64,000 bases of DNA from an uncultured virus (IMG/VR IMGVR_UViG_3300015262_000011). Its lineage: Duplodnaviria > Heunggongvirae > Uroviricota > Caudoviricetes. The notes under the pieces are model-generated. The model was not told where the DNA came from, searched no databases, and saw nothing but the letters and a program-made list of their open reading frames with translations. The DNA is taken from the IMG/VR virus record IMGVR_UViG_3300015262_000011; one strand, written 5' to 3'. Below are positions 1-64,000 of this stretch, piece after piece; within the stretch, counting starts at the first letter, position 1, and every line of letters begins with the position of its first letter. The translations under genes were made by a program, and so were the position numbers.

Positions 1-5
1 GCGAG

Positions 6-35
6 CGCCCCGCCTGCTTACCTCAGGCGGGGCGC
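6..35. terminator. Hairpin / intrinsic terminator downstream of the first DUF6221 gene
   Basis: GCGCCCCGCCTG-cttacct-CAGGCGGGGCGC inverted repeat. Confidence 0.55.
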
Positions 36-48
36 CGTGACGTTCTGG

Positions 49-432
49 CTACGCGAACCACTCTGCTCGGAAGCCCGGATGATCCTTGTAGTGGGTCGCC
101 CAGGTCTGCACCAGCAGCCTCCGGACGGACTGGGCGCCCTCGGCCCACTCTGTGCGATGCCCAGCCTCATCCATTACTTGCCGCTCGCGGACGAAGTCGT
201 CCACGATGGCGCGCTTGAAGGTGAGTTCGGCGAGGACATGCGCCGGATCATGACGGACGATGTGTTCGGCGATACCGGTCCAGTAGGCGGAGGCGCATTC
301 TTCTGCCCGGTCGCCTTCAGTGGCGACGATGACGCCGGTCCCTCCGATCTGCCGGAAACTATCGCCCGCCCTACGGGCCACCCGCTCGTCCTCGTTAAGC
401 CGGTCGCGCAGCCACTGCACGAGATCGTCCAT
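49..432 (-). CDS. DUF6221-family protein (copy 1)
   Basis: MDDLVQWLRDRL...HIVRHDPAHVLAE...YKDHPGFRAEW pattern; paralogous to 21048 and 41105 ORFs. Confidence 0.85.
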   Translation of the reverse strand: MDDLVQWLRDRLNEDERVARRAGDSFRQIGGTGVIVATEGDRAEECASAYWTGIAEHIVRHDPAHVLAELTFKRAIVDDFVRERQVMDEAGHRTEWAEGAQSVRRLLVQTWATHYKDHPGFRAEWFA

Positions 433-465
433 GCTCTTCCGTCTCTCCCTACATGTCGGCCCTGG

Positions 466-777
466 TCAGGTCGTTTCCGGCCGAGGTATGGCGCGGCATT
501 CGGCGGCGTGGCTCTGCGCCCAGTCGCGGGCATCGCGGTCGGCCGCTTCCGGGTCGCGCACCTTGTCGTCGAAGGTCATCCGCTTGACGACTCGCCAGTG
601 GTTGAATTCCTCGGCCGCCGGGCATCCGGTGCAGGTGGCGGAGGTGTGGTTGCGGTTCTCGCCGATCCCGTCGGGTGTGGGGTAGGTGCGGTTCCCGTGT
701 ACGAGGTCGACGGAACAGCCGCCGACGGTGAGGTAGCGGGCGATGACGCCCTCGGGCCAGCCAGTTGTTGTGGTCAT
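466..777 (-). CDS. Hypothetical phage protein with CxxC / HxxxC putative Zn motif
   Basis: Clean ORF, AAGGAGAAGGA RBS, CTGC...HAAEC. Confidence 0.75.
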   Translation of the reverse strand: MTTTTGWPEGVIARYLTVGGCSVDLVHGNRTYPTPDGIGENRNHTSATCTGCPAAEEFNHWRVVKRMTFDDKVRDPEAADRDARDWAQSHAAECRAIPRPETT

Positions 778-1001
778 TCCTTCTCCTTAGTTTCGTTTGG
801 GTTGATCCGATGTTGCTGACCGATCCGACGTGCAATCTCGGCCGCTTCGGCCCACTCCTGCGCCCGCTCTTCCAAGCTGGGCCGCATCTGCTCCTCAGCG
901 AGTTCGGACAACTCGTTGGCCTGCTCTTGAAGTGCGGTGACGATGGCATCGACCGCCGCGGCAATGGCGCCGCTGGCACCAGCTGGGCGAGCGTCGTTCA
1001 T
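774..1001 (-). CDS. Hypothetical helical protein
   Basis: ATG at 1001 after AAGGAG; overlaps both neighbours. Confidence 0.6.
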   Translation of the reverse strand: MNDARPAGASGAIAAAVDAIVTALQEQANELSELAEEQMRPSLEERAQEWAEAAEIARRIGQQHRINPNETKEKE

Positions 1002-1237
1002 TTGGTCTCCTTGTCTAGGTCGCTGCGGTGCCCCTTGCCGGGTCGTGCGGCGTTTGCGGCCTTGACCTGTTGGGGGTCGTAGAGGGCTTGTGCCCGGTGG
1101 CTCTCGGGGTGGGCGCGGAAGCTGTGGGCTCGCACCCCCATGCGGGATAGGGCGCCGCGTGCGCTGCTCGGCTGGATGCCGAGATGGGCGGCGACGTCGT
1201 CGATGGTCCAGAGGTCGGGCGGTCTTTCGTCTGCCAC
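998..1237 (-). CDS. Small HTH DNA-binding protein
   Basis: LWTIDDVAAHLGIQPSSARGALSR helix-turn-helix pattern. Confidence 0.75.
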   Translation of the reverse strand: MADERPPDLWTIDDVAAHLGIQPSSARGALSRMGVRAHSFRAHPESHRAQALYDPQQVKAANAARPGKGHRSDLDKETK

Positions 1238-1246
1238 TCCGACAGT

Positions 1247-1264
1247 TTGCAGCACGTGCTGCAA
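1247..1264. promoter_or_regulatory. Perfect 18-bp palindromic operator upstream of the HTH gene
   Basis: TTGCAGCACGTGCTGCAA. Confidence 0.65.
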
Positions 1265-1336
1265 GGTGCACTAGGTGGGAACCAGCCAGCATTCGGTTAG
1301 TTGCCCGTCGGGCCTCGCCGATAAGGAACCGGCGGG

Positions 1337-1555
1337 TCAGCGCTCACGACTTCCGGTTGGGCGGTCAGCAGGCGCGAGCGGCTCAATGAACCCCATCTGT
1401 TCCAGTACGGGCAGCCACGCCTCAAGCTCGTCTTCGCACTGGGCCCGGAAGCGCGCCGACGGCCCGGCCCAGCGAGGGCACGGCTCCTTGTGCCAAGCCT
1501 CGTATCTCATCTCGTAGCGGGCTCGGATCAGCTTCTCAATGCGGGGATCATCCAT
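1337..1555 (-). CDS. Hypothetical protein
   Basis: 72-aa ORF; -10-like CACAAT just before ATG (possibly leaderless). Confidence 0.5.
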   Translation of the reverse strand: MDDPRIEKLIRARYEMRYEAWHKEPCPRWAGPSARFRAQCEDELEAWLPVLEQMGFIEPLAPADRPTGSRER

Positions 1556-1601
1556 ACCTCATTGTGGCCCGTTGTCAGACCCGCCGCCTAAGATCAGACG
1601 C

Positions 1602-1805
1602 ATGCCCCCCACGCCGTCGGATTCGGCCCCGCTGCGCTCTGCCGCCGAGCAGGTGGCCGAGCGTATCGCCGAGCTGAACGAGCGGATCCGCGCGCTGTTC
1701 CCGCACCGGGACGTGCGGCTCACCGACGAGCAGAGGGCGACCTACCGGGAGCTGCTGGCGGAGCTGGAGCGGGTGAAGCGCGGGGACATCACCACCGCGG
1801 CGTGA
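1602..1805 (+). CDS. Small hypothetical protein
   Basis: RSAAE...LNERIRALF...Y.ELL; TAAGAT shortly before ATG. Confidence 0.6.
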   Translation: MPPTPSDSAPLRSAAEQVAERIAELNERIRALFPHRDVRLTDEQRATYRELLAELERVKRGDITTAA

Positions 1806-1894
1806 TTACTTTGCGGGTATCCGCAAAGTTACGGCTCTCTGCAGGCCAGGACCATGTTGCGGAGGTGCGCAACAGGCCGACGTAGGATCCCCGG

Positions 1895-2122
1895 GTGCCA
1901 CACACTTTCGACGACCTCATCACCCTGGAGCGTGCCGCTGTCGACGCGCACGCCCGCCTCGCCACCGCCGACGACCGTGATGCGGCAAGGGCGGCAGCCG
2001 TCGACGCTGCAGCCGCCTTCCAGGCCGCCGTCACCGAATACGCGGCAGCCGAGGGCGAATCGCGGGTCGAGGTGGAGATGCGGGTGAAGAAGGCCGTGCG
2101 ACACCCGGAGCCGACGGCCTGA
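1895..2122 (+). CDS. Small helical hypothetical protein
   Basis: 75-aa ORF ending VEMRVKKAVRHPEPTA, followed by a hairpin. Confidence 0.7.
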   Translation: MPHTFDDLITLERAAVDAHARLATADDRDAARAAAVDAAAAFQAAVTEYAAAEGESRVEVEMRVKKAVRHPEPTA

Positions 2123-2196
2123 CAGCAGCCCGCCCCGGCTGCATCACGGCCGGGGCGGCACCAGCGCCAGAGCATGGACTGGTTGTTCCGATCAGC

Positions 2197-2403
2197 TTAC
2201 GGGCCAGGGCTGACAACAGCGGGCCACTCGTCCAGCGTCTGCCCGGTCTCCTCGTCGACGAGGACGATCCGCACCCCGCCGACACCCCAGTCGCTCACCC
2301 ATGCCCGGAACTTGTCGCGGGCCGTCGCCTCACGCGCCCACCAGCCATGCATGGCCGGACGGCCGGCGGCAGACAGGGTGAGGTGGAAGCGGGAGGCGTT
2401 CAT
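2197..2403 (-). CDS. Small hypothetical protein (start uncertain)
   Basis: RFHLTL...GWWAREATA...VLVDEETG..LDEWP. Confidence 0.65.
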   Translation of the reverse strand: MNASRFHLTLSAAGRPAMHGWWAREATARDKFRAWVSDWGVGGVRIVLVDEETGQTLDEWPAVVSPGP

Positions 2404-2504
2404 GGGAGCCGTCATGGGAGGCATCATGAGCGACGACACCGCCTGGGGATGAACCCGGACAGCACGACGCCCCCGCAGCCAAGACTGCGGGGGCGTTCGC
2501 ATGC

Positions 2505-3524
2505 TCACAGGCCGATGTCCTCGCTGGCAGCGTCGGTCCATTTGTCGGCTTCGCGAATGTACCCCCAGAAGGCGGGGCTGTTGTCGGCGTGCCCGGACTG
2601 GGCGCGGATCTTCTCTTCGCGTTTTCCGGCCCGGCGGCTGGTGGTGATGAATCCGGCTCGCATGCTGTGGCCGGTGAGTCGGACGGCGACGCCTGCGCGT
2701 TCGGCGTTGCGGGCGATGATCTCGCGGACGGCTTCCGGCGAGAGGGCACGGTCGCCGACGTGTCCCCAGACGTCGATGGGCAGGAAGGCGGGCCCGGCGG
2801 TGATCCCGGCTGCGGCTCGCCAGGTGAGCCAGGCGCGGACGGGGCAGGTGTCGACGTTCTTGCCGCAGGAGACGACGACGTCGCGGGGAGGGCGGCCCTT
2901 CACGGCGGGCACGTGGACTTCGAGCCCCTGGCTCACGTGGACGATGGCCTCGGCGCGGAGGGCGGCGACTTCGGCGGAGCGTCCGGCGATGGCGAAGGCC
3001 ATGAGCCAGAGGGCGCGGTCGCGGAGTCCGGTGAGTCCGTCGGCGACGGCGGCGTTCATCTGGCGGAGCTGCTCGGGCGTGACGGCTGCCGCCTTGCCTC
3101 GGCCGCGTGCTTGCCGTTCGGGGTCGTTCTTCAGCGGCTTGAGGGCTTGGCGGGCGGCGACGGTGGCGGCCTTGGGGACTTCGATGCCGTGTTCGTTCCG
3201 TGCGGTGACGGTGACGCCGGTGATGCGCCGGTCGATCGAGTTGGGTGCGGCCGCCTTGATGGTGTCGAGCCAGACGACGAACCCGACGAGCGTGCCCTTG
3301 GTGACGGCGGTGGACGGGAGGCGGCTGCCGGTGCGCTCCCCCAGCCAGTCGTGGAACTCTTCCCAGAGTGCCCAGTCGTTGGCGTAGCCGCGCTTGGTGT
3401 TGTGGGGGCGGATGGCGTCGAGGTGCTTCTCGGCTGCTTCTTCCATGGCGGCCAGGACGGCGAGCGTCGCAGCGTCGTAGGCGGCGGGGGTGGCGTCCGG
3501 CTGGCGCGGGACGAGGTCGGTCAT
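2505..3524 (-). CDS. Cre-like tyrosine recombinase / resolvase
   Basis: N-terminal NTKRGYANDWALWEEF; catalytic RDRAL..AGRSAEV, K, LTGHSMRAGF, QSGH, FWGY; no arm-binding domain; GGAGGG RBS. Confidence 0.92.
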   Translation of the reverse strand: MTDLVPRQPDATPAAYDAATLAVLAAMEEAAEKHLDAIRPHNTKRGYANDWALWEEFHDWLGERTGSRLPSTAVTKGTLVGFVVWLDTIKAAAPNSIDRRITGVTVTARNEHGIEVPKAATVAARQALKPLKNDPERQARGRGKAAAVTPEQLRQMNAAVADGLTGLRDRALWLMAFAIAGRSAEVAALRAEAIVHVSQGLEVHVPAVKGRPPRDVVVSCGKNVDTCPVRAWLTWRAAAGITAGPAFLPIDVWGHVGDRALSPEAVREIIARNAERAGVAVRLTGHSMRAGFITTSRRAGKREEKIRAQSGHADNSPAFWGYIREADKWTDAASEDIGL

Positions 3525-3670
3525 CCCTTTCCCTCCCGCCGTGCGTGCATCCGGTTCTTGATCTGCTGCTGGGTGGGCGGCTGCCAGGTGTGGCTTCCGT
3601 CTCGGCCGACCTGGATGGCGTGGCCGCGCTGTTCGATGCCGCACAGACGGCAGCCGTTCGGGCTGATCAT
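3521..3670 (-). CDS. Small Zn-binding hypothetical protein
   Basis: PNGCRLCGI...H...HTWQPPT; ATGA overlap with recombinase. Confidence 0.65.
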   Translation of the reverse strand: MISPNGCRLCGIEQRGHAIQVGRDGSHTWQPPTQQQIKNRMHARREGKG

Positions 3671-4011
3671 GCGCGTGCCTTTCGGATTGCGGGCCAAGAC
3701 CAGCCGTGCCGTGTCCGGTGCTTGCCGTCGTGTCCTGCAGTTTGATTGCACTTGCGGGGCTCGTACCGCGAGGGCACCAGATGGGCAGGGCCGCCCATGT
3801 CGTCGCATTCGGGTTCGCCCGGGTTGGCGAAGCACCTGAACCAGTCCAAATGCAGGAGCGTGGACGCGTCGTCTCGGTAGCACATGTGGGCGGTGCAACT
3901 GCCGCAGAATTCGCACTCGCTGCATTCATCGAGCCGCCACGGGGCGACGAGGATGCCGAAGTGGGCGGTGTAGCGGCGGTTCGCGCACGGCGTCTCCCAG
4001 GGGCGGCCCAT
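3667..4011 (-). CDS. Cys/His-rich hypothetical protein
   Basis: Multiple CxxC; coupled overlap. Confidence 0.55.
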   Translation of the reverse strand: MGRPWETPCANRRYTAHFGILVAPWRLDECSECEFCGSCTAHMCYRDDASTLLHLDWFRCFANPGEPECDDMGGPAHLVPSRYEPRKCNQTAGHDGKHRTRHGWSWPAIRKARA

Positions 4012-4012
4012 G

Positions 4013-4240
4013 TCAGGCCCTCCCGTCGGGCAGGGAGGTGGTGCTCGGGACTTCGTCGGCCCGGATCAGGCGATGCGCGTTCCCCCGGGCTGCGGCGAAC
4101 GCGAACTCCTCCGGGGTCAGCGCGTCCTCGCCCTCGGGTAGGTAGAGAGATCCGTCTTCGTAGACCAGGGCGATGCACGTGGTGGCGTTGCGCGGGTTGA
4201 TCACCTCGTACCAGCCCGGACCGGAGTTCACCTCAGACAT
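4013..4240 (-). CDS. Hypothetical protein
   Basis: MSEVNSGPGWYEV...; operonic position. Confidence 0.55.
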   Translation of the reverse strand: MSEVNSGPGWYEVINPRNATTCIALVYEDGSLYLPEGEDALTPEEFAFAAARGNAHRLIRADEVPSTTSLPDGRA

Positions 4241-4517
4241 GGCCGACGTCCCCGACTGGACCCGCTTGCAGCGGAGGGTCCGACAGGAGGCTTCCGTCGC
4301 GGTCGACGAGGACGAGGCTGTGGAAGTGCCAGCGGCCGAGGAGGTAGCGGCCAACCGGGCGCCCCTCACCTAGGGTGGCCACGGAGTGCACACCCATGTA
4401 GTGGATACGGTGCAGGATGTCGCACTGGTCGCCGTCTGGGCAGTCCGCGGGGTGGGGCCAGCTCGTTGTGCGCCCCTCATCCGTGTCGGTGATGGTCAGG
4501 TAGTGCGGTGTGTTCAT
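4233..4517 (-). CDS. Hypothetical protein
   Basis: 94-aa ORF with AGGAAG RBS. Confidence 0.6.
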   Translation of the reverse strand: MNTPHYLTITDTDEGRTTSWPHPADCPDGDQCDILHRIHYMGVHSVATLGEGRPVGRYLLGRWHFHSLVLVDRDGSLLSDPPLQAGPVGDVGHV

Positions 4518-4577
4518 GCCGTCTCTTCCTGTGTGCCCGGAGGGTCGTGCACGACCCTCCGGGCGGGTTCCGGTGGG

Positions 4578-4757
4578 TCAGTGGTTGCAGGTGCCGTTGG
4601 CGCAGGCGTCGCCGCAGCGCTCGAAGGTCTGGCCGAACAGCGGCCCTGTGATCTTGTTGGCGGCTCGCACTCCCTTGTCACCGGCGACCTTCTGTCCCGC
4701 TCGGGCCACAGCTGCGGCGGCAGAGTCAGCGGCCTGCGAGACCTTGCGTCCGAACAT
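4578..4757 (-). CDS. Small hypothetical protein with C-terminal CxxC...CxxxxC
   Basis: GGAGG RBS; MFGRKVS...FERCGDACANGTCNH. Confidence 0.65.
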   Translation of the reverse strand: MFGRKVSQAADSAAAAVARAGQKVAGDKGVRAANKITGPLFGQTFERCGDACANGTCNH

Positions 4758-4796
4758 GATTCCTCCAGTGTTGAGGTGGGTGACTCTCCAATAAAC

Positions 4797-4817
4797 GTAC
4801 ATGGCGTCGCCATGTAC
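4797..4817. promoter_or_regulatory. Palindromic operator in divergent promoter region
   Basis: GTACATGGCG-t-CGCCATGTAC lying between TTGATG and TACGTT on the minus strand. Confidence 0.7.
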
Positions 4818-4845
4818 ATCAAGCCCCGATGGTAATCTCGTCTTC

Positions 4846-5085
4846 ATGGACCCCAACCTCGAAGACCAACCGATCGCGGTCGCCCGCGCCAACATCTCCA
4901 AGCTGCACAACGCCGTGCAGCTACTCAGGCGCGTCTACTTCCTCACCAGTAGGGGCACCCGCGAAGCCGCTGTCGTGCCCGTCGACCTTGGCGAGTTGAT
5001 CCAGGAAGTCGGCGGGCCGGACAATGCGGTTGCGATCCTCAAGGATCACTTGGATGACGCCACCCCTTCGAGTTCGGAGCGCTAG
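4846..5085 (+). CDS. Phd/YefM-antitoxin-like DNA-binding protein
   Basis: IAVARANISKL..AV....VYFLTSRGTREAAVVPVD resembles the Phd N-terminal fold. Confidence 0.7.
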   Translation: MDPNLEDQPIAVARANISKLHNAVQLLRRVYFLTSRGTREAAVVPVDLGELIQEVGGPDNAVAILKDHLDDATPSSSER

Positions 5086-5194
5086 CCGGAGTCGGACAAT
5101 CACCCCAAATAATGCCCGCGATATGGCATGTTATCGAGAGCCGTCGGCTCCAACGGGGCGCGCTTCACAAGACGTTATGCGCTAGCCCTGCCTC

Positions 5195-5223
5195 TTGCGT
5201 GTCCAGCACTGGACATGTAGTTT
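5195..5223 (+). promoter_or_regulatory. Sigma70/HrdB-like promoter with internal operator
   Basis: TTGCGT-17 nt-TAGTTT with palindrome TGTCCAG-ca-CTGGACA (5200-5215). Confidence 0.6.
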
Positions 5224-5230
5224 GATGGAC

Positions 5231-5824
5231 ATGACGCGACAGACCAGTGCACCCCTCGAACACTTGAACCTGAACACAGCCGACCGACAGGCCCGCGAGA
5301 TTGCCCGCTCGTTCAGCGAGTTCGGCCTCGACCTCAACCCGCCCTACCAGCGCGGCCGGGTCTGGACCGAGGACCAGCAGATCGCACTCATTCGGTCGTG
5401 GCTCACCGGTACGCCCACCGGAGTGGTCATCTTCAATGACCGCTGCACCCCGGAATGGAAGGACGCCAACGGCTACGACCCCGCCGACCGTGACGAGGCC
5501 ATCTACGCCTGCATCGACGGGCAGCAGCGCATCAGCACCGCCCGAGCCTGGTTCGCCGACGAGCTGGCCGTGCCCGCATCGTGGTTCGCGGCGGAGGACG
5601 TGACGAAGACCGAGGACACCGACGACGGACCCTACGTCTGGTGGACCGGGCTGACGTTGCCCCGACAGCGGCACTTCGCCAACCGGGCGCACCTGACCGT
5701 CGCGACCGCTCGTGTCGCCACCATCCAGGAGGAGGCCGCGATCTACCTCCTCGTCAATGGTGGCGGCACCCCGCAGACCGACGCCGACATGGCGAACGCC
5801 GCGCGAGTGGCGGGTCAGCAGTGA
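5231..5824 (+). CDS. Stand-alone DUF262 (ParB/Srx-like, GmrS-type) domain protein
   Basis: LNPPYQRGRVW...LIRSW...P.G...CIDGQQR signature. Confidence 0.88.
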   Translation: MTRQTSAPLEHLNLNTADRQAREIARSFSEFGLDLNPPYQRGRVWTEDQQIALIRSWLTGTPTGVVIFNDRCTPEWKDANGYDPADRDEAIYACIDGQQRISTARAWFADELAVPASWFAAEDVTKTEDTDDGPYVWWTGLTLPRQRHFANRAHLTVATARVATIQEEAAIYLLVNGGGTPQTDADMANAARVAGQQ

Positions 5825-6039
5825 GCGAGCAGCGCGAGAAGCTGACCCACCGGGCCGAGGAACTGCGTGACCAGCGCGCGTCGGTTGCCGACCAGCTCAA
5901 GGACGTGGCCGCCGAGCTGTGGCGGGACGGTCTGGAGAACGTCCGGGAGCTCGGGCGGCTCACCGGACTGTCCCGCACCACGCTGTACGCCGCCCTCCGC
6001 GAACGCGGCATCGAGCCCACCGACCGCACCGACAGGTAG
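5821..6039 (+). CDS. Small HTH protein
   Basis: NVRELGRLTGLSRTTLYAAL; 4-nt overlap with the DUF262 gene. Confidence 0.75.
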   Translation: MSEQREKLTHRAEELRDQRASVADQLKDVAAELWRDGLENVRELGRLTGLSRTTLYAALRERGIEPTDRTDR

Positions 6040-6132
6040 GAGGCTGGGGGGTGTGCCCGCGCGGCTGCGGCACGTCGGCGCCCCCGCCAGCATCCGCAAC
6101 CACCTCAACCGCCACCACAAGGAGGACTGACC

Positions 6133-6333
6133 ATGGCGACCCGCTACGGCTGGGATGACGACGTGCGGCATCACCTGTCGCAGATGATGCCCGGCCCCCA
6201 GGCTGACGATCTCGTAGCTGCGCTGAAGAAGGAGCACTCTCACGACATCGCCAAGAAGCTGCGAGCCATCCCCCTGTCCGGCGTGGAAGCCGGGGTACGG
6301 GACGCCCTCGTCGCCCAGATCGAGGCCGCCTGA
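6133..6333 (+). CDS. Hypothetical protein
   Basis: AAGGAGGA RBS. Confidence 0.65.
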   Translation: MATRYGWDDDVRHHLSQMMPGPQADDLVAALKKEHSHDIAKKLRAIPLSGVEAGVRDALVAQIEAA

Positions 6334-6391
6334 CGCCGCCTCCGTCGCCAACCGCATCCGCAAGCACCACACGAGCAAGGAGAGTTGATCT

Positions 6392-7309
6392 ATGGGACGT
6401 GAAGTCCGTCGAGTGGCCCTCGACTTCGACTGGCCGCTGAACAAGGTCTGGGAGGGCTTCCTGTCCCCCGACCGCTTCGACGAGGATCAGTGCCCGGACT
6501 GCAAGAGCGGCTACTCGCCGCAGGCGCAGAACCTGTACGGCCTCTGGTACGGGAAGATCCCCTTCGACCCGAACAGCACCGGCTCCACGCCGTGGGGCAT
6601 CGGCACTCCCGCCATCCGGGCGCGCGCCGAGCGGAACGTCGCCGACGCCCCGGAGTACTACGGCCGCGGCGAGGCAGCGATCGCCCGCGAAGCCCAGCGG
6701 CTCGCCGACCACTTCAACAACGGCTGGCTGCACCACATCAGCCAAGAGGACGTCGACGCCCTGATCGACGGTGGCCGCCTCTACGACTTCACCCACGTCG
6801 TCGTCCCCGGGAAGGGATGGCAGCCCAAGGACCCGCCCGTGAGGCCGACGGCCGCCGAGGTCAACGAATGGTCGCTGTCCGGCTTCGGGCACGACGGGAT
6901 CAACGCCCACGTCGTCATCAAGGCACGCTGCGAGCGCGAGGGCATCAGCGACACCTGCCCTACCTGCAAGGGACACGGCAGCATCGAGAAGTACAAGGGG
7001 CAGCGCGCCGAGGCCGAAGCGTGGGAGGCGAGCGACCCGCCGAAGGGCGACGGTTGGCAGCTGTGGGAGACCGTGAGTGAAGGGTCCCCGATCAGTCCGG
7101 TCTTCGCCGCCCCCGAGGGGCTCGCCGAGTGGATGGCTTCACCGGCGTATACGTGGGGCGCGGTAAAGAGTGACGCGGACAGGCCGTCCTACGAGACGGC
7201 GCTGCGGTTCGTGAGCGCGGGGTGGGCGCCCAGCTTTGCCAGCACAGTCAGTACGGGCGTCGTGTCCGGCGTCGAATGGGTCGGACACCACGCCGACGAC
7301 GAGAAGTGA
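6392..7309 (+). CDS. Phage protein with split CxxCxG Zn-finger motifs
   Basis: MGREVRRV..DFDWP; CPDCKSG, CPTCKGHG; WQLWETVSEGSPISPVF. Confidence 0.8.
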   Translation: MGREVRRVALDFDWPLNKVWEGFLSPDRFDEDQCPDCKSGYSPQAQNLYGLWYGKIPFDPNSTGSTPWGIGTPAIRARAERNVADAPEYYGRGEAAIAREAQRLADHFNNGWLHHISQEDVDALIDGGRLYDFTHVVVPGKGWQPKDPPVRPTAAEVNEWSLSGFGHDGINAHVVIKARCEREGISDTCPTCKGHGSIEKYKGQRAEAEAWEASDPPKGDGWQLWETVSEGSPISPVFAAPEGLAEWMASPAYTWGAVKSDADRPSYETALRFVSAGWAPSFASTVSTGVVSGVEWVGHHADDEK

Positions 7310-7371
7310 CGTGTGCCCAGCCTGCGGCTAACAGGCTGGGCCACGGTCCGACCCTAACCCGGACACGACGA

Positions 7372-7411
7372 AGCGCCCCCGCCACCTGCGCGAAGCAGGC
7401 GACGGGGGCGC
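7372..7411. terminator. Hairpin between convergent transcription units
   Basis: GCGCCCCCG.CCTGC-gcgaa-GCAGG.CGGGGGCGC. Confidence 0.55.
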
Positions 7412-7424
7412 GTCACGTGGCCGG

Positions 7425-7478
7425 TCAGCAGCCGAGGACGATGAGGATGTGCACCAGCACGTCCAGCACGACGGTCAC
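7425..7478 (-). CDS. Putative 17-aa hydrophobic peptide (MTVVLDVLVHILIVLGC)
   Basis: GGGAGGGAG RBS, GC3-rich codons, followed by a hairpin. Confidence 0.45.
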   Translation of the reverse strand: MTVVLDVLVHILIVLGC

Positions 7479-7532
7479 CTCCCTCCCGCAGGGCAGGGAT
7501 GGGGCAACCGGCCCATTGGGGTGGCCGGTGGT

Positions 7533-7694
7533 CTATGCGGCGAGGACGGCGCGGGCATCGCGCCGCCACTGGCGTTTCTCGCGGGCACGCTGCGTCTTCT
7601 TGTCCACGCCGTCATCCGGGCAGTCCCGACCGGCCGGGCTGCACCGGCAGGACGGGCAGAACGACGGATGGACGCGGCTGAGCATGCGCGCCAT
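7533..7694 (-). CDS. Small Cys-rich basic protein
   Basis: MARML...CPSCRC...RAREKRQWRR. Confidence 0.5.
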   Translation of the reverse strand: MARMLSRVHPSFCPSCRCSPAGRDCPDDGVDKKTQRAREKRQWRRDARAVLAA

Positions 7695-7899
7695 CAGTCG
7701 GCATCCGTGGGCAGCGGCGCCGACGCTGAGGGCACAGGCTGTTCGTCGATGCGGCCCATCCGTTCCAGCGATGCGGCGTCTGCGGCGGTCGTGTCGGGGC
7801 GCGGCGCACACTCAACAGGCGGCTCAACCATCCCCGCCCTCCTCCTCATCGGCCGGCCACGCCGGTTCACGGAACAGCCCCTGCCACTCGGCGGCCGGC

Positions 7900-8670
7900 C
7901 TACCGGTGGACTCCACCACGTCCGGCGCGATGCCGTCCGGTCGTGGACCCGAACCCAGCGGTCGACGAACCCGTTCCTCCATGACGCCTCCTCCGTGGGA
8001 TCGCCGCACCAACCAACAGGCCGGCCGTCGGATCGACCGGCGCCGACGGGGACGGTGTCGACGTCGACGAGTCCGTGCAGTCGTACTGCGGCGAGCTGGG
8101 GTCGAAGTCCGCGGCCCGCGTACACGACACTGTGTGCGTCACCCCGGCACTGTCCGTCCACGTGTACGTCCAACCGGCCGGCGGCTGACCGTCACTCCCG
8201 GCGGTGCCGTCCCGCCCGTCCTTGCCATCCTGGCCGGCCGGACCCGGCGGACCGACGGCCCCCGGTGAACCCGCGACGCCGGGCGCCCCCGTACTGCCCG
8301 GTGAACCGTTCTGGCCCGGAACGCCCTGAGCTCCTGAAGGGCCAGGTGAGCCTGCGACGCCCCGCGGGCCAGCAGGCCCGGGGATCGGCACCGGCACCTC
8401 GGCGCGCGCCGACAGCGACGGCACAGCCTTCGACGGGTCCGGTACGACCGGCGTGCCGCCGTGGGATTTCACCTGCTGGCGCAGCGCCCGCACATCCCCG
8501 GCCAGCGTGGCCACCGCGCCACCGCGCAGGTTCGCCTCCGTGGCCAGCTGGTCCGCGCGGTGCGACTCGCGCCCGATCAGGATGAACGCCAGCCCGAGGC
8601 CGCCGCCCAGGACGAGCAGGGCGGTGGCGATCCACAGAAGTACCCGGTGCCGCACCAGTGCCTGCGTCAC
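7900..8670 (-). CDS. Membrane-anchored collagen-like protein (lysis module)
   Basis: N-terminal TM helix, coiled coil, ~25 G-X-Y triplets, C-terminal Cys pair. Confidence 0.85.
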   Translation of the reverse strand: MTQALVRHRVLLWIATALLVLGGGLGLAFILIGRESHRADQLATEANLRGGAVATLAGDVRALRQQVKSHGGTPVVPDPSKAVPSLSARAEVPVPIPGPAGPRGVAGSPGPSGAQGVPGQNGSPGSTGAPGVAGSPGAVGPPGPAGQDGKDGRDGTAGSDGQPPAGWTYTWTDSAGVTHTVSCTRAADFDPSSPQYDCTDSSTSTPSPSAPVDPTAGLLVGAAIPRRRRHGGTGSSTAGFGSTTGRHRAGRGGVHR

Positions 8671-8954
8671 GGTGCACCACCCAGGGCCACGACCAGGTTC
8701 CGCAGGCGGGAAATCTCCGCCTCCAGTGATGCGACTTTCGCCTCAGCGGCGTGCGCTCGCGCCTCAGCAGTCCGCTCGTCGAGCTCTGCCTTGTTCCGCT
8801 CCTCGACGAGCGTCTTCGTCAGGTTGTCGTATCCCGTCAACGCTGCGCCCTCCCGGGCCGCCCTATTCGCGCCGCGGGAGCCGTAGATGGCTGCCGCCGC
8901 AGTCAACGGTGCGGCCACCAAAGCGGCAACAGCCGTGATCAGCGCGGCGTCCAC
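8667..8954 (-). CDS. Membrane protein with coiled coil (lysis module)
   Basis: N-terminal hydrophobic helix followed by heptad-rich segment. Confidence 0.75.
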   Translation of the reverse strand: MDAALITAVAALVAAPLTAAAAIYGSRGANRAAREGAALTGYDNLTKTLVEERNKAELDERTAEARAHAAEAKVASLEAEISRLRNLVVALGGAP

Positions 8955-8985
8955 ACGTACCCTCCGCAGCGCTCACAGGGCGGGA

Positions 8986-9306
8986 TCAGGCCCCAGGGGT
9001 GACGGCACGCCGGGCGGAACGCGGCGACGTGGCCGCCTCGATCCCCGGAGCGATACCCGACGGCTTCCACAGGGTGTGGTAGGTCGCCCCGATGACGATC
9101 ACCGACAGGAGGATGCCAGACACGATCGTCCGCCCGTGGAAGGAGTCGTTGAAGTACGCCGTCCCGAGCCCGTCCGCTGTGGCGACGAGCATCATGAAGA
9201 TGCCCTTGGCCATGGCGGACCATCTGGGCTGGTTGACGACGGCGATGACGGGCGGCAGGACGACGGCGAGCGCCGCAGCCCACAGTTCGGGGTTGGAGAG
9301 AGGCAT
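8986..9306 (-). CDS. Holin
   Basis: Three TM segments (VVLPPVIAVVNQPRW...TYHTLWKPSG) immediately after the endolysin. Confidence 0.8.
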   Translation of the reverse strand: MPLSNPELWAAALAVVLPPVIAVVNQPRWSAMAKGIFMMLVATADGLGTAYFNDSFHGRTIVSGILLSVIVIGATYHTLWKPSGIAPGIEAATSPRSARRAVTPGA

Positions 9307-9326
9307 GACGGACTCCTTGTTGAGGT

Positions 9327-10157
9327 TCAGACGTTGGGGACGTGGAGCTTGGCCCACGAGGTCGGGCCGGGGATGCCGTTGGCGTCGGCACCGCTGTAGC
9401 CGAGGTGCCGCTGCCAGGCGGCATACGAGGCGACGTCTCCGGAGCCCCACACGTTCGAGTTCGCGTCCGACTGGTAGCGGCCACAGCCGACGGCGACGAG
9501 CCGCTTGTGCATCGCGGCGATGATCGGCGAGCGGCGGCCGGGCTTGAAGAAGGAGGCGCCCGGGAACGGCTCGAAGGACTGCGCCGGCTTCACCGGGGCC
9601 GCGAACAGGTCCGGCATCGGCCCCGGGTCGATGTGACTGTTGCCGGGGATCTGGTTGTGGCCGTAGTGGCCGCCCTCGGCGAGCCAGGTGGCCGTGGAGA
9701 CGGTGTCGCGGGCGAACGCCGTCGGCGCCCCGCCGGGCCAGCGGTCCTCGATGCCCAGCGAGCGCAGCCACGCCATGATCCCGTCGAGGCCCTTGCAGGG
9801 GGTGTCTCGGACGGTCGTGTACTTCTTCCCGCCGACGGTCTCGCCCGCGGTGAACACGGTCTCGATCTGCACGCAGTACTTGCCGGTGCGGTTCGTGCGG
9901 ACACTGCCAGCGTTCTGCAGCGACAGCGACCTCGAGTCGGCGGGGAAGAACTGTGTGATCTGGCCGGTGAACGGGTCCCACAGCAGGTGCGGGGCCACGT
10001 CGGCGCCGCCCCCCGTGAACCAGCCGAGCTCGTTGGCGAACGTCCAGTCGCTGGCGTTGGAGGTGATATGCCAGACCGCGCGGGCCGGGCCGCCATCCAT
10101 CACACCGGTGTTGCCGAGAGCGTGCCGGGCCGCACCGGGCATCCACAGGTCGGTCAT
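9327..10157 (-). CDS. Endolysin: amidase-like domain plus C-terminal peptidoglycan-binding domain
   Basis: AVWHIT, CVQIE, HYGHNQIPGNSHIDPG; C-terminal WQRHLGYSG.DANGIPGPTSW. Confidence 0.9.
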   Translation of the reverse strand: MTDLWMPGAARHALGNTGVMDGGPARAVWHITSNASDWTFANELGWFTGGGADVAPHLLWDPFTGQITQFFPADSRSLSLQNAGSVRTNRTGKYCVQIETVFTAGETVGGKKYTTVRDTPCKGLDGIMAWLRSLGIEDRWPGGAPTAFARDTVSTATWLAEGGHYGHNQIPGNSHIDPGPMPDLFAAPVKPAQSFEPFPGASFFKPGRRSPIIAAMHKRLVAVGCGRYQSDANSNVWGSGDVASYAAWQRHLGYSGADANGIPGPTSWAKLHVPNV

Positions 10158-10396
10158 CAGGCTCTACCCCCATCCGCGTCGTCGTGGAACTGCCGCGCGG
10201 CCTGGAAGGTCTCGCTGGTCTCGCCTGCGGCGCTCACCGAGGCGACGGCGGAAGCCCACGTGTTCGCGTCCAGGACCACGGTCTGGTGGGCACCGGGTCC
10301 CATGCTGTCCGGGGCGACGATCCGCACGGAACCGTCGTCCTCGCGGCGGAAGAACCAGTTGTCGCGGGCGTGGAAGCCGCTGTTCTCAACGGTCAT
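10157..10396 (-). CDS. Hypothetical protein
   Basis: FHARDNWFFRR..DGSVRI...WASAVASVS; coupled overlaps. Confidence 0.65.
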   Translation of the reverse strand: MTVENSGFHARDNWFFRREDDGSVRIVAPDSMGPGAHQTVVLDANTWASAVASVSAAGETSETFQAARQFHDDADGGRA

Positions 10397-10638
10397 AGCG
10401 GTCGGGGTCCCTTCATGACGGGCCGCGCACCCGCGGCTTCCTGCTCGGCCGTCGAACCGCCGAGGATGTGGTGTACGAGGAGTTCCTCGTTCTGCCGGTG
10501 CAGGGCGGTGATGTGGTCGCGGAGGATCTGCATGTGGCGCCTCGACCAGCGCCAGTGCGCCCACGCCCACGCTGCGGCCGGAGGCGCCCACACCGCGTTC
10601 GCCAGCAGATTCGGCCACAACTGAGCCCACACGGTCAT
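10393..10638 (-). CDS. Small membrane protein
   Basis: Trp-rich hydrophobic N-terminus WAQLWPNLLANAVW. Confidence 0.65.
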   Translation of the reverse strand: MTVWAQLWPNLLANAVWAPPAAAWAWAHWRWSRRHMQILRDHITALHRQNEELLVHHILGGSTAEQEAAGARPVMKGPRPL

Positions 10639-11546
10639 CAGCTCAGCCCGTTGTCGTGCGCCCACACCGTCAGAGACCGAAACGCCGCAACAACGTTCGG
10701 ATCCACCGAAGGAGTGGGCACCGGAAGAGGGGGCGGCGCCGGAGTCGGTGTCGGCTGCGGCTGGGGTGCGGGCACCGGGTTGGGGTCGCCGGTGAGTGAG
10801 GAGAAGTCCTGGCCGAGCGTGTAGAAGTCGTACCCGGCGATGTCCTTGCCCGTCTTCGGGTCGATCATGTCCTCGGTGACGAGGACCCACCCCTCCCTGT
10901 AATACTTCTTGAAGAACCGCCACGTCATCCGCTGAACGGCACCCCACGTCACGGCCCCGAGACCGTTTTCGTCGAACGCGCCGATCGTGACGCAGTGGCC
11001 GCCCTCGATGCGGGCGCCCTTCACGACGTCCCACGGCTTCCCGGCGTTGAACTGGTCCATCGCCGAGCCGGGGAAGTCCATGCCACAGTAGATCTGCCCG
11101 AACAGGGCGATCGCCTGCTTGACCTCGGTCTCATTCGACAGGTCAACCTTGGCGAACGCGACGATCTTCTCGCCGAGGAAACCGTTCTTCCGCCAGTAGT
11201 CCAGAACGTCCTGACAGACCGCACCCTGATCCGTAGCCGGATCGTTCGGGTCGAACCCGGTGACCGCCGAGTACAGAGCCAGCGCGTCCTTGTCTGTGAC
11301 CTTGAGGACGCGCCCTTGGTTGACGAAGACGTCGCCGATCCGCTTGTGGCCGACGCCGGCGCACGTACAGTCGCCGTAGTCCGCATTACCGAGAACGCCC
11401 CAGTCGGCGACCGGAACCGGCGACAGCCAGTCCGCCGACACGGGCGGCGCAGGCAGCTCGGGGCTGAGATAGGTACCGAACTTCAGATGCGGGCGCGCCG
11501 GCTCAGCAGGCAGCCGGCCGCCCTTGAAGCGGATGTTGCGGGTCAT
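10638..11546 (-). CDS. Papain-like cysteine peptidase-fold protein
   Basis: GN.DYGDCTCAG (catalytic Cys), GGHCV..GAFD (His), VTWG; Pro-rich linker. Confidence 0.75.
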   Translation of the reverse strand: MTRNIRFKGGRLPAEPARPHLKFGTYLSPELPAPPVSADWLSPVPVADWGVLGNADYGDCTCAGVGHKRIGDVFVNQGRVLKVTDKDALALYSAVTGFDPNDPATDQGAVCQDVLDYWRKNGFLGEKIVAFAKVDLSNETEVKQAIALFGQIYCGMDFPGSAMDQFNAGKPWDVVKGARIEGGHCVTIGAFDENGLGAVTWGAVQRMTWRFFKKYYREGWVLVTEDMIDPKTGKDIAGYDFYTLGQDFSSLTGDPNPVPAPQPQPTPTPAPPPLPVPTPSVDPNVVAAFRSLTVWAHDNGLS

Positions 11547-11609
11547 GATGCTCCCGGACGTGCGAGAGCCCCCGACGTGCGCCGGGGGCTCGGTGAGGGC
11601 TGGAGAAGG

Positions 11610-11816
11610 TCAGGAGACTTCGGGCTGCGGGTCGAGGAGGACTGCGGTGAGGATCTCCATGTTCTGGTGGCAGATGCCGCACTGGACGAAGCAGTTGGTG
11701 CCCGCGTTGGAGTAGAACGGGTTGACCGTGAACTCTTTGCCGAAGTTCTCGCAGGCCTCGTTGTCGTCGCGTGCCGTGACTTCGTAGTACAGCGCGGGTT
11801 CGAACGTCACGCTCAC
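11610..11816 (-). CDS. Small tail-associated protein
   Basis: GTGA overlap with upstream tail gene; C..CGIC. Confidence 0.65.
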   Translation of the reverse strand: MSVTFEPALYYEVTARDDNEACENFGKEFTVNPFYSNAGTNCFVQCGICHQNMEILTAVLLDPQPEVS

Positions 11817-12613
11817 AGTCCGATCACCATCCAGTTCAAAGTCGTGGTCGTTGTGTTGGTGCGGGTCAGCCACAGCGTCAGGCCGCTTGAGGTCAGGTTG
11901 TTGAAGGAGACGCCGGTGACCTGCGTGCCCGGCAGGCTGGTGTTCGCGGTGACGAGAGCTATGAAGGTGCTGCCTGCAACGCTCAACCCCGTCACGGCCG
12001 CCGAGGTGGGGGTGTTCGCGGCGCTGGGCGTGATGTTTGTCGTGCCCCAGGCGAAGTTCTTCGACGTGAGTACGCCGAGGATGTCCATGTTGCACTGCGT
12101 GCCGCTCTCGCCCTGGACGTATACGTAGGGCGTGGCGCCAGCGTAGATGGACTCCAGGATCATCACTGCGCGGTGATCCGCTGCACCGACCGAACCGGAT
12201 GTCAGCGTGAAGTCGGAGTATTGGAAGGCGTCGGTGTCGTAGCTGGCGCTGGCCGGGACTTGCACCAGGCCGTTTTGTACGGGCCGGAACTGCAGGATCC
12301 CACTCGCCAGGTAGGCGGAGAAGTTATTGGGGTCCTGCCGGCCGCGAGTCCACAGGCCGCCTCCGCCTCCAGAGTCCTCGGGACCGAGTTCAGCGAGGAG
12401 CGTGATGCCGTCGGTGTCGTACACCTGGAGCGACTTGGTGGCCTGGCTGAGGACGACACGGGACCCGTCCGGCGCGGTCTGCACGAGACCGATCGTTGCC
12501 GAAGCGAGCCGGTGCGCGGCCCGCAACTCCCGCATCTCCCGCTTCAGCGATGCGACTTCGCGTGCCAGGGTCGTGGCGTCTGCGGGCAGCTGGTCGAGTT
12601 GGCGAGGCGTCAC
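11813..12613 (-). CDS. Minor tail protein (coiled coil plus beta-rich C-terminus)
   Basis: Position in tail module; C-terminal SSGLTLWLTRTNTTTTTLNWMVIG. Confidence 0.8.
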   Translation of the reverse strand: MTPRQLDQLPADATTLAREVASLKREMRELRAAHRLASATIGLVQTAPDGSRVVLSQATKSLQVYDTDGITLLAELGPEDSGGGGGLWTRGRQDPNNFSAYLASGILQFRPVQNGLVQVPASASYDTDAFQYSDFTLTSGSVGAADHRAVMILESIYAGATPYVYVQGESGTQCNMDILGVLTSKNFAWGTTNITPSAANTPTSAAVTGLSVAGSTFIALVTANTSLPGTQVTGVSFNNLTSSGLTLWLTRTNTTTTTLNWMVIGL

Positions 12614-13707
12614 GAGTCCTCCTCTACGAGGATCGGGCTGACCTGGTCGTTGTCTACGTCCAACTGCCACGACCAGCAGCGCGCTACAACATCGACGCCG
12701 CTGGGGTGCCGGGGCGACTTCCCTCCGGGTTCGACGGCGAGGTGGACGCTGTCCCCCAGCCCCCAGTCGGTGCCGAGGCGGGGAGATCTGGATGCGGTCG
12801 CCTGGATGCTCCACACCTGGGCGCCCTGCCCCATGAGGGCCGCCGAGTTGGCGGCATGCGCATTCAACTGGTCAGGGTCGGTGACGCCCGACGCTGGCGT
12901 ATATCGGTATTCCCAGGTGGGCCAGCCCGCCGCGATCAGACTCGTGGCCAGGTGGGGCGTGGAGGTGAGGCGAGATGTTCCTTCTCCTTCGCCGCGGGCG
13001 ATGACGCTGGTGGCGCCTTTTTCGGCCTCGTAGGACTCGGCGAGGCCGTAGGTGGCGACGCAGCCCGGAAAGTCGAACGTGGCCTCCGGGGTGGTGGATT
13101 GGCTGCCGATGGCGGATCGGATGCGCAGTGGGAACTGAAATCCGTTCTGCGAGGCGTTCCAGGCGACGTCGATGGTCCATTCGGGGCCGCCTTCGAGGGC
13201 CATGACCTCTTTCAGGCAGGACAGGATCGTTTTGTCGTCGCTGTCACTGACCAGGTAGTTCATGGTGGTGCCGGTAGCGACGGAGTCGATGACGATGGGT
13301 GGGCCGCCAGTGAGGGCAGGGGTGGCGAGGGCGCTGATTACGCTGGCCTGGTCGACGGCGATGAGGGTCTGGTCGCCGGGGTAGCGGCCGTCGAGGTAAC
13401 GCTCCAGGGTGGCCGCGCCGAGCTGTACGGTCTGGCTGCTGCCGCCGGTTCGGGGTAGTACGCAGCCCGCCCATACGGGCGTGTTGGTGGCGAGGTCGAC
13501 GGCGACGAGCATGCTGCGGCCCGGGGCTGTCGCACCCTCCCAGCCGCTGGGGGCGCCGGGCAGGGCGAGTTCGAACTGCACGGTCGTCGTATCGCCCAGT
13601 TTTCGCGACAAGGCGCCGGTGGGCTTGAGGGAGGGAAGGTCTTCGACGATGCCGCCGGTTTTCATGTCGCAGCCGTACCAGGCGAGCTGGTAGGGGCCGG
13701 TCGTCAC
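12610..13707 (-). CDS. Minor tail / baseplate hub-like protein
   Basis: Position after the distal tail genes; WGLGDSV motif. Confidence 0.8.
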   Translation of the reverse strand: MTTGPYQLAWYGCDMKTGGIVEDLPSLKPTGALSRKLGDTTTVQFELALPGAPSGWEGATAPGRSMLVAVDLATNTPVWAGCVLPRTGGSSQTVQLGAATLERYLDGRYPGDQTLIAVDQASVISALATPALTGGPPIVIDSVATGTTMNYLVSDSDDKTILSCLKEVMALEGGPEWTIDVAWNASQNGFQFPLRIRSAIGSQSTTPEATFDFPGCVATYGLAESYEAEKGATSVIARGEGEGTSRLTSTPHLATSLIAAGWPTWEYRYTPASGVTDPDQLNAHAANSAALMGQGAQVWSIQATASRSPRLGTDWGLGDSVHLAVEPGGKSPRHPSGVDVVARCWSWQLDVDNDQVSPILVEEDS

Positions 13708-14759
13708 GAGGTGGCCTCGTATTGGCCCACGAGATGGAACTTGTTCGTCGCCGCCCATGTCCAGGGCGAGAGGCTGTCGACGACGCCGCTGTTGAGGGCG
13801 GTCCCGTTGACCGCGCCTGATCCGACCTGTAGCTGAATGTTGAGGCCGTCTCCGGTGGTGATCGCGTTTCCGGCGACGCCTCTGCTGGTGCCGGGCTCGA
13901 ACATCACGTTGGCGACCGGGTAGTTGACCATGGCGGAGGTGACGGGCAGCGTGAACTGCCAGTTGTCGCTCGTGGTTGCTCCGCTGCCGAAGTTCGTGGT
14001 GCTGCCGAAGACGATGTTCATCCAGAACGTCACGAGGCGGCCGAGCTTGTAGTACCGGCAGTCGATGGTCGCATTGCCGAAGGACGGCGAGTGTGAGCCC
14101 GTGCTCGTTGACCAGATCGGCGTCCACGGTGTGCTCGCGCCGGGCACCTTCTGGAAGGTGTCCCAAGAGGAACCGTTCCAGCGCCGCAGATTGGTGTTGT
14201 CGTCGTAGTACTGGCCCACATACGGGCTGGATGGGGCAGATGACTGCAACGGCAGGATGCCGCCCGGGGCGACCGTGTACGGCAGTACGGCGGTGGACAC
14301 GGACGGGCTGCCGCCGCCCGAGTGCGGCACGGTGATCGTGGCGAGCGGCAGGTAGATCTCCGTGCCCCCCGGCGTCGGCGCAACGGGCGTCGACGATGCG
14401 GTGCCCGCCAAGTAGACGACATCGGTCTTCCGTAGCCCGGTGGCGTCGAAATCCGTGTCCCAGATCCGGAGATACACCAGGTCGATGCGGTCGAGCGTGG
14501 CGTGTGCGGCGTTGAGCGTCCCCGACCAGGTCGAGGTGAGGACGCCGATATACACGCCGTGCTGCGTGAAGATCCCGGTGCCCGGCGACACGTTGATCGT
14601 GGATCCGGCCAGAGAAACCGCCAGCCCCGGGTCGCCGGGCCTCACCCCGGAGCGGGCACCGAAGGTCGCGCCGGTGGACATCACGAAAGCGCGCAGGGCG
14701 TCCCGCAGGTTCTGGCCGCTGTAGGAGAGGGTGTTCTGGAACATCGGAGTGTCAGCCAC
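13704..14759 (-). CDS. Minor tail / fibre protein
   Basis: AHATLDRIDLVYLRIWD; RYYKLGRLV...WQFTLP. Confidence 0.82.
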   Translation of the reverse strand: MADTPMFQNTLSYSGQNLRDALRAFVMSTGATFGARSGVRPGDPGLAVSLAGSTINVSPGTGIFTQHGVYIGVLTSTWSGTLNAAHATLDRIDLVYLRIWDTDFDATGLRKTDVVYLAGTASSTPVAPTPGGTEIYLPLATITVPHSGGGSPSVSTAVLPYTVAPGGILPLQSSAPSSPYVGQYYDDNTNLRRWNGSSWDTFQKVPGASTPWTPIWSTSTGSHSPSFGNATIDCRYYKLGRLVTFWMNIVFGSTTNFGSGATTSDNWQFTLPVTSAMVNYPVANVMFEPGTSRGVAGNAITTGDGLNIQLQVGSGAVNGTALNSGVVDSLSPWTWAATNKFHLVGQYEATS

Positions 14760-14771
14760 AGGGGCCCCCTT

Positions 14772-15647
14772 TCACATCCAGGCGGAACGCCAGCGGGCGG
14801 TCAGCAGCGCGGACGCGTTGTAGGTGGACGAGCGGAACTGGAAAGTGACCGTGGAGCCGGCGGGGATGGTGGGCCAGCCGTTCGGTAGGGCCAGGAACCG
14901 TCTGCGGGACGCCGTGCCGTTGAGGGTCACCGTGTGGGCGTCGGTGTCGATGATGAGCTCGTCACCGGATGCCAGGTCCTGGCTGTAATTGAGGAACCGG
15001 ACCGTACCGTCCGGCATCTGCGCGATGACCTGCGGAGCGACAATCGGGCCGTCCACCACCAGGACGGGCCGCGTCTCGAACGTGCCCCCGTTGACGGCGT
15101 CGAACTGGCCGGCCACGGTGGTGGCGCTGATCGTCCACGGCAGTGTCGCCGACAGGACGAGGCCACCCGAGGTCACCGGCAGGCCGGTGCTGACGGACTG
15201 CAAAGTGGTGCTGTAGCGGCGTGGATCGCCGGCCGTGACCATCACGCTGTAGGTGGCGATTCGGTCGGTTACATAGGTGAGCAGTAGTTTCCCGGAGCGC
15301 CGCACCACCGCCTGCTTGGATCCGGCCAGCTCGTACACGACCAGCGTGGTGTCGGTGAGCGAGGCCGCTGACCGGATGCGCTCCATGGCGTCCTCGAGCG
15401 TCATCCGGTCCGGTGCGGTCACCGTTCCCGTCAGGGTGAGCGGCCGGGCCCCCAGGTAGACGGGGCTGGCCCATGCTCCATGGTCGGCCTCCCGTTCCGT
15501 GTACTCGGAGCGCACATCCGGGCTGTCCCACCCTTCAAAAGTGGTGAGCGCCCAGTTCACTCCGTTGGAGTCGACGCCGCCGAGCGGAATGGCGCCCAGG
15601 TCGACACGGAGGCCGCCGAGGTCGGTGCCAGCAACCCCTACAGGCAC
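14772..15647 (-). CDS. Distal tail (Dit-like) protein
   Basis: Immediately after tape measure; EGW, NGGTFETRP, WRSAWM. Confidence 0.85.
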   Translation of the reverse strand: MPVGVAGTDLGGLRVDLGAIPLGGVDSNGVNWALTTFEGWDSPDVRSEYTEREADHGAWASPVYLGARPLTLTGTVTAPDRMTLEDAMERIRSAASLTDTTLVVYELAGSKQAVVRRSGKLLLTYVTDRIATYSVMVTAGDPRRYSTTLQSVSTGLPVTSGGLVLSATLPWTISATTVAGQFDAVNGGTFETRPVLVVDGPIVAPQVIAQMPDGTVRFLNYSQDLASGDELIIDTDAHTVTLNGTASRRRFLALPNGWPTIPAGSTVTFQFRSSTYNASALLTARWRSAWM

Positions 15648-15660
15648 GACATCCCCCCTT

Positions 15661-18600
15661 TCAGCCGACGAACGTCATGTGCCGCACGATGTCGGCGGCC
15701 TGCTCGGCGGAGCTCTGCTTGGCTCCGTACAGGTTGATCTCGATGTGCTTGACGACCTCCCGGGCCATGGCTGCCGTCGACGCTCCCGCCGCGGCGTAGC
15801 GGCTGGCGGGCACCAGGCGGTAGCCGAGCGCTGCCGCCGCGGTGCTCAGCAATGCCCGGCTGCGGGCGGTGTTGGCGAGCGGGATGAACGCCTCGGGAAC
15901 ACCCGCCTCGGCGGCCAGCACCGCGGTGGGCCTCGTGAGGATGTCGCCGGCCGCCATCGCCTTGCCGCCCTGGGCGACCCACTGCCGCACGAACGTGTCC
16001 TTGTTCGCCGCGGGCAGGGCACTGATCTGCTTGGTCATCTTCGGCACGAGGGCCTTGATGACGTCGGTGCTGAGCCCTGCGGAGATCAGGTCCGCGTAGC
16101 CGCGCCCCGGGCCACCCCGCAGAGTGGACAGCAGAATCAGCGAGTTGGCGAGGTCGTCGCCGGTGAGCGTGTTCTGCGCCTTCCCTACCTGCTTGTTGGC
16201 TGCCGCTGCCGCTTTGCTGTCCCCGGCCGCCTGATGGGCAAGCGCCTGCGCATTGGAATCGCCCTGCGCGGCCAGGGCCTGGGCAAGATCCCCGTAACCC
16301 TCCGCCGCTAGTTTCTGCAGGTCAGCGGCGAACTGCTGGTTCTGCTGGGTGGACGCGCTGAGCTGTTTGTCGAAGTCGGCGAGCGTGGCCTTCGCCGTGT
16401 CACCGGTCTTCTTCAGCTGGTCGACGATGTGCTTGAACTGCTTGTCAGAGGCTCCGGCCAGCTTGTTGACGAGGTCGTAGCCGTCCTGGCCCATGCCTTC
16501 CAGCAGGGCCTCAACGTCGGCACCACCCCGCTTGGAGATCTTCGACAGGTTGCCGCGCCACTTCTCCGTCGCCGCAACCGACTTGTCCAGCTCCTTCTCA
16601 TATGCCTTCAGATCGAAGCCCGTCGGGGCCTTCGAGCCATGCTTCAGTCCAAGCTTGTCGTCAGCGGCGTTGACCTTCTTCCGATCGTCGGAGACGGTCT
16701 TGTCCGCCGACTTCTTCGCCTTCTCCGCCCTGTCGACCCGCTCCTGCGCCGCCCGCAACTGGGCCGCGGTGTGATGGTGGTGGCGCACGTAGGAGAGGTT
16801 CTTCTCCGCCGATGCCAGATCGTCGGCCGCCTTCCTCTGCGTCTTCAGGGCCGCGGTGAGCTTCTCCCAAGCATCCTTCAGGGCCTGGATGTCGGCGTCG
16901 TAGCGGGACTTTGCGTCCGACGGGCCACCCAGGACGGGCATGCCGGTCGGGCTGTAGGTGAATCCGTCGAGGCCGCCGGAGGCGTAGGTGATGCCGCCGG
17001 CGCCGTACCACATGACGGGTCCGCCGCCGAGCCGCTTCACGGTCTCCTCGGCGATCCGCCGCGACCGGCCCCGCTTGGAGGCGGCCAGCGGAATGTAGGC
17101 CTCGCCGCCCGTCTCGTCCTCCGCCCACACCCGCCAGTCGCCGGCGCGCGCGATCTGCGCGACATGCGACTCGCGGGTACCGCCGCCCGCGTAGGTGAGG
17201 ATATTCCCCCGGGCGTTGGGGGTAACGCCGAGCTCGGTCTGCTTGTGGACGGTGGTCAGGTACTTCGTCTGATAGATACCGATGCCGATGGTCTTGCCGT
17301 GCATGTTGTTGATGGCGCCCTGGATGGCTTGCGCAGCAGAGATCGGGCCGCCCGTCGGGATCGTGATGGTGACCCTCTTCGACCCCGGAACCTGGTGGAT
17401 TTTGAAGCCGAGGGCGGCCAGTGCTGCCTGCGCACCCCCGGTGAGGGCGCTCACCGTGACAGACTTGCCCTTGGTGGCCGCCACCTTGCGCTGCACCGCC
17501 TGCAGGTCCGAGATCGCCTTCGCGGTCGCGGCACTGACGGTGACGCTCTTGGACGGCAGCTTCTTCGCAATCAGCGCATCAAGCGCCGCGGCGGCCTTGC
17601 CGGTTGGGGCGGTGATCTCCATCTGCCGTCCGCCGGGCAGAGTCTTCACCTTGAAACCGACGGACTCGATGTCCTTCTTCGCCTCCGCGGTCAGCGCCGA
17701 CACCTTGATGACGCCGCCCTTCGGCATGTGCCCGGCCAGGCCCTGCACGTACAGCAGCTGCTTCTGGGTGTCCGACAGGCCGGGCGTCGACATAGTGATG
17801 GCCAGCGAGGAGGGGATGAACCCCATCTGGTTGGCGAGTTCTTTCGCCTGATCTGCGGTCAGCCCGAACTTGCGCCCCGCGGTGACCGCCGACTGCCACG
17901 CGGTCTGCATGCGGGCCTCAGCCTGCTGCAGGGCCGGAACCACGGCCGTCCCGTTCGCGCGGGCGAAGTCGTAGGTGGCCTGCGAGGCGCTGGCCGTCTG
18001 CTCGTTCAGGGCCTGCAGCTTGTTCCACAGGCTCTGCCCGTTCTGGCTGGTCGTGTTCAGCGAGCCGTCGACCTGCAGCAGGGCCCTGCCGTATCCCTGC
18101 GACTTGTCGACGCCGTCCTTCCAGGAGGAGTTGAGGTCGAGCATCGCCGAGTTCATGTTGGCGACCGCCGCCTGCACGTCCAGCTCGCCACCCGACAGTA
18201 GGTCGAGGGCGGTGTGCAGAGCGGTTGCCTTGGTGTCCGCGTCAGCGGCGGAGTCGCCCAGGGTCTTGATGGCAGACTGCAGGCGCCCCGTCGGGTCGGT
18301 GGCGTCCAGTGCGGCAGCACCGGAGCCCTTGACTGCGTCCGCCAGTTCCTTCTGCTTCTTCCTGGCCGTGCCAAACTCGCCGGATAGTGACCCGAGGGCG
18401 TCGGCGGCGTTCTTGTAGACCTCGCCCTGTGGCGTGTACACGGCCATCGTGGACTTGCCGTTGGTCACCCACCGCTTGTTCTCGTCCGCAGCCGACTGCA
18501 GCTTCTTGCGCAGCGCGTCGATGCTGCCGCCCTGGCCCAGATAGGCGTCGGTCAGCTCTGTCGTGCCGACGTGCGCCTTCGCCATGACGTCCAGGAGCTG

Positions 18601-20982
18601 CGTCTTGCCGTCCTTCAGCTTCGCGTCCGCCAGGGTCTGCACGGCGGCAGCACGAACCGAGCCATCCGCCACCCCGGCGGACTGCTGCAACGCCTGGGTG
18701 AGGCTGGAGATCCGCTGCTGGTGTGCTGCCGCGGCGGCGGCGGCCTCCTGCTGCTTCTTCGCCAGCATGTCCAGGCCGATCATCGCGGCGCCGATCGCGA
18801 CACCCCACGGGCCGCCGAGGAAGCCCCACAGGCCGCGCGCGGCACCCATCAGTCCCCGGCCCGCGCCCACACCGATCGCCGCCGCAGCGCCGCCCGCCGC
18901 CGCCCGGAACCCGGACATGCGACCGCCCGCCTCCTGGATGGAAGCGGAGGTGCCACGGAACGCATTCGTCATCGCCGAGAACGTCGGCGAGCGGCGGGAC
19001 AGCTCCTCGACAACCCCGCCGAAGCGGCCCAGCGTCACGCCGGCCTGCGCGGCGAGCACCCGCTGATAGAGGGAGGCATCACCGATGCCGCGGAAGGCGC
19101 TGATCCCGGAGCGGCCGAAGCCGACGACGGCTTGCTGCATGCCGGTGATCTGCGTCCGGAACGGCCGCATCGCCAGCATCGCCAAAACGGACAACTGGAT
19201 CGGCCCCGGCAACGCGGCGAAAGCATGCGCCACCCCGCCGACAAGGGCGCCAAGAGGCCGCAGGACGCCGGTCATGTCGCCAAGCAGGCCGACACCGACC
19301 TGCAGGCGTCCCGTGAGCACGCCAAGGGCGCCCGCCCCCGAAGAGACGGATGACGCCATGTCGTGCAGGCCGCCCAGCAGCGGCCCCGCCGCAGCGCCCG
19401 CATTGTCGAGAGCCTGACCGAGCGAGTGAACGGAAGAGATCGCCAGCGGCACGGCAGCAACAGCCGTCGATGTGATGGCGGCCTTCAGGGGCGTCGCGAA
19501 ACTCTCGGCCGCGCGCCCGACACCGGACGCCGCCGCATGAAGTTTCGCCTCGACGGTGGGCCCGTAAATGTCCCACAGATCCCCGGCGATACGGATCCCC
19601 GACTTGATGTACGGGATCGCCGAGGACACGCTCGACGTCATCGACCGCGTGACCTTCTCCAAGCCCGGGGCGATACCCAGATACACCTGGAGGAACGCGG
19701 AGCTGATCTGCTTGCCCAGGCCGCGCATCGCGCCGCCCAGGCCCTTCGACTCCGCTGCCGCCAGCGCTGCGGCGCCGCCCACGCGGCCGACCTGCATGCC
19801 GAACTGCTGGAAAGCCGTCCCGCCCTGATGCGCGAGCGCCACCATGCCCGCCAGCGCCGGCTTGCCGAACGCCATCGCCGCGGCGGCCGTGAACTGCTGC
19901 GTGCTCAGGTGCTCGGAGGCGGTTCCGAGCTGGGTGATGACGTACTGGAGGCCCTTGAAGCGGCCGTTGGAGTCGAATGCCTCGATGCCGAGCTCGTGCA
20001 GCCCCTTCTGGGCGAGCTTCGTCGGCTTGGCCATGTTCACGAGGGCGGAGCGCAGTGCGGTGCCCGCAGTCTCGCCGATGATGCCGGACTTGCCGAGGAG
20101 GCCGACCGCTGTGGCGGTGTCTTTGATGGACACGCCCATGGTGTGGGCGATCGGGCCCACATATTTCATGGCGTAGTAAATGTCCATGAGTTCGCCCGAC
20201 GCCGAGTTCGACGTGTTGGCGAGGACATCGGCGACGTGCGCCGCCTCTGAGGACTTCAGGGCGAACTGGTCCATGATGTCGCCCTCGATCTTCGCCGCCG
20301 TAGCGACGTCGGTCCGGGCGGCAGCCGACAGCTGGATCGTGCCCCGGGCGGCCTTCACGGCGTCCTGCGCCGACAGGCCCGCCTTCGCGAGTTCCACCAT
20401 CGCGTCGGCGGCTTCGGCCGCGTTCGCCGACGGCAGCTTCATGTCCGCGCCGAGCGCCTGGGCCTCGCGGCCAGCGGCCTGCATCTGGCCCCCGGAGGCA
20501 CGCGTGACCTCCAGGAACTTGTTCATGCTGTCCGTGTACTCGTTGCCCGCGTGCACGATGTCGTGGATGCCGAAGATGATCGCGCCGCCCGCCAGGAGCG
20601 CACCGAGGTGCTTGACCGGGCCAATCACCGACTCGACACCAGACCGGACTGACCCCATCCCGGCGCGGGCGGCGGCACCCACCCGGCCGAACGCGGCCGG
20701 GGCCAGAGCCGTCTCTTCCCGCATGGCGCGCGCGCCGCGCCCAGCGGCCAGAGTCGCAGCCTCGGCCTCGCCGACACCGGCCGCCCCGCCCCGCGCGCCC
20801 GCCCCCATGGCCAGCATGCCGGTGCGGGCCGCCGCCGCATCTGCGCCGAGCGTCCGCACGCCACGGCCTGCCACCGCAGCAGCCTCGCCGAGCGCAGCCG
20901 TAGAGGCGGCACCGCCGCGCATCGCGGCGGCGAAACCAGGGAGCTCGGCAAGGACGCGAACCCGCACGGTGCGGTCAGCCAC
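15661..20982 (-). CDS. Tape measure protein
   Basis: 1773 aa, Ala/Gly-rich; ELAKAGLS...GETAGTALRSAL; WAEDETGGEAYIPL. Confidence 0.95.
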   Translation of the reverse strand: MADRTVRVRVLAELPGFAAAMRGGAASTAALGEAAAVAGRGVRTLGADAAAARTGMLAMGAGARGGAAGVGEAEAATLAAGRGARAMREETALAPAAFGRVGAAARAGMGSVRSGVESVIGPVKHLGALLAGGAIIFGIHDIVHAGNEYTDSMNKFLEVTRASGGQMQAAGREAQALGADMKLPSANAAEAADAMVELAKAGLSAQDAVKAARGTIQLSAAARTDVATAAKIEGDIMDQFALKSSEAAHVADVLANTSNSASGELMDIYYAMKYVGPIAHTMGVSIKDTATAVGLLGKSGIIGETAGTALRSALVNMAKPTKLAQKGLHELGIEAFDSNGRFKGLQYVITQLGTASEHLSTQQFTAAAAMAFGKPALAGMVALAHQGGTAFQQFGMQVGRVGGAAALAAAESKGLGGAMRGLGKQISSAFLQVYLGIAPGLEKVTRSMTSSVSSAIPYIKSGIRIAGDLWDIYGPTVEAKLHAAASGVGRAAESFATPLKAAITSTAVAAVPLAISSVHSLGQALDNAGAAAGPLLGGLHDMASSVSSGAGALGVLTGRLQVGVGLLGDMTGVLRPLGALVGGVAHAFAALPGPIQLSVLAMLAMRPFRTQITGMQQAVVGFGRSGISAFRGIGDASLYQRVLAAQAGVTLGRFGGVVEELSRRSPTFSAMTNAFRGTSASIQEAGGRMSGFRAAAGGAAAAIGVGAGRGLMGAARGLWGFLGGPWGVAIGAAMIGLDMLAKKQQEAAAAAAAHQQRISSLTQALQQSAGVADGSVRAAAVQTLADAKLKDGKTQLLDVMAKAHVGTTELTDAYLGQGGSIDALRKKLQSAADENKRWVTNGKSTMAVYTPQGEVYKNAADALGSLSGEFGTARKKQKELADAVKGSGAAALDATDPTGRLQSAIKTLGDSAADADTKATALHTALDLLSGGELDVQAAVANMNSAMLDLNSSWKDGVDKSQGYGRALLQVDGSLNTTSQNGQSLWNKLQALNEQTASASQATYDFARANGTAVVPALQQAEARMQTAWQSAVTAGRKFGLTADQAKELANQMGFIPSSLAITMSTPGLSDTQKQLLYVQGLAGHMPKGGVIKVSALTAEAKKDIESVGFKVKTLPGGRQMEITAPTGKAAAALDALIAKKLPSKSVTVSAATAKAISDLQAVQRKVAATKGKSVTVSALTGGAQAALAALGFKIHQVPGSKRVTITIPTGGPISAAQAIQGAINNMHGKTIGIGIYQTKYLTTVHKQTELGVTPNARGNILTYAGGGTRESHVAQIARAGDWRVWAEDETGGEAYIPLAASKRGRSRRIAEETVKRLGGGPVMWYGAGGITYASGGLDGFTYSPTGMPVLGGPSDAKSRYDADIQALKDAWEKLTAALKTQRKAADDLASAEKNLSYVRHHHHTAAQLRAAQERVDRAEKAKKSADKTVSDDRKKVNAADDKLGLKHGSKAPTGFDLKAYEKELDKSVAATEKWRGNLSKISKRGGADVEALLEGMGQDGYDLVNKLAGASDKQFKHIVDQLKKTGDTAKATLADFDKQLSASTQQNQQFAADLQKLAAEGYGDLAQALAAQGDSNAQALAHQAAGDSKAAAAANKQVGKAQNTLTGDDLANSLILLSTLRGGPGRGYADLISAGLSTDVIKALVPKMTKQISALPAANKDTFVRQWVAQGGKAMAAGDILTRPTAVLAAEAGVPEAFIPLANTARSRALLSTAAAALGYRLVPASRYAAAGASTAAMAREVVKHIEINLYGAKQSSAEQAADIVRHMTFVG

Positions 20983-21047
20983 GGCAGCCCCCGATCTTCA
21001 GTTGTCGAGGCACGCACGCACTGAACGCGATGCGGGAGGATGGCGGC

Positions 21048-21449
21048 ATGGACGATCTGGTGCAGTGGCTCGGCGAACAACTCGACATCGATACGGCGCG
21101 TGCGCAGGAGGCTGCAGCCGAGTACGGCGCCGAGTGGACCGCGCATCCGCGAACCGACTCGGTGAGCAGCAACAACGGCGCCGATGTGATCGACGAACCG
21201 GGCGTCCCGGCCGAGTTCATCGCGGAGCATGACCCGGCTCGCGTGCTGCGGGAAACCGACGCCAAACGGCAGTTGATCCGCGAGGTGCTTGAGTACGAAT
21301 CGCAGGGCGACTACGACCGGGGTGACGCCCACAGCGCCGACGAGATCGCGGCGGGCTTGTGCATCAAGCCGAAGGACATTCGCGGCCTACGCCTGATCGC
21401 CTCGGGCTACAGCCACCGTCCCGGTTTCCGTGAGGAATGGCGACCGTAA
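21048..21449 (+). CDS. DUF6221-family protein (copy 2), antisense within the tail operon
   Basis: MDDLVQWL...FIAEHDPARVLRE...YSHRPGFREEWRP. Confidence 0.85.
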   Translation: MDDLVQWLGEQLDIDTARAQEAAAEYGAEWTAHPRTDSVSSNNGADVIDEPGVPAEFIAEHDPARVLRETDAKRQLIREVLEYESQGDYDRGDAHSADEIAAGLCIKPKDIRGLRLIASGYSHRPGFREEWRP

Positions 21450-21475
21450 GGGCGCCCTGGCTGAACCTCAGCAGG

Positions 21476-22078
21476 TCAGTCGGTGGCCACTCCGAAGGAG
21501 CGCAGCAGGTCGGCGGCAGCCTGCGAGGGCGGACCCAGCTCGCCTGTCTGGAACTGGATGTCGATCGCGGCACCCCACAGACGGGCAAGCTGCCCGTCCG
21601 ACAGGTCGTCCCAGAACCCGGCGAACTCCTCCGGGCTCGCAGGCTTCGGCTCGACGAGCTGCGCCTCGACCAGCGCCGGGGCGAAGCTGTCGGGGTCGAA
21701 GGCGGGCTGCTCGTTGCCGCTACGCGACCCTGCGGCCTCGATCTGTTCCTTAGTCGGCGGATGGTCCGCCCTCAGTGCCTGGTAGGCGCGGTGCGTGATG
21801 GCCTCGAGGGTGAACTGCACCCGGGAGGCCTCAGCTTGCGCCTCCGCCTCCTGCAGGCTCTTCGCCACATCCCGGGCGGTCTCCGTGCCGTTTGTTTCGT
21901 CGTGGCGCCGGGCCCGCTCGAGGAGCTCCTCAAGGGCGTCGATCTCGGCGGCAGCTTCGGCGTTCATAATGAGGTCGACGACCCGGCGGGGGCGCTGGAT
22001 CTTCGCGCGGACGTCGGCGAACGTCAGCGCCGGCCTCGCAGCCCGGCGCGCGGGCGGCTTCCTGCTCGTAGTGGGCAT
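21476..22078 (-). CDS. Tail assembly chaperone-like protein (paralogue 2)
   Basis: Similar to 22832-23308 (HRAY..L.A.HP...D..SF.PAL). Confidence 0.75.
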   Translation of the reverse strand: MPTTSRKPPARRAARPALTFADVRAKIQRPRRVVDLIMNAEAAAEIDALEELLERARRHDETNGTETARDVAKSLQEAEAQAEASRVQFTLEAITHRAYQALRADHPPTKEQIEAAGSRSGNEQPAFDPDSFAPALVEAQLVEPKPASPEEFAGFWDDLSDGQLARLWGAAIDIQFQTGELGPPSQAAADLLRSFGVATD

Positions 22079-22104
22079 TCGGGGTCCCTGTCCTTGAAGT
22101 GCTC

Positions 22105-22479
22105 TTACATGGCCTGGCGGACGGCTATCTCGATGCCGGTGACCAGGTCTTCGGCCTGCGCGTCGAGCGCGGGGCCGAGGTGCGGGATCGGTGCGTTCTT
22201 CGAGGTCCCGTACTCGACGATGTTTCCGAGAGGGCCCTGCGCGCGGCCCTTGTCCGGGCCGATCTCGCCCTCGACGCCCTCAGCGGTGACCTTGGTGTCG
22301 TAGGTGATCGAGTACGGGTAGGCGGGCAGATATCGGCGGCCCTTGATGCGGTTGCGGGCGTCGTCCCTGATTTTCTGGCTCGTCACTTGGACGGCCTTGC
22401 GGGCGTTCGCCGCGAGCCGCTGCGGGGCCGTCTCCAGATCCGAGACGACGAGGTTGAGGCCAGTCACCTGAACGCCCAT
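22105..22479 (-). CDS. HK97 gp10-like tail completion / neck protein
   Basis: GEIGPDK...GNIVEYGTSKNAPIPHLGPAL. Confidence 0.8.
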   Translation of the reverse strand: MGVQVTGLNLVVSDLETAPQRLAANARKAVQVTSQKIRDDARNRIKGRRYLPAYPYSITYDTKVTAEGVEGEIGPDKGRAQGPLGNIVEYGTSKNAPIPHLGPALDAQAEDLVTGIEIAVRQAM

Positions 22480-22844
22480 CACGTCTCCCTCCTGAACACC
22501 GCGACCTTCAGGCCCTCGGTCTTGCCGCCTTCCTCCTGGAACGACGCCACCCGGCGGGCAGCAGCCAGGCAGCCGTGGCACTTGCTGAGCGATGCGTCGT
22601 AAGCGAACTCGTTCTCCGCTGCCGTCGATTCGACGAGCGGGTTACCGCAGTCCCCGCACAGCCCGGACTCCACCTCCATCAGGGCCATCGCCCACCAGCG
22701 GTCCTCCGGAAGCCACAGCGGTTCGCCCGGGCCCGGCTGGGGCCGGCCGAGGAGGATGCTGCGCGGGATTCCCCAGGCCCGCGCCGCTTCGACCTCCCGC
22801 CTGTACGGGAGCCGGGCATCCCGCAGGCGGGCTACGAGAAAGGG
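22479..22844 (-). CDS. -1 frame extension of tail assembly chaperone (gpGT-like)
   Basis: Frame open from the CCCTTTC heptamer through ...WWAMALMEVESGLCGDCG... to the stop at 22479. Confidence 0.75.
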   Translation of the reverse strand, partial: PFLVARLRDARLPYRREVEAARAWGIPRSILLGRPQPGPGEPLWLPEDRWWAMALMEVESGLCGDCGNPLVESTAAENEFAYDASLSKCHGCLAAARRVASFQEEGGKTEGLKVAVFRRET

Positions 22845-23308
22845 ATCGGTGACGGCTCCTCGTTGACCGCCAGCGCAGCCGCGAACAGGACCCTTGCCGT
22901 GCCGTCGTTCACCCTGTTCAGCAGCAGATCCACCTGCGCCGGAGTCATCACCGGCTCAGCGCAGCAGACCGCGAGCAGCGCCGGCAAGAACGACGCGGCA
23001 TCGTAGGGCTCCTTGGATCCCTCCGGCGCCGGGTGCGCGGCCAGAAGGTCGCTGTAGGCGCGATGCCCGAGCGCCTTGAACTTCAGCTCGACGGACATGT
23101 CCCGCACCCGCTGCCGGGCCGCCTCGATGCGGTCCTGGAGGGCGAATGCCGGGTTCTGCTCGGCCAGCGACTGCGGATGCCACTCGCCGAGCTCACCCAA
23201 CTCCCGCTCAAGGCTTTCCAGTTCGGCGGCGTCATCGCCCGCGAGACACACCCGGATGGTTGCCTCACGGGGCGACGCCTGCTTGAGCAGCTCCCCGATG
23301 TCCGGCAT
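22832..23308 (-). CDS. Tail assembly chaperone (gpG-like)
   Basis: Follows major tail protein; ends IPFS over a slippery site. Confidence 0.85.
   Translation of the reverse strand: MPDIGELLKQASPREATIRVCLAGDDAAELESLERELGELGEWHPQSLAEQNPAFALQDRIEAARQRVRDMSVELKFKALGHRAYSDLLAAHPAPEGSKEPYDAASFLPALLAVCCAEPVMTPAQVDLLLNRVNDGTARVLFAAALAVNEEPSPIPFS
22838..22844 (-). other. Programmed -1 ribosomal frameshift site
   Basis: C CCT TTC (X XXY YYZ) one codon before the stop. Confidence 0.8.
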
Positions 23309-23787
23309 CAGGCGACAACAGCGTGGGTCGCCGGGTCGGAGGTGACCTTCATCGGGGACATGAACTTGGAGACCTCGTTCGCGGCCGGGGCGATGTTCTG
23401 CGGCTCACCCGCCGCGAACGGGTAGACCTCGACCTTGTCGCCGGTGGCGAACGCAGTCGCGTAGGCGACGCCGCGGCGCACCACGATGTAGCCGGTCGCC
23501 CCGTACACCAGCACCGTGTACGGGTTGTCCTCCGTCGTGGTGCTCCCCCTCTTGAAGGTGAGCTCGACCGTGTAGGAGCGCCTGCCCGGCTGGTTGGTCG
23601 TGAACGTGCTCGCGAGCGACGACGTGTCGACGTCCGCCGTGCTGGGGTCGGTCTTCAGACCGTCCGGGGTCAGCCTCGACGTCCAGTCGGTACCGGCTGC
23701 CAGCTCGGCCGCGGTCGGGGCGTTGATGTTCGCGATGGAAGTCACGTATGCGACCTTGGTGTTGCCGTCGCTGATCAGGTCAGCCAT
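23308..23787 (-). CDS. Major tail (tube) protein
   Basis: NAPTAAEL.AG, GYIVVRRG, GDKVEVYP typical of actinophage tail tube proteins. Confidence 0.88.
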   Translation of the reverse strand: MADLISDGNTKVAYVTSIANINAPTAAELAAGTDWTSRLTPDGLKTDPSTADVDTSSLASTFTTNQPGRRSYTVELTFKRGSTTTEDNPYTVLVYGATGYIVVRRGVAYATAFATGDKVEVYPFAAGEPQNIAPAANEVSKFMSPMKVTSDPATHAVVA

Positions 23788-23810
23788 GTCTGCACCCTCC
23801 TCAGGGCATG

Positions 23811-23833
23811 AAAAAAGCCCCGGTCAGCGGGGC
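23811..23833 (-). terminator. Intrinsic terminator-like hairpin upstream of the major tail gene
   Basis: GCCCCG-ctgac-CGGGGC-TTTTTT on the minus strand. Confidence 0.6.
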
Positions 23834-23858
23834 GAATGACTCTGCGGGCGGGCGGTGC

Positions 23859-24191
23859 TCAGATACGGAGGGCGGCGACGGTCACCGAAGTGACGCCGGA
23901 GTAGCCGATGTTGACCTGGTTGTTGGTGTCGCCATGAAGCGCCGGGTCGATCGGACCGATCATCTTTTCGCCGCTGGCCGCGACGGTGACCGTCCGGTCC
24001 GGGACGGTCAGGCCCTTGTAGTTGTTGGACTGCGTGGTGAGGGTGACCGTGACGGGAGAGCCGCCGCCGTTCTTCACGTGGATGAAGATGTTGCTGGCGC
24101 CGAGGCTGACCTTGTCGCCGCCGCCCGAGGCGGCGCCGTAAGTCGGCGTGAGACCCGCCGCCGTGATCGTCTGAAGGCTGAGCACTGCCAT
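23859..24191 (-). CDS. Small beta-rich virion / decoration-like protein
   Basis: HVKNGGGSPVTVTL; position in head-tail module. Confidence 0.7.
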   Translation of the reverse strand: MAVLSLQTITAAGLTPTYGAASGGGDKVSLGASNIFIHVKNGGGSPVTVTLTTQSNNYKGLTVPDRTVTVAASGEKMIGPIDPALHGDTNNQVNIGYSGVTSVTVAALRI

Positions 24192-24205
24192 GAGGGGTTT
24201 TCTCC

Positions 24206-24616
24206 TTACTGGGGGATAGAGCGCAGCCGGTAGCGGCTGGGGGCGTAGAAGCAGGGCGGGACCACGTCGTCATCGCGTTGCACGGGCTGCCCGTCGAGGG
24301 CCTCCGGCTTGAACGAGACGCGTCCGGCGACCGGGAGGACCACCGACATCGCGGCGATCGCGCGGTCCGACACCGACATGGTCTGTTCCGCAGTCAGCCC
24401 CACGCAGGTGAGCTGGATGACGGCGGAGAAGTCGACCCGGTTGTCCGCCAGCGAGGCGGCATTGGTGCGGCCGGGCTCCGGGTACAGCACCACGAACGGG
24501 TGCGTGTCTGTCGGCGAGACGCCAGCCGGGGCGCCGCCCACGTACACGGTCAGGCCCGCGTTTTCGAGTGCGCTGGTGACCGCGTCGACATGCGGCAGAA
24601 CGGCGGGAGTCGTCAT
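24206..24616 (-). CDS. Tail terminator-like protein
   Basis: PFVVLYPEPG...QLTCVG.TAEQ. Confidence 0.78.
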   Translation of the reverse strand: MTTPAVLPHVDAVTSALENAGLTVYVGGAPAGVSPTDTHPFVVLYPEPGRTNAASLADNRVDFSAVIQLTCVGLTAEQTMSVSDRAIAAMSVVLPVAGRVSFKPEALDGQPVQRDDDVVPPCFYAPSRYRLRSIPQ

Positions 24617-24629
24617 CAGGCGCCTCCCG

Positions 24630-25037
24630 TCAGGTTGCGGCTTCGACGCTGATCCGCCAGGCCGTTGCCGTGCTGGAAAAGTCGACGGCCATCACCGCGA
24701 ACAGCCCGTCGACGAGGCGCGTGTCGCCCGACGCGGTGATGGTGACGGTGTCGCCCACGTTCAAGTCGTCCGTGGCCAGCGAACCGAAAGGCAGCGCCAG
24801 TTCGTAGCGGGCCACCACGGTCAGCCGCTCCCCCGCCTCCTCGTTACGCGGCACTCTCTGTGGTTTGAGGCGGCACTTGCCCGAATACAACGGCGTCGAC
24901 GGGCCGGGGGTCAGCACGCTCGTCGCCCGGTTCAGGGTGGGGGTGCCAGCTCGGGCAAGCGTGCACTGGTCGATCATCAACTGTTCGTGGGCCGCCCGGC
25001 CCGCTGCGAGAAGCGGCTGCGGATCGATCGCCGCCAC
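24630..25037 (-). CDS. Head-closure protein (DUF6093-like)
   Basis: AGRAAHEQLMIDQC...YSGKCRL. Confidence 0.8.
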   Translation of the reverse strand: MAAIDPQPLLAAGRAAHEQLMIDQCTLARAGTPTLNRATSVLTPGPSTPLYSGKCRLKPQRVPRNEEAGERLTVVARYELALPFGSLATDDLNVGDTVTITASGDTRLVDGLFAVMAVDFSSTATAWRISVEAAT

Positions 25038-25038
25038 G

Positions 25039-25668
25039 TCACGTCACCGGATCCACAGTGAACGCGCCCGCCCTGTAGGGGCGCAGCGCCTCCTTCTGGT
25101 CCGCCGACAATTGCGGGCCGCCGATGGTTTCCCCGCCGAACGTGCGCGAATAGTCGTCGATCGACTCCGAGCGCAGGCCCTGCGGATTCGTCATGCTCAT
25201 CGACGCCAGATCGAGCACGATGTCGACGACATCGTCCGGGACCTCGCTGTAGCCGTGGCTGTAGGTGACCCGGACCCGCTGCGCCCAGATCCCCTGCGGG
25301 CGCATGTACGGCCAGCCCATCAGGCGGGTTGGCGCCCACCAGGCCTCGCCCCGCGTCAGCTGAGACCCGACCCGGGTGAAGTCTCGCCCTTCGACCGCCT
25401 CGTACTCCTGGTTGGAGATCCCGAACAGCTCCACGACCGTCAGCGGATGGGTGTCATCAATGACCACCGGACGCTGCGGCAGATACAAGACGCGGCCACC
25501 GGCAGGCAGCGTCACCGTCTCGTTCTCGACGAGCGTGAACTCCTGACGGCAGTGCTTACGGACCCGGGCGGACGCCCGGCGCAGCGCCATCGCGGCCTGC
25601 GCCGGATCCAGCGTCCGCTGCAGCGCCGCCTCCAGATCCGCCTGCGTGGCCAACGGAGTCGGGGACAT
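25039..25668 (-). CDS. Head-tail adaptor
   Basis: LATQADL...VTYSHGY..VPDDV...NPQGLRSESIDDYS. Confidence 0.85.
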   Translation of the reverse strand: MSPTPLATQADLEAALQRTLDPAQAAMALRRASARVRKHCRQEFTLVENETVTLPAGGRVLYLPQRPVVIDDTHPLTVVELFGISNQEYEAVEGRDFTRVGSQLTRGEAWWAPTRLMGWPYMRPQGIWAQRVRVTYSHGYSEVPDDVVDIVLDLASMSMTNPQGLRSESIDDYSRTFGGETIGGPQLSADQKEALRPYRAGAFTVDPVT

Positions 25669-25680
25669 GCGGGCCCCCTC

Positions 25681-26052
25681 TCACTCCTCGCTGCCGGCCA
25701 TCGCCGCCAGACGCTTCACTACAGTCGACCTGGGCTTGTCCTTGGCCTGCTCGGCTTCCAGCGCCTGGCCGGCCCGCTCCTTGTCGTCGCCGACCCACGC
25801 CATCAGGTCGTCGATCGTGCCGTCGACCGGCGGCTCATCGTCGGCAGGCGGCGCCTTCGGCTCCTCGGGGCCCTTGGGCGGCTCCGAAACCGCTGCGGGC
25901 TCCGGGTCCTCCTCGGTGACCTCCACCGACCCCTCGGGGGCGTTGTCGACGAGATGCCGAGCCAGATCGCCGTCCACCTCGGCACCCTCAGGCCACGTGG
26001 TGATCGAATAGTTCCAGTAGGCCGTGACGGCCTTGAGCACGCGTGCACGCAT
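25681..26052 (-). CDS. Head-associated protein
   Basis: Follows capsid; WVGDDKERA..ALEAE..KPRSTV. Confidence 0.7.
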   Translation of the reverse strand: MRARVLKAVTAYWNYSITTWPEGAEVDGDLARHLVDNAPEGSVEVTEEDPEPAAVSEPPKGPEEPKAPPADDEPPVDGTIDDLMAWVGDDKERAGQALEAEQAKDKPRSTVVKRLAAMAGSEE

Positions 26053-26070
26053 GACTCTCTCTCCTCCTCG

Positions 26071-26120
26071 AAAAAGGCCCCGCCGGCACGGACAGACAGG
26101 GGGTTGCCCGTGCCGGCGGG
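26071..26120 (-). terminator. Terminator after major capsid gene
   Basis: CCCGCCGGCACGG...CCGTGCCGGCGGG stem followed by TTTTT on the minus strand. Confidence 0.7.
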
Positions 26121-26127
26121 AGACAGG

Positions 26128-27468
26128 TCAGGCGTGCTCGATGATCACGCCGCGCTTGTACAGCGCCGCGTCACCCGTGCCCGCATCCGAAGGAACACCG
26201 AAGTCGCCCACCCACGACCAGGTCGTGGAGATGACCTGCTGCAGGCGGTCCTGCGGCGGACGCACCAGCAGCGTCACATCCACGCCCGGGGCCGCGTTGA
26301 CGGTGCGGATCTCCGGCACGTCCTCGACGCCGGTCCCGGCGATCAGGTTGCCGGTGCCCTCGAACGGCGCGTTCATCAGCGCGTTCGCACCCAGCACGAT
26401 CGGCCGGTGCACCGTCAGCGTGCCCGCGGAGCCGCCCAGGATCGTCGGAGCCTCCGTGTTGCGGACCCAGTCCAGGCCGCCGAACCGGCCGATCGACAGG
26501 TCCCGGAAGACCGGAGAGTCCACACGGCCCTGCAGCGCCTGCTTGAAGTCGGCGTCGCTGAACAGCTCGGCCTCAGTGTCCGGGTCGATGTGCGCGACGT
26601 AGTAGCCGCCCGGCAGCGTCGGAACGTTCATCTTCCGCAGGCGGGCCACCGCGGACCTGAAGTTCGCGAACGTCACCGTGTTGCTCGACGACAGGTCGTA
26701 GGCGCTGTTGCCGGTCGCCCGGATCGACACCGGCGCATTCGACGCCACCACCGAGTCGCCGATCACGTCCGCACGCGCGGTGCCCAGCGTCAGCGTGCCC
26801 GGAGTACCCGGAGTGACACCCACGACCGTGTTCGCGACACCGGCGATCGTCACGTTCAGCGGGTTCGCACCCGACACCGCCGTCGGAACACCGTTGACCA
26901 GCACCGTCTCGAAGCCAGCCGTCGACTGCACGATGATGGACGTGTCCGAGGTGCCCGCCGTGGTGCACCAGGTCCGGCCGCCCGCATACGCCGTGTACAG
27001 CTTGTTGCGGGCCACCTGGTTGATGGTCTGCCCCGCGTTGATGCCGAGGGTTTCCGCGTCCGAGATGAACTTGTTCGCCAGCGCCATCGCGGAGCCGAGC
27101 ATGTTCGTGTCCATGCTGTTCGCGTACTGGTCCATCACCACGGACCACTGCTCGAGCGAGTACGTCGCCGCCGACGGGTCCGAACCCGTCACCGGAGTCG
27201 TCACCGGCGACAGCAGGCCCCGGCGGGTGAACGTTTTCTTGTCGCCCAGGCCGCCCATCCACGGCTCCGCGTCCGCGATCTGCGGAAACAGGAACTGCGG
27301 GACGAGGCCATCCCGGAACACCCGGTCCAGCATGCCGTTCTGCAGCATCGCCTGGATCGACGCAGGCAGCGACGACCGCACACCGGCGTGCCGGTCGAGA
27401 CGGAACCACGGCCGCGCCGTGCGCCGCAGGGACATCCGCGGGCGGACCGCGGTCATGGTCGAGACCAT
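26128..27468 (-). CDS. Major capsid protein (with central beta-rich insertion)
   Basis: Position after scaffold; LRKMNVP..GGYYVAHIDP, IGRFGGLDWV, DRLQQV..TWSW. Confidence 0.88.
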   Translation of the reverse strand: MVSTMTAVRPRMSLRRTARPWFRLDRHAGVRSSLPASIQAMLQNGMLDRVFRDGLVPQFLFPQIADAEPWMGGLGDKKTFTRRGLLSPVTTPVTGSDPSAATYSLEQWSVVMDQYANSMDTNMLGSAMALANKFISDAETLGINAGQTINQVARNKLYTAYAGGRTWCTTAGTSDTSIIVQSTAGFETVLVNGVPTAVSGANPLNVTIAGVANTVVGVTPGTPGTLTLGTARADVIGDSVVASNAPVSIRATGNSAYDLSSSNTVTFANFRSAVARLRKMNVPTLPGGYYVAHIDPDTEAELFSDADFKQALQGRVDSPVFRDLSIGRFGGLDWVRNTEAPTILGGSAGTLTVHRPIVLGANALMNAPFEGTGNLIAGTGVEDVPEIRTVNAAPGVDVTLLVRPPQDRLQQVISTTWSWVGDFGVPSDAGTGDAALYKRGVIIEHA

Positions 27469-27470
27469 TT

Positions 27471-27662
27471 CTACTCCTCAGTGGTGATTTCTACGGACAC
27501 CAGGTCCGGGTACTGCTGGGCGTACTGATCCAGCCCCAGCAATGCGGTTTGTGTGATCGCCGTGATCGCCGCACACACGCGGCTGTCCTCGACGTGGCCC
27601 TCGTGTCCGGACACCTCGATGAGGGTGTGTCCGTCGCCCAGCCGGGCACGGACTCGGATCAC
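27471..27662 (-). CDS. prp: Prp-family (DUF464) cysteine protease
   Basis: MI.V...IEVSGH....VCAAITAITQTALLGL: His-Cys dyad signature of Prp. Confidence 0.82.
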   Translation of the reverse strand: MIRVRARLGDGHTLIEVSGHEGHVEDSRVCAAITAITQTALLGLDQYAQQYPDLVSVEITTEE

Positions 27663-28456
27663 GGGGTGTAACGCTTCCTGTAGCCGATCTTCGCCAGCTC
27701 GGCCTGCACTTCCTCCGGAGACGCCGTCATGAAGTCCACCGGCGGCGGCGCCCCACGCGACCCCTGACCGGGATCCGGCCGCGGCTTCGGCTTCTGCTCA
27801 GCCGCCGGAACGGCTACGGGGGCCGGTTCGGGCTTCGCCCAGTGCGGCTTCCGCTCAAGCAGATCCGCCAGGGCCGCCTCGATGGCGTCGGTGTCGATCG
27901 TCCCGTCGCTGTCGACGTACTGCGACGGATCCCGCATCAGCACATCCGTCGCGTCACTGGCATCCGCGAACTGCGACATGGCGAGAACCCTGATCTCCGA
28001 CTTCACAGACTGCGCCACCGCCTTGGCGGCTTGCTGCTGCGCCCGCTCGGCCAGCGCCTGCGCCTTCTCCAGGTCGCTCTTCTTCGCGTCCTCGAACTCC
28101 TGCACCTTCCGGGCGAGATCAGCGGCCTTGCGCCGCTCCTCCGCCGCAGCCTTCTTCGCGGCGGCGGCCTCCTTCTTCGCCGCGGCGCGCTCCGCCTTCA
28201 TGCGGTCGAGGGCCTTCTTACCGGCGTCTCCGAGCTCCTCGGGATCCGGATCGTCGCCGTCACCCGGCTCGGGATCGTCGCCCTCCGGGCCGTCGCCTTC
28301 CGCGGCCTCCGCGAGAAGCCGCTGAGCCTCCGCGTCCTCGTCACCCTCAGGCTCCGTACCCGCGCCTTCCGGGTTCGGCTCGGGGTCGTCATGCCGGGCC
28401 ACGGCGAACCATGCAGCTCGGGCTGCAGGCAGCCAGGACAGTCGTGTTGCGTTCAT
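27659..28456 (-). CDS. Capsid scaffolding protein
   Basis: Acidic N-terminus, LGDAGKKAL..MK.ER coiled coil, KPHW, PDPGQG. Confidence 0.88.
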   Translation of the reverse strand: MNATRLSWLPAARAAWFAVARHDDPEPNPEGAGTEPEGDEDAEAQRLLAEAAEGDGPEGDDPEPGDGDDPDPEELGDAGKKALDRMKAERAAAKKEAAAAKKAAAEERRKAADLARKVQEFEDAKKSDLEKAQALAERAQQQAAKAVAQSVKSEIRVLAMSQFADASDATDVLMRDPSQYVDSDGTIDTDAIEAALADLLERKPHWAKPEPAPVAVPAAEQKPKPRPDPGQGSRGAPPPVDFMTASPEEVQAELAKIGYRKRYTP

Positions 28457-28527
28457 CTGTGGAAACTCCCGTTGCGGGATCGGACTCGCACCGTTGCGGC
28501 GCGAGAGTTCTAGATCGCGGGCACGCG

Positions 28528-28552
28528 AAAAAGGGCCCCCTTGCGGAGCCCC
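28528..28552 (-). terminator. GCAA-tetraloop terminator
   Basis: GGGCTCC-GCAA-GGGGGCCC-TTTTT on the minus strand. Confidence 0.6.
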
Positions 28553-28576
28553 TCAGTGGTAGATCAGTAGCGACGG

Positions 28577-28843
28577 TCAGCTCTTGAGCGAGCCGTCAGC
28601 GTTCCAGCCGTCGGGAATGGCATCGAGTGCACCCAGAGCCTTGGCTCGCTTCAGGATGAAACGCCGCACCTTCGCGCGAGCTTCGTCCGTGGGCGGCTGC
28701 ACCCGGCCCACGGCTCGGATCGCGTTCGCCAGATCCGCTCGGCTCGCGATGTTGAAGCGCCCGGGACGGCTCTGCCCTGGCGCAGGCATCGCCTGCCCCC
28801 GTTGCACCATCTGACGCATCTGCTTGGCGTCCGGTTGGGCCAT
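28577..28843 (-). CDS. Small head-module protein (DUF6582-like)
   Basis: RFNI....DL.NAI.AVGR...V.RFI.KRA.ALG...IP..W. Confidence 0.65.
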   Translation of the reverse strand: MAQPDAKQMRQMVQRGQAMPAPGQSRPGRFNIASRADLANAIRAVGRVQPPTDEARAKVRRFILKRAKALGALDAIPDGWNADGSLKS

Positions 28844-28855
28844 CGAACCTCCTGA

Positions 28856-29899
28856 TCAGTGCAGGTATCCGAAGCGCCGCAAGAGCCTGATCAGCTCGTC
28901 GCGGTCCTCGGACAACTTGAAGATCTCCCCCGGCGTCAGCCGCGGCGTCCTCAGATGAAAGCGCGGCAGCCCCTGCTCTACGTCGGCCGCACTATGAGCG
29001 AACCGCTGCCCCGTCCGCTGCTCCGTCTCGCGGCGCATCTGCTGGAAGAACTCGCCGCGCCGCGTCGTGCCCTCAAGCGTCGCCACAACCTTCTGCCCAT
29101 AGGCGTCCAACGTGATCGTGGAACGGCCCGCGTTGACCACCTTGTAGATGTCGGCGCCGTTGCGGATCGCCGTCGCCCCGCCAACCCCAAACCGGCGATC
29201 CTGCTCGGCCCGGGACAGGTTGCTGAAGAAGCTCATCGGATTCAGGCGGCGGCCCGGCCGCGCGTCCGTCGCGGGTACGCCGTAGCACTGGCAGCGCTTG
29301 TGTCTCTGGAAGTCGGCGTTGTACCGGTACCAGCGGCCAGCCAGGATCACACACCTTGAGCAGGCGCCCGCCCGCACCATGCGGACGTAGCCAGTCACCC
29401 GATGGTTGGCGACCATCGCCACCCCGGCAGCGCCCCTGCCCGCATCCGCGACCTCTGAGGCGGCCATCCGCTGCAACTGGAACAGCCCGGACGTCATCGC
29501 CTCCTGCAGCGTCAGCCCGCCCTGAATCAAGGTCTTGGTGCGGATCACCGGCAGATACAGCAGGCTGTCCAGAGTCCGCCCGTCCGCCGCTGCCCCAGAA
29601 AACTGGCGCGGCTGCACGTGCGAGGCGCCCTCGCTGTAGTCGTTACCCAGGCCGTCCGCGCGAACCATGGCCTCGATGTACGGCTGCCCGCTGCTCGCCG
29701 CGACCAGTTGGCCGGCGGCGACCGCCCGGACCATCGCCGGACCGAGCCCGTTCAGCCAGGACCGGGACAGGTCGTTGCCCTGCAGCCGCTTCCACAGCCG
29801 CTCAACGGTCAGGGTGGTCCGCAAAACGGCCCGCTGCTGCGCTGCCCCGTAGGCGGACACGATCGCCTCGTGCGCCCGCGTGTCCACCACCACGGCCAT
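28856..29899 (-). CDS. Minor capsid / head morphogenesis protein (MuF-like)
   Basis: ACSRCVILAG...FQRHKRCQC; position after portal. Confidence 0.82.
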   Translation of the reverse strand: MAVVVDTRAHEAIVSAYGAAQQRAVLRTTLTVERLWKRLQGNDLSRSWLNGLGPAMVRAVAAGQLVAASSGQPYIEAMVRADGLGNDYSEGASHVQPRQFSGAAADGRTLDSLLYLPVIRTKTLIQGGLTLQEAMTSGLFQLQRMAASEVADAGRGAAGVAMVANHRVTGYVRMVRAGACSRCVILAGRWYRYNADFQRHKRCQCYGVPATDARPGRRLNPMSFFSNLSRAEQDRRFGVGGATAIRNGADIYKVVNAGRSTITLDAYGQKVVATLEGTTRRGEFFQQMRRETEQRTGQRFAHSAADVEQGLPRFHLRTPRLTPGEIFKLSEDRDELIRLLRRFGYLH

Positions 29900-31317
29900 C
29901 AGGCCGCCCCCGGCACCGCAGCGGGCTCAGCAGGCGGAGCCGCCGGCTCAGGAACCGTCGACGGCTCCGCCGGGGCGGTGCTCAGCTGATGCAGGTCCAT
30001 CGCCGTCATCCGGGTCAAGGCGTCGTCCTGCATCGCCCGCATCCGAACCCGCTGCTCCGCGGAGTACCCCAGATCCTCCCAAGCCTGCTCCGTCGGCAAA
30101 ATCCCCGACGCATGCAGCTTCGTCACCGCATCCGCCCGCTGCGCATACGTCGGCGTCGCCGCATCCCGCCACGCAGTCTCCAGCGACCGCGCCCGCGGAT
30201 CCAGGCTGCCATCCCGCACCAACAGCGCGAGCCGCATCACCTTCTCCCACGCCTCACCGAACGCCCGCTGCCTGCGCTCCGCACGCTTCACCAGACGGGC
30301 CTCAGAGGCGCGAATCGCATCCGCCGACGGCGGCTGATCCGTCGCCAAACCCAGAAACGACGGCGGCAAACCCGTCAACGCGGCCACCAGCCGGGCCAGC
30401 TGATTCAGGGTCTCGTGGAAGTTCGTCAGCTGCGTCTCAGCGAACTGCCCGAACTGCACCTTGTCCGACTCGTTCACCCACAGACGCCCAGCCAGCGACG
30501 ACATCGCCCCCAACGGCTGCCCGTTCTCGTCGGCGAAATCATCCCGCGACATGCCCGTCGCCCACCGGCGCGGCATCGCGTGATACTCGGCCGCCACCAT
30601 CATGTCCGTGGCAATCTTGCAGGCCGCATCCGACAGCGGGACCACCGCGCGCAGCTCCGACGTGCCGTCCATGTGCCGCAGCCGAGGGCGATTCGCCAAC
30701 GTCACCACCAGCAGCTGGCCCAGCTTGTGCTCATCCCGGTCAACCTCGACCCAAGCACCCTTCCGCTTCTCGAACTGCACCCGCATATCCGGCAGATACA
30801 GCATCGCGTTCTGCTGCGCCGCCGCCCCAGGAGCAGCCGGATCCTCCCACCGCTTGACCGCGGCAATCTCCTGCCGGGTACGCGGATCCCGCTCCGCAAA
30901 CACCTCCAGCGCAGACTCAGCCGTGATGATCGGCGTCGACTCGTCCTTGTCGTTCGCGCCGATCACCGCATACGCCCGTTTCAACGCCAGCGCATCCACA
31001 TGCGCCTGCTGCGAACCCTCATCCAAGTCGTTCGCCTGCCAGATCTCCCACAGATCATCCGCGGTCGTCTCCGACTTGGCGTACCGGAAGCCCTCGACGT
31101 CGAGGCGCTCATCCAGGGCATCCACCACCAGTTGCGGCCAGTTGATGACCACCTGCCGCATCCGATCCGAAAGCTCCGCCTGAATCTCCGGGGCCATATA
31201 CGACAGCGGCTGCACACCCTCGTAGTAGGCGTCCATCAGCTTCAAATCCGGCAAATCCCGGTCATGGCACTGAATCAGCCTGTTCAGCCACGCCAACGGG
31301 TCCAAGTCGAGAGCCAC
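29899..31317 (-). CDS. Portal protein (SPP1 gp6-like)
   Basis: YYEGVQ, NWPQLVVDALDERL.VEGF, WQANDLDE, SADAIRASEARL. Confidence 0.93.
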   Translation of the reverse strand: MALDLDPLAWLNRLIQCHDRDLPDLKLMDAYYEGVQPLSYMAPEIQAELSDRMRQVVINWPQLVVDALDERLDVEGFRYAKSETTADDLWEIWQANDLDEGSQQAHVDALALKRAYAVIGANDKDESTPIITAESALEVFAERDPRTRQEIAAVKRWEDPAAPGAAAQQNAMLYLPDMRVQFEKRKGAWVEVDRDEHKLGQLLVVTLANRPRLRHMDGTSELRAVVPLSDAACKIATDMMVAAEYHAMPRRWATGMSRDDFADENGQPLGAMSSLAGRLWVNESDKVQFGQFAETQLTNFHETLNQLARLVAALTGLPPSFLGLATDQPPSADAIRASEARLVKRAERRQRAFGEAWEKVMRLALLVRDGSLDPRARSLETAWRDAATPTYAQRADAVTKLHASGILPTEQAWEDLGYSAEQRVRMRAMQDDALTRMTAMDLHQLSTAPAEPSTVPEPAAPPAEPAAVPGAA

Positions 31318-31333
31318 GCGACACCCCCGATCG

Positions 31334-32995
31334 TCACCGCATCACAGTCGTCTTCCGGGACTTCTTCGGCTTGCCCTCGCCAGCCGCGATCGCGTCGCCG
31401 GCCGCTTCGTGGGCGAGGACGGATACGACACCGAGGTCGATCTTCTGGTGCGGGGCTGCCTTGCGCAGTACATACCGGCCCGCGGGGCGGGCCGCCTTGC
31501 GGGCGTGACCAATGTGCGATGACGTGTCCTCACAACCGTCGTGCGTGAAGGTCGAATTGGCCTTCGTCGCATCAGTCAGGAGCCGCTCACACGCGGCATG
31601 CATCTGTGCAGCCCGCTGCGTGTACCAGCGAACCACCCGCTTCTCGCCGTACCGCTCTGCCCACGTGTCGACCTCGGTCTCCCAGTACGGGGGATCGCAG
31701 TACGCGCGCACCACCTGGTAGCGCCGCATCAGCTCATCCATGGCGGCATCCACCTCGAGGCGTGGCGTCTGGCCGCCCCACTCGGACGGATCCCAGATCG
31801 TCGGCAACTCCAACGAGCTGTACACCGGCGTGAACTGGTAGCCGTCCAGCGTCTCAAGCCGGATACCCGTCCAGTCGTCGATGTCAGAGCCGTCGAAGCC
31901 CAACGTCACCGGCGTGCCGTCCGGGACGTACCGCGGGGCCGCCCGCAAATCCCAGCGGTCCCGGGCCAGCCACGTACCCGTACCCGCCGTGATCCGGTTG
32001 CCGAAGAACCGTTCTGCCTGCGCCTGGTCCCGCTCGATGAGCTCGGCCGCCTCAGCTTCGATGGCGTCCAGGTCGACCCACCACGAGTCGCCATACACCG
32101 CCTTATGGATCTTCCGACGGTCCGCCTTCTTCGCGTAGTCCAGATCGGCGGGCGCCTTGCGGAAGTCGCGGAAGATGTCCTTGACCTTTGCCTCGAACGT
32201 CCGCTGCGCGACGCTGTTCTCCGACGGGTCCCAGCCGTTGGTGGTCTCCGTAGACCGACCGCCCATGCCCGCCAGACCGCGGCGCTGCGTGTCGGCGACC
32301 TTCTGCATCTTGTTCTCGGTCGTCCAGATGCCCGTCTCGTCCTGCGGGGTGAACGTGACGCGCTGCCCGAGGCGGGACTGCGCCGACGAGGTGACGGTAT
32401 CGATCCGGCCGCCACCCGGGAGCCGGATGAACTCCTCACCCGTCTTCGGGATCATTTCCGACAACGGACCCTTGTCGATCATCGGGCGCAGGGCACCGTA
32501 GATGTTGTCCGTCTGCTCCTCGGAGAATGCCGTGATCTGGATCAGCGGGGTCGGCCACGGCATGCCCATCGGCTCGCCAGGCTCGAACACGTAGGGCTCG
32601 TTGTCGTGGCGGCTTGTCCCCCATCCGCAACCACAGCCAAACAGGCGGCAGTCGTACACCTCGCCGCCAGTTGCCCAGCCCGCGAACACAGCCGGGCCAA
32701 CACCCTCCACGCACACCTGTGACGCCGTTAGCGGTCCCTTGCCCCACTTCTGGGGCCGCACCAACTGCGACCGCCGGTAGTGGAATGCGGACGCTGGCGA
32801 CAGCATCGAACGTTCCCGCGTCGCCTCCGGCTTCACCCGGTAGTGGTTCAGGTAAAACCACAGCATCTCGTCCGTCAGGACATACGGCTCACCAGCAGAA
32901 AAGCCGTCAGGGATGACGCAATGCGCCTCTACCCAGTCGGCAATCAAGAACCCGAGCGTGGGCCACTGGACGACCTGCTCACTCGGCTCCGTCAC
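31334..32995 (-). CDS. terL: Terminase large subunit
   Basis: RPQKWGKG Walker A, QDE Walker B, LGFDGS and YCDPPYW nuclease motifs, KID. Confidence 0.93.
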   Translation of the reverse strand: MTEPSEQVVQWPTLGFLIADWVEAHCVIPDGFSAGEPYVLTDEMLWFYLNHYRVKPEATRERSMLSPASAFHYRRSQLVRPQKWGKGPLTASQVCVEGVGPAVFAGWATGGEVYDCRLFGCGCGWGTSRHDNEPYVFEPGEPMGMPWPTPLIQITAFSEEQTDNIYGALRPMIDKGPLSEMIPKTGEEFIRLPGGGRIDTVTSSAQSRLGQRVTFTPQDETGIWTTENKMQKVADTQRRGLAGMGGRSTETTNGWDPSENSVAQRTFEAKVKDIFRDFRKAPADLDYAKKADRRKIHKAVYGDSWWVDLDAIEAEAAELIERDQAQAERFFGNRITAGTGTWLARDRWDLRAAPRYVPDGTPVTLGFDGSDIDDWTGIRLETLDGYQFTPVYSSLELPTIWDPSEWGGQTPRLEVDAAMDELMRRYQVVRAYCDPPYWETEVDTWAERYGEKRVVRWYTQRAAQMHAACERLLTDATKANSTFTHDGCEDTSSHIGHARKAARPAGRYVLRKAAPHQKIDLGVVSVLAHEAAGDAIAAGEGKPKKSRKTTVMR

Positions 32996-33449
32996 CGGGC
33001 ACGACCTTGAACCGGTCCCGAGCCGTGCGCCGCGCCGCAGGCTGCTTCGCAGCGTTCTCGCGCCGCTCCGCCACCTCATCCGCCGCGATCCGCCACCGGT
33101 TCGCCCGCATCCCCGGCGTCGTCAGCCCAAGCGAATCCGCCATCTGCCGAACCAGCGTCGACAAGTTGACCCGCGACTCCAGCTCCTCGGCCTCAGAAAG
33201 GCGGCGCACATACAGCGCCACCTCAAGCTCCTGGCCGAACCGCTCCCACATGATCGCCTGCGGCATCCGCCACAGCCGCTTCCACAGCTCGCACTCTCGG
33301 ATCAGCTGCTCCGTCAGCGGCCACTCGGGCGTTGCACCCTGACGGCCTTCCTGGGGAAGGATCGTCCACTCGCCGGCATCACGGTCACGCCGAAGCGCAT
33401 TCGGGTCGGGGGCGGGACCAGAGCGTGCTCGTGCTCCACCACTCGGCAT
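32979..33449 (-). CDS. terS: Terminase small subunit
   Basis: GGARARSGPAPDP...LGLTTPGMRANRW; directly upstream of terL. Confidence 0.88.
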   Translation of the reverse strand: MPSGGARARSGPAPDPNALRRDRDAGEWTILPQEGRQGATPEWPLTEQLIRECELWKRLWRMPQAIMWERFGQELEVALYVRRLSEAEELESRVNLSTLVRQMADSLGLTTPGMRANRWRIAADEVAERRENAAKQPAARRTARDRFKVVPGDGAE

Positions 33450-33576
33450 ATCGGTACTCCTTGAGTCGCGCCATTGCGGCGCTCATCCCGACCGGCATTG
33501 CGCACGATCGGCCGTACATGACGAAACCCTTGGCAAGCGGGGGCTCCTGACCCTCGGCGTGAACCCGAGGGAAGTC

Positions 33577-34284
33577 TTAGGCGGCCAGGGGTGGGCCCTC
33601 GTCGCCGATGCGGTTGTTCTTCGCGGTGTTGCACCCCAGGTGCGCCAAGTCGACGTTCGACGGATCATGCGCGCCACCCCTCGACAGGGGTATGCGGTGA
33701 TCCAGGCTCGGACTCTTCGCGTCTGGCCACTTCACCAGCGGGTCGACGGGCTGCCTACAGAGGCTGCACTGCCAGCCGTCCCGCTCGGCAATCTCCGACA
33801 GCAGCACTGGCTCCCCCGTCGATGCCGCCTTCTTAAGGGCCCGCCGGCGGTGATAGCTGTCGCGCCGCTTGTCGTTCCACGGACCCGGCTTTTGACGGCC
33901 GTCAGCGCGAGACTCGCGGTTGTACAGGAGCTTGCTGTGCTTCTCCGAGCAGCAGCGCTGACCGGTCTTCCAGGGCTGGAACGTGGCGCCACACTCCGTT
34001 AGAGCGCAGGAGGTGGGCGGCAACTGCTCGGCCAGTCTCTTTCCGTGCTTGATCTCGTTGCAGCGCCGTGAGCAGTAGCGGGCCTGCATAGGCTTCGACG
34101 AGATGTCGCTACCGCAGCCCACGCATGACCGCATCGCGGGTCGTACCTCGCCAGGGTGGCGTATGGACCAGTTACGACAGGCCCTGTTGCACCACACTTG
34201 CGGATTCCGGTCCCGCGGGCCCGGTTCAAAGGACTGCTGGCACCCTGGACATATTCGTGGTTGCTTCACGCGCTCTCCAGACAT
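33577..34284 (-). CDS. HNH endonuclease with N-terminal repeated Zn-finger motifs
   Basis: ERDGWQCSLC...SLDHRIPLSRGGAHD..NV..AHLGCN..K; three CxxC...CxxxC units. Confidence 0.9.
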   Translation of the reverse strand: MSGERVKQPRICPGCQQSFEPGPRDRNPQVWCNRACRNWSIRHPGEVRPAMRSCVGCGSDISSKPMQARYCSRRCNEIKHGKRLAEQLPPTSCALTECGATFQPWKTGQRCCSEKHSKLLYNRESRADGRQKPGPWNDKRRDSYHRRRALKKAASTGEPVLLSEIAERDGWQCSLCRQPVDPLVKWPDAKSPSLDHRIPLSRGGAHDPSNVDLAHLGCNTAKNNRIGDEGPPLAA

Positions 34285-34502
34285 GGCGGAACCCCCGACG
34301 TCTGGAGTCGTCGGGGGTTCCTGGCCCTCGGGAGCTACCCTCGGGCTGCTTACGGCGTGTAGTTAACGATCAAGAGAGTTTTGGATCTTGAAAATCCTGA
34401 ACCCGGCTCGCCCCTTGTAGACATCCCCGGCGGTCCCGGCTGTGATCACCTAGACCGCTCCCCCCTGGGTTCGATCACGCTCGCGGCCACGGAGCGTGAC
34501 CG

Positions 34503-34763
34503 TCACGGCTCGTCGTCCGCCTCCCGCGTGCTCCTGCTCTCGATGGTCTCGGCGACCCGGAGCATGCCGACGCGTTCGATCCAGCCGATGCCCTGGTGGG
34601 CGAGGCTGAGCCGGGTGTCACCGTCGGCCTGCACGACCTTGAGGAGGACCATGGCGCCGGCGACGAGTTCGCCAGGCTCGACGGTCGCTTCGATGCCGAG
34701 GCTGTCGAGGACGTCGCCGATCGGTCGCGTCTCGCTGTTTGCGTTGTCGTCCCACCCGCTCAC
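34503..34763 (-). CDS. Hypothetical protein
   Basis: Clean ORF, coupled overlap. Confidence 0.65.
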   Translation of the reverse strand: MSGWDDNANSETRPIGDVLDSLGIEATVEPGELVAGAMVLLKVVQADGDTRLSLAHQGIGWIERVGMLRVAETIESRSTREADDEP

Positions 34764-35092
34764 GCGTCACCACTCGGTGGCGTCAGGGTGAGGGTGAGTC
34801 GGGCGAGCTGCTGCATGGTCTGGTCAGGGATGCGGAAGCCGTGGCCGCAGGGGGTGAAGTCGACGTGCGTGTCGAGCGTCATGCGGCAGTCCTTCACGGC
34901 CACGTTCTGGGGTGTCGTGCCGCATGCCGGGCAGGCGGGCAGGGGTGGAGGCATCTCGCTCAGGGGCGACCAGTGCAGCAGGTCGAAGTTGCGGCGTCGG
35001 TCTCGCACCGTCTGCTGGTAGTCGATGAGCGCGCGATGCAGGGCTTCTGCCTCGTCGAGGCTCAGGGTGCTGCGTTCGGCCATGCTCGCCAT
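34760..35092 (-). CDS. Hypothetical Zn-ribbon protein
   Basis: CPACG...PCGH. Confidence 0.6.
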   Translation of the reverse strand: MASMAERSTLSLDEAEALHRALIDYQQTVRDRRRNFDLLHWSPLSEMPPPLPACPACGTTPQNVAVKDCRMTLDTHVDFTPCGHGFRIPDQTMQQLARLTLTLTPPSGDA

Positions 35093-35108
35093 GCTCCCAC
35101 CGTTGCGG

Positions 35109-35504
35109 TCAGGTACGTCGGTTCCAGCCACCTTGCTGGGCGGGGTCGGCTGCCGTCGACTTGGAATGGCACGAGGTGCAGAGCCCGCGCCCGTGCTTCG
35201 GGTCGTTGGGGTCTTCGCCGACTGCTACGAGTTCGCGTCTGCTCATCGGCCAGTGGTCGGCGTGTTTGCTGGGCTGGCCGCAGCGCGGGCCGTGGCCGTG
35301 GGCCTCGTCGCCGCAGACGCAGTGCGGGTCGCGCGCGAGGACGGCGGGTCGGAAGCGCTGCTCGTGCTGTTTTCCGTAGCCCCTCTGCCGTGCGGTCCCG
35401 CGCTTCTGCTCTGCCTTGCGCTTGCAGTCCTCGCACTTGCCGCCCTGCGTGAACTCGGGGCAGGTCGGCGTCGAGCAGATTCGCCAGCCTCCACGTCCGG
35501 CCAT
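35109..35504 (-). CDS. Terminase-associated HNH endonuclease
   Basis: RGYG..H...VLARDPHC...ADHWP...GRGLCTSCHS.ST. Confidence 0.85.
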   Translation of the reverse strand: MAGRGGWRICSTPTCPEFTQGGKCEDCKRKAEQKRGTARQRGYGKQHEQRFRPAVLARDPHCVCGDEAHGHGPRCGQPSKHADHWPMSRRELVAVGEDPNDPKHGRGLCTSCHSKSTAADPAQQGGWNRRT

Positions 35505-35553
35505 GTTCACCGCTCCTCACGTGGTCTGGGAGGAGCGGTGCAGGGTCCGCGGT

Positions 35554-35910
35554 CTACGGGTTCTCGACGTCCCCGCCGAGGTCGGGCAGTTCGGCAGTGA
35601 GCGGCGCGGTGCGTTCCTCAACCCAGGACTGGTTGCGGCCGTCGGGGTCGGGGATGCGGTCGCCGTTGGTGTCGCGCTTGAACGCCCAGTAGCGGATGAA
35701 GGTGTCGCCCTTGCGGGGCTTGTCGTCTTCGTTGCGGCCGTCGTGTCCGTCGCCGTCGCCGGCGTCGTCGCCGTTGTCGTCGCGTTCGATGCTGATCCAG
35801 CCGGGTGCGAGGTTGCTGGTGTCGATGTGGTTGTCGATCAACCACTGGTCGATGGCAGTCTGGTGCGTGTGCTGTTCTGCGCGGGTGAGGAGTGTGAGGA
35901 CGGTGGTCAT
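35554..35910 (-). CDS. Hypothetical protein
   Basis: GGAGG RBS; MTTVLTLL... Confidence 0.55.
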   Translation of the reverse strand: MTTVLTLLTRAEQHTHQTAIDQWLIDNHIDTSNLAPGWISIERDDNGDDAGDGDGHDGRNEDDKPRKGDTFIRYWAFKRDTNGDRIPDPDGRNQSWVEERTAPLTAELPDLGGDVENP

Positions 35911-36172
35911 GGCAGCCTCCGGCTGGTCGCGTGGCCCCTGTCCGTCTCCTCGGGTTCCCGGTCGGCCGGGGATCATCCGCCAGGTTCAGCGTGCGCGTAG
36001 CTGACCCATCGCGGCCCGGACGAGTTCGCCGCTGAACGGTGCGTCGGGCTGCTGCGATTGGTCGAGCCTCAGTGCCGGGTGCAGGGCGAGACGGCCGTCG
36101 ATGTCGGGCAGCCAGAGGTAGGGCTTGCCGAAGAGCGTGATGCGCTTGCCTGCGGGCACGGCGCCTCTCCCT

Positions 36173-36451
36173 CTATGTCGTGACCCAGTGGCCTTCTGCG
36201 TCTTGGATCATGTCGCGTCCGCATCGTGCGCAGACTCCGACGTTCCCTGGATGCCCGAGCGTGGTCGTCTCGACGGGCTCATGCGCGGTGCAGTTGGCAA
36301 CCGCCTTGCGCAGGGCGATGGCGAACGCTGCTGCGGTTCCGGGCTTGGGCGGGATGCCGAGCAGGTCGTGTTCGAGGACGGCGATGGCCGTGTAGTTCGG
36401 ACGCGACCGAGGCGGCTCAGGCTGGCGCTTGCGACGGAAGCTCAGGGCCAT
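36173..36451 (-). CDS. Hypothetical protein
   Basis: PNYTAIAVLEHDLLGI; CARCG. Confidence 0.6.
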   Translation of the reverse strand: MALSFRRKRQPEPPRSRPNYTAIAVLEHDLLGIPPKPGTAAAFAIALRKAVANCTAHEPVETTTLGHPGNVGVCARCGRDMIQDAEGHWVTT

Positions 36452-36703
36452 GTCGTTACCTTGGGGCGGTGCGAACCGCGGAGTTCGATGAGGACGCCGC
36501 CTGTGCTGGTGGCGGTCTCGCCGAAGCGTGCCGTCCCGCAGTCGCCGAATAGGCAAAAGGCTCGTTCGTCGTCGAAGCCGTGGACGTGCAGGCCTCGGTC
36601 GATGGCATCTTGCATGCGGGGCGGGATGCCGTTGCGGCAGTCGTACATCCGCAGGGCGGGCCCAGTGTCGCGTCGCTGGAGTCTCGTGACGCCAGTGTGG
36701 CAG

Positions 36704-37102
36704 TCAGTGCCGCCACTCGACGGTGTCGCTGGAGCAGGGCTGCACGCTGATGCCGTCCTGATAGACGGCGCGGAGCGGGTTCTCGTGCTCGTCGAGTTCC
36801 TTGAGGGCGTGCCGGAGGAGGCCGCGGAGGATAGCTCGCTCGCGCCCGCTGTCGGGTATCCCGCCGGGCAGGTCGACGTAGCTGAAGGTTTCGCCGTCGG
36901 AGTGGGCGTAGAGCAGCGTGGTCGGCTTCTGCTTGAGCTTGGTCATCTGTTCTAGCGCGTACTCGTTGAGGGTGCGCATGAGGTCTTCGCCGTCGATCGT
37001 GTGGCAGAGAGAGCAGATGCGGACGGACGCGGTCGCGCGGGCTGGCTTGTTGTACTGCCAGGCATGTTCGCACAAGCTGTCGGCGGCAAGGGGTTCGTTC
37101 AT
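36704..37102 (-). CDS. Hypothetical protein
   Basis: CEHAW...RICSLC; coupled overlap. Confidence 0.65.
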   Translation of the reverse strand: MNEPLAADSLCEHAWQYNKPARATASVRICSLCHTIDGEDLMRTLNEYALEQMTKLKQKPTTLLYAHSDGETFSYVDLPGGIPDSGRERAILRGLLRHALKELDEHENPLRAVYQDGISVQPCSSDTVEWRH

Positions 37103-37956
37103 CGGTCGCTCGCCTCCGGCTCGGTGGCGGCGCGTGCGGCGCTGATGCCTGCGGCGTAGCCGTCCATGTAGGCGTAAGGCTGCTCCGGGCTGACGGCCAT
37201 CGTCTCCGGCCGCTCAGGCAGCGCTCGGACGCGTTCGATCATTTCTGCCTGCGCGTCTCGCTGCTTGCGGATTCCGGCGGCGGCGTTGCGGATGTCGTCC
37301 CAGTCGCGGGTGTGGTCCATGCCGAGCGCGTCAAGGAGGGCGATCCTGCTCTCTTTCGCAACGCGCTTCCGAATGGCCTCGGACTCCTCCAACTCGGCGG
37401 CCCGCTTGAGGTGCTCGCAACTGTCGAAGCTGTTCGGCCAGCCTTCGGTGAGCCAGTCGGGTGCGACGCCGTAGTCGGTCCAGCCGCAGTGCTTCTGCCC
37501 GATCTCGTAGCCGTGCCGCGCCCACTGGCGGGCCTCGTCGCGCGCGGCTTCCGCCTGCTCGGCGCGCTCAATGAGCTCGCGGATGTTGGCGTGCTTACCT
37601 CGGATGGCACTCAGCGCGGTGCTGTGAAGCTGTCCGTGGGCGATCCCGATTTCTGCGTGTAGCTCGTCACGCTCCTCAGTGAGGCGCAGGATCTCCTCGT
37701 CACCGTCGAACTCGCCTACGCGGAGCAGGGGTTTCGCCTGCCCTCCGACCTCGTTGGCGGGGATGTCGACGGTTTCGGGTGTGACGATGGCAGCGCGGGC
37801 GCCGATCTGGTCGGCGATGTCCTGCCAGTAGTCGCGCACTGGCGTGTCCGGTCCGACGGCGTACCGCTGCGGGACGGCCTGGTCGACGACGAGGATGAAC
37901 GGCGGCCGGTCGCCGCGGTGTTCGCCGGGGAGTTCGAGGATTTGCAGGCGGGCCAT
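37099..37956 (-). CDS. Composite coiled-coil phage protein
   Basis: MARLQILELP...PFILVVDQ N-terminus; coiled-coil segments. Confidence 0.75.
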   Translation of the reverse strand: MARLQILELPGEHRGDRPPFILVVDQAVPQRYAVGPDTPVRDYWQDIADQIGARAAIVTPETVDIPANEVGGQAKPLLRVGEFDGDEEILRLTEERDELHAEIGIAHGQLHSTALSAIRGKHANIRELIERAEQAEAARDEARQWARHGYEIGQKHCGWTDYGVAPDWLTEGWPNSFDSCEHLKRAAELEESEAIRKRVAKESRIALLDALGMDHTRDWDDIRNAAAGIRKQRDAQAEMIERVRALPERPETMAVSPEQPYAYMDGYAAGISAARAATEPEASDR

Positions 37957-38079
37957 GGTGTTCTCCGGGGTGTGCGGAAGCCCCGAGCCAGGAACTCGGG
38001 GCTTCCTTCCCGCGGTAGCTAGCCGCAGGCGTATGGGGCGGGTTGGTGCTGGCTGCGGTATCCCTTACGAGGCCAGCGG

Positions 38080-38349
38080 TCAGTTCGCGGTCCAGTCGTC
38101 GGCGAGTACGTCGCTGACGGTGGGCGCCCATGGGACGAACGAGTCGTCGGCGGCGTGCAGCATGAGGTAGGGCCTGAACACGCAGACGGTGCCTTGCGGG
38201 ATGCCGGTCGCTTCGGCGGTGTTGGCGTTGATCGGGATGCCGTCGGGGTAGCCGCGTTGGAGTACGACGAACTGGCCGTCGCCGCTCCATCCGGTGCGGG
38301 AGATGCGGGCACCGTCCTTGACGTGCCGTAGGGCTTCGCTGAAGTCCAT
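38080..38349 (-). CDS. tad2: DUF2829 / Thoeris anti-defence 2 (Tad2)-like nucleotide sponge
   Basis: MDFSEAL...G.RISR.GW.G...PYL...AD...VPW.PTVSDVLADDW. Confidence 0.85.
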   Translation of the reverse strand: MDFSEALRHVKDGARISRTGWSGDGQFVVLQRGYPDGIPINANTAEATGIPQGTVCVFRPYLMLHAADDSFVPWAPTVSDVLADDWTAN

Positions 38350-38384
38350 GGTGTCCGTTCAGTCGTGGGGCTCGCCGGTGGCGG

Positions 38385-38576
38385 TCAGTGTGGTATGTGC
38401 CAGCTGTTTTCGCTTCGGTCTTCGCCGCGTTCGCACCAGACGTCGATGCCGGGCTCGCCTGGGATCTGAACTTCGAGGAGGCTGCTGCTGAATGGCGGTG
38501 GTGCTTCGCCTTTGAGTTCGGCGGTGCGGCAGGCTCCGCCGGACCAGAAGTGGACGGTGTCTCCGACTGTGGCCAT
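38385..38576 (-). CDS. Small hypothetical protein
   Basis: VGDTVHF...CRTA...SWHIP. Confidence 0.65.
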   Translation of the reverse strand: MATVGDTVHFWSGGACRTAELKGEAPPPFSSSLLEVQIPGEPGIDVWCERGEDRSENSWHIPH

Positions 38577-38600
38577 TGCAGTCTCCGTGTCGGTCAGGGG

Positions 38601-40247
38601 TTAGACGGCGATCCAGTTGCCGCTTGCGGTGGGCAGTAGTTCGGCGTTGGCCCACTGTGTGGAGAGGACTTTCGTCGATGCGCCGTTGATGGTCTGTCCG
38701 CCGGTGGTGGCGATCGTGACCGTGTTGCCGGAGGAGTCGGTCTTGGTGACGACGATGCGCCGATTGCGGCCCGCAGCCGTCGGCAGGGTGATCGTGCGCC
38801 CGGCGCTGGTGGCGTCGACGGCGATCATCTCGTCGAATGTGGACACCGTGTAGTTCGCGGCGACGGCGACGTTGGGGTAGGAGCGCTGGCCGTCGAGGAT
38901 GTCGTAGCCGACGGGGTTGTCCAGCGTGAGCCCGGACGTGGTGTAGAGGCCGGTGAGAGTGATGCTGCCGCGGGCGCAGGACGACGCGAAGCCCGAGTTG
39001 TTGTCGCCGAACCTCGGGGTGCCGGTTTCGGTGTCGATGCGGAGCTGAATGAAGGGACCGATGCCTCCGCTGCCGGCTCCGATGATGTACACGAGGTATG
39101 TGCAGGCTTCGATGGAGAGCAGGGTGGCGACGATGGCGTGCGTCGACCCGACCGATGAGTAGTAGGTGCCGACGGGGCAGAACGCGGCCCAGCAGTACAG
39201 GATGCGGATGTTGTTGCCGTCGAAGTGTTCGGCAGCGAACAGGCCGTAGGTGTAGCCGCCGTGGCAGGTGATGTTGCGAAGAACGATCAGGTCGTTGTTG
39301 CCGGGCGCTGGCAGCAGCAGGCCGGGGCAGAGGCCGTTGGCGAACAGGCCTGGGGAGGCGTAGTCGTTGCCGGCGACGGTTCCGCAGGTGCCGTAGGCGA
39401 AATTCTCGATGGCTGCGTTGGCGATGCCGGAGAAGTCGGCTGCCGAGTAGGTGAGTCCGTTCGCCGAGTGTGTGGTCAGGATCGACAGGTTTCGCAGGGT
39501 GACGTGCATGTTGGAGAACACGCCGGGGCTGATGCCGTAGCCGCCGGGTTGTGACGGGCCTCCGATGACGCACGCGTTGCCGGCGGCGTTGATGCTGGCG
39601 GTCTGCGCGGCGGAGGAGGCGAAGGCGCCGAAGGAGACGAGGGTGGCGCCGGACATTTGGGGGACGGTCTGCTGCCAGTGCTGGAGGGCGGCTCCGTCGG
39701 CGGGGCCTTCGATGACGAGGACGGCCTTGTTGGCGGTGGCGGCGATGATGGGCAGGGTGATCTGCGCGTTGCCCTTCGTCGAGCCGCCGGAGGTGAGTGC
39801 GCCGCCGACGCCGTAGAAGCGGCCGGCGGGGGCGGGGATGGTGACTTTGGCGGCGCCGTGGAGGACGGCGTAGGCGGTGGCCGCGTTGATCGCGGCTTGG
39901 ATGGCTGCGGTGTCGTCTGTGGCGATGAGGACGAGTGCGCCGGTGACTGTGGTTGAGGCGTTCGCGGCGAGGGTGATCTGCCCGTTGTTCTGCTTGCTGG
40001 CGACGGTGGTGACGAGCGTCGTTACCCCGGACGCGCCAGCGCCCTTGACCATGGCGAGCATGCCAGCGGCCACATTGGCGAACCCGTTGGATGGCGAGGT
40101 GAGGACCGCGGTCCCGGTGGTGATGGCGCCGTCGGTGATGACGATGCCGTCGCCTTTTGCCCCGTAGGCGCTGGAGGTTACGTCGTAGATGCCGGGGCTG
40201 GTTTTGGTGCCGCCTCCGCCGCTGTAGAGGACGCGTTGGTTGGTCAT
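38601..40247 (-). CDS. Pectate-lyase-like beta-helix protein (tailspike/depolymerase-like)
   Basis: YDV...YGAKGDG...DDTAAIQAAINAA; C-terminal VDATSAGRTITLP...KTDSSGNTVTI...QTING. Confidence 0.75.
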   Translation of the reverse strand: MTNQRVLYSGGGGTKTSPGIYDVTSSAYGAKGDGIVITDGAITTGTAVLTSPSNGFANVAAGMLAMVKGAGASGVTTLVTTVASKQNNGQITLAANASTTVTGALVLIATDDTAAIQAAINAATAYAVLHGAAKVTIPAPAGRFYGVGGALTSGGSTKGNAQITLPIIAATANKAVLVIEGPADGAALQHWQQTVPQMSGATLVSFGAFASSAAQTASINAAGNACVIGGPSQPGGYGISPGVFSNMHVTLRNLSILTTHSANGLTYSAADFSGIANAAIENFAYGTCGTVAGNDYASPGLFANGLCPGLLLPAPGNNDLIVLRNITCHGGYTYGLFAAEHFDGNNIRILYCWAAFCPVGTYYSSVGSTHAIVATLLSIEACTYLVYIIGAGSGGIGPFIQLRIDTETGTPRFGDNNSGFASSCARGSITLTGLYTTSGLTLDNPVGYDILDGQRSYPNVAVAANYTVSTFDEMIAVDATSAGRTITLPTAAGRNRRIVVTKTDSSGNTVTIATTGGQTINGASTKVLSTQWANAELLPTASGNWIAV

Positions 40248-40543
40248 CGCAGCAGTCCCTTGACGGTGTAGGCGGGGGTGCCGCTGCTGATGAGCTGGAT
40301 GGTGGTGGGGCTGCCGTATCCGGTGGCGTCGACGGTGAGGGAGCCGATGACGGCGGGGAGGACGTCGCAGCTTGCGCCGCCGACGGTGGGGGTGAGGGTG
40401 GTGTCGACGGTGGCGTAGATTTCGGCGGCGCCGTCGCGGGAGAGGATTTCGACGGCCACGTAGTCGGCGTCGAAGGTGATGGTGTCGACTGTGTTCGCGG
40501 TGAGGGTGGCGTGGACGATGCGCTTGCCGGTGTAGTTGGGCAT
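40244..40543 (-). CDS. Small beta-rich protein coupled to the beta-helix gene
   Basis: GGAGG RBS; ATGA overlap. Confidence 0.7.
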   Translation of the reverse strand: MPNYTGKRIVHATLTANTVDTITFDADYVAVEILSRDGAAEIYATVDTTLTPTVGGASCDVLPAVIGSLTVDATGYGSPTTIQLISSGTPAYTVKGLLR

Positions 40544-40621
40544 GGGGCGCCTCCCGTCTGCTGGGTCACGATCGGGATGCGGGTGTGTGCGTGGCGTGAT
40601 GCGGCTGGGATGATGCCGGGC

Positions 40622-41116
40622 ATGTCTGATGCGACCGAAATTCCTGCCGTGTCCCCTGCGCCTGAGAGCGCGTCTGTTCCTGCGAGACGTTGGCCGCACC
40701 CGTTGGTGACGGGTTTCGCGGGCCTTGTGGTTGGTGCTGGTGCGGTGGGCCTGGCGTGGGGCCTGTCCGGTGGCGGATCTGACACGCCTGCGACGTTCAC
40801 GCTGCGCGGCACGATGACGCTGACCGGCGACAACGTCCCGTCGGGGCCGACGGACGAGGACTGCACCGGGTACAGCGGCTACGACGACATCACCAAGGGC
40901 GCCGCGGTGACCGTGTACGACTCGTCGGGGAAGGTGGTGGCGACGGGCGCCCTGGAGACGGGGAAGCCGGATTCAGCGGCGTGCGTGTTCATCGCCGTGG
41001 TGCCGGGCGTGCCGGAGGGCTCGAAGTTCTACCAGGTCGAGGTGTCGCACCGCGGGAAAGTCACGTTGCCGGCGGCGGAGGCGAAGGCCGGGAAGTTCGC
41101 CGCGTCACTCGGCTGA
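40622..41116 (+). CDS. Membrane-anchored extracellular protein (moron)
   Basis: Single TM helix; CTGYSGYDDI..G..VTVYD..G, CVF. Confidence 0.78.
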   Translation: MSDATEIPAVSPAPESASVPARRWPHPLVTGFAGLVVGAGAVGLAWGLSGGGSDTPATFTLRGTMTLTGDNVPSGPTDEDCTGYSGYDDITKGAAVTVYDSSGKVVATGALETGKPDSAACVFIAVVPGVPEGSKFYQVEVSHRGKVTLPAAEAKAGKFAASLG

Positions 41117-41542
41117 CGGCCGCCAAGCCTCGTCGTAGTCGGGGTGGTTGTCGAACCGGGCGGCCCGGTACCGCACTGCTTCGCCGAGGCCTACAGCACG
41201 CCCGTAGGCGAACTCCGGCTCGGCGCCTTCCGCGTCCATCTCGGCGACGGCCTCGTATGCAGCGAGGAGTGCGCGGTCTGCTGTGATGTCGCGCAGGACG
41301 CTCGCGGGGTCATGCCGGGCGATATACCGCGTCAACTGCGACTGGTTCGCACGGATCGGCTTCGAGCCGGACCTCGACAGCCGGGGATCGGTCGACGCGC
41401 CCACATACTCGCGCGGGGTACGACGTCCGGTCTGGCGTGCGTGCGCGTACCAATGCTCGCCCTTCGCTGAGTCGGCAGCGGCCTGCGCCTCCGCTGCTTC
41501 CTCGTCGAGGCGGTCTCGGAGGAACTGCACCAGGTCGCTCAT
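41105..41542 (-). CDS. DUF6221-family protein (copy 3)
   Basis: DLVQFLRDRLDEE...YIARHDPASVLRD...HPDYDEAWRP. Confidence 0.85.
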   Translation of the reverse strand: MSDLVQFLRDRLDEEAAEAQAAADSAKGEHWYAHARQTGRRTPREYVGASTDPRLSRSGSKPIRANQSQLTRYIARHDPASVLRDITADRALLAAYEAVAEMDAEGAEPEFAYGRAVGLGEAVRYRAARFDNHPDYDEAWRPSAE

Positions 41543-41573
41543 GCGGCCATCATCCCAGGACTGCCGAGTTTCA

Positions 41574-41650
41574 AGGACTACCGCCGTTCCGGATTCGAAC
41601 CGGTGCTGGCCAGCTGTGGACGACAGCCTTCGTCTGTCGGCGGCGTCCCC
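41574..41650 (-). ncRNA. Possible tRNA-like structured RNA (canonical T-loop, no full cloverleaf)
   Basis: CCGG-TTCGAAT-CCGG inside a GCCGCCG/CGGCGGT outer stem. Confidence 0.35.
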
Positions 41651-41664
41651 GTCTGTGGGCCGGG

Positions 41665-41904
41665 TCAGCTGGCCCCGGTGGGTTGCGGGCTGTTCGGCTC
41701 GCTGCTGGTGGGCGACGGCTGCGGGGAGGCCGTCGAGGGGGTCGGCGCTGCACTCGTCGGGCTGGGGCTCGGCGACCTGGTGGGCGGCTTGCTGGGTGCC
41801 GGTGTGGTGCTACTGGGGGCCGGGGCCGGCTTGTCGTGGCTGCAGGCGACGGGCCCGGCGAGGAACGCAGCCACGAACAGGGCGGTGATCACAGGTCGGC
41901 GCAC
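41665..41904 (-). CDS. Pro/Ser/Thr-rich lipoprotein
   Basis: GAGGAG RBS; basic then hydrophobic signal ending in PVAC lipobox-like motif. Confidence 0.65.
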   Translation of the reverse strand: MRRPVITALFVAAFLAGPVACSHDKPAPAPSSTTPAPSKPPTRSPSPSPTSAAPTPSTASPQPSPTSSEPNSPQPTGAS

Positions 41905-41918
41905 GATGCTCCTCAGCG

Positions 41919-42110
41919 TTATTCGTCGTCGGGCAGCGGGTTTTCGTTGGGCCAGGTGTGGTCGTCGCCCATGGCAGGCGGGGTGTGTACGAGGTGGTCG
42001 CCCTTGTGGCGGGCCTGGGGATCGTCGGGGTCCTTTCCCCAGTGCACGCATTGGAGGGCGAGGGGGGCGTCTTCGACCGTCAGCGTGTCCGTGGCGGGGC
42101 ACCGGGCCAT
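41919..42110 (-). CDS. Hypothetical protein
   Basis: GGAG RBS; MARCPAT...C.H...H. Confidence 0.5.
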   Translation of the reverse strand: MARCPATDTLTVEDAPLALQCVHWGKDPDDPQARHKGDHLVHTPPAMGDDHTWPNENPLPDDE

Positions 42111-42220
42111 GGCCTGCTCCTCTCGGTGCGGACGGGGATCCAGGTTCCGGTCCCGCCGTCCACGTCGGGGTGGCGCGGACGACGGGACGTTCGGGGCTTG
42201 GATGAGCGGCCAGCCCCGAG

Positions 42221-42508
42221 CTACGGGCGGGCGACGATGGGCCCTTCGTCTGGCCGCACGTGGCGCCAGCACACCCACTGCTCGTGGCCGTCGTCGCCGC
42301 GCTCCAACTGGGTTACGGCGTAGCAGGTCTCGTAGGGCAGGAGCGGTTCGCCGCAGCGTTCGATGGCACACGGCTGGTTGGCCATGGGCGAGTGGTTGTG
42401 GCTGCCGGAGACGCAGCCGGTGTCCCGGATCAGGCAGTCCCACGGCGTGGTCTCGGCCCAGGCGTCGAGCAGCTCGAAGGTCTTGGTGTAGGTGCGGGTG
42501 AGCGGCAT
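42221..42508 (-). CDS. Hypothetical Cys/His protein
   Basis: GAGGAGG RBS; MPLTRTY... Confidence 0.6.
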   Translation of the reverse strand: MPLTRTYTKTFELLDAWAETTPWDCLIRDTGCVSGSHNHSPMANQPCAIERCGEPLLPYETCYAVTQLERGDDGHEQWVCWRHVRPDEGPIVARP

Positions 42509-42705
42509 GGCGGCCTCCTCAGTGGGCTTGCAGGGTGTGCACGGCCGTCGGCAGGAGCCACAGCGCGAGCCCGAAGTAGGCGAGGCGGTCACGCGGCACG
42601 TTGTCCGGGAACGTCGCGGCGAAGACGAAGAGGATCAGGGCGATGACGTAGCAGAAGACGTTCACCACGGACACTCCTTTCGTCCAGCCCGCGAGAGTTC
42701 AACCG

Positions 42706-43233
42706 TCAGGCAGTTTCGACGAGGTGCCAGACGAGCTGTCCGCCGGGCGCGATCGCAGTGCCGACATGCTGTACGTCGGACGGGAGCGGGTGGCCGGTGC
42801 CGTACACCCGGAAGCTGCGGGTCTCGGCGGGCTGGTCACCGTGGACGGCCCAGACTTCGATGACGTGCATGTTGCGGCAGTCGACGTGCACGATTCGCCC
42901 GGACAGTTGGAGGGGATGCCAGCGGTCGTCGACCGGGATCTCGTACCGGTAGATCGCGTCCGACATGGCGCCTCCCCACTGGGTGATGTCGTGGCGCCGC
43001 AGGGTCAGCGCGTAGTCGAGGAGCCCCATGACGCGGTGGTAGGGGACGGCATCGCCGCCGCCAGGGAGCCACTGGCCGATCTGGACGAGCTGATCGCCGT
43101 CGTCGTCGTAGCGCTGGTGCGAGGTGACGACGACCCATTCGGTGAGTACGCCCTCGGCGCCTTCGAGTCGGGCGACCTCGGTGATCGCATCGGCGAGACG
43201 CTCGTAGGCGCCCGCCAGTTCGTCACCGCTCAC
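42706..43233 (-). CDS. Two-part hypothetical ORF (internal RBS and ATG at 42966)
   Basis: N part EWVVV...YHRVMGLLDYA; C part IYRYEIPVDD...FRVYGTGHP...LVWHLVE. Confidence 0.6.
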   Translation of the reverse strand: MSGDELAGAYERLADAITEVARLEGAEGVLTEWVVVTSHQRYDDDGDQLVQIGQWLPGGGDAVPYHRVMGLLDYALTLRRHDITQWGGAMSDAIYRYEIPVDDRWHPLQLSGRIVHVDCRNMHVIEVWAVHGDQPAETRSFRVYGTGHPLPSDVQHVGTAIAPGGQLVWHLVETA

Positions 43234-43354
43234 CGCGCCTCCCCAGGTTTGTCGTCCGCCCCGGCTCCCCGCTAAGGGCCGGGGCGGACTGGGTGGCCCG
43301 AGCGCGTGGCGCTTCAAGGGCCAGACCTGCGCTCGACCACCGCGCGCAGGGGAT

Positions 43355-43639
43355 CTAGGCGGCGTGGGCGTGGGGGCCGCGGCTGTTGAGCCATGGTGTG
43401 GGGTGCCGGTGGCTTGAGCCGCCTTCAGCTGCCTTCTTGACGGTGGGCAGGTGGAAGACGGGCCCTTCGGGGCCGACGAGCACGGGCTCGATCTTTTTGC
43501 GGCTCACCCAGACTTGAATGGTCCCCGGCTTGACCCCGGCGACGAGCGCTGCTTCTCGTTGGCTGCCCAACTGTCGTTCGTTGCCGTCGACGCAGGCGAA
43601 GTGGATCTCGTCTGCGGGCGGGTTGGGGTAGGCGACCAC
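43355..43639 (-). CDS. HTH DNA-binding protein (MerR/Xis-like)
   Basis: REAALVAGVKPGTIQVWVSRKKI. Confidence 0.72.
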   Translation of the reverse strand: MVAYPNPPADEIHFACVDGNERQLGSQREAALVAGVKPGTIQVWVSRKKIEPVLVGPEGPVFHLPTVKKAAEGGSSHRHPTPWLNSRGPHAHAA

Positions 43640-43658
43640 GGCACCTCCCGCTGGTATG

Positions 43659-43694
43659 CAAAGACCCCCACCGGTGTATTCACGGTGGGGGTTT
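43659..43694 (-). terminator. Terminator-like hairpin at the head of the late-strand gene run
   Basis: ACCCCCACCG/CGGTGGGGGT stem followed by CTTT on the minus strand. Confidence 0.55.
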
Positions 43695-43774
43695 GAGTGA
43701 CGATTGCGACGGAAGTATCGACTGTCAATTACGGAAGATACAGTGCCGCCTGACCTGCTGACAAGTAGATCCAG

Positions 43775-43981
43775 TCAGTCGGCACCGGGGTTTTCGCCGA
43801 CTTTCGCTCCGGGCCGGTCGGGGAGTTCGGCTCCGGGCTGCCCGGAGTACCAGGCCCATAGGGCGCGGGTGACGGAGGAGCGGTCGCCGCCTCCGGACCG
43901 TGCTGCCGTGTCGAACGCCTCGACTTCTTCGTCGGGGATCCCTCGGACGACGCGCTGTCGATGTTTGTGCATGTTCGCCAT
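43775..43981 (-). CDS. Ribbon-helix-helix DNA-binding protein
   Basis: QRVVRGIPDEEVEAF..AA....RSSVTRALWAWY...LPDRP. Confidence 0.75.
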   Translation of the reverse strand: MANMHKHRQRVVRGIPDEEVEAFDTAARSGGGDRSSVTRALWAWYSGQPGAELPDRPGAKVGENPGAD

Positions 43982-43997
43982 GAACCACATGGTGACA

Positions 43998-44049
43998 GGT
44001 GGCTTGCCACCCGTCAAAGGGTGTGCCATAGTGGAGGTGGCAAGCCACC
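43998..44049. promoter_or_regulatory. Paired palindromic operators in divergent promoter
   Basis: GGTGGCTTGCCACC (43998-44011) and its exact reverse complement GGTGGCAAGCCACC (44036-44049). Confidence 0.75.
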
Positions 44050-44069
44050 CGGGAACAGGGGAGATCCAG

Positions 44070-44804
44070 ATGAACGCCACGATCCGCGAAGAGGGCACCA
44101 CCAAGGTCGCCAAGCTGGCCGCGAAGCTCACCAATGAGGCACTCTGCCTCGCCTGGATGGCCACCGAGGGCAAGCCCGTCACGCAGGAACTCGCCATCGT
44201 GCGCGGCTGGATCCAGAGCGAACTCCACAACCGCCTCGGTGACGACCTGTTCGACGAGTGGCTCGTGGACGTCGACGACAACGGCGACGGCGTCAACCCG
44301 CTCGCCTACTTCGAGCGCAAGACCGCCGTGAAGGGCTTCCTCCGCTGCTGGACCTGCAACCAGCCCGCCACCCACACCCTGACCCGCGAGGGCTCGAACA
44401 CCCTGCACGCCTGCGACAACTGCACCCGCATCGATCGCGCGGAGGCAGAGTCGCGCGGCTGGACCATCACCCCCATCACCGGCAAGGAGACCCGGATGGC
44501 CAAGAACGAGACCGTAGCCACCTTCACCATCGACGGCCGTGACTACGACGTCATCCGTATCGGGATGGACCCGAAGCACTCGTCATGGAACGTCCTCGGC
44601 GCCTTCCCCAAGCACACTGCCGCCGAGCTGGCCATGCCGGACACCGTGCGCCCGCCCGTCTCTCCCGTGTACGCGGCGCGTGCCGAAGGGGTTGGGGGAT
44701 GGCTCGTGCACGACGAGATGAACCGCAAGATCCTCGGCTCCGCAACCACCTACGAGGACATCGCGCGCATCGCCGCGCAGGACCCGCACCGACCCCTCGT
44801 TTGA
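44070..44804 (+). CDS. Composite hypothetical protein (internal in-frame start at 44496)
   Basis: AGGGGAG RBS; central CWTC...CDNC Zn finger; AAGGAG before internal ATG. Confidence 0.65.
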   Translation: MNATIREEGTTKVAKLAAKLTNEALCLAWMATEGKPVTQELAIVRGWIQSELHNRLGDDLFDEWLVDVDDNGDGVNPLAYFERKTAVKGFLRCWTCNQPATHTLTREGSNTLHACDNCTRIDRAEAESRGWTITPITGKETRMAKNETVATFTIDGRDYDVIRIGMDPKHSSWNVLGAFPKHTAAELAMPDTVRPPVSPVYAARAEGVGGWLVHDEMNRKILGSATTYEDIARIAAQDPHRPLV

Positions 44805-44867
44805 TCCGCCACACAGCGGCGCCCCGGCTGAGGAAAGCAGCCGGGGCGCCGCCCGTACCGTACCCGA

Positions 44868-45449
44868 ATGGAGACCCTGATGGACGACTGCGAAGACTGC
44901 GGACGTTCCCTCTGCCGCGACTGCGACACCCACTACTGCATCGAGCAATGCCCCTGCGGGCGCTCCCACACCTGCGACTGCGCGTGCGCCGAGTACTTGG
45001 AGGGCCTCTCATCCGCAGTTGACGCAACCGCCGCAGTGACCAGCCCCTCCGAGAAGGAAGCCGCCGCAACCCTCGCCCGCGACTGCACCGACCATGCAGC
45101 GGTACTCCTCTGGTGCGCGGATCGAGTGCGGTCCGTGGACGACAGCGAGACGGTGCAGGATGCCGCCGACTACCTCCACGACCTTTCCACCCGCGCCCAG
45201 GTCGACACGACGACCGTCACCGACCAGGCCGCCGTCATCCGATGGTGCGCCGAGCAGATCCACTCTATGGGCGGCGACGCGGACGTAGAGCGGGCCGCCG
45301 AGTACCTGGACGATCTGGCCGTTGAAGCGCAGGAGGCGGCCGACGGTGAGCGTGCGATGCGCGTGCCGGGAACCTGGAACCTGGAGCCCGGACAGATCCC
45401 GCCCCCGCAACAGATCGACGCCGCCCCCGACCACGTCACCGAGAAGTGA
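44868..45449 (+). CDS. Cys-rich protein with internal duplicated helical repeat
   Basis: DHAAVLLWCAD...AADYLHDL and DQAAVIRWCAE...AAEYLDDL. Confidence 0.7.
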   Translation: METLMDDCEDCGRSLCRDCDTHYCIEQCPCGRSHTCDCACAEYLEGLSSAVDATAAVTSPSEKEAAATLARDCTDHAAVLLWCADRVRSVDDSETVQDAADYLHDLSTRAQVDTTTVTDQAAVIRWCAEQIHSMGGDADVERAAEYLDDLAVEAQEAADGERAMRVPGTWNLEPGQIPPPQQIDAAPDHVTEK

Positions 45450-45460
45450 GGAGGCCCGCC

Positions 45461-45721
45461 ATGGCCCTCGAATCAGTTGAGGAGTTCGGCAACCGGTGGC
45501 GTGACCGCGCCCTGGAAGCCGAGCTGGAGATTGAGCGCCTGAAGGCCGAGATCGGCAACCGGGGCGTCGACGCGTCTACGGTCCTGCGTAACGCCGCCGA
45601 CACCGTGGGCCTGGATCGCGACTACCAACTCCCACCGGACGGCCCCCTGAAGCCCGGCATGGATCGGGCGGAGAAGCTCTTGCGCCGCATGGCCGACAAG
45701 CTGGAGAAGGAAGACCTCTGA
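45461..45721 (+). CDS. Hypothetical protein
   Basis: GAGGAGG RBS. Confidence 0.65.
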   Translation: MALESVEEFGNRWRDRALEAELEIERLKAEIGNRGVDASTVLRNAADTVGLDRDYQLPPDGPLKPGMDRAEKLLRRMADKLEKEDL

Positions 45722-45736
45722 TCCACAGTCCCAGCC

Positions 45737-45767
45737 GAAAGCCCCGCCACCGTGCGGGGCTTCGGCG
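45737..45767. terminator. Bidirectional terminator between convergent genes
   Basis: AAGCCCCCGC/GCGGGGCTT stem. Confidence 0.55.
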
Positions 45768-45770
45768 TAT

Positions 45771-46472
45771 TTACGCCGCCGCCCCTGCCGCTTCGGCGAG
45801 CACCCGTTCTTGCGCGGCCCGCAATTCCCGCCACTCGCCCAGGGTCTCCCACGCACTGTTGCAGTTGCCGCAGCGCACTCGGTGGCTGTCGGCGCGGGCG
45901 GTCAACGGCGCCCAGCACACGCCGCCTTCGACAACCGTCGGGCAGTTGCCGATCTGCACCCGGCCGGGGCGGCGTTCGTCGTCCGTGATGGCCTTGCACT
46001 CGGCGTACAGCTTGCCGATCACGTCGATGTCCTGCCCGACCTCCTCGTAGCTGCCGCACGCCCACAGGAGGTTGTTGACGATGAACTCGACGTGCACCGG
46101 TACGGCTTGAGCTGGCGAACCGCGCCATGGGGCGATCGTCCAGCCGAGGGCCTTCCGCCATGCATCCTCGATCGCCGACAGCCGCGCGGCGACACCGCCG
46201 GGTCCGACGAGGGCGAGGACGTCGAGGCGGGCCGGGATCGGGGCGGTGCGGGTACCGCTGCCGCCGGTGGTCGCACGGCGGGCGCCTTTCATGAGGGCTG
46301 CGGTCTGGTCGAGTTTCCGGAAGAGCCCGGCGAGTTCACCGATACGGGCCTGCGTGCGGTCCTCGCACGGCCAGCAGACGAGCCGGTCGAGCTCGATCTC
46401 CCACAACTTGCGGTGACAGGAAACGCAGCATGGCCATTCGTAGCCGGCATCGTCGATAGCGGGGTCTTGCAT
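45771..46472 (-). CDS. Actinophage Zn-finger protein (possible late-gene regulator)
   Basis: CVSC...C.PC N-terminus; IGNCP...C...VRCGNC..AW C-terminus. Confidence 0.75.
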   Translation of the reverse strand: MQDPAIDDAGYEWPCCVSCHRKLWEIELDRLVCWPCEDRTQARIGELAGLFRKLDQTAALMKGARRATTGGSGTRTAPIPARLDVLALVGPGGVAARLSAIEDAWRKALGWTIAPWRGSPAQAVPVHVEFIVNNLLWACGSYEEVGQDIDVIGKLYAECKAITDDERRPGRVQIGNCPTVVEGGVCWAPLTARADSHRVRCGNCNSAWETLGEWRELRAAQERVLAEAAGAAA

Positions 46473-46660
46473 GGCGGCGCTCCTCGGCGGTGGTACGGGG
46501 AAGCAGACAACCTTTGAGCCGATTGTGCACCCATCCATCGACAATCCGCGCCAATGGCCTAGCCGGGGCTGCGTGAGATCCGCCATCGACCACCGCGACA
46601 GTCCCCGCACACGCCACAGCCCCGACCCGCGGCGGGATCGGGGCTTTCTGCTGTGCGGGG

Positions 46661-46903
46661 TCAGGCGGGGTCGTCCTGCTGTTTCAGAGCCAGGAGTTCC
46701 TGGATTGCATCATCCAGGGTCAGCGGCGCCTCGTCGTCGCGGTCTTCGTCGCCGTACTCGACGATCCGAGGGTTGGCGGGGTCGGAGCAGTCGAGGCGGT
46801 ACCAGCCGTCCGGGTCGAGCCCAACCCACGGAGGACAGGTGCACGGTGAGGTGGGAAGCGCGTACCACTGCATCGTGATGCAGTCCACGAAGTGACTGGC
46901 CAT
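46661..46903 (-). CDS. Small Cys-containing hypothetical protein
   Basis: Clean ORF followed by a hairpin terminator. Confidence 0.55.
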   Translation of the reverse strand: MASHFVDCITMQWYALPTSPCTCPPWVGLDPDGWYRLDCSDPANPRIVEYGDEDRDDEAPLTLDDAIQELLALKQQDDPA

Positions 46904-46909
46904 GGCAGG

Positions 46910-47380
46910 TCAGTCCTCCCAGCTCTTGGCGACGTCGAGTGCGCGGGCGAGCGCGGACGCGAGCGGGAGACGCTCGGTGTCCGGGAGCACGACCGACACG
47001 GCAACCGTCCGGCCGTCACCGTGGTCCTCCCAGACGTCCACGAACACGACGTCGGCGGCGGGCGTCACACGAAGGGCCCCGGCGATCAGATCGGTGGCCT
47101 TCCAGCACGACTGCTCGGTGAGCGCCTTGACGAGGTCGGGCACGAGTCGGGTGGTGACGCCGACCTCGGCGACGCCGCGGCTGTTGGGGCCGGTGATCCC
47201 GTAGTCGTAGAGGCCGGTCGCGTCGGCGCGGGTGATCCGCACATACACCTCGGCCTCGCCCTTGTCGGCGCGGAGGCCGGCGGGGATGACGCGGAGGCGG
47301 GTGCCGTCGGGGGTGCTGTAGTCCCAGGGCTGGGGGGTGAGGTCGGCGATGATGTTGTTGAGGGCGTCGCGGAAGTCCAT
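46910..47380 (-). CDS. Hypothetical protein
   Basis: AGGAG RBS; MDFRDALNN... Confidence 0.7.
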   Translation of the reverse strand: MDFRDALNNIIADLTPQPWDYSTPDGTRLRVIPAGLRADKGEAEVYVRITRADATGLYDYGITGPNSRGVAEVGVTTRLVPDLVKALTEQSCWKATDLIAGALRVTPAADVVFVDVWEDHGDGRTVAVSVVLPDTERLPLASALARALDVAKSWED

Positions 47381-47406
47381 GGTGTTTCTCCTGTCGTGTC
47401 GGGCGG

Positions 47407-47550
47407 TCAGGCGGGGCGGTTCAGTCGGGATGCGAGGACGACCGCGCCAGCGTGGGTGAGGCCAGCCCATACGTTGCCGGTGCGGGTGTCCTTGACGTAC
47501 CAGCCGGAGCGGGCTTTGCGGATCTGGTAGCGGGGCTGGGTGGTGGTCAT
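47407..47550 (-). CDS. Small basic hypothetical protein
   Basis: GGAAGGA RBS; MTTTQPRYQIRKARSGWYVKDT. Confidence 0.55.
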   Translation of the reverse strand: MTTTQPRYQIRKARSGWYVKDTRTGNVWAGLTHAGAVVLASRLNRPA

Positions 47551-47567
47551 GGCGGGGTCCTTCCGGG

Positions 47568-47906
47568 TCAGGCGGCGAGCGCGAGGCGGGCGGCGGCGGT
47601 CTTGTAGGCGCCCTTGCGGGGGCGGTAGATGACGGCGATCGCGGCGACCTCGGCGCGGCTGTAGCGGGTGCAGGTGCGGCGCTGGCCGTGGGTGTAGCTG
47701 ATGCCGGGGGTGCCGGTGACGTTGGCCTTGGCCGCGTTCTTCCGCAGCGAGCTGGCGACGGTGCGGGCTTCGCGCGGGGCGAGGCCGGCGGCGATGCAGT
47801 GGCTGGCCAACGTGCCGGTGCCGTGTCGTGCGATGCGGGAGGCGGCGCGCTGGGTGCGGGTGCGGGCCTTCAACGTGGCGCGGCGGGTGCGGTTCGAGCG
47901 GATCAC
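47568..47906 (-). CDS. Basic hypothetical protein
   Basis: Arg/Ala-rich; YRPRK..YK; ends LALAA. Confidence 0.7.
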   Translation of the reverse strand: MIRSNRTRRATLKARTRTQRAASRIARHGTGTLASHCIAAGLAPREARTVASSLRKNAAKANVTGTPGISYTHGQRRTCTRYSRAEVAAIAVIYRPRKGAYKTAAARLALAA

Positions 47907-47973
47907 GGGTCCCCCTTGGTGCGGTGTGTGGTGGTTGAGCGGCCCGGCCCCGAAAGGCCGGACGGCGCGGCTG

Positions 47974-48165
47974 TCAGGCGCCGGAGACCAGGCGCACCCG
48001 GCGCTGGAACAGGCGCAGCGCGTCGCCCCGGTTGCGGGTGGCGTGCGAGACGCGGTCGCCCTGGCGGACCCGGTACCACGTGCCCGGGACGCCCATGGTC
48101 CCGAAGTCGTCGGAGGCGACCTCCAGTGCGATCCCGGAGCGAAGCGTCTCGGTGGTCCAGTTCAT
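47974..48165 (-). CDS. Hypothetical protein
   Basis: AGGGAG RBS; downstream of TTGACA...TACATT promoter. Confidence 0.65.
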   Translation of the reverse strand: MNWTTETLRSGIALEVASDDFGTMGVPGTWYRVRQGDRVSHATRNRGDALRLFQRRVRLVSGA

Positions 48166-48193
48166 TTCGGCTCCCTGCTGCGGTGCGGTTTCT

Positions 48194-48271
48194 TGAGAAC
48201 AATGTAGGCCTACCGAGTTCTCATGTCAACAAAGTTGGCCCATTGAGTCCGCCTACAGAGATGGCATACTG
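48194..48271. promoter_or_regulatory. Divergent promoter / operator region
   Basis: Minus-strand TTGACA-17 nt-TACATT; TGAGAAC/GTTCTCA and TGTAGGC/GCCTACA inverted repeats; CATACT before ATG 48277. Confidence 0.6.
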
Positions 48272-48276
48272 AGTGC

Positions 48277-48495
48277 ATGGCAGACACCGACGAGCAGAAG
48301 ATCGAAGAGATCCGGAAGCTCACCGAACGCATCGCCCACGACCGGGCGCGCGTCTACGAACTGATCCCGCAGGTCTTCCCAGAGAAGCGCGGCGAGGATC
48401 CCGTGCGCGGACGCCTCAACGAGGTCGTCAAGGCCTCCGGGTTCACCCGCGAATACGTCGCACGCATCCGAGACGGGAAGGTGAAGCCATCCTGA
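48277..48495 (+). CDS. Small HTH regulator
   Basis: RLNEVVKASGFTREYVARIRDG. Confidence 0.75.
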   Translation: MADTDEQKIEEIRKLTERIAHDRARVYELIPQVFPEKRGEDPVRGRLNEVVKASGFTREYVARIRDGKVKPS

Positions 48496-49040
48496 TGGCC
48501 AGCCACGAGAAGCCCAAGGGACGTCCTTGCAGCCATCGCGTGTACCAGCTCGACTGCGCCGAGTACGACCGCCTACTTGAGCACGCTGGCGACCGTTGCC
48601 AGATTTGCGGCGTGACACCTGAGGACACGAAGCATGGGTTCCTCGTGGTTGACCATGACGCGCGGGTCGGGCAGTGGGCCGTGCGCGGACTGCTGTGCAC
48701 CCCCTGCAACACCGGCATCACGGTGTCGCCCACTGACAGCCCGGAGTTCGAGGCATACATGGCCGCGCCTTGGTGGCGGCAACGCCTGTCCGAGCAGGGG
48801 CTGAGTGCCGAGATGCAGCCCGAGCCGCCAGTCGGAGCGGACGTCATCGTTCTACCGAACCGGCGACGTTGGAAGCGAGAGGGGCCGAAGTGGAGGCACA
48901 TGGCGGGTTATCGCAGCGCTGACCTGAGATGGGAAGAGCTCAACCGGCGGTTCGGTCCTCACCGGATCCTGATCCCAGCCGCGCCCGCCGAACGACTCCG
49001 GAAGACCAGCGAGCGCCCGGCGAGCAGCGATGGAGTGTGA
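48495..49040 (+). CDS. Endonuclease VII-domain (His-Me finger) nuclease
   Basis: Y.L...EYD.L....CQICG...LVVDHD...VRGLLC..CN.G. Confidence 0.88.
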   Translation: MASHEKPKGRPCSHRVYQLDCAEYDRLLEHAGDRCQICGVTPEDTKHGFLVVDHDARVGQWAVRGLLCTPCNTGITVSPTDSPEFEAYMAAPWWRQRLSEQGLSAEMQPEPPVGADVIVLPNRRRWKREGPKWRHMAGYRSADLRWEELNRRFGPHRILIPAAPAERLRKTSERPASSDGV

Positions 49041-49194
49041 ACGCTGCCACGGCACAGGCCTCGACCCGCACGCGTACATCGTGCAACGCGGCACCGACGG
49101 CACCCTCCAAGCCCAGGTCGCCGCGCCATGCCCCGAATGCCAGCCAGACGACGAACCGGGCGCGGGCCCGGTGCGCCCGGACGAGGAACCCACA

Positions 49195-49361
49195 TGAGCG
49201 AGCGATGCGACGTATGCAACCTGCCCGACCTGCACCACGGATACGGCGACGGCATCGGCTCCTGTGACTGCCCGCGATGCGAATGCGGCGTCGCCGAGTG
49301 GTCTGATCTGTGCACGTGTCCGCCGGAAGATGACGAGTACTGGCCCGACGCCTCCGGCTGA
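49195..49361 (+). CDS. Small Cys-rich protein (start approximate)
   Basis: CDVC...GDGIGSCDCPRC.CG. Confidence 0.5.
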
Positions 49362-49501
49362 CAGCCCACCGCATGACGAGGCCCCGGCCGCCCGGCGGGG
49401 CCTTTCTCGTGCCCGCGTTTGACTTCCCCGTGCCGCGCGCCACGCTGACACGACGGGGCCCCTGCCGCGACGGGGCGGCAGGGGCCCGGGACGGGGGCGG
49501 G

Positions 49502-49717
49502 TCAGGTGGCCGCGGGTGGCCCGCAGCGGCAGTCTTCCTCGTCGGCGCCCTGGCCGATGAAACAGGCGCAGAACACGGGCCCGAGCGGGCTAGTCGCGGT
49601 CACGCCGTTCTCGTCGCCGCCGTAGCAGTTGTCGCACTCGCCGAAATGCCACTCCTCGGCATCCTCGACGTCGTCCAGGTCGTCTTCTTCGTCGAGGTAG
49701 GTCTCTTCGTAGCTCAC
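49502..49717 (-). CDS. Small acidic Cys-rich protein
   Basis: ECDNCYG...CAC.IGQG...C.CG. Confidence 0.55.
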   Translation of the reverse strand: MSYEETYLDEEDDLDDVEDAEEWHFGECDNCYGGDENGVTATSPLGPVFCACFIGQGADEEDCRCGPPAAT

Positions 49718-49731
49718 GGGTTCAGTGTCTC

Positions 49732-50232
49732 CTAGCGCTTGGTGATGTTCTTCTGCCAGACGGATCGCCGCTGGTCGGTGTTGTGGATGTGGTGCTCGGT
49801 CCCGTTGTGGATGTGAATGTCGAGCTGGGCGGCTCGCTTCAGCTTGCTGATGGCGCCTCCGGCGGCGGTGGCGATCATGGCGAGGCCGGCGATCGGCAGG
49901 GTGACCAGGAGAACGCCGTTGAGGGTGACGGACGACAGGCTGTGGATCACCGACGCGAGGCCTTTGCAGGCGAGCCAGACGCCGCAGCCGAGGCCGGTGA
50001 TGCCGGCGCCGATGCCGATGGAGCCGACGGCGACGCCGAGCGCCCACTGGGGGACGATGCGGCTGTCGGGCTGCGGTACGGGCGGGGTGGTGCCGACGCG
50101 CGGCCCGTCCTTGTAGGAGGGGATGTCGGGGTCGTCGACGCGGACGGCGGTGGGCTGGTAGGCGGCGTAGATGAGGCGGGCGGCTTCGGTCTCGGCGGCC
50201 TCCTCGCTGAGCGGCAGGGTGGGCTCGGGCAT
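49732..50232 (-). CDS. Two-TM membrane protein (Spd-like, transfer region)
   Basis: SYKDGPRVG..PPVPQP, two hydrophobic helices, His-rich tail. Confidence 0.65.
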   Translation of the reverse strand: MPEPTLPLSEEAAETEAARLIYAAYQPTAVRVDDPDIPSYKDGPRVGTTPPVPQPDSRIVPQWALGVAVGSIGIGAGITGLGCGVWLACKGLASVIHSLSSVTLNGVLLVTLPIAGLAMIATAAGGAISKLKRAAQLDIHIHNGTEHHIHNTDQRRSVWQKNITKR

Positions 50233-50241
50233 GGGGTTCTC

Positions 50242-50886
50242 CTAGGCTTCGCCGGTGCCGGAGCACGCGGTGCAGCGGACGCGGGTGAGTTTGTGGATGC
50301 GGGAGTCGATGGTGAAGTAGCCGCGGTCGCAGCCGGCTGCGCACGGGATGACGGGCTCGGGCTCGTAGCCGGGGTCGGGCTCGTGTCCGCCGGCCTGCCA
50401 GTCCCATGCGGCGCCGACCGCGGCAGCTTTCGCGGAGGCGACGGTGTTGCCGGCCGTGCGCCTGGCCGCCCTGGTGGCTGCTTTGACGGGCTGCTTCAGG
50501 GCGTGCTTGGCGGCGTTCTTCCTGCGCCTGAGCGCGGGTTTGATGAGGCGCCCCCAGTACACGTCGGTGACGGCCCGCTTGATGTCGTCGAGGATCACCT
50601 CCGGGTGGAGGACGCCCTCGATGAGAGCGCCGCCGATGATCAGACGGAAGGTGTCGATGTCCTCGGCGCGCTCCCGGCCCGTCGACGCGGCCTGGATCGC
50701 TTTGAGGTCGCCGAGGGTGAATATGAAGTCTTCCCATGAGTGGGAGCTGGAGCAGTTGCCCCACACGGAGGCGAGGGCGTCGATGGGGGCGCCGGCTTCC
50801 AGGCTTAGGGTGCTGGTGCCGCATTCGGGGCAGGTGTAGGGGCAGCCGTCGACGGTCATGGCGACGATCTTCAACTGGACGGCCAT
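50242..50886 (-). CDS. Zn-finger protein (DnaJ-like CxxCxGxG at C-terminus)
   Basis: CPECG...C...H; C..GC..G, CTACSGTG. Confidence 0.75.
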   Translation of the reverse strand: MAVQLKIVAMTVDGCPYTCPECGTSTLSLEAGAPIDALASVWGNCSSSHSWEDFIFTLGDLKAIQAASTGRERAEDIDTFRLIIGGALIEGVLHPEVILDDIKRAVTDVYWGRLIKPALRRRKNAAKHALKQPVKAATRAARRTAGNTVASAKAAAVGAAWDWQAGGHEPDPGYEPEPVIPCAAGCDRGYFTIDSRIHKLTRVRCTACSGTGEA

Positions 50887-50906
50887 TTCAGGATCTCCTT
50901 CGCATT

Positions 50907-51070
50907 CTGACCGTTACGGGGTCCGTGATGGTCCGTGACTGTGCAGGCCAGGACCGTGTAGGGGTCCGTGATGCACCGGTACGCAGTAACGGTCAGCGGC
51001 CTCTGAAAATCGGTGCCCATCGGTGGCCGTCACGGTCCTGACCTGCGGTGTCACGGTGGCGTCACGGTGG
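50907..51070. repeat. clt-like repeat array adjacent to the traB 3' end
   Basis: About nine CCGT(G/T)A-type units: five direct (50911, 50923, 50933, 50954, 50966) and four inverted (50987, 51030, 51051, 51062). Confidence 0.7.
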
Positions 51071-51071
51071 T

Positions 51072-53120
51072 TCAGGCCGCTTCCGCAGCGCTCTCGCCGG
51101 TGATCAGCTTGATCGTTTCGAGCCTGTAGCCGCGGGCGCCCCCCGTGATCTGGACGGTCGCTACGTCGACGTCGATGTCGAGCGCGTCAACGGCCCGCTT
51201 CAGCTCGGCCGCAAGCCGCTTGGCGCCAGCCAGACGGCCACGCTGCTCGTCCTCACCGAGCTTCTCCAGCGCCCACACGTCGGGGTCGTGGGTGCCGAGG
51301 TAGTCGACGATCTCGACGGTGGGGAGGAACGCCGGGTCGTCGGCGGCGGCGAACGCGCCGCGGGCCATCATGACGATCTTAGGCAGGTCGGAGCGGAGCC
51401 GGTCCGCCTCCGTGGCTCCGAAGCGGTCCAGGCCAGCGGCGCGCAGCGACTCGGCGTCCACAGTCGGCCGGCCCGCAGCGGCCCGCTCCCGTGCCCGGCG
51501 GCGGCCCTCCTTGCCTTCCAGAAACAGGAACTTGTGCTTCAGCGGTTCGCGGGAGCCGCCGCCGCGAATGTAGGCCTGGGAGGCGTCACGGAGGTCGTCG
51601 CCCTGTGCGTTGCCCTCGGCCGGGTCGAGGCGGTCCGGCCGCCATCCTTCGTCGCCTGCGCCCCCACCGAAGACCTGCACGACGTCCTGCCGGCGGCACG
51701 GGCCGACGATCTTCAGGGCGATGGTGTCGGCGATGGCCGAACCGATGGTGTCCTTGTTGACCTCCTGCGTGGCCAGCACCAGCTGCACGCGAGACTTCCG
51801 CCCGGTCTGCAGGATCTTGACGGCCAACTCCTTGGCCCGGTCGGACAGTTGCGGGTACTCGTCGATGAACAGGACGATCGCCGGGCGCTCCGGTGAGGGC
51901 TCCCAGTTCTCCTTCATGCCGAGCTTCGCGAACAGTGACGGCCGCGCCTTCGCAATCTTCAGGGCCTGTTCGAGGATCTTCTCGATCTGCCCCATGTTGT
52001 CGTCGCCGATCGCCCGCACCCCGACCGCCTCGGCCAGCGGCGCCAGGCCGTTGCCGCCCGGGTCCAGGTCGCCGACCAGCACGTCCGAGCAGGCGGTGAG
52101 CGTGTCGGCGAGCGCCCGGAGGATCACGGACTTCCCGCCGCCCGACCCGGCGACCACGATGACGTGCACGCCGAGCAGCGACGGGTCGAACTTCTGGCCA
52201 TCCATGCGGTAGGCGATGACCTGCCGGTCCCGCATCCGGTGACTGTTGGGCTTCCGCTCGGGCGCGGCAGGCATCTTGTCGAACGGGTCGGACTGGACGA
52301 GCCGCAGCACAACCTGCCCGCGGGAGGCCCGCACCGGCTGGCAGTGCAGCCCGTTCTCCGGCAGGTCGAGCGGGGTTTCCAGGTCGGGCGCCTTGGTGAC
52401 GATGTCGGCGGGCTTGCCTTTGGCGAGACGGACGGTGATCTCCCAGCCCCAGTCGTGGCGTCGGTTCGCCTCGACCTCCTTCACGGCGATGCCTTCGGAG
52501 GCGAGGGCGCGGCGGACGCATTCGGCGGCCTCGGTGCGGTTGCGGGCGTCGGCGATCGGGAACGGGTCGCCGTCTTCGGCGAGGATCTGCACTTTGCCCG
52601 GGTCGACGCCACGGGGCCGGCCGCGCCAGGCGCCGACGGTGACGGCGGCGAGTGCGTACAGGGCGGTGATCCACATCCCGCATTCGGCGAGCCCGTAGAG
52701 GCCGGCGCCGAGAGCGGGAGCCCCGTAGATGCCCCGCTTGATCCAGTACTTGCGCTTGTGGTCCGTGTACTGCTGCTCGCGGCGGGCGGCGACGGCGTGC
52801 CCCTGCGTCTCCTTCTGCAAGTCGCCTTCGACGGTGGCGACGTAGGTGTGGGCGGTGCGGATCATCTGCGGGTACGGTCCGTGAAACTTCGCACGCTCGA
52901 TGCGGGCGATGTGCCACCAGCCACGTGCCGACCAGCCGATCCAGATGACCGACGGGTGGTGGCCGACCGTGCGGGCGGTTCGGCGCACGATCGCGGCCTT
53001 GGAGTGGATCCAGGCGGGCAGATGCCGGGCGGGTACGGCGGGGGTCTTGTCGACGACGGTCTCGGCCGGCTTCACGAGCGCCATCGCCGGCGTTTTCTGG
53101 TTTGTGGTCGGGGTGGCCAT
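51072..53120 (-). CDS. traB: TraB-like FtsK/SpoIIIE conjugative DNA translocase
   Basis: N-terminal TM pair; Walker A GSGGGKS; Walker B VLFIDE; GRKSRVQLVLATQ; GWRPDRL; C-terminal winged-helix-like ...RGY. Confidence 0.88.
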   Translation of the reverse strand: MATPTTNQKTPAMALVKPAETVVDKTPAVPARHLPAWIHSKAAIVRRTARTVGHHPSVIWIGWSARGWWHIARIERAKFHGPYPQMIRTAHTYVATVEGDLQKETQGHAVAARREQQYTDHKRKYWIKRGIYGAPALGAGLYGLAECGMWITALYALAAVTVGAWRGRPRGVDPGKVQILAEDGDPFPIADARNRTEAAECVRRALASEGIAVKEVEANRRHDWGWEITVRLAKGKPADIVTKAPDLETPLDLPENGLHCQPVRASRGQVVLRLVQSDPFDKMPAAPERKPNSHRMRDRQVIAYRMDGQKFDPSLLGVHVIVVAGSGGGKSVILRALADTLTACSDVLVGDLDPGGNGLAPLAEAVGVRAIGDDNMGQIEKILEQALKIAKARPSLFAKLGMKENWEPSPERPAIVLFIDEYPQLSDRAKELAVKILQTGRKSRVQLVLATQEVNKDTIGSAIADTIALKIVGPCRRQDVVQVFGGGAGDEGWRPDRLDPAEGNAQGDDLRDASQAYIRGGGSREPLKHKFLFLEGKEGRRRARERAAAGRPTVDAESLRAAGLDRFGATEADRLRSDLPKIVMMARGAFAAADDPAFLPTVEIVDYLGTHDPDVWALEKLGEDEQRGRLAGAKRLAAELKRAVDALDIDVDVATVQITGGARGYRLETIKLITGESAAEAA

Positions 53121-53129
53121 GGCGGGGGG

Positions 53130-54395
53130 TCAGTCCTTCTTCTCTCGGGCGTTCTTAGCGGTGATGGAGGCCTGGCGGCGGGCGGCTGCGACGTACTGCT
53201 GGGTGTCACCGGGCTGCCGTGTCGGAGGCTTGCGGGCGGCGCCTCGCTGTGCGCGGGGCATTTGGTTTGCACGCTGCGCGTTTGTGGTCTTGCTGAGGGT
53301 GTTCACGGGGGCGCCGGTGAGGGCTGCTTCGACGCGCTTCTCGGCGGCGCGCCGGGAGCTGATGGACTCGATGGATTCGCCCGGGTCGCAGCCCTTGATG
53401 TTGCGGTAGGCGCGCGGCCACACGGCCGGGTCTTCGGGGTCCTTGCCGAGCGCTGCACCGATCCTCACGGCCTCTTCCCAGACGTCCTTGAAGACGGTCT
53501 GGCGGATCTCTCGCAGCTCCAGCCGCGCCTTCTCGGCAGCCTCGTCCGCGGCCTCCTTCTCGGCGCGCTTCCGCTCCTCTTCGGCGGCCCGCTGCTTGGC
53601 CTCCTCCTTCGCCACCCTCGCCGCGGCCTTGCGCTCCCGGCGGGTCTGGACGCCGTCGCGCTTGCGGATCCGCCCGTGCTCGTGAAGGTCCCACACACCA
53701 GGGCCGGCGATCGACGCGAACGCGGTCGCGACAGCCGTGCCGGGGTCGAACGAGTGGAGGCCGTGGTACAGGTTGACGCCAGCGGCGATGAAGGCGAGCA
53801 GCCACACGATGGTGCGGTAATGCCAGACCGGGCGCCGGTTGGCGACGGCGGCGCGGGCGCCGCGGTGGACGACCCAGGCCGCACCTTCGAGCATGATCGG
53901 GGCGGCGGCCATCCAGGGGGCGTGCGGGTTCCAGAAGAAGCTCATCTGGACGGGCAGGGAGACGATGCCGCAGACGATCGCGAACTTGATCGCGTAGGAG
54001 CGCCACTTGTCGTCGGCGGTCTTGATCTCTTCGGCGGCCTGGTCTTCGGCGGCTTTCTCTTCTTGCTCCTGGCGTCGGGCCTTCTCGCGGGCGCGCTCGA
54101 TGTCCTCGCGCTTCTTCTCCGCCTCGGCGATCTTCGTGTTCTGTTCGGCCTGCTCACGCTTGAAGCGGAGTGCCGCGCGTTCGTTGGCGAGGGCCTGCTT
54201 GTCGTTCTCCAGCTCCAGCGCCTTCGCCTGCTCGACGCCTACCGCACGTTCGGCATCAGCCTTGCCCTGTGCTTCGATGCGGACGGCTTCGGCTTCGGCG
54301 TCGGCGCGTCTCCGGATCGCCTCCGCCTCGGCCAGGGCGCGCGGGTCGTACCCGGGCGTGTGGCCGTTGAGCTTCTCGATGGGCGTGGCGGTCAC
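53130..54395 (-). CDS. SpdB-like (DUF2637-like) membrane / coiled-coil transfer protein
   Basis: Coiled coil, four TM helices (SLPVQM...AAGVNLYHG), second coiled coil; directly upstream of traB. Confidence 0.75.
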   Translation of the reverse strand: MTATPIEKLNGHTPGYDPRALAEAEAIRRRADAEAEAVRIEAQGKADAERAVGVEQAKALELENDKQALANERAALRFKREQAEQNTKIAEAEKKREDIERAREKARRQEQEEKAAEDQAAEEIKTADDKWRSYAIKFAIVCGIVSLPVQMSFFWNPHAPWMAAAPIMLEGAAWVVHRGARAAVANRRPVWHYRTIVWLLAFIAAGVNLYHGLHSFDPGTAVATAFASIAGPGVWDLHEHGRIRKRDGVQTRRERKAAARVAKEEAKQRAAEEERKRAEKEAADEAAEKARLELREIRQTVFKDVWEEAVRIGAALGKDPEDPAVWPRAYRNIKGCDPGESIESISSRRAAEKRVEAALTGAPVNTLSKTTNAQRANQMPRAQRGAARKPPTRQPGDTQQYVAAARRQASITAKNAREKKD

Positions 54396-54430
54396 GGCAG
54401 ATCAATCCCTTCGGGGTGTGATGGGGGTGG

Positions 54431-54625
54431 TCAGCGGTTGCGGCGGCGGGTGGTGCGCCAGCCGAAGCCGCCGGGGAGGTTGGCGGAGACGGTGTCGAGT
54501 CCGGTGGAGTTGCGCGTGTAACGCGGGGTGTGCTTGCCGCCGACCGTGATCGACCACGACCGCCGGTTGATGTTGAGGCGGACACCGGGCAGGATCCGGA
54601 AGCTCTTGCGGAACGTGAGCGGCAT
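54431..54625 (-). CDS. DUF4236-like small basic protein
   Basis: FRKSFRILPGVRLNI...S..VG...LPG. Confidence 0.8.
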   Translation of the reverse strand: MPLTFRKSFRILPGVRLNINRRSWSITVGGKHTPRYTRNSTGLDTVSANLPGGFGWRTTRRRNR

Positions 54626-54834
54626 CAACGCCTCCGGGCTGGGGTGTGTGCGGGGCGGCGCAGGTAGTGCACGGCGACCGCCGCCAGCAGCACGGCGAAC
54701 AGGACCGGCGGCTGGGCGAGGACGGTGAACGCGCCCGTCGCGACCAGCACGATCGGGGCGGCGGCCGGGGGCCACAGGCCGACCAGTAGCAGGTACAGCC
54801 CGCTGAGGACGGCGAGAACAGGGTGACGGCGCAT
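54625..54834 (-). CDS. Small hydrophobic membrane protein (Spd-like)
   Basis: GAAGGAAGG RBS; almost entirely hydrophobic. Confidence 0.7.
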   Translation of the reverse strand: MRRHPVLAVLSGLYLLLVGLWPPAAAPIVLVATGAFTVLAQPPVLFAVLLAAVAVHYLRRPAHTPARRR

Positions 54835-54927
54835 GACGGCCTTCCTTCAGGTAGATCGAGGTGGGTGGTGGTGCTGGCCAGGTCTCCTCACCGCCGGGAA
54901 TGCCGGGTCCGGCGGATCGGAGAACGG

Positions 54928-55137
54928 TCAGGCAGGGAATCGGCCGGTGTCTCGCAGGTGTTCGACTGCGGCCCGGCTCTCCTCGATGTCGGCCCGGGTT
55001 TCAGCGATCCGTGCCTGGGTGCGGGCTTCGGCGGCGTCGAGGCGGGCGTTCAGGTCGGCGAGGGTCTGGTTATAGGCGCGGCCCGGCTGTCCGGCGTCGC
55101 GTTCGGCGCCGGTCTGAATGTGGGTGATGTCGGCCAC
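54928..55137 (-). CDS. Small coiled-coil protein
   Basis: Operonic ORF. Confidence 0.6.
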   Translation of the reverse strand: MADITHIQTGAERDAGQPGRAYNQTLADLNARLDAAEARTQARIAETRADIEESRAAVEHLRDTGRFPA

Positions 55138-55139
55138 GG

Positions 55140-55280
55140 CTACTTGCCGTCCTTGCCGTAGGCCTTGTCGAGGGCGGCCTTCGCGTCCTTGACCTTGCCG
55201 GAGACGATGCCGTCGTACACCTTCTGACCCTTGGCGACGTTCTTCGAGCTGGTCAGGTCGGTGCTCTTCTTGCCGAACAT
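55140..55280 (-). CDS. Small Lys-rich protein
   Basis: GAGAGGA RBS; MFGKKS... Confidence 0.6.
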   Translation of the reverse strand: MFGKKSTDLTSSKNVAKGQKVYDGIVSGKVKDAKAALDKAYGKDGK

Positions 55281-55350
55281 GCGGTTCCTCTCGGAGTTGG
55301 GTGGGGTTACTGGACGATCTGGTTGGGCGGGACCGGCTTGCGGAGAGCTA

Positions 55351-55542
55351 TCAGCGGCTGCCGCGTTCACCGACGATGCGGTCCGCGACCGCCCTCACCT
55401 CCGGGGACAGCCCGTCGGTGGCGGCCTCGATGCGCCCGCGGCCCTCATCGGCACTCATCGAGCCCTGCTGCACGTACTCGCGGATACCAAGCACCTTCAG
55501 GGCAGCGGTTTCGCCCTCGGTCTCAACGGCACGGCTGATCAT
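55351..55542 (-). CDS. Small hypothetical protein
   Basis: AAGGAG RBS. Confidence 0.6.
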   Translation of the reverse strand: MISRAVETEGETAALKVLGIREYVQQGSMSADEGRGRIEAATDGLSPEVRAVADRIVGERGSR

Positions 55543-55572
55543 GTATGGCTCCTTCGATCGGATTCGGGTGGG

Positions 55573-55630
55573 TGGTGCGCGCCCCGGGCGGGAGTCGACC
55601 CCGCGCCCTCGCGGCGTGGTTGCCGGGGCT
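55573..55630 (-). ncRNA. tRNA-like intergenic element A
   Basis: AGCCCCGG..CC-GCGA-GG..GCGGGG-TCGAC-TCCCGC-CCGGGGC-GCGCACCA. Confidence 0.6.
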
Positions 55631-55643
55631 GGATGGTCGGGGA

Positions 55644-55826
55644 CTAGTCGACGGTGCGGTCGACGACGAAGCCGTCCGGCCGGGAGTGGCCGCGGACTTC
55701 CTCGACGGTGTAGCCGGGGTTGTCCTCGTACAGGTGGGCGTGCTGGCCGGTGACGAAGGTCGTGTCGTAGGGCGTGGTGACGCGGTGAGCGATCTCCTCG
55801 CCGGTGTTCTCGTCGCGGCGGAACAT
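55644..55826 (-). CDS. Small hypothetical protein
   Basis: GAGGAG RBS; MFRRDENT... Confidence 0.62.
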   Translation of the reverse strand: MFRRDENTGEEIAHRVTTPYDTTFVTGQHAHLYEDNPGYTVEEVRGHSRPDGFVVDRTVD

Positions 55827-55857
55827 GCGGTGCTCCTCTCGGGCCGGGTGGATGGTG

Positions 55858-55914
55858 TGGTGCGCGCCCCGGGCCGCAGTCGATGCGGCGCCCTCACGGC
55901 TGGATGCCGGGGCT
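55858..55914 (-). ncRNA. tRNA-like intergenic element B
   Basis: AGCCCCGG..CC-GTGA-GG..GCCGCA-TCGAC-TGCGGC-CCGGGGC-GCGCACCA. Confidence 0.6.
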
Positions 55915-55920
55915 GGAGGG

Positions 55921-56211
55921 TCAGACCATGTCGCGGTACTCGTCGACCAGATCGGCCGTCTTCGCCAGGCGTCGGACGGCCCGGCCGAGGAGGGCCTTGC
56001 GCTTGGCGCCGGTCTCATCGAGGGCATCGGCCAGGTAGGTGGCGGCAGCCCGAAAGGCGTCCGCGCCGTCGATGCCAGCGATGTCGCCCAGGTTGTAGGC
56101 GGCCTTGCCGAGCTGGTCGGCGAACTCCTGCGGGCTGGTGGCGGGTTCGGCACCGGCGGCGTAGGCGATGTCGTCGACGAACGGCGCGAGCACGGCGGGG
56201 GCGATGGTCAT
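55921..56211 (-). CDS. Hypothetical helical protein
   Basis: GGAG RBS; clean ORF. Confidence 0.68.
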   Translation of the reverse strand: MTIAPAVLAPFVDDIAYAAGAEPATSPQEFADQLGKAAYNLGDIAGIDGADAFRAAATYLADALDETGAKRKALLGRAVRRLAKTADLVDEYRDMV

Positions 56212-56216
56212 GACGG

Positions 56217-56384
56217 TCAGCGCTCCGTGGTCTGCTTGAAGGTCCAGCCGCCGGTCGTGGTGCCGAGGTTGCTCTCGGATTCCTCGCGGGCCTTGGCGAG
56301 GAACGGACTGTCGAACGTGCCGCGGTCCTGGCCGTTCTCGTCGGCGGCCTGGGTGGGCTCGTAGTCCTTCGAGTAGCTGGTCAT
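56217..56384 (-). CDS. Small hypothetical protein
   Basis: GGAAGGA RBS; MTSYSKDY... Confidence 0.6.
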   Translation of the reverse strand: MTSYSKDYEPTQAADENGQDRGTFDSPFLAKAREESESNLGTTTGGWTFKQTTER

Positions 56385-56416
56385 GTTGTCGGTCCTTCCA
56401 GTCGAATTCGGATAGG

Positions 56417-56474
56417 TGGTGCGCGCCCCGGCTTGCGGGTGAGGCGGCGGCCCGGGATCGGCCTGGCCGGGGCT
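56417..56474 (-). ncRNA. Element C (same outer stem and ACCA end as A and B, divergent core)
   Basis: AGCCCCGG...CCGGGGC-GCGCACCA, 58 nt. Confidence 0.45.
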
Positions 56475-56518
56475 GGGGCCGCGCCCCGCGGGGGATTCGG
56501 GGCGCGGCGGTCGGTGGG

Positions 56519-56932
56519 TCAGGCGGCGAGGGCCATGCGCGGCCCGTAGCGGCGGGCGAATGCGGCGGCCGTGGCCAGCAGGTCCAGGACCTCCGGCAGC
56601 GTGCGGGCCGCCTTGTCCTGCCACACGTCCAGATCGACGAACGGGGCGCCGAGGTGCGCGGCGAGGATCTGCTCCAGCAGGTCGACGCCGACCATCTGCG
56701 TGTCCTCGTCGTGCAGAGCGTCGAGGCGCACCTGGCGCAGTGCGTCGACGAGCTGCCGGTAGGAGCCGGGCCCGTACACCTGCGGATCCCAGTTGTCGCG
56801 GCGCATCAACTGGGCTGCCGCGGCCAGGTGGGCGGCCACCGCATCGCCGGTGACGCGCTCACCGGACAGGCCGAACCAAGTGGCGGAATCGATACGGGAC
56901 GCTGCGACACGGGCCGCGAACTCGAAAGACAT
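56519..56932 (-). CDS. DUF6197-like protein
   Basis: HL.AAA.LM...W; W.D...RT..EVL.LL..AA. Confidence 0.65.
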   Translation of the reverse strand: MSFEFAARVAASRIDSATWFGLSGERVTGDAVAAHLAAAAQLMRRDNWDPQVYGPGSYRQLVDALRQVRLDALHDEDTQMVGVDLLEQILAAHLGAPFVDLDVWQDKAARTLPEVLDLLATAAAFARRYGPRMALAA

Positions 56933-56987
56933 GGCGGGGCTGCTTTCTGAACGAAGGGATGTGGGGGTCAGGCGGTGGTGCGGGCGG

Positions 56988-57221
56988 TTACCAGTCCTCG
57001 CCGGGCATGCGGCCCTCACGAAGGGCGGCAGCCTCCTCGCGATACTCCTGGGCGTGGTTGCGGGCGAACCGGGCGGCGGTGCGGGCCTGCGCCTGAATGG
57101 CGGGGCTGTTGTTCGGGTCCACGGCGGCGGCATCACCGGAAGCGGCGGCACGGTCCGAACGGGCAGCAGACTTCTCGCGGTCTTCGGCGAGCTCGTTCAT
57201 CTGGCGGCGGGAAAGACGCAT
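56988..57221 (-). CDS. Small helical protein
   Basis: GAGGAG RBS. Confidence 0.62.
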   Translation of the reverse strand: MRLSRRQMNELAEDREKSAARSDRAAASGDAAAVDPNNSPAIQAQARTAARFARNHAQEYREEAAALREGRMPGEDW

Positions 57222-57326
57222 AGCGGGGCTCCTCAACTGGTCATGCCGGAATGGGTGGGGTGGTGCGGGGTGGAAAGCCGCGGCGGCGGGACGGGGGTGG
57301 ACACCGCCGCCGCGGCAGATCGGGGG

Positions 57327-57482
57327 CTAGCGGGGCCGGCTCTCGGACCGCTTGTTGGCTTCGGCGACCTTGCGGCTGAGTTCCTTGTGGCCGTCGTCGT
57401 CCAGGCAGAGGACGAAGCCGGGATGCCCGCCGCGGGGCCGCTTCGGAAGCTCGTCCTTCGTCTTCTCGTGCTCGGCGCTCAC
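57327..57482 (-). CDS. Small hypothetical protein
   Basis: GTGA overlap; SAEHEKTKDELPKRPRG... Confidence 0.5.
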   Translation of the reverse strand: MSAEHEKTKDELPKRPRGGHPGFVLCLDDDGHKELSRKVAEANKRSESRPR

Positions 57483-57667
57483 CGCTGCTCACCGGCCTCG
57501 GCCTGGAGAACCACGTGGAACGCGTCGTCCTCCAGGACCATCACGACCTCGGCCGCCAGGCCCTCCAGGCGGCGGGCGTGAGCGAACTCCTCGGCCGGGA
57601 ACTGGCCGCGCGGGCCGCCGGCGGGGAAACGCTCAAGGACCGTGCGGGCGGGGGTTGCGGTGGCCAT
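57479..57667 (-). CDS. Small hypothetical protein
   Basis: VLERFPAGGPRG.FPAEEFA..RR..G..AEVVM. Confidence 0.68.
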   Translation of the reverse strand: MATATPARTVLERFPAGGPRGQFPAEEFAHARRLEGLAAEVVMVLEDDAFHVVLQAEAGEQR

Positions 57668-57954
57668 CAGAACCACCGCCGCTTCGGCTTCGGCGCAACG
57701 TCGGCCTCGGCCTGGTTCGCCGTGGCCCGCAGGCCGCGTGCACGACCCCGCTGACGGTCCGCTTCACGCCGGGCCCGCTCCGCCTTCGCCGGATCCGTGT
57801 AGTCGCGGCCCTGACGGCTGTACACGTCGGCGGTCATCTGCTGCTGCTCCGCCTGCTGCTCGGCGGAGTACGCCATCCGACGCAGAGCCGGAGCCTGCCG
57901 GGCCGCGTACCGCTGCTCCTCCGTCTGCATGTCACTGAACGTGCGGCGGGCCAT
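57667..57954 (-). CDS. Helical hypothetical protein
   Basis: TGATG coupling; ends PKPKRRWF. Confidence 0.65.
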   Translation of the reverse strand: MARRTFSDMQTEEQRYAARQAPALRRMAYSAEQQAEQQQMTADVYSRQGRDYTDPAKAERARREADRQRGRARGLRATANQAEADVAPKPKRRWF

Positions 57955-58160
57955 CAGACGCCACCGCCGATCAAGTCCAGGCGGCCGGCCTGCTCCAACT
58001 GGCAGCGACACATCGCCATCTCGTCCTGGTCACGCAGACACTGCTCGATGTTCCCGGCGGCCGAAGCAGCCGAGCAGTGCGCGGCGACGGCCTCGTACCG
58101 TGCGGCCATCTCCGCCGGAGTCGACGGAAGCGGGGCGGTGAGGCGGGTGGGGGTGCTCAT
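57954..58160 (-). CDS. Small hypothetical protein
   Basis: DEMAMCRCQL..AGRLDLI; ATGA overlap. Confidence 0.68.
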   Translation of the reverse strand: MSTPTRLTAPLPSTPAEMAARYEAVAAHCSAASAAGNIEQCLRDQDEMAMCRCQLEQAGRLDLIGGGV

Positions 58161-58402
58161 GACGCGACCTCCGTCGGGTTGATCAGAGAGTCATTGAGGT
58201 ACGCCTCGACAGCGGAGGCGGGGATGCGGATTGCTCCGCCACGTCGGATCTCGCCCTCGACTCGGGGCTGTCCGTACTGGATCGACGGCAGGTATCCGCT
58301 GGCAGCCCAGCGGTAGACGGTCGGCTTGGAGACCCGCAGCAACTTTGCGGTCTCCGCCACAGTGAGCAGCTTTTGGGCCGCAGGCAGCATCTGGCTCTCC
58401 AA
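58157..58402 (-). CDS. Excisionase-like HTH_17 (Cro-position) protein
   Basis: LLTVAETAKLLRVSKPTVYRWAASGYLP...IRIP..AV. Confidence 0.85.
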   Translation of the reverse strand: MESQMLPAAQKLLTVAETAKLLRVSKPTVYRWAASGYLPSIQYGQPRVEGEIRRGGAIRIPASAVEAYLNDSLINPTEVAS

Positions 58403-58423
58403 TCCAGGAGTGGGGGTTGGACT

Positions 58424-58556
58424 GACTTCTCTACTGTGCGACGTCTCTTGATAGGTGTCAACCGTCTCGCCCGCTCAGACCGCTCTCGTAAGCCCCGCAG
58501 CCCCGCGTGAACTGGCCTTATGGTTGAGAAATTGCTGGATGCCTCAAGAGAAGTCG
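58424..58556. promoter_or_regulatory. Divergent switch region with repeated operator
   Basis: Minus-strand TTGACA (58456-58461)-17 nt-CACAGT; CGACGTCTCTTGA (58439-58451) vs TCAAGAGAAGTCG (58544-58556) inverted with one mismatch; partial copy GACTTCTCT at 58424. Confidence 0.65.
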
Positions 58557-58575
58557 CCTACTGGAGGAGCCCGAA

Positions 58576-59112
58576 GTGGCGGAAGCACGCTGGACTGGAT
58601 CATCAGCGCCCTATCTCGAAAGTGGACAGGGCGACGTCTGGGGTAAAGAGGCCGCAGCTCAGGGACGATCCGGTACCCAGCAGATCCTGAGCGCAGGCGA
58701 GGTTCCGGCGCCGCAAGAAGTCGCAACTCGGCTGCACATAGAACCCGGCGCGCCAGTCGTCGCCAGGCAGAGGCTGATCCAGATGGACGGTCAGCCGATT
58801 GAGTTGGCCAACTCCTACTGGCCCCCCGGAATCGCATCGGGGACGGCGCTTGCCGAGACCGGAAAGGTCCGAGGTGGCGCCGTCTCACTGCTGGCAAGCC
58901 TCGGCTACGAGCCCGGCGCCGTTGCGGAGGAAGTCGGCACGCGCCCACCCACCAAGGAAGAGGCGCAGGTACTGCAACTCGCCGACAACCGCGAGTGGGT
59001 ACTCACCCTCACCCGCGCAATCACCACCCCTGACGGGCGCCCCTACGAGGTGTCGGTCATGGTCAGCCCCGGCCGCATTGGGCGGCTCCACTACTCAATG
59101 AAGGTCGACTGA
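58576..59112 (+). CDS. Stand-alone UTRA-domain protein (no HTH)
   Basis: VVARQRL...DGQPIELANSYWP...EEV.TRPPT.EEA..L...VL...R.....GRPYEV. Confidence 0.85.
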   Translation: MAEARWTGSSAPYLESGQGDVWGKEAAAQGRSGTQQILSAGEVPAPQEVATRLHIEPGAPVVARQRLIQMDGQPIELANSYWPPGIASGTALAETGKVRGGAVSLLASLGYEPGAVAEEVGTRPPTKEEAQVLQLADNREWVLTLTRAITTPDGRPYEVSVMVSPGRIGRLHYSMKVD

Positions 59113-59113
59113 C

Positions 59114-59875
59114 ATGCCCGATGAGCACGAGGAAGAGAGCGTCTGGCCCGTCCAGGATCAGATCGCCGCATACCTCCGCGACAGAATCCTGAACGGCGAC
59201 ATCGTTCCTGACGGGAGGCTGCCGTCGAGCCGCGAACTGCACACCCAGTTCGGTGCCGCCGCGCAGACCATCAAGAACGCCATGACGATCCTGGAGAAAG
59301 AGGGGCTCGTCTACTCACGGCGGGGCGCTGGCGTGTACGCGAGGCAGCACCGACAGCGCACGATGGAACCGGCGAGCTACAAGAATCCGCCAGGTGACGG
59401 CGGCACGTACCAGTGGATCGCTGCGGCCAACCGAAAGGGCCTCGCAGGGAGGAGTGACCTGCTCGCCGTTGAGGAGGTCGTCCCCCCGGCGGCCGTGCGA
59501 GACGCCTTCGGGCTCGGCGAAGACGAGAAGGTGCTGCTGCGTCGACAGGTTCTCCACCTGGACGATCAACCCTGCGAGCTGGTCGAGGTCTACATCCCTC
59601 TGGACCTGGCCCGAGGTACGCCCATCGCCGAGAACCGCAAGATCAGGGGCGGCGTGGGGCGCATCCTCATGGAGGCTGGCCTGCCGCCGCTGCGATGCGT
59701 GGACAAGGTGGCGGCGCGGTGGCCGACTCCAGAACAGGCCAAGGCGTTGCAGATGCCGACCAAGCTGCCCGTGCTGCGCCAGTTCCGGGTGACCTACAGC
59801 GTGGACGACAGGCCCATCCAGGCCGAGGTGATGGCAAAGGCGGGTCACCTGTACGAGTTGCAGTACGAGTTCTGA
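59114..59875 (+). CDS. GntR/HutC-family repressor (KorSA/TraR-like)
   Basis: QIAAYLRDRI..G...GRLPSSREL..FG....TI..A...L..EGLV.SRRGAGVY plus C-terminal UTRA. Confidence 0.92.
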   Translation: MPDEHEEESVWPVQDQIAAYLRDRILNGDIVPDGRLPSSRELHTQFGAAAQTIKNAMTILEKEGLVYSRRGAGVYARQHRQRTMEPASYKNPPGDGGTYQWIAAANRKGLAGRSDLLAVEEVVPPAAVRDAFGLGEDEKVLLRRQVLHLDDQPCELVEVYIPLDLARGTPIAENRKIRGGVGRILMEAGLPPLRCVDKVAARWPTPEQAKALQMPTKLPVLRQFRVTYSVDDRPIQAEVMAKAGHLYELQYEF

Positions 59876-59887
59876 CCAGCCTGGACG

Positions 59888-59919
59888 TAAGCCCCGATGC
59901 TCGCCGCGTCGGGGCTTTG
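59888..59919 (+). terminator. Terminator after GntR gene
   Basis: AAGCCCCGATGC...GCGTCGGGGCTTT. Confidence 0.65.
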
Positions 59920-60017
59920 ATGCATTCATAGGCAAACGAGAGCTTGCAAACCTCTCAACGAACCTCTTACAGTCGATCCCGAGAGTGGCTCACGCCACAC
60001 GCTCAGTTAGGAGCGGT

Positions 60018-60521
60018 ATGCCTGAATCTCTCGGCCTTGACCCCCTCAGCGTTCCGCACCGTGCGGAATGGCTGGACGAAGTCCCGCACGACCTCTACCC
60101 GTGGTCGATGCCCGCGCGCTACTACCTCGGCACCGCGAACGGATGCCGGTCCGTCAGCGAGGGCTACTTCTACGCGACCCGAGATTCGTCTCCTGGTCGA
60201 GTTCACCTGCGCAAGAAGGCCATCTTCAGGAACGAGTTGGAGATCGCCCGCAACTGCAAGCACCTGCCGAAGGTTCGCACCGCCCTGTATCGGCTCCGCA
60301 CCTCAACCGGCGAACTGCTCTATGTCGGCATCAGCGGCACACCCTTCCGGCGCTGGGTCGAGCACTCCGCCGACAAGGATTGGTGGCCCGACGTGGCCGA
60401 ATGCTCCCTGGAGTGGCTCGACTCCCGCCCGGCCGCGTTGCTGGCCGAGGCCTCCGTCATCCGCGCAGAGCACCCGATCCATAACGTGGTGCACAACGAC
60501 GCGACCGAGAACCCCCAGTAA
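60018..60521 (+). CDS. GIY-YIG-family nuclease-like protein
   Basis: ALYRL....ELLYVGIS..P..RW.EH...W...E..VI..E.P.HN. Confidence 0.82.
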   Translation: MPESLGLDPLSVPHRAEWLDEVPHDLYPWSMPARYYLGTANGCRSVSEGYFYATRDSSPGRVHLRKKAIFRNELEIARNCKHLPKVRTALYRLRTSTGELLYVGISGTPFRRWVEHSADKDWWPDVAECSLEWLDSRPAALLAEASVIRAEHPIHNVVHNDATENPQ

Positions 60522-60614
60522 CGCGAACGGCCGGGCGTGTCACCGCCCGGCCAGTTCATCCACGGCGAGTCCTACCTCGCCGCTCAACCCACTCACGCCT
60601 GAGAAAGGTCTGAC

Positions 60615-61073
60615 ATGACTGTAGCAAGCCTCCCCACCCAGATCCCTGCGACGTCCACCACTCCCCCGCCCCGGACGTGGTCGTTCATCAACCGCCACAC
60701 GGGCGAGCCGACCGTCTATGCGTGTATGACTGGCTGCACAATCGACCACTCCCACGAGATGGGCCGGGACGTCTTCCCGGAGGACGTGTGGTGCTGGTTC
60801 TGGTCGGAGCCGTTGACGCTGCCGGTCAACGAGAACGGCACCCCGGAGGAGTTCCGCGTCCTGTCCACGGTCATCAAGGTCGAGCCGCACTCCCCCACCA
60901 TCGCGCAGCGCCTCCCCTACGCCACGATCGAGCTCGTCGACGACCACTTCATCGAGGGCCTCGACCCGGACGGGCTGGAAACCGTCATCAACACCTTCGC
61001 GGCCCGCCTCGACCAGATGCGGGAGACGCACGCCAAGCTGGTGCGCGTTCGCGAGGAATACCGAACGCGATAA
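60615..61073 (+). CDS. DUF6907-like protein
   Basis: C..GC..DH...PEDVWC; LDPDGL..VI. Confidence 0.7.
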   Translation: MTVASLPTQIPATSTTPPPRTWSFINRHTGEPTVYACMTGCTIDHSHEMGRDVFPEDVWCWFWSEPLTLPVNENGTPEEFRVLSTVIKVEPHSPTIAQRLPYATIELVDDHFIEGLDPDGLETVINTFAARLDQMRETHAKLVRVREEYRTR

Positions 61074-61271
61074 CAGTCAATTGACGCCCGGATTACGCCA
61101 CTTCAGGCGCGGGTGTCACATAGAATTATCTGTAAAACGGCTAGCGGCCGGATGGGGGCGAATCCATCCGGCCGCTTTTCGTAAGAGCCGTGCTCAACCA
61201 CTGCCAGAAAGTCGAGCACTACGAATGACTCTACAGATCAACTTGCGGCGCCGCTACACCAGGGCGCCCGA

Positions 61272-62084
61272 GTGAAGATCATACGCACCATGCCACCGGA
61301 GGGGTGGGTGCCCGTATCCAACGCGACGGCGCAGCAGCGGCGCCTCAGTTGGCGCGCGAAGGGCCTGCTGGTCGACCTGCTCAGCTTCCCGGACGGCTAC
61401 CACGTCACGTTCGACAAGCTGATGAACCTCGCCAAGTTGGCCGGCGATCCGGACGTTGAGGGGCGCGACGCCATGCGGCGGGCGATGCAGGAGCTGGAGA
61501 GGAAGGGCTACCTCTCGCACCGGCGTGTCAAGGTCGAGGACCCGAAGCCGGGCGGGCAGCGGTGGCGCACCGAAACAGCGATCTGCGATGAGCCCGTCTT
61601 CGCTGAGAATCCTGGAGGTACGGGTTTCCAGGAGGCCCAGGGTTCAGTACCCCCAGACTTCGGGACGTCCAAGGATCAGGAGGTCTTTAACAACACGGGG
61701 TTTAACAAGAATGATCAGCAGCAAGAAGAGCCTGGCAAACATTCCGCCTCACTCGCTCTCGCTCGCGAGGGGCAGCAGGCCCGCCAGCGAAATCGCGAGG
61801 ACCGTCGCGCCCAACTCGACCGCCTCTACGAAGCGGCGAACCACCTCGACGATGAGCGGCTTCGACGCCTGCTGCTGCAGTTCGAGCAGAAGCGTCGGCG
61901 GATCTACCGGGACTGCCGGAACGACGCAATCAGTCAGCTGAATCGAGAGGACCCGCTGATCCTCAAGGGCTCTCAGTCAGTTCGGGCGATCGACCTGTTG
62001 AGCTACAAGTACGCGTTGCAGCATTACGCGGAGAAGGGGCTGCCTGCGTGGCTGGTCCGCTTCCCGTTGCGCGCGGTCGCCTGA
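61272..62084 (+). CDS. Phage-type replication initiator (winged-helix N-terminus)
   Basis: W..VSN...RRLSWRAKGLL..LLS.PDG...EGRDA.RRAM.ELE..GYL; low-complexity linker. Confidence 0.78.
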   Translation: MKIIRTMPPEGWVPVSNATAQQRRLSWRAKGLLVDLLSFPDGYHVTFDKLMNLAKLAGDPDVEGRDAMRRAMQELERKGYLSHRRVKVEDPKPGGQRWRTETAICDEPVFAENPGGTGFQEAQGSVPPDFGTSKDQEVFNNTGFNKNDQQQEEPGKHSASLALAREGQQARQRNREDRRAQLDRLYEAANHLDDERLRRLLLQFEQKRRRIYRDCRNDAISQLNREDPLILKGSQSVRAIDLLSYKYALQHYAEKGLPAWLVRFPLRAVA

Positions 62085-62095
62085 CGGTGCAGCAA

Positions 62096-62127
62096 GAAGC
62101 CCCCGCCCGAGATCCGGGCGGGGGCTT
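62096..62127. terminator. Bidirectional terminator
   Basis: AAGCCCCCGCCCG-agatc-CGGGCGGGGGCTT. Confidence 0.7.
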
Positions 62128-62137
62128 GAGCGTCTGG

Positions 62138-62416
62138 CTACGTCGCGGACTCCTCGCCGGCCCGTTTGCCGGTGGTGCGCCCTTCGGCGATTTGGTGTGC
62201 GCGGACGCGGCTGGTGCCGATGGCTTTGCCGATGTCGGCGTAGCTGAGTCCGTCGTCGTGCATCTCCTGGACGGCTCGCTGCCGGACTTGCCGCAGCCAG
62301 TGCTGGAGCTCGGGGACGGCGTTGAGGGCGGCGCCTACGGTCTTGGCGCGCTCGGTCGCGTCGCCTTCTTCCGCCAGGTGCTTGAGGTTCTCGAAGGGGC
62401 TTGGTGGCGTCGTCAT
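62138..62416 (-). CDS. Small HTH regulator
   Basis: RQRAVQEMH..GLSYADIGKAIGTSRVRAHQI; TACACT shortly before ATG. Confidence 0.8.
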   Translation of the reverse strand: MTTPPSPFENLKHLAEEGDATERAKTVGAALNAVPELQHWLRQVRQRAVQEMHDDGLSYADIGKAIGTSRVRAHQIAEGRTTGKRAGEESAT

Positions 62417-62424
62417 GAGCCCAG

Positions 62425-62467
62425 TGTAGGGGGGAGGGTTGACATTGTCAGGGGTACCCCCTACATT
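62425..62467. promoter_or_regulatory. Divergent promoter with operator
   Basis: TTGACA (62439)-17 nt-TACATT; TGTAGGGG/CCCCTACA inverted repeat. Confidence 0.72.
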
Positions 62468-62503
62468 TGAAGTATCGAGAGGGACGGCAATAAGGAGACG
62501 GAA

Positions 62504-62902
62504 ATGAAGCTCTACGAGCGCACCGAGAACGGCACCACCACCCGCATCCCGCTCGCCGAGGGCCTGGCCGTCATCAACTACGCCCAGATGGACGGCAAGC
62601 GCTTCGTCCGCTCGATGAGCTACGCCGGCGGTCACGCCGAGATCGAGTACAAGAACGGCATCAAGGTCACGCTCCGCCAGGTCGAGGTCAAGGACCCCTC
62701 CGAGCCGGCTGAGTGGTCCGGCACTCACAGCAACGGTGCCTACCTGCACCGCTTCGACCCCGAGACGCTGCGAGGCCGCTGCAACAAGGGCTTCCGCCCG
62801 GCCCGTCATGCTGACGGCTACCGGCTCCGCGCCCGCACTGAGATCGAGGCCAGCGAGTACGCGCACCTGTACACCTACTGCCCGAGCTGCGAGGCGAAGT
62901 AG
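62504..62902 (+). CDS. Hypothetical protein
   Basis: TAAGGAG RBS; C-terminal CPSC. Confidence 0.75.
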   Translation: MKLYERTENGTTTRIPLAEGLAVINYAQMDGKRFVRSMSYAGGHAEIEYKNGIKVTLRQVEVKDPSEPAEWSGTHSNGAYLHRFDPETLRGRCNKGFRPARHADGYRLRARTEIEASEYAHLYTYCPSCEAK

Positions 62903-62959
62903 TTGACCGGCCCGGGAGCCGCATGGCTCCCGGGCCCCGACCGAGGGACGAGGGAGCAC

Positions 62960-63172
62960 ATGGCACTGAAGGACGAAATCCGGTTCGTCAGCCCAATCGG
63001 GCAACGCGTGAAAGCGTGGACTGGGCCGAGGGCAGACAGGACCGGGGAGATCAAGCGCGTGGACGGACTGCACTTCGTTTACATCCTGTTCGATGGGGAT
63101 GAGCGCGAGGTTCACTACCCGCGCAAGGACATCAGCCGACTGGACCTGCTCAAGCAGTGGGGGCGGGCATGA
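62960..63172 (+). CDS. Small SH3-like hypothetical protein
   Basis: GGGAG RBS; IGQRV...TGEI...VYILFD. Confidence 0.6.
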   Translation: MALKDEIRFVSPIGQRVKAWTGPRADRTGEIKRVDGLHFVYILFDGDEREVHYPRKDISRLDLLKQWGRA

Positions 63173-63366
63173 GCGCCCGCTGCTCGGCCACCAGGCCGAA
63201 CGGCTACCTTTGCATCAACCCGGTGCAGCCCGGCCGGACGGTTTGCGTGGCGCACGATCCCTCCCGTCAGTGCGGTGCCCCGACTGTGGACGGGAGCGCC
63301 TGCAAGCGAATGAAGATGAAGGGCCACCGCCGGTGCTCGAAGCACCTTCCGCCTGGCGCCGCCTGA
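63169..63366 (+). CDS. Small Cys/His Zn-binding protein
   Basis: Two C.A....G..C......C..H repeats; ATGA overlap. Confidence 0.6.
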   Translation: MSARCSATRPNGYLCINPVQPGRTVCVAHDPSRQCGAPTVDGSACKRMKMKGHRRCSKHLPPGAA

Positions 63367-63521
63367 CTCGCACCCCCATAGCGCCCCGCTGCTGCGGCAG
63401 TTGGGGCGCTCCCGCCTCTCCTGCCTCGCCTGTCGTGCACGAGCGCCATGCGCCCTTGCTGGAGCCTGCCCTTCCGTGGACACTCCGGGTCTCAACTTCG
63501 CGTGTCCTCGGGGGTGTTGGT

Positions 63522-63842
63522 GTGACCTGTCCTGGTTGTGGTGGCGGGAATGTTCAGGATTTGCCGTTGTTCTGGCGGCAGCAGCATGAGGGTTCGTCGC
63601 CGTGGTTGCAGTACGGGCCGCCGTCGGTGCCGGAGTCGCGGATCTTGCTGGTGCTGGGGGTGGTCGCGGTGGGGATCGCCCTGATGGCGACGGGCTCGGT
63701 GCTGTTCGGTCTGTTGGCGGCGGTGGCTGGCTTGCTGTGGGGCGCCTTCGACCGGAAGACGGTGGCGGAGGCGCAGCAGCGGTTGGGCGACTGGAATGCG
63801 TCGAAGATTTGCCTGGCGTGCCCGCGGGTGTTCCTGCTGTAG
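63522..63842 (+). CDS. Membrane protein with split Zn ribbon
   Basis: CPGCG...two TM helices...CLAC..VF. Confidence 0.65.
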   Translation: MTCPGCGGGNVQDLPLFWRQQHEGSSPWLQYGPPSVPESRILLVLGVVAVGIALMATGSVLFGLLAAVAGLLWGAFDRKTVAEAQQRLGDWNASKICLACPRVFLL

Positions 63843-64000
63843 CCGGGCACGCCAGAAGGCCCGTACCGTACTCCGTAGCACCGACATTCGGAGGTTTCCG
63901 TGGATAAGCCCCTCATCCCCGCGCCCGTGCTTTCGCCGGAGGAGCGTTCTTCGTTGACGGCGTGGAGGCCGGGCTCGCCGCTGTTGTCGCGGGTGGTGCG

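Follow-up and report, generated by a model that had tools for sequence, protein, structure and literature searches.

The phage genome studied here probably encodes its own Prp-like leader-processing module: a half-length homologue of the cysteine protease Prp, with its His-Cys pair intact, would cut the leaders of both the scaffolding protein and the major capsid protein after a histidine, a reading built on sequence comparison. According to the first-pass annotation, the phage has a self-contained Prp system whose substrates are the scaffold and the capsid, and the co-occurrence of enzyme and recognition motif, together with the absence of any other Prp from the hosts tested, argues in favor of that proposal.

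The half-length Prp homologue and its locus

The window (the whole stretch of DNA analysed, 64,000 nucleotides) makes up the first 64 kb of an IMG/VR record of 93,177 bp with 99% completeness and a GC content of 0.69. Its head module is of the siphophage type and lies on the minus strand, in the order terminase, SPP1-type portal, VG15-family protein, 88-aa ORF, scaffold, 63-aa ORF and capsid. The position of a 63-aa Prp-like gene between scaffold and capsid, already pointed out in the first-pass annotation, was confirmed by the ORF coordinates and by PHROG and PF04327 matches. The relevant features are as follows:

28856..29899, minus strand: VG15-family protein, 347 aa, PHROG 'head maturation protease' (E 1.6e-65)
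27659..28456, minus strand: gene of the 265-aa scaffolding protein (matches PHROG head scaffolding, phrog_4708, with E 1.9e-21)
28391..28456, minus strand: scaffold leader, residues 1-22, predicted to be removed, with a putative cut at H22|D23 (motif in 108/116 relatives)
28391..28411, minus strand: scaffold recognition motif WFAVARH, residues 16-22, followed by DD (pattern and relatives)
27471..27662, minus strand: half-size Prp homologue, 63 aa (PF04327, invariant residues, AlphaFold model)
27603..27605, minus strand: His20 codon, equivalent to S. aureus Prp His22 (invariant in 121/121; 4peo alignment)
27573..27575, minus strand: Cys30 codon, equivalent to S. aureus Prp Cys34, predicted nucleophile (invariant in 121/121; 4peo alignment)
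26128..27468, minus strand: gene of the 446-aa major capsid protein (matches PHROG major head with E 6e-24)
27388..27468, minus strand: N-terminal 27 residues of the capsid, a basic leader whose removal is predicted, with a putative cut at H27|A28 (starts of leaderless homologues)
27388..27408, minus strand: capsid recognition motif WFRLDRH, residues 21-27, followed by AG (pattern and relatives)

The prp gene (GC3 0.81) starts with a GTG codon that overlaps the scaffold stop, and the ribosome-binding site of the capsid gene, GAGGAG, sits within the last prp codons. As named relatives of the short gene come from Streptomyces, Kitasatospora, Nonomuraea, Microbispora, Glycomyces and others, we infer an actinobacterial host, and the phage likely infects Streptomyces. 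Three further ORFs were noted in the record. The 88-aa ORF (window 28577-28843, minus strand), between the VG15-family gene and the scaffold, has no family match and just 6 homologues among the ORFs of the fetched loci; a small, beta-rich-looking ORF of 110 aa (window 23859-24191, minus strand), flanked by the head-tail genes and the presumed gene of the tail tube, is possibly a decoration protein; and a 434-aa ORF near the record end (G000:C1:90376-91680, plus strand), which has an integrase-like N-terminus and adjoins HTH-like ORFs, suggests that the phage is temperate.

In a profile search, the 63-aa ORF matched Peptidase_Prp (PF04327), the family named in the first-pass annotation, with an E value of 7.6e-6, although its 26.5 bits lie half a bit below the cut-off of 27; this cut-off is exceeded by 36 of 50 relatives, and with respect to the NCBIfam equivalog cut-offs for Prp the short protein scores far below. 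Many of the relatives bear the NCBI name 'ribosomal-processing cysteine protease Prp', but the gene is not of the host ribosomal type (rplU-prp-rpmA with a long L27): it sits in a phage head module, and no L27 was found in the record. The family signature, a GH...C His-Cys dyad with Ser or Thr four residues after the Cys, as in Prp, PF04327 and MEROPS C108, is present. In an alignment of the query with the 120 matches listed of 200, G19, H20 and C30 are invariant (121/121) and position 34 is Ser or Thr; the S. aureus Prp equivalents are G21, H22, C34 and S38 according to the available text of PMC9405229. The same source gives the S. aureus D31A mutant as inactive, the Asp three residues before the Cys being needed and loop-stabilising. 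Here that position is occupied by Gly or Ser, and an Asp is found four residues before the Cys in 93 of the 121 aligned sequences, with the same spacing in T. maritima Prp.

The protein lacks about 40 residues of the Prp fold, S. aureus Prp having about 106 aa. Since 122 of 126 homologues measure 62-65 aa, the shortness is no sequencing error, and short forms constitute a family that extends more widely: of the best 150 among 703 representatives, 43 have 83 aa or less. Among 50,697 phage records, the short protein matched only Streptomyces phage Kromp (MH744420), whose gp5-gp6-gp7 constitute the same module, with a gp6 that is 76% identical and annotated 'protease' and with leaders reading WFQLTRH and WFRLDRH; no difference in kind separates it from the module of the window. 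Kromp has been grown to 2e10 PFU/mL on S. coelicolor and CsCl-purified (available text of bioRxiv 2025.09.03.674096). The literature searched, which took in few subscription papers and no supplements, yielded nothing that deals with short Prps, with this motif or with processing in Kromp.

A shared leader motif and its association with prp

A WFx(L/V)xRH leader is common to scaffold and capsid. When all six frames of the 93-kb record were searched with [WF]F.[LIVMF].RH, the pattern turned up at exactly two sites, whereas 200 shuffles gave an expectation of 0.06; as it was defined after both sites were known, the real test is conservation in relatives. Removal of duplicates from 306 loci left 126 unique loci with prp and capsid, and among these prp-bearing relatives 122 of 126 capsids carry the motif, the other four still having His before Asp. 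For scaffolds with their 5' end in view, the motif was found in 108 of 116, while five have ARF-D and one STH-D; the two remaining misses are frame or ORF-picking failures, the L368 scaffold in fact carrying the motif. The leader thus noticed on both proteins in a single genome was borne out across its relatives. Because the search pattern requires RH, invariance of Arg and His among the matches is by construction, and it is the misses that are informative.

The consensus is W-F-x-L-x-R-H followed by D, A, E or N, with P1' mostly Asp. P6 is Phe in 121/122 capsids and 107/108 scaffolds, and P4 is Leu in 118/122 and 102/108, respectively (Val at scaffold P4 in 1/108), while P3 is variable and P1 is His, or Phe in 5 scaffolds. 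Leaders have a median length of 17 residues and a net charge of +3 in capsids, and of 23 residues and +2 in scaffolds. Synonymous codons vary at the motif Leu and Arg (those for Phe and His are nearly fixed, as expected at high GC), and this variation ruled out a DNA-level explanation of the motif.

Several leaders depart from the common layout. The capsid leaders of L139, L140 and L368 contain two tandem copies of the motif (WFRLDRH...WFDLGRH) at a distance of about 20-27 residues. In L119 and L120, whose Prps are divergent, the tag is changed and ends in SH or TH; a scan with the L120 capsid gave one further fragment locus beyond known contigs, so this variant motif rests on two loci. The portal of L120 (295-345; IMGVR_UViG_3300016484_001067) also starts with a variant tag, VPFRRAALSTH-D, matching its scaffold and capsid; none of the others among 100 unique portal N-termini does so.

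Capsid homologues without a leader were found in Ralstonia and Komagataeibacter phages and in 80 loci fetched with the Ralstonia capsid. A Prp profile search of these 82 loci gave no match. When whole records were compared, PF04327 was present in 50 of 50 leader-bearing records (41 obtained via the capsid-baited scan, Kromp, and 8 via prp; picked after viewing the loci, not blind) and in 0 of 49 leaderless ones, or 0 of 11 among those at least 90% complete; the 49 represent 47 of the 80 loci, picked for longer contigs, plus two GenBank phages. As this contrast lies between two clades, it amounts to one evolutionary event. Starting instead from the motif DNA, we recovered at least 156 loci, with loci from one contig counted twice. 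Of the 80 with 1.8-kb flanks, 64 have prp, 2 are scaffolds that the contig end truncates ahead of the place of prp, and 14 are something other than leaders of head proteins; in the other 76, where flanks of 300 bases are too short to judge, prp was seen in 30. Compilation of these counts upholds the co-occurrence of motif and prp that the first-pass annotation had put forward for checking, and the motif, far from being equally common in phages without prp, is missing from the leaderless, prp-less clade. In a separate observation, the Ralstonia-type capsid of L326 has a different basic N-terminal extension, which ends in ARKAY before the usual start position, and no Prp match lies within its 5-kb locus.

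We also tested 20 host genomes, consisting of 19 actinobacterial lysogens and one MAG labelled Solirubrobacterales. All 19 lysogens have a single PF04327 match, always at the prophage locus, and a short L27 starting M-AHKKG, which agrees, for these hosts, with the earlier statement that Actinobacteria are not known to use L27/Prp processing. The Solirubrobacterales-labelled MAG (L416/L437, G116) has a full-length Prp beside a long L27 (FNLQLF-AHKK); either its bin is mislabelled or it departs from the rule in Actinomycetota.

The same data bear on a different explanation, namely that the motif serves scaffold-capsid interaction or translation, the leader being either skipped through use of a downstream start or removed by a host protease. 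In 66 of 115 capsids an in-frame start codon does directly follow the motif, and S. pneumoniae can cut L27 without Prp (available text of PMC12324487). Nevertheless, 112 of 113 scaffolds have no start codon after the motif, conservation is at the protein level, the tested hosts have no other Prp, and prp is kept at every locus with its place in view, so that we consider this explanation highly improbable.

Probable cut position and origin of the tag

S. aureus Prp (YsxB, PF04327, MEROPS C108, clan CR; PDB 4PEO and 7KLD) displays the same GH...C...S/T pattern and, besides cutting L27, acts on the same two types of phage substrate, the capsid and the scaffold of 80alpha. The enzyme described here differs in being phage-encoded and of 62-63 aa instead of about 106, and its tested hosts have a short L27 and no other Prp. 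The tag lies in the same register as the S. aureus substrates, and it shares the P4 Leu and the hydrophobic P6 of the L27/80alpha motif (D/N)LQ(F/L)F|A; in contrast, it has Arg and His at P2 and P1 instead of Phe-Phe, and a variable P3 instead of the conserved Gln. For S. aureus Prp, the available text of PMC9405229 gives LNLQFF|A as the L27 cut and a preference for P1 Phe, P3 Gln and small P1' residues.

Intermediates were found in other phages. Firmicutes-type phages (IMG/VR L457-L536; Lactococcus TP712 and PLgT-1; Oenococcus phages) likewise have Prp beside scaffold and capsid, although upstream of the scaffold rather than between the two genes, and, unlike here, P3 Gln, P1 Phe and the Asp at three residues ahead of the Cys are retained. 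Short forms make up 13 of their 47 unique Prps, which corrects the view of short Prps as an actinophage-only trait; LQxF-type leaders lie near 8 of these 13 short and 23 of the 34 long ones, and the short Prps adjoin scaffolds and capsids with FRLQRF-N, FDLQRF-N or LNLQMF-N. In Nonomuraea and Microbispora prophages, FDLARF-D is found on the scaffold and RH-D on the capsid. The resulting register chain runs LNLQFF|A (L27), FRLQRF|N, FDLARF|D, FRLDRH|A/D, and therefore aligns the tag His with the P1 Phe. On this sequence evidence the tag derives from the L27/80alpha motif, its P1 His being a traceable shift from Phe, and the earlier description of the motif as new had to be given up. A candidate link between Glu21 and the P2 Arg was dropped, the Firmicutes-type short Prps pairing Ala at that position with P2 Arg. 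One short Prp (L475:3971-4159) lies among nucleotide-metabolism-like genes, outside a head module and with no tag nearby, and L468 and L470 likewise have no nearby tags.

Pneumococcal phage Cp-1 also encodes a Prp homologue, gp13 (clan CR; hhalign E 3e-4, probability 38%), which differs from the short Prp in being full-length (104 aa) and in that its gene is not beside the capsid. Its reported cut point likewise follows a His: the enzyme removes the first 48 residues of the head protein according to the available text of PMC12445089, and the sequence there reads His48-Ala49, although the leader is given as about 40 residues in PMC9261936 and in the available part of PMC9405229. The site, GARINH|A, is without the WFxL pattern, and no tag motif was seen in the putative Cp-1 scaffold, gp8. 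Phage-borne Prp was thus already known, from Cp-1 and from the Kromp gp6 annotation; the tiny enzyme and the altered tag would be variants of it.

A third line of evidence comes from the leaderless capsids, in which, by eye, 56 of 58 unique rows have their start codon six residues before a conserved Pro, a position equivalent to the residue after RH. As the register chain, the Cp-1 His48 and these starts agree, cleavage likely occurs after His, at H27|A28 in the capsid and H22|D23 in the scaffold. The earlier proposal of a cut after RH hence gains support from the motif register, Cp-1 and the leaderless starts, as well as from the co-occurrence of motif and prp. In L106, MPI stands directly after RH of the capsid and resembles the initiator of the leaderless Ralstonia-type capsids, as if a leader had been added ahead of an old start.

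Two other roles for the proteins of this locus were weighed against these findings. The short Prp could be an assembly chaperone that binds the leader, with cutting not needed, absent or incidental. Its Prp fold is truncated, a chaperone role has been proposed for S. aureus Prp (available text of PMC9405229), and in 80alpha it is the scaffold leader, not its cleavage, that is needed: viability is lost neither with an uncleavable capsid nor with an uncleavable scaffold, but it is lost with a pre-cleaved scaffold (available text of PMC5744158). This role seems to us unlikely, given that His and Cys are invariant, are also kept in divergent short Prps, and that the conserved block stops exactly where the leaderless homologues start. 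The second role concerns the 347-aa VG15-family protein. The first-pass annotation had recognised no HK97-type protease, and none was indeed found among the 9 head-module ORFs scanned, but this ORF and its 'head maturation protease' label had been overlooked. If it were the maturation protease, the short gene would be an accessory; the PHROG match points that way, as does its Kromp counterpart, gp4, which is annotated likewise. However, its conserved residues, C180-x2-C183 and H200-x2-C203-x-C205 (61 of 102 sequences aligned), form a Cys/His cluster that we take to resemble the signature of MuF-type minor head proteins. Comparison of this protein and of the capsid with the PDB gave no informative match and, for the VG15 protein, no solved protease, and the tag motif descends from the Prp motif. 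The available text of PMC7302621 treats MuF-like proteins and maturation proteases as separate functions. We therefore give this assignment very little credence and retain the short Prp as the probable protease.

Fold, proposed mechanism and meaning

The profile of the short protein matched the solved Prps 2g0i (E 1e-3) and 4peo (E 0.024) in two overlapping pieces, one aligning residues ~1-48 with the N-terminal part, the other aligning 36-61 with the last helix and strand. The same two-piece match was obtained in 92 of 99 full-length Prps, a set that had been found with the short profile and is thereby biased towards this result. The two helices of full-length Prps are themselves alike (hhalign probability 94%; score 32 versus a maximum of 12.9 in 60 column shuffles). 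The AlphaFold monomer (pLDDT 88.6) is made up of a pair of strands and a single long helix (beta-beta-alpha) plus a C-terminal segment. In a structural scan of 48,161 chains, the four solved Prps ranked 1 to 4 (rmsd 2.2-2.4 A over 51-58 residues) with Z of 4.2-5.1, values that, being below 8, are weak alone, rank 5 being an unrelated chain with Z 4.1. Superposition places model residues 1-62 on Prp residues about 53-113 only, i.e. on half of the fold. Foldseek of the monomer model against the PDB gave no match at E <= 0.001, and single-sequence phmmer against the PDB returned ankyrin-repeat noise, with 2g0i as the sole, weak Prp match. On the model, then, the short chain would combine the catalytic sequence of the first half of Prp with the shape of the second.

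A single chain provides only about half of a Prp fold, and the working form is therefore likely a homo-oligomer. Self-association is also suggested by S. aureus Prp, which binds substrate L4 and L6 at its dimer interface (available text of PMC9405229). A predicted complex of four Prp copies with capsid residues 10-45 scored 0.02, with controls also unfolded, and counts neither way. As a tentative extension, one possibility among others, the short Prp might be a single-repeat active protease that forms a symmetric Prp-like oligomer with a catalytic pair per half, represents a state predating the internal duplication of Prp, and has had its specificity retuned to His, orthogonal to host Prp. The short form may be either ancestral or the product of a deletion between the two similar helices.

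In the mechanism that we propose, scaffold, Prp and capsid would be made together, their stop and start codons overlapping or adjoining, and the short Prp would self-associate into an active cysteine protease, a homodimer rebuilding one Prp-like subunit and a tetramer a Prp-like dimer. The P6 Phe and P4 Leu of the leader would sit in a hydrophobic groove at the subunit interface, like L27 L6 and L4 in S. aureus Prp, and Cys30 would attack the His-X bond during head assembly, releasing 22 residues from the scaffold and 27 from the capsid. The module likely came from Firmicutes-type phages and would have had to bring its own enzyme into hosts without Prp. While leader processing is thus supported, the word 'maturation' in the first-pass annotation may overstate its role, cleavage being dispensable in 80alpha. 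That these phages retain enzyme and tags together nonetheless suggests selection for cleavage, even though 80alpha tolerates uncleavable proteins in the laboratory.

Retroviral proteases have about 99 residues per chain. If active, the 63-aa protein would count as a very small protease with sequence specificity and would offer a natural way of learning how half a Prp fold works, and a His-specific enzyme for tag removal could be a possible tool. For the family, Prp-type head processing would be extended to phages of Actinomycetota, whose tested hosts are without a Prp of their own.

Follow-up and report, generated by a model that had tools for sequence, protein, structure and literature searches.

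Two phage regulatory RNAs, C4 of P1 and CI of P4, are matured by host RNase P and act as antisense regulators with defined targets. In plant mitochondria, tRNA-like t-elements and stem-loops resembling an acceptor stem mark mRNA ends, the formation of which has been ascribed to RNase P or RNase Z (PMC1920247). Animal mitochondria rely on tRNA punctuation, and in haloarchaea tRNA-like elements lie beside 5S rRNA and have been reused to release crRNAs, engineered tRNA-like elements serving this purpose in Haloferax (PMC4946936, in part). Here, we describe short tRNA-like elements located between the genes of a long operon in DNA of an uncultured virus (IMGVR_UViG_3300015262_000011), together with their relatives in Streptomyces; the whole stretch analysed, 64 000 nucleotides in length, is called the window in what follows.

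The Streptomyces elements resemble t-elements in being tRNA-like folds of a non-canonical kind, with a conserved T-arm, found in mRNA beside coding regions; for both, RNase P and RNase Z are the enzymes proposed to recognize the fold. Likewise, the simpler acceptor-stem-like stem-loops of mitochondria resemble the C-type elements and plain hairpins described below (PMC1920247, in part, for both comparisons). However, the Streptomyces elements are bacterial, confined to mobile elements and 46–50 nt long, and their main form is devoid of D and anticodon arms, with an invariant acceptor and an A at position 54. Besides, the ends of t-elements were mapped experimentally (PMC1920247, in part), whereas those of the Streptomyces elements are predicted from sequence. 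With mitochondrial and haloarchaeal punctuation, our elements would share the principle of a tRNA or tRNA-like fold that stands between functional RNAs and directs RNase P and tRNase Z on a precursor; yet real tRNAs or full cloverleaves are used there, and miniature mimics between protein genes of bacterial mobile elements here (PMC4946936, in part). Unlike C4 and CI, finally, the Streptomyces elements are repeated intergenic spacers, a placement that argues for a role in cis.

Three minus-strand units in the window

The window, with a GC content of 0.64–0.72, carries a siphovirus-like prophage (integrase, tape measure, tail tube and portal genes), and a Tad2-like anti-defence gene is also present. 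Genes at approximately 55–58 kb are on the minus strand and belong to a long operon, at the head of which stands a divergent GntR/UTRA regulator gene (59114–59875, plus strand; PF00392, PF07702). Since a TraB-like FtsK/SpoIIIE gene (51072–53120, minus strand; phrog_12531, E 3e-105) is located further down this GntR-headed operon, the label ‘early/transfer operon’ given in the initial annotation is a fair one.

Three minus-strand units, hereafter A (55573–55630), B (55858–55914) and C (56417–56474), have in common a 5′ GCCCCGG, a 3′ CCGGGGC and the tail GCGCACCA. This common outer stem and 3′ sequence had already been pointed out, and the 15-mer CCGGGGCGCGCACCA indeed has exactly three exact matches in the window (55587–55573, 55872–55858 and 56431–56417). 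The units had likewise been described as standing just past a stop codon and ahead of the next ribosome-binding site, as they do: the distance from the stop codon is 14 nt for A, 7 nt for B and 45 nt for C, and the next ATG follows after 38, 39 and 40 nt, respectively (ATGs at 55542, 55826 and 56384). All the genes concerned are on the minus strand. Element C is preceded by a DUF6197 gene (56519–57019; PF19698, E 1.7e-10) and followed by a 55-aa gene (56217–56384); a 96-aa gene with homologues in plasmid NZ_CP109332.1 and genome G146 (55921–56211) is upstream of B; a 60-aa gene (55644–55826) lies between B and A; and a 63-aa gene without any family match (55351–55542) is downstream of A. The leader after A (55543–55580, minus strand) is 38 nt long, C/A-rich and G-poor, contains a Shine–Dalgarno sequence and runs to the ATG of the 63-aa gene, and equivalent minus-strand leaders are found after B (55827–55865) and C (56385–56424). 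The elements do not have the make-up of an intrinsic terminator, since RCKC and then a C/A-rich stretch come after the stem in place of a U-tract; neither promoter-like nor terminator-like sites were predicted at elements A–C within 54300–59300. The sequencing runs listed for 55300–56560 comprised four DNA metagenomes and no RNA data set.

The tRNA-like core of A (55629–55581, with the tail at 55580–55573) is composed of the stem GCCCCGG/CCGGGGC, a linker CAACCAC, a hairpin GCC-GCGAG-GGC and a T-arm GCGGG-GUCGACU-CCCGC. In B (core 55913–55866, tail 55865–55858), the same outer stem encloses a linker CAUCCA, a hairpin GCC-GUGAG-GGC and a T-arm GCCGC-AUCGACU-GCGGC. In both elements, the T-arm-like hairpin directly abuts the 3′ strand of the 7-bp outer stem. 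The compensatory differences between the two T-arm-like stems reported at first sight are real. The GNRA hairpin that A and B were said to share stands as a shared GCC-GYGAG-GGC hairpin, although it is better read as a 3-bp stem closed by a 5-nt GYGAN loop.

A covariance model trained on A, B and six plasmid copies returns, in the window, B with 81.7 bits (E approx. 1e-13) and A with 72.7 bits (E approx. 1e-11), the next best match being at 22 bits. Single-sequence fold energies are no better than those of shuffled sequences (z = +0.40 for A, −0.76 for B and −0.28 for C), and the support for structure comes, accordingly, from the comparison between copies and not from thermodynamics. A and B are one structure, and copies of a real structured-RNA family.

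Distribution, structure and placement of the A/B family

The A/B family is widespread in Streptomyces mobile elements. By blastn, the element is present in 11 Streptomyces plasmids, and in the small plasmids its place is immediately ahead of traA/traB, inside the operon under GntR control; plasmid NZ_CP108706.1, for example, has three copies ahead of these two genes. Scanning species-representative genomes with a pattern gave at least 124 stretches, nearly all from Streptomyces (the others, among the pattern matches listed, come from Actinacidiphila, Streptantibioticus and one Catenulispora MAG), and 56 stretches were obtained with the same pattern from IMG/VR viral contigs. Four pattern matches in which the inner pairings are missing (L030, L033, L081 and L098) were set aside as false. 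The pooled set, drawn from Streptomyces chromosomes, plasmids and viral contigs, comprises 199 distinct structured contexts among the matches listed.

Building a covariance model was the check put forward with the initial annotation, and the model described above does find a wide Streptomyces family. Among 151 Streptomyces genomes, 64 have matches at E ≤ 0.01, and true elements with strong matches (E < 1e-3) occur in 24, i.e. approximately one genome in six. Weak matches (36–40 bits) are of another nature, since the 19 inspected correspond to 17 real tRNA genes, one 3′ remnant of a tRNA-Arg and one sequence without an ARAGORN call; these true tRNAs share the T-arm, the 3′ strand and an ACTC trailer with the elements. 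The unpublished genome G135 enters this tally with one weak match only. In a sample of the class Actinomycetes, model matches were obtained in 2 of 151 genomes, both of them Streptomyces. When a 1.8-kb region of the window was compared by BLAST with 401 Streptomyces genomes, 23 genomes matched, nearly every match being element A or B alone; the elements are thus far better conserved than the genes that surround them. Among INPHARED phage records, blastn gave no match to the 1.26-kb region and, for the 49-nt element, a single 29-nt match at chance level.

Members of the family are approximately 48 nt long (46–50 nt) and fold into the 7-bp stem GCCCCGG/CCGGGGC, a hairpin of 3 bp closed by a GYGAN loop and a T-stem of 5 bp whose loop reads AUCRANU. 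We aligned with MAFFT 32 distinct copies that had come from blastn, BLAST or model searches, and not from the stem-anchored pattern. In this alignment, 99.6% of cells are in standard pairs and 6 of the 15 pairs have changes on both sides, counts that are to be taken as support and not as a probability because the sequences are related and the model was trained on the structure. The covariation score was reached by none of 500 shuffles, and pairing fell to 25–64% in controls with slid partners; 95 model hits give the same picture of pairing and covariation. Selection on RNA structure, which had been suggested from A and B, is thus upheld by the wider alignment (changes on both sides of 6/15 pairs, 0/500 shuffles). 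The changes are unevenly spread: the T-stem varies freely in sequence while the acceptor-like stem is almost invariant, with one compensatory change, four wobbles and one mismatch in the 32-copy set.

The strand on which this structure operates can be deduced from the kind of pairs tolerated. Indeed, G·U or U·G pairs number 79 versus 3 A·C or C·A pairs in the 199 contexts among the matches listed, and this asymmetry, combined with the co-orientation of elements and genes, indicates that the element acts as a sense-strand RNA of the gene strand. The same two observations are unfit for a double-stranded site, and a function at the DNA level, already disfavoured, appears highly improbable to us, be it as an operator bound by GntR, a sequence recognized by TraB or a clt sequence, a tRNA-gene-derived site of recombination or attachment, or a short mobile element with inverted repeats. 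The 7-bp inverted repeat is, admittedly, invariant in sequence, a TraB-like gene is part of the operon, and integrative elements target the 3′ ends of tRNA genes, of which locus L174, which looks like a tRNA-Arg remnant, could be a case. However, the window has no excess of the 7-mer GCCCCGG (46 occurrences versus 43 expected), the flanks read show no consistent target-site duplication, and the 14-bp AT-containing repeat that serves pSVH1 as TraR operator is unrelated (PMC4447253, in part). The sps palindrome of pIJ101 was also considered and is unrelated, being a 12-bp protein site within a gene (PMC4170104, in part).

The likeness to bacterial tRNA (RF00005) lies in the 7-bp stem abutting a 5-bp T-stem, the T-loop-like loop, and a discriminator purine followed by C74; the elements differ from it by the lack of a D-arm and an anticodon arm and by A54. 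The acceptor-like stem abuts the T-stem in all 199 contexts among the matches listed. At the loop positions left free by the pattern, the bases are A (95%), T (96%), C (100%), R, A (82%), N (A/C) and T (97%), hence a consensus G53-A-U-C-R-A-N-U-C61 closed by G and C, in which position 54 is A in 95% of copies versus the U of real tRNAs. The first base after the stem is A in 75% of copies and G in 19%, and the second is C in 96%. In one Streptomyces genome, C74 is encoded in 35 of 35 distinct host tRNA genes, and the full CCA in 8. The elements therefore end as host tRNA genes do, the purine followed by C matching the discriminator and C74. This purine-then-C is the conserved feature, and not the ACCA first taken for a tRNA-type 3′ end: in the window, ACCA is located 4 nt past the stem (G-C-G-C-ACCA), out of the tRNA register, and among the 199 copies in the matches listed, CCA directly follows the discriminator in 13 and ACCA occurs anywhere within 12 nt in 55. 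An accessory tRNA(CAA) has an acceptor stem identical to the outer stem of the elements. ARAGORN detected no tRNA in the window, and the Rfam tRNA model RF00005 had no match at E ≤ 10 on 55400–56600, nor at E ≤ 1 on 10 variant-bearing loci. As it is recognized by neither program nor model, the main family (family 1) is to be seen as a tRNA mimic and not as a tRNA.

The position of the elements with regard to genes is just as constrained. Among the 199 copies in the matches listed, a same-strand start preceded by a Shine–Dalgarno sequence is found 30–50 nt downstream in 107 (antisense control: 7) and within 150 nt in 188 (antisense control: 36), the distance from stem to start peaking at 37–40 nt. 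A stop codon lies 5–30 nt upstream in 94 of these copies (antisense control: 6), with stop-to-stem distances that peak at 6–8 and 10–14 nt and are never below 5 nt. Such spacing might suggest a device acting on translation, the stem being met at the entrance of the terminating ribosome 6–14 nt past the stop, and tuning termination, ribosome release or re-initiation at the next start. Nevertheless, no stop was detected within 30 nt upstream in 105 of the 199 copies among the matches listed, and such a device would give no reason for the T-loop or for the purine-then-C motif; we consider it very unlikely. The flanking genes are diverse (61 unrelated families among 133 downstream genes, 47 among 63 upstream genes), and include DUF6284, DUF6251, TraB-like FtsK, Toastrack, PrimPol/D5_N and a RapZ-C-like protein. 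Thus, the element is a portable spacer; it is not tied, as a leader, to any single gene.

Variants and sister forms in the same operons

Several departures from the main form were encountered. In rarer variants (loci L095, L070, L039 and L171–L173), an extra hairpin of 5–8 bp is inserted between the outer stem and the GYGAN hairpin, and in L172 this hairpin has connectors of 2 nt and 1 nt, like cloverleaf positions 8–9 and 26. Judging from these pairings, the rarer variants form a mini-cloverleaf. Two loci (L021 and L089) have the canonical TTCGACT loop. A second family, with the stem GCCCCGC/GCGGGGC, is located 550–900 nt further along the same operons as family 1, and its members are called by ARAGORN as tRNAs of 66–68 nt.

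Element C is a departure of a different kind. Its core (56473–56425, minus strand) has the outer stem and tail of A and B and a 40-nt leader; its 35-nt interior is devoid of a T-arm. What the three units have in common is limited to outer stem, tail and downstream leader, and C scores 11 bits (E 4.3) with the covariance model, within the background. A single fold for all three units is therefore not supported. The interior of C, with the outer stem and a similar leader, recurs at L275, L226, L228, L058, L276 and L267, and a further C-type variant exists at L043 and L089; C-type copies usually belong to the same operons as family-1 (A/B-type) copies. These copies were found only by a stem-anchored regular expression in element-bearing loci already collected, and homologues of the interior of C were detected neither in plasmids nor, by BLAST, in 401 Streptomyces genomes. 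C is a sister module: its base stem and tail are those of A and B, its interior is another, and the C form recurs in at least six other loci.

Plain hairpins complete the set. Between the stop of the DUF6197 gene and C, an 8-bp stem GCGCCCCG/CGGGGCGC with a 9-nt loop (56481–56505, minus strand) has no U-tract and no terminator prediction. In plasmid NZ_CP109332.1, the site homologous to B, after the same …DMV-stop, is occupied by a plain 12-bp hairpin, then A-C and a C/A-rich leader. Since the C-type and this plain hairpin hold the same position without a T-arm, the T-arm is not indispensable to the role of the spacer.

In L043, successive intercistronic gaps of one operon are filled by a family-1 element, then by a type II hammerhead ribozyme, and after it by elements of family 2 and, last, of the C-type. 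The hammerhead (Hammerhead_II, RF02276) scores 50.1 bits in L043 for a cut-off of 37; a similar layout is seen in L089, where the hammerhead scores 32 bits, below this cut-off. A regular expression detected no other hammerhead over all collected loci, and the co-occurrence, found in two loci only, is an illustration and not a rule. As the ribozyme holds an intercistronic gap of the same operons (L043, L089), it nonetheless suggests the same job, namely cutting polycistronic RNA. The hammerhead is, however, self-cleaving, whereas the tRNA-like elements, without a ribozyme core, would rely on host enzymes.

This exchange of unrelated folds at one position (family 1, C-type, plain 12-bp hairpin, family 2), all with a coaxial helix of approximately 8–12 bp, is what could be expected from structural spacers left uncut by tRNA enzymes. 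Such folds could stabilize or insulate the cistrons, either by shielding the upstream gene from 3′ exonucleases or by forming a cap at the 5′ end of the downstream one, or else they could be processing hairpins of the RNase III type, as known between the early genes of phage T7; their likeness to tRNA would then be a matter of ancestry only. We consider this unlikely. Indeed, the conservation of T-loop bases and the purine-then-C motif copying the ends of host tRNA genes would be left without explanation, the helices are short for RNase III, and the presence of a hammerhead in an equivalent gap points to cleavage.

Proposed role of the elements

The reading that we favour, with a probability of roughly 45%, is that A and B serve as processing signals, at which a long operon mRNA is cut by RNase P and a 3′ tRNA endonuclease, each enzymatic step being one that we infer from the features described above. 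The carriers would be early or transfer operons under GntR control, belonging to prophages, plasmids and integrative conjugative elements of Streptomyces. In the transcript, the acceptor-like stem would stack on the T-stem, with the GYGAN hairpin in place of the D and anticodon arms, and the tRNA-maturation enzymes of the host would mistake this fold for a pre-tRNA. The 5′ cut, ahead of G1, would be made by RNase P, and the 3′ cut, after the discriminator, by an endonuclease (RNase Z or an equivalent). These cuts would separate the cistrons and set a defined start for the 37–40-nt C/A-rich leader of the next gene, so that neighbouring genes may acquire different mRNA stabilities, and a small tRNA-like RNA would be released as a by-product. 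Punctuation of the operon mRNA by tRNA mimics was already proposed in the initial annotation. Its core, a tRNA mimic selected for RNA structure within a polycistronic operon, has gained in strength through the conserved T-loop, the covarying stems, the ending in the manner of host tRNA genes, the mini-cloverleaf variants and the TraB-like gene under a divergent GntR regulator. The accompanying idea of a decoy for anticodon nucleases is unlikely, as the elements have no anticodon arm.

The main fact that processing by tRNA enzymes leaves unexplained is the near-invariance of the outer stem while the T-stem varies. RNase P requires no fixed sequence, and a sequence-specific reader or a second function is therefore indicated. 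Also against such processing speak the folds that hold the same position without a T-arm, the A at position 54, the failure of ARAGORN and of the Rfam tRNA model to recognize the elements, and fold energies no better than those of shuffled sequences. Besides a sequence-specific reader, the near-invariant stem leaves room for the released RNA to act in trans or for the module ends to have evolved in concert. One possibility is that the released mini-tRNA is itself the product, a trimmed and CCA-tailed 50-nt RNA acting in trans, either as a decoy or sponge for host factors or acceptor-end toxins, or after charging by an aminoacyl-tRNA synthetase reading the acceptor stem. A constant acceptor stem next to a variable T-stem would be in line with such a product, as would the identical stem of a real accessory tRNA(CAA) and the setting of the elements, in operons that are the first to be expressed upon entry or induction, and in a window that carries a Tad2-like anti-defence gene. 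However, we find it quite unlikely: the discriminator varies (A 75%, G 19%), a poor fit to synthetase identity, anticodon nucleases are excluded as targets for want of an anticodon arm, and the tightly kept distances to the genes on either side suggest that the element acts in cis.

Processing by RNase P and a 3′ endonuclease could also be one part of a larger scheme, in which Streptomyces mobile elements would use a toolkit of interchangeable RNA-processing modules (at least two tRNA-mimic families, acceptor-stem-like hairpins and hammerheads). The mimics would hijack RNase P and RNase Z, and the released, CCA-tailed mini-tRNAs would be read as well by a sequence-specific host factor, for instance as decoys for defences attacking the acceptor end. 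We put forward this combined scheme tentatively, and rather doubt it in its entirety.

As for novelty, Rfam 15 gave no match at the gathering score in the window or in 40 element-bearing loci, and none on the elements at relaxed E-values; a match to a described family, which would have deprived the elements of novelty as was pointed out at the outset, thus appears at neither the gathering score nor relaxed thresholds. Likewise, no published description of such elements was found in the full text of openly accessible papers. While tRNA-like processing signals are already known as a kind, the family, its setting in bacterial mobile elements, the miniature form and the sister modules appear to be new.

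The elements would add an apparently new and easily searched RNA family to the catalogue of structured RNAs, and the constancy of the acceptor stem, together with the sister forms, invites a question that can be put to the test, namely what else reads these RNAs. If they are cut by tRNA-maturation enzymes, they would provide a compact, host-processed spacer of approximately 48 nt for multigene constructs in Streptomyces, and would represent the first widespread tRNA-like punctuation of bacterial protein-coding operons. Cutting would also explain how, in mobile elements governed by a single repressed promoter, the mRNAs of dozens of small genes can each meet a fate of their own and, should the toolkit scheme prove true, Streptomyces mobile elements would possess a bacterial version of mitochondrial tRNA punctuation.

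An accessory tRNA sharing the acceptor stem of the elements

An accessory tRNA of 74-76 nt with the anticodon CAA was identified at L177:1506-1581 and in the loci L180-L191, where it is surrounded by AT-rich flanks and lacks a long variable arm. Its acceptor stem matches that of the tRNA-like intercistronic elements exactly (GCCCCGG/CCGGGGC, followed by A73 and C74), and two copies display a compensatory GCCCTGG/CCAGGGC stem. Among 151 Streptomyces genomes, 14 gave covariance model matches of this kind, 87-89 nt long; all of these except G135 (13 in total) were checked and confirmed with ARAGORN. Among the 35 distinct tRNA genes of one Streptomyces genome (G001; L193-L222), C at position 74 is encoded in all 35, and the full CCA in only eight.

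Further structured RNAs in the compared loci

A second family of tRNA-like elements is characterized by a GCCCCGC/GCGGGGC stem and a hairpin resembling an anticodon arm; its loop is the canonical TTCGAAT/C, and a D-arm is missing. Two copies (L045:2588-2653 and L089, reverse-strand positions 2938-3001) are called by ARAGORN as tRNA-Glu or tRNA-Gly of 66-68 nt, and a third (L043, reverse-strand positions 2794-2856) was recognized from its stem and T-loop pattern only. Type II hammerhead ribozymes (RF02276) were also detected, on the minus strand, at L043:1472-1534 (50.1 bits for a cut-off of 37) and at L089:1276-1339 (32.1 bits, under the cut-off); both are located in an intercistronic gap, and share operon and strand with tRNA-like elements.

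In L174, a tRNA-Arg(CCG) is represented by its 3' half alone (1501-1557), the 5' half being absent; this is probably an attachment-site remnant from an integrated element. A match to the gntR-DTE RNA (RF02989) at L171:825-955 scored slightly below the cut-off (60 versus 63.6 bits); an element variant with three arms lies approximately 0.55 kb downstream of it.

Hairpins at element sites and palindromes resembling them

At the plasmid site homologous to window element B (L016:5413-5449), a plain hairpin is present, with a perfect 12-bp stem (GGGGTCCGGTCG/CGACCGGACCCC), followed by A-C and then by a C/A-rich leader. Within the window, two short GCCCCGG...CCGGGGC hairpins with 13-nt loops (43248-43295 and 44816-44857) gave weak model matches (9-17 bits, on both strands). 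These do not belong to the family; they are ordinary terminator-like palindromes.

Mobile-element context

In the 32,084-base record NZ_CP108706.1, all three elements occur a second time 16,046 bases further on (L004, L005 and L009-L015), and the record has the appearance of a head-to-tail dimer, with a plasmid unit of approximately 16 kb. One gene of the long minus-strand array of the window (38080-38349, minus strand) encodes a Tad2-like domain (Thoeris anti-defence 2; PF11195, E = 2.6e-22). Siphovirus structural genes occur in the window together with a TraB-like FtsK/SpoIIIE gene (51072-53120, minus strand); the window may represent either a phage that carries a translocase of the conjugation type or a pair of mobile elements lying side by side.
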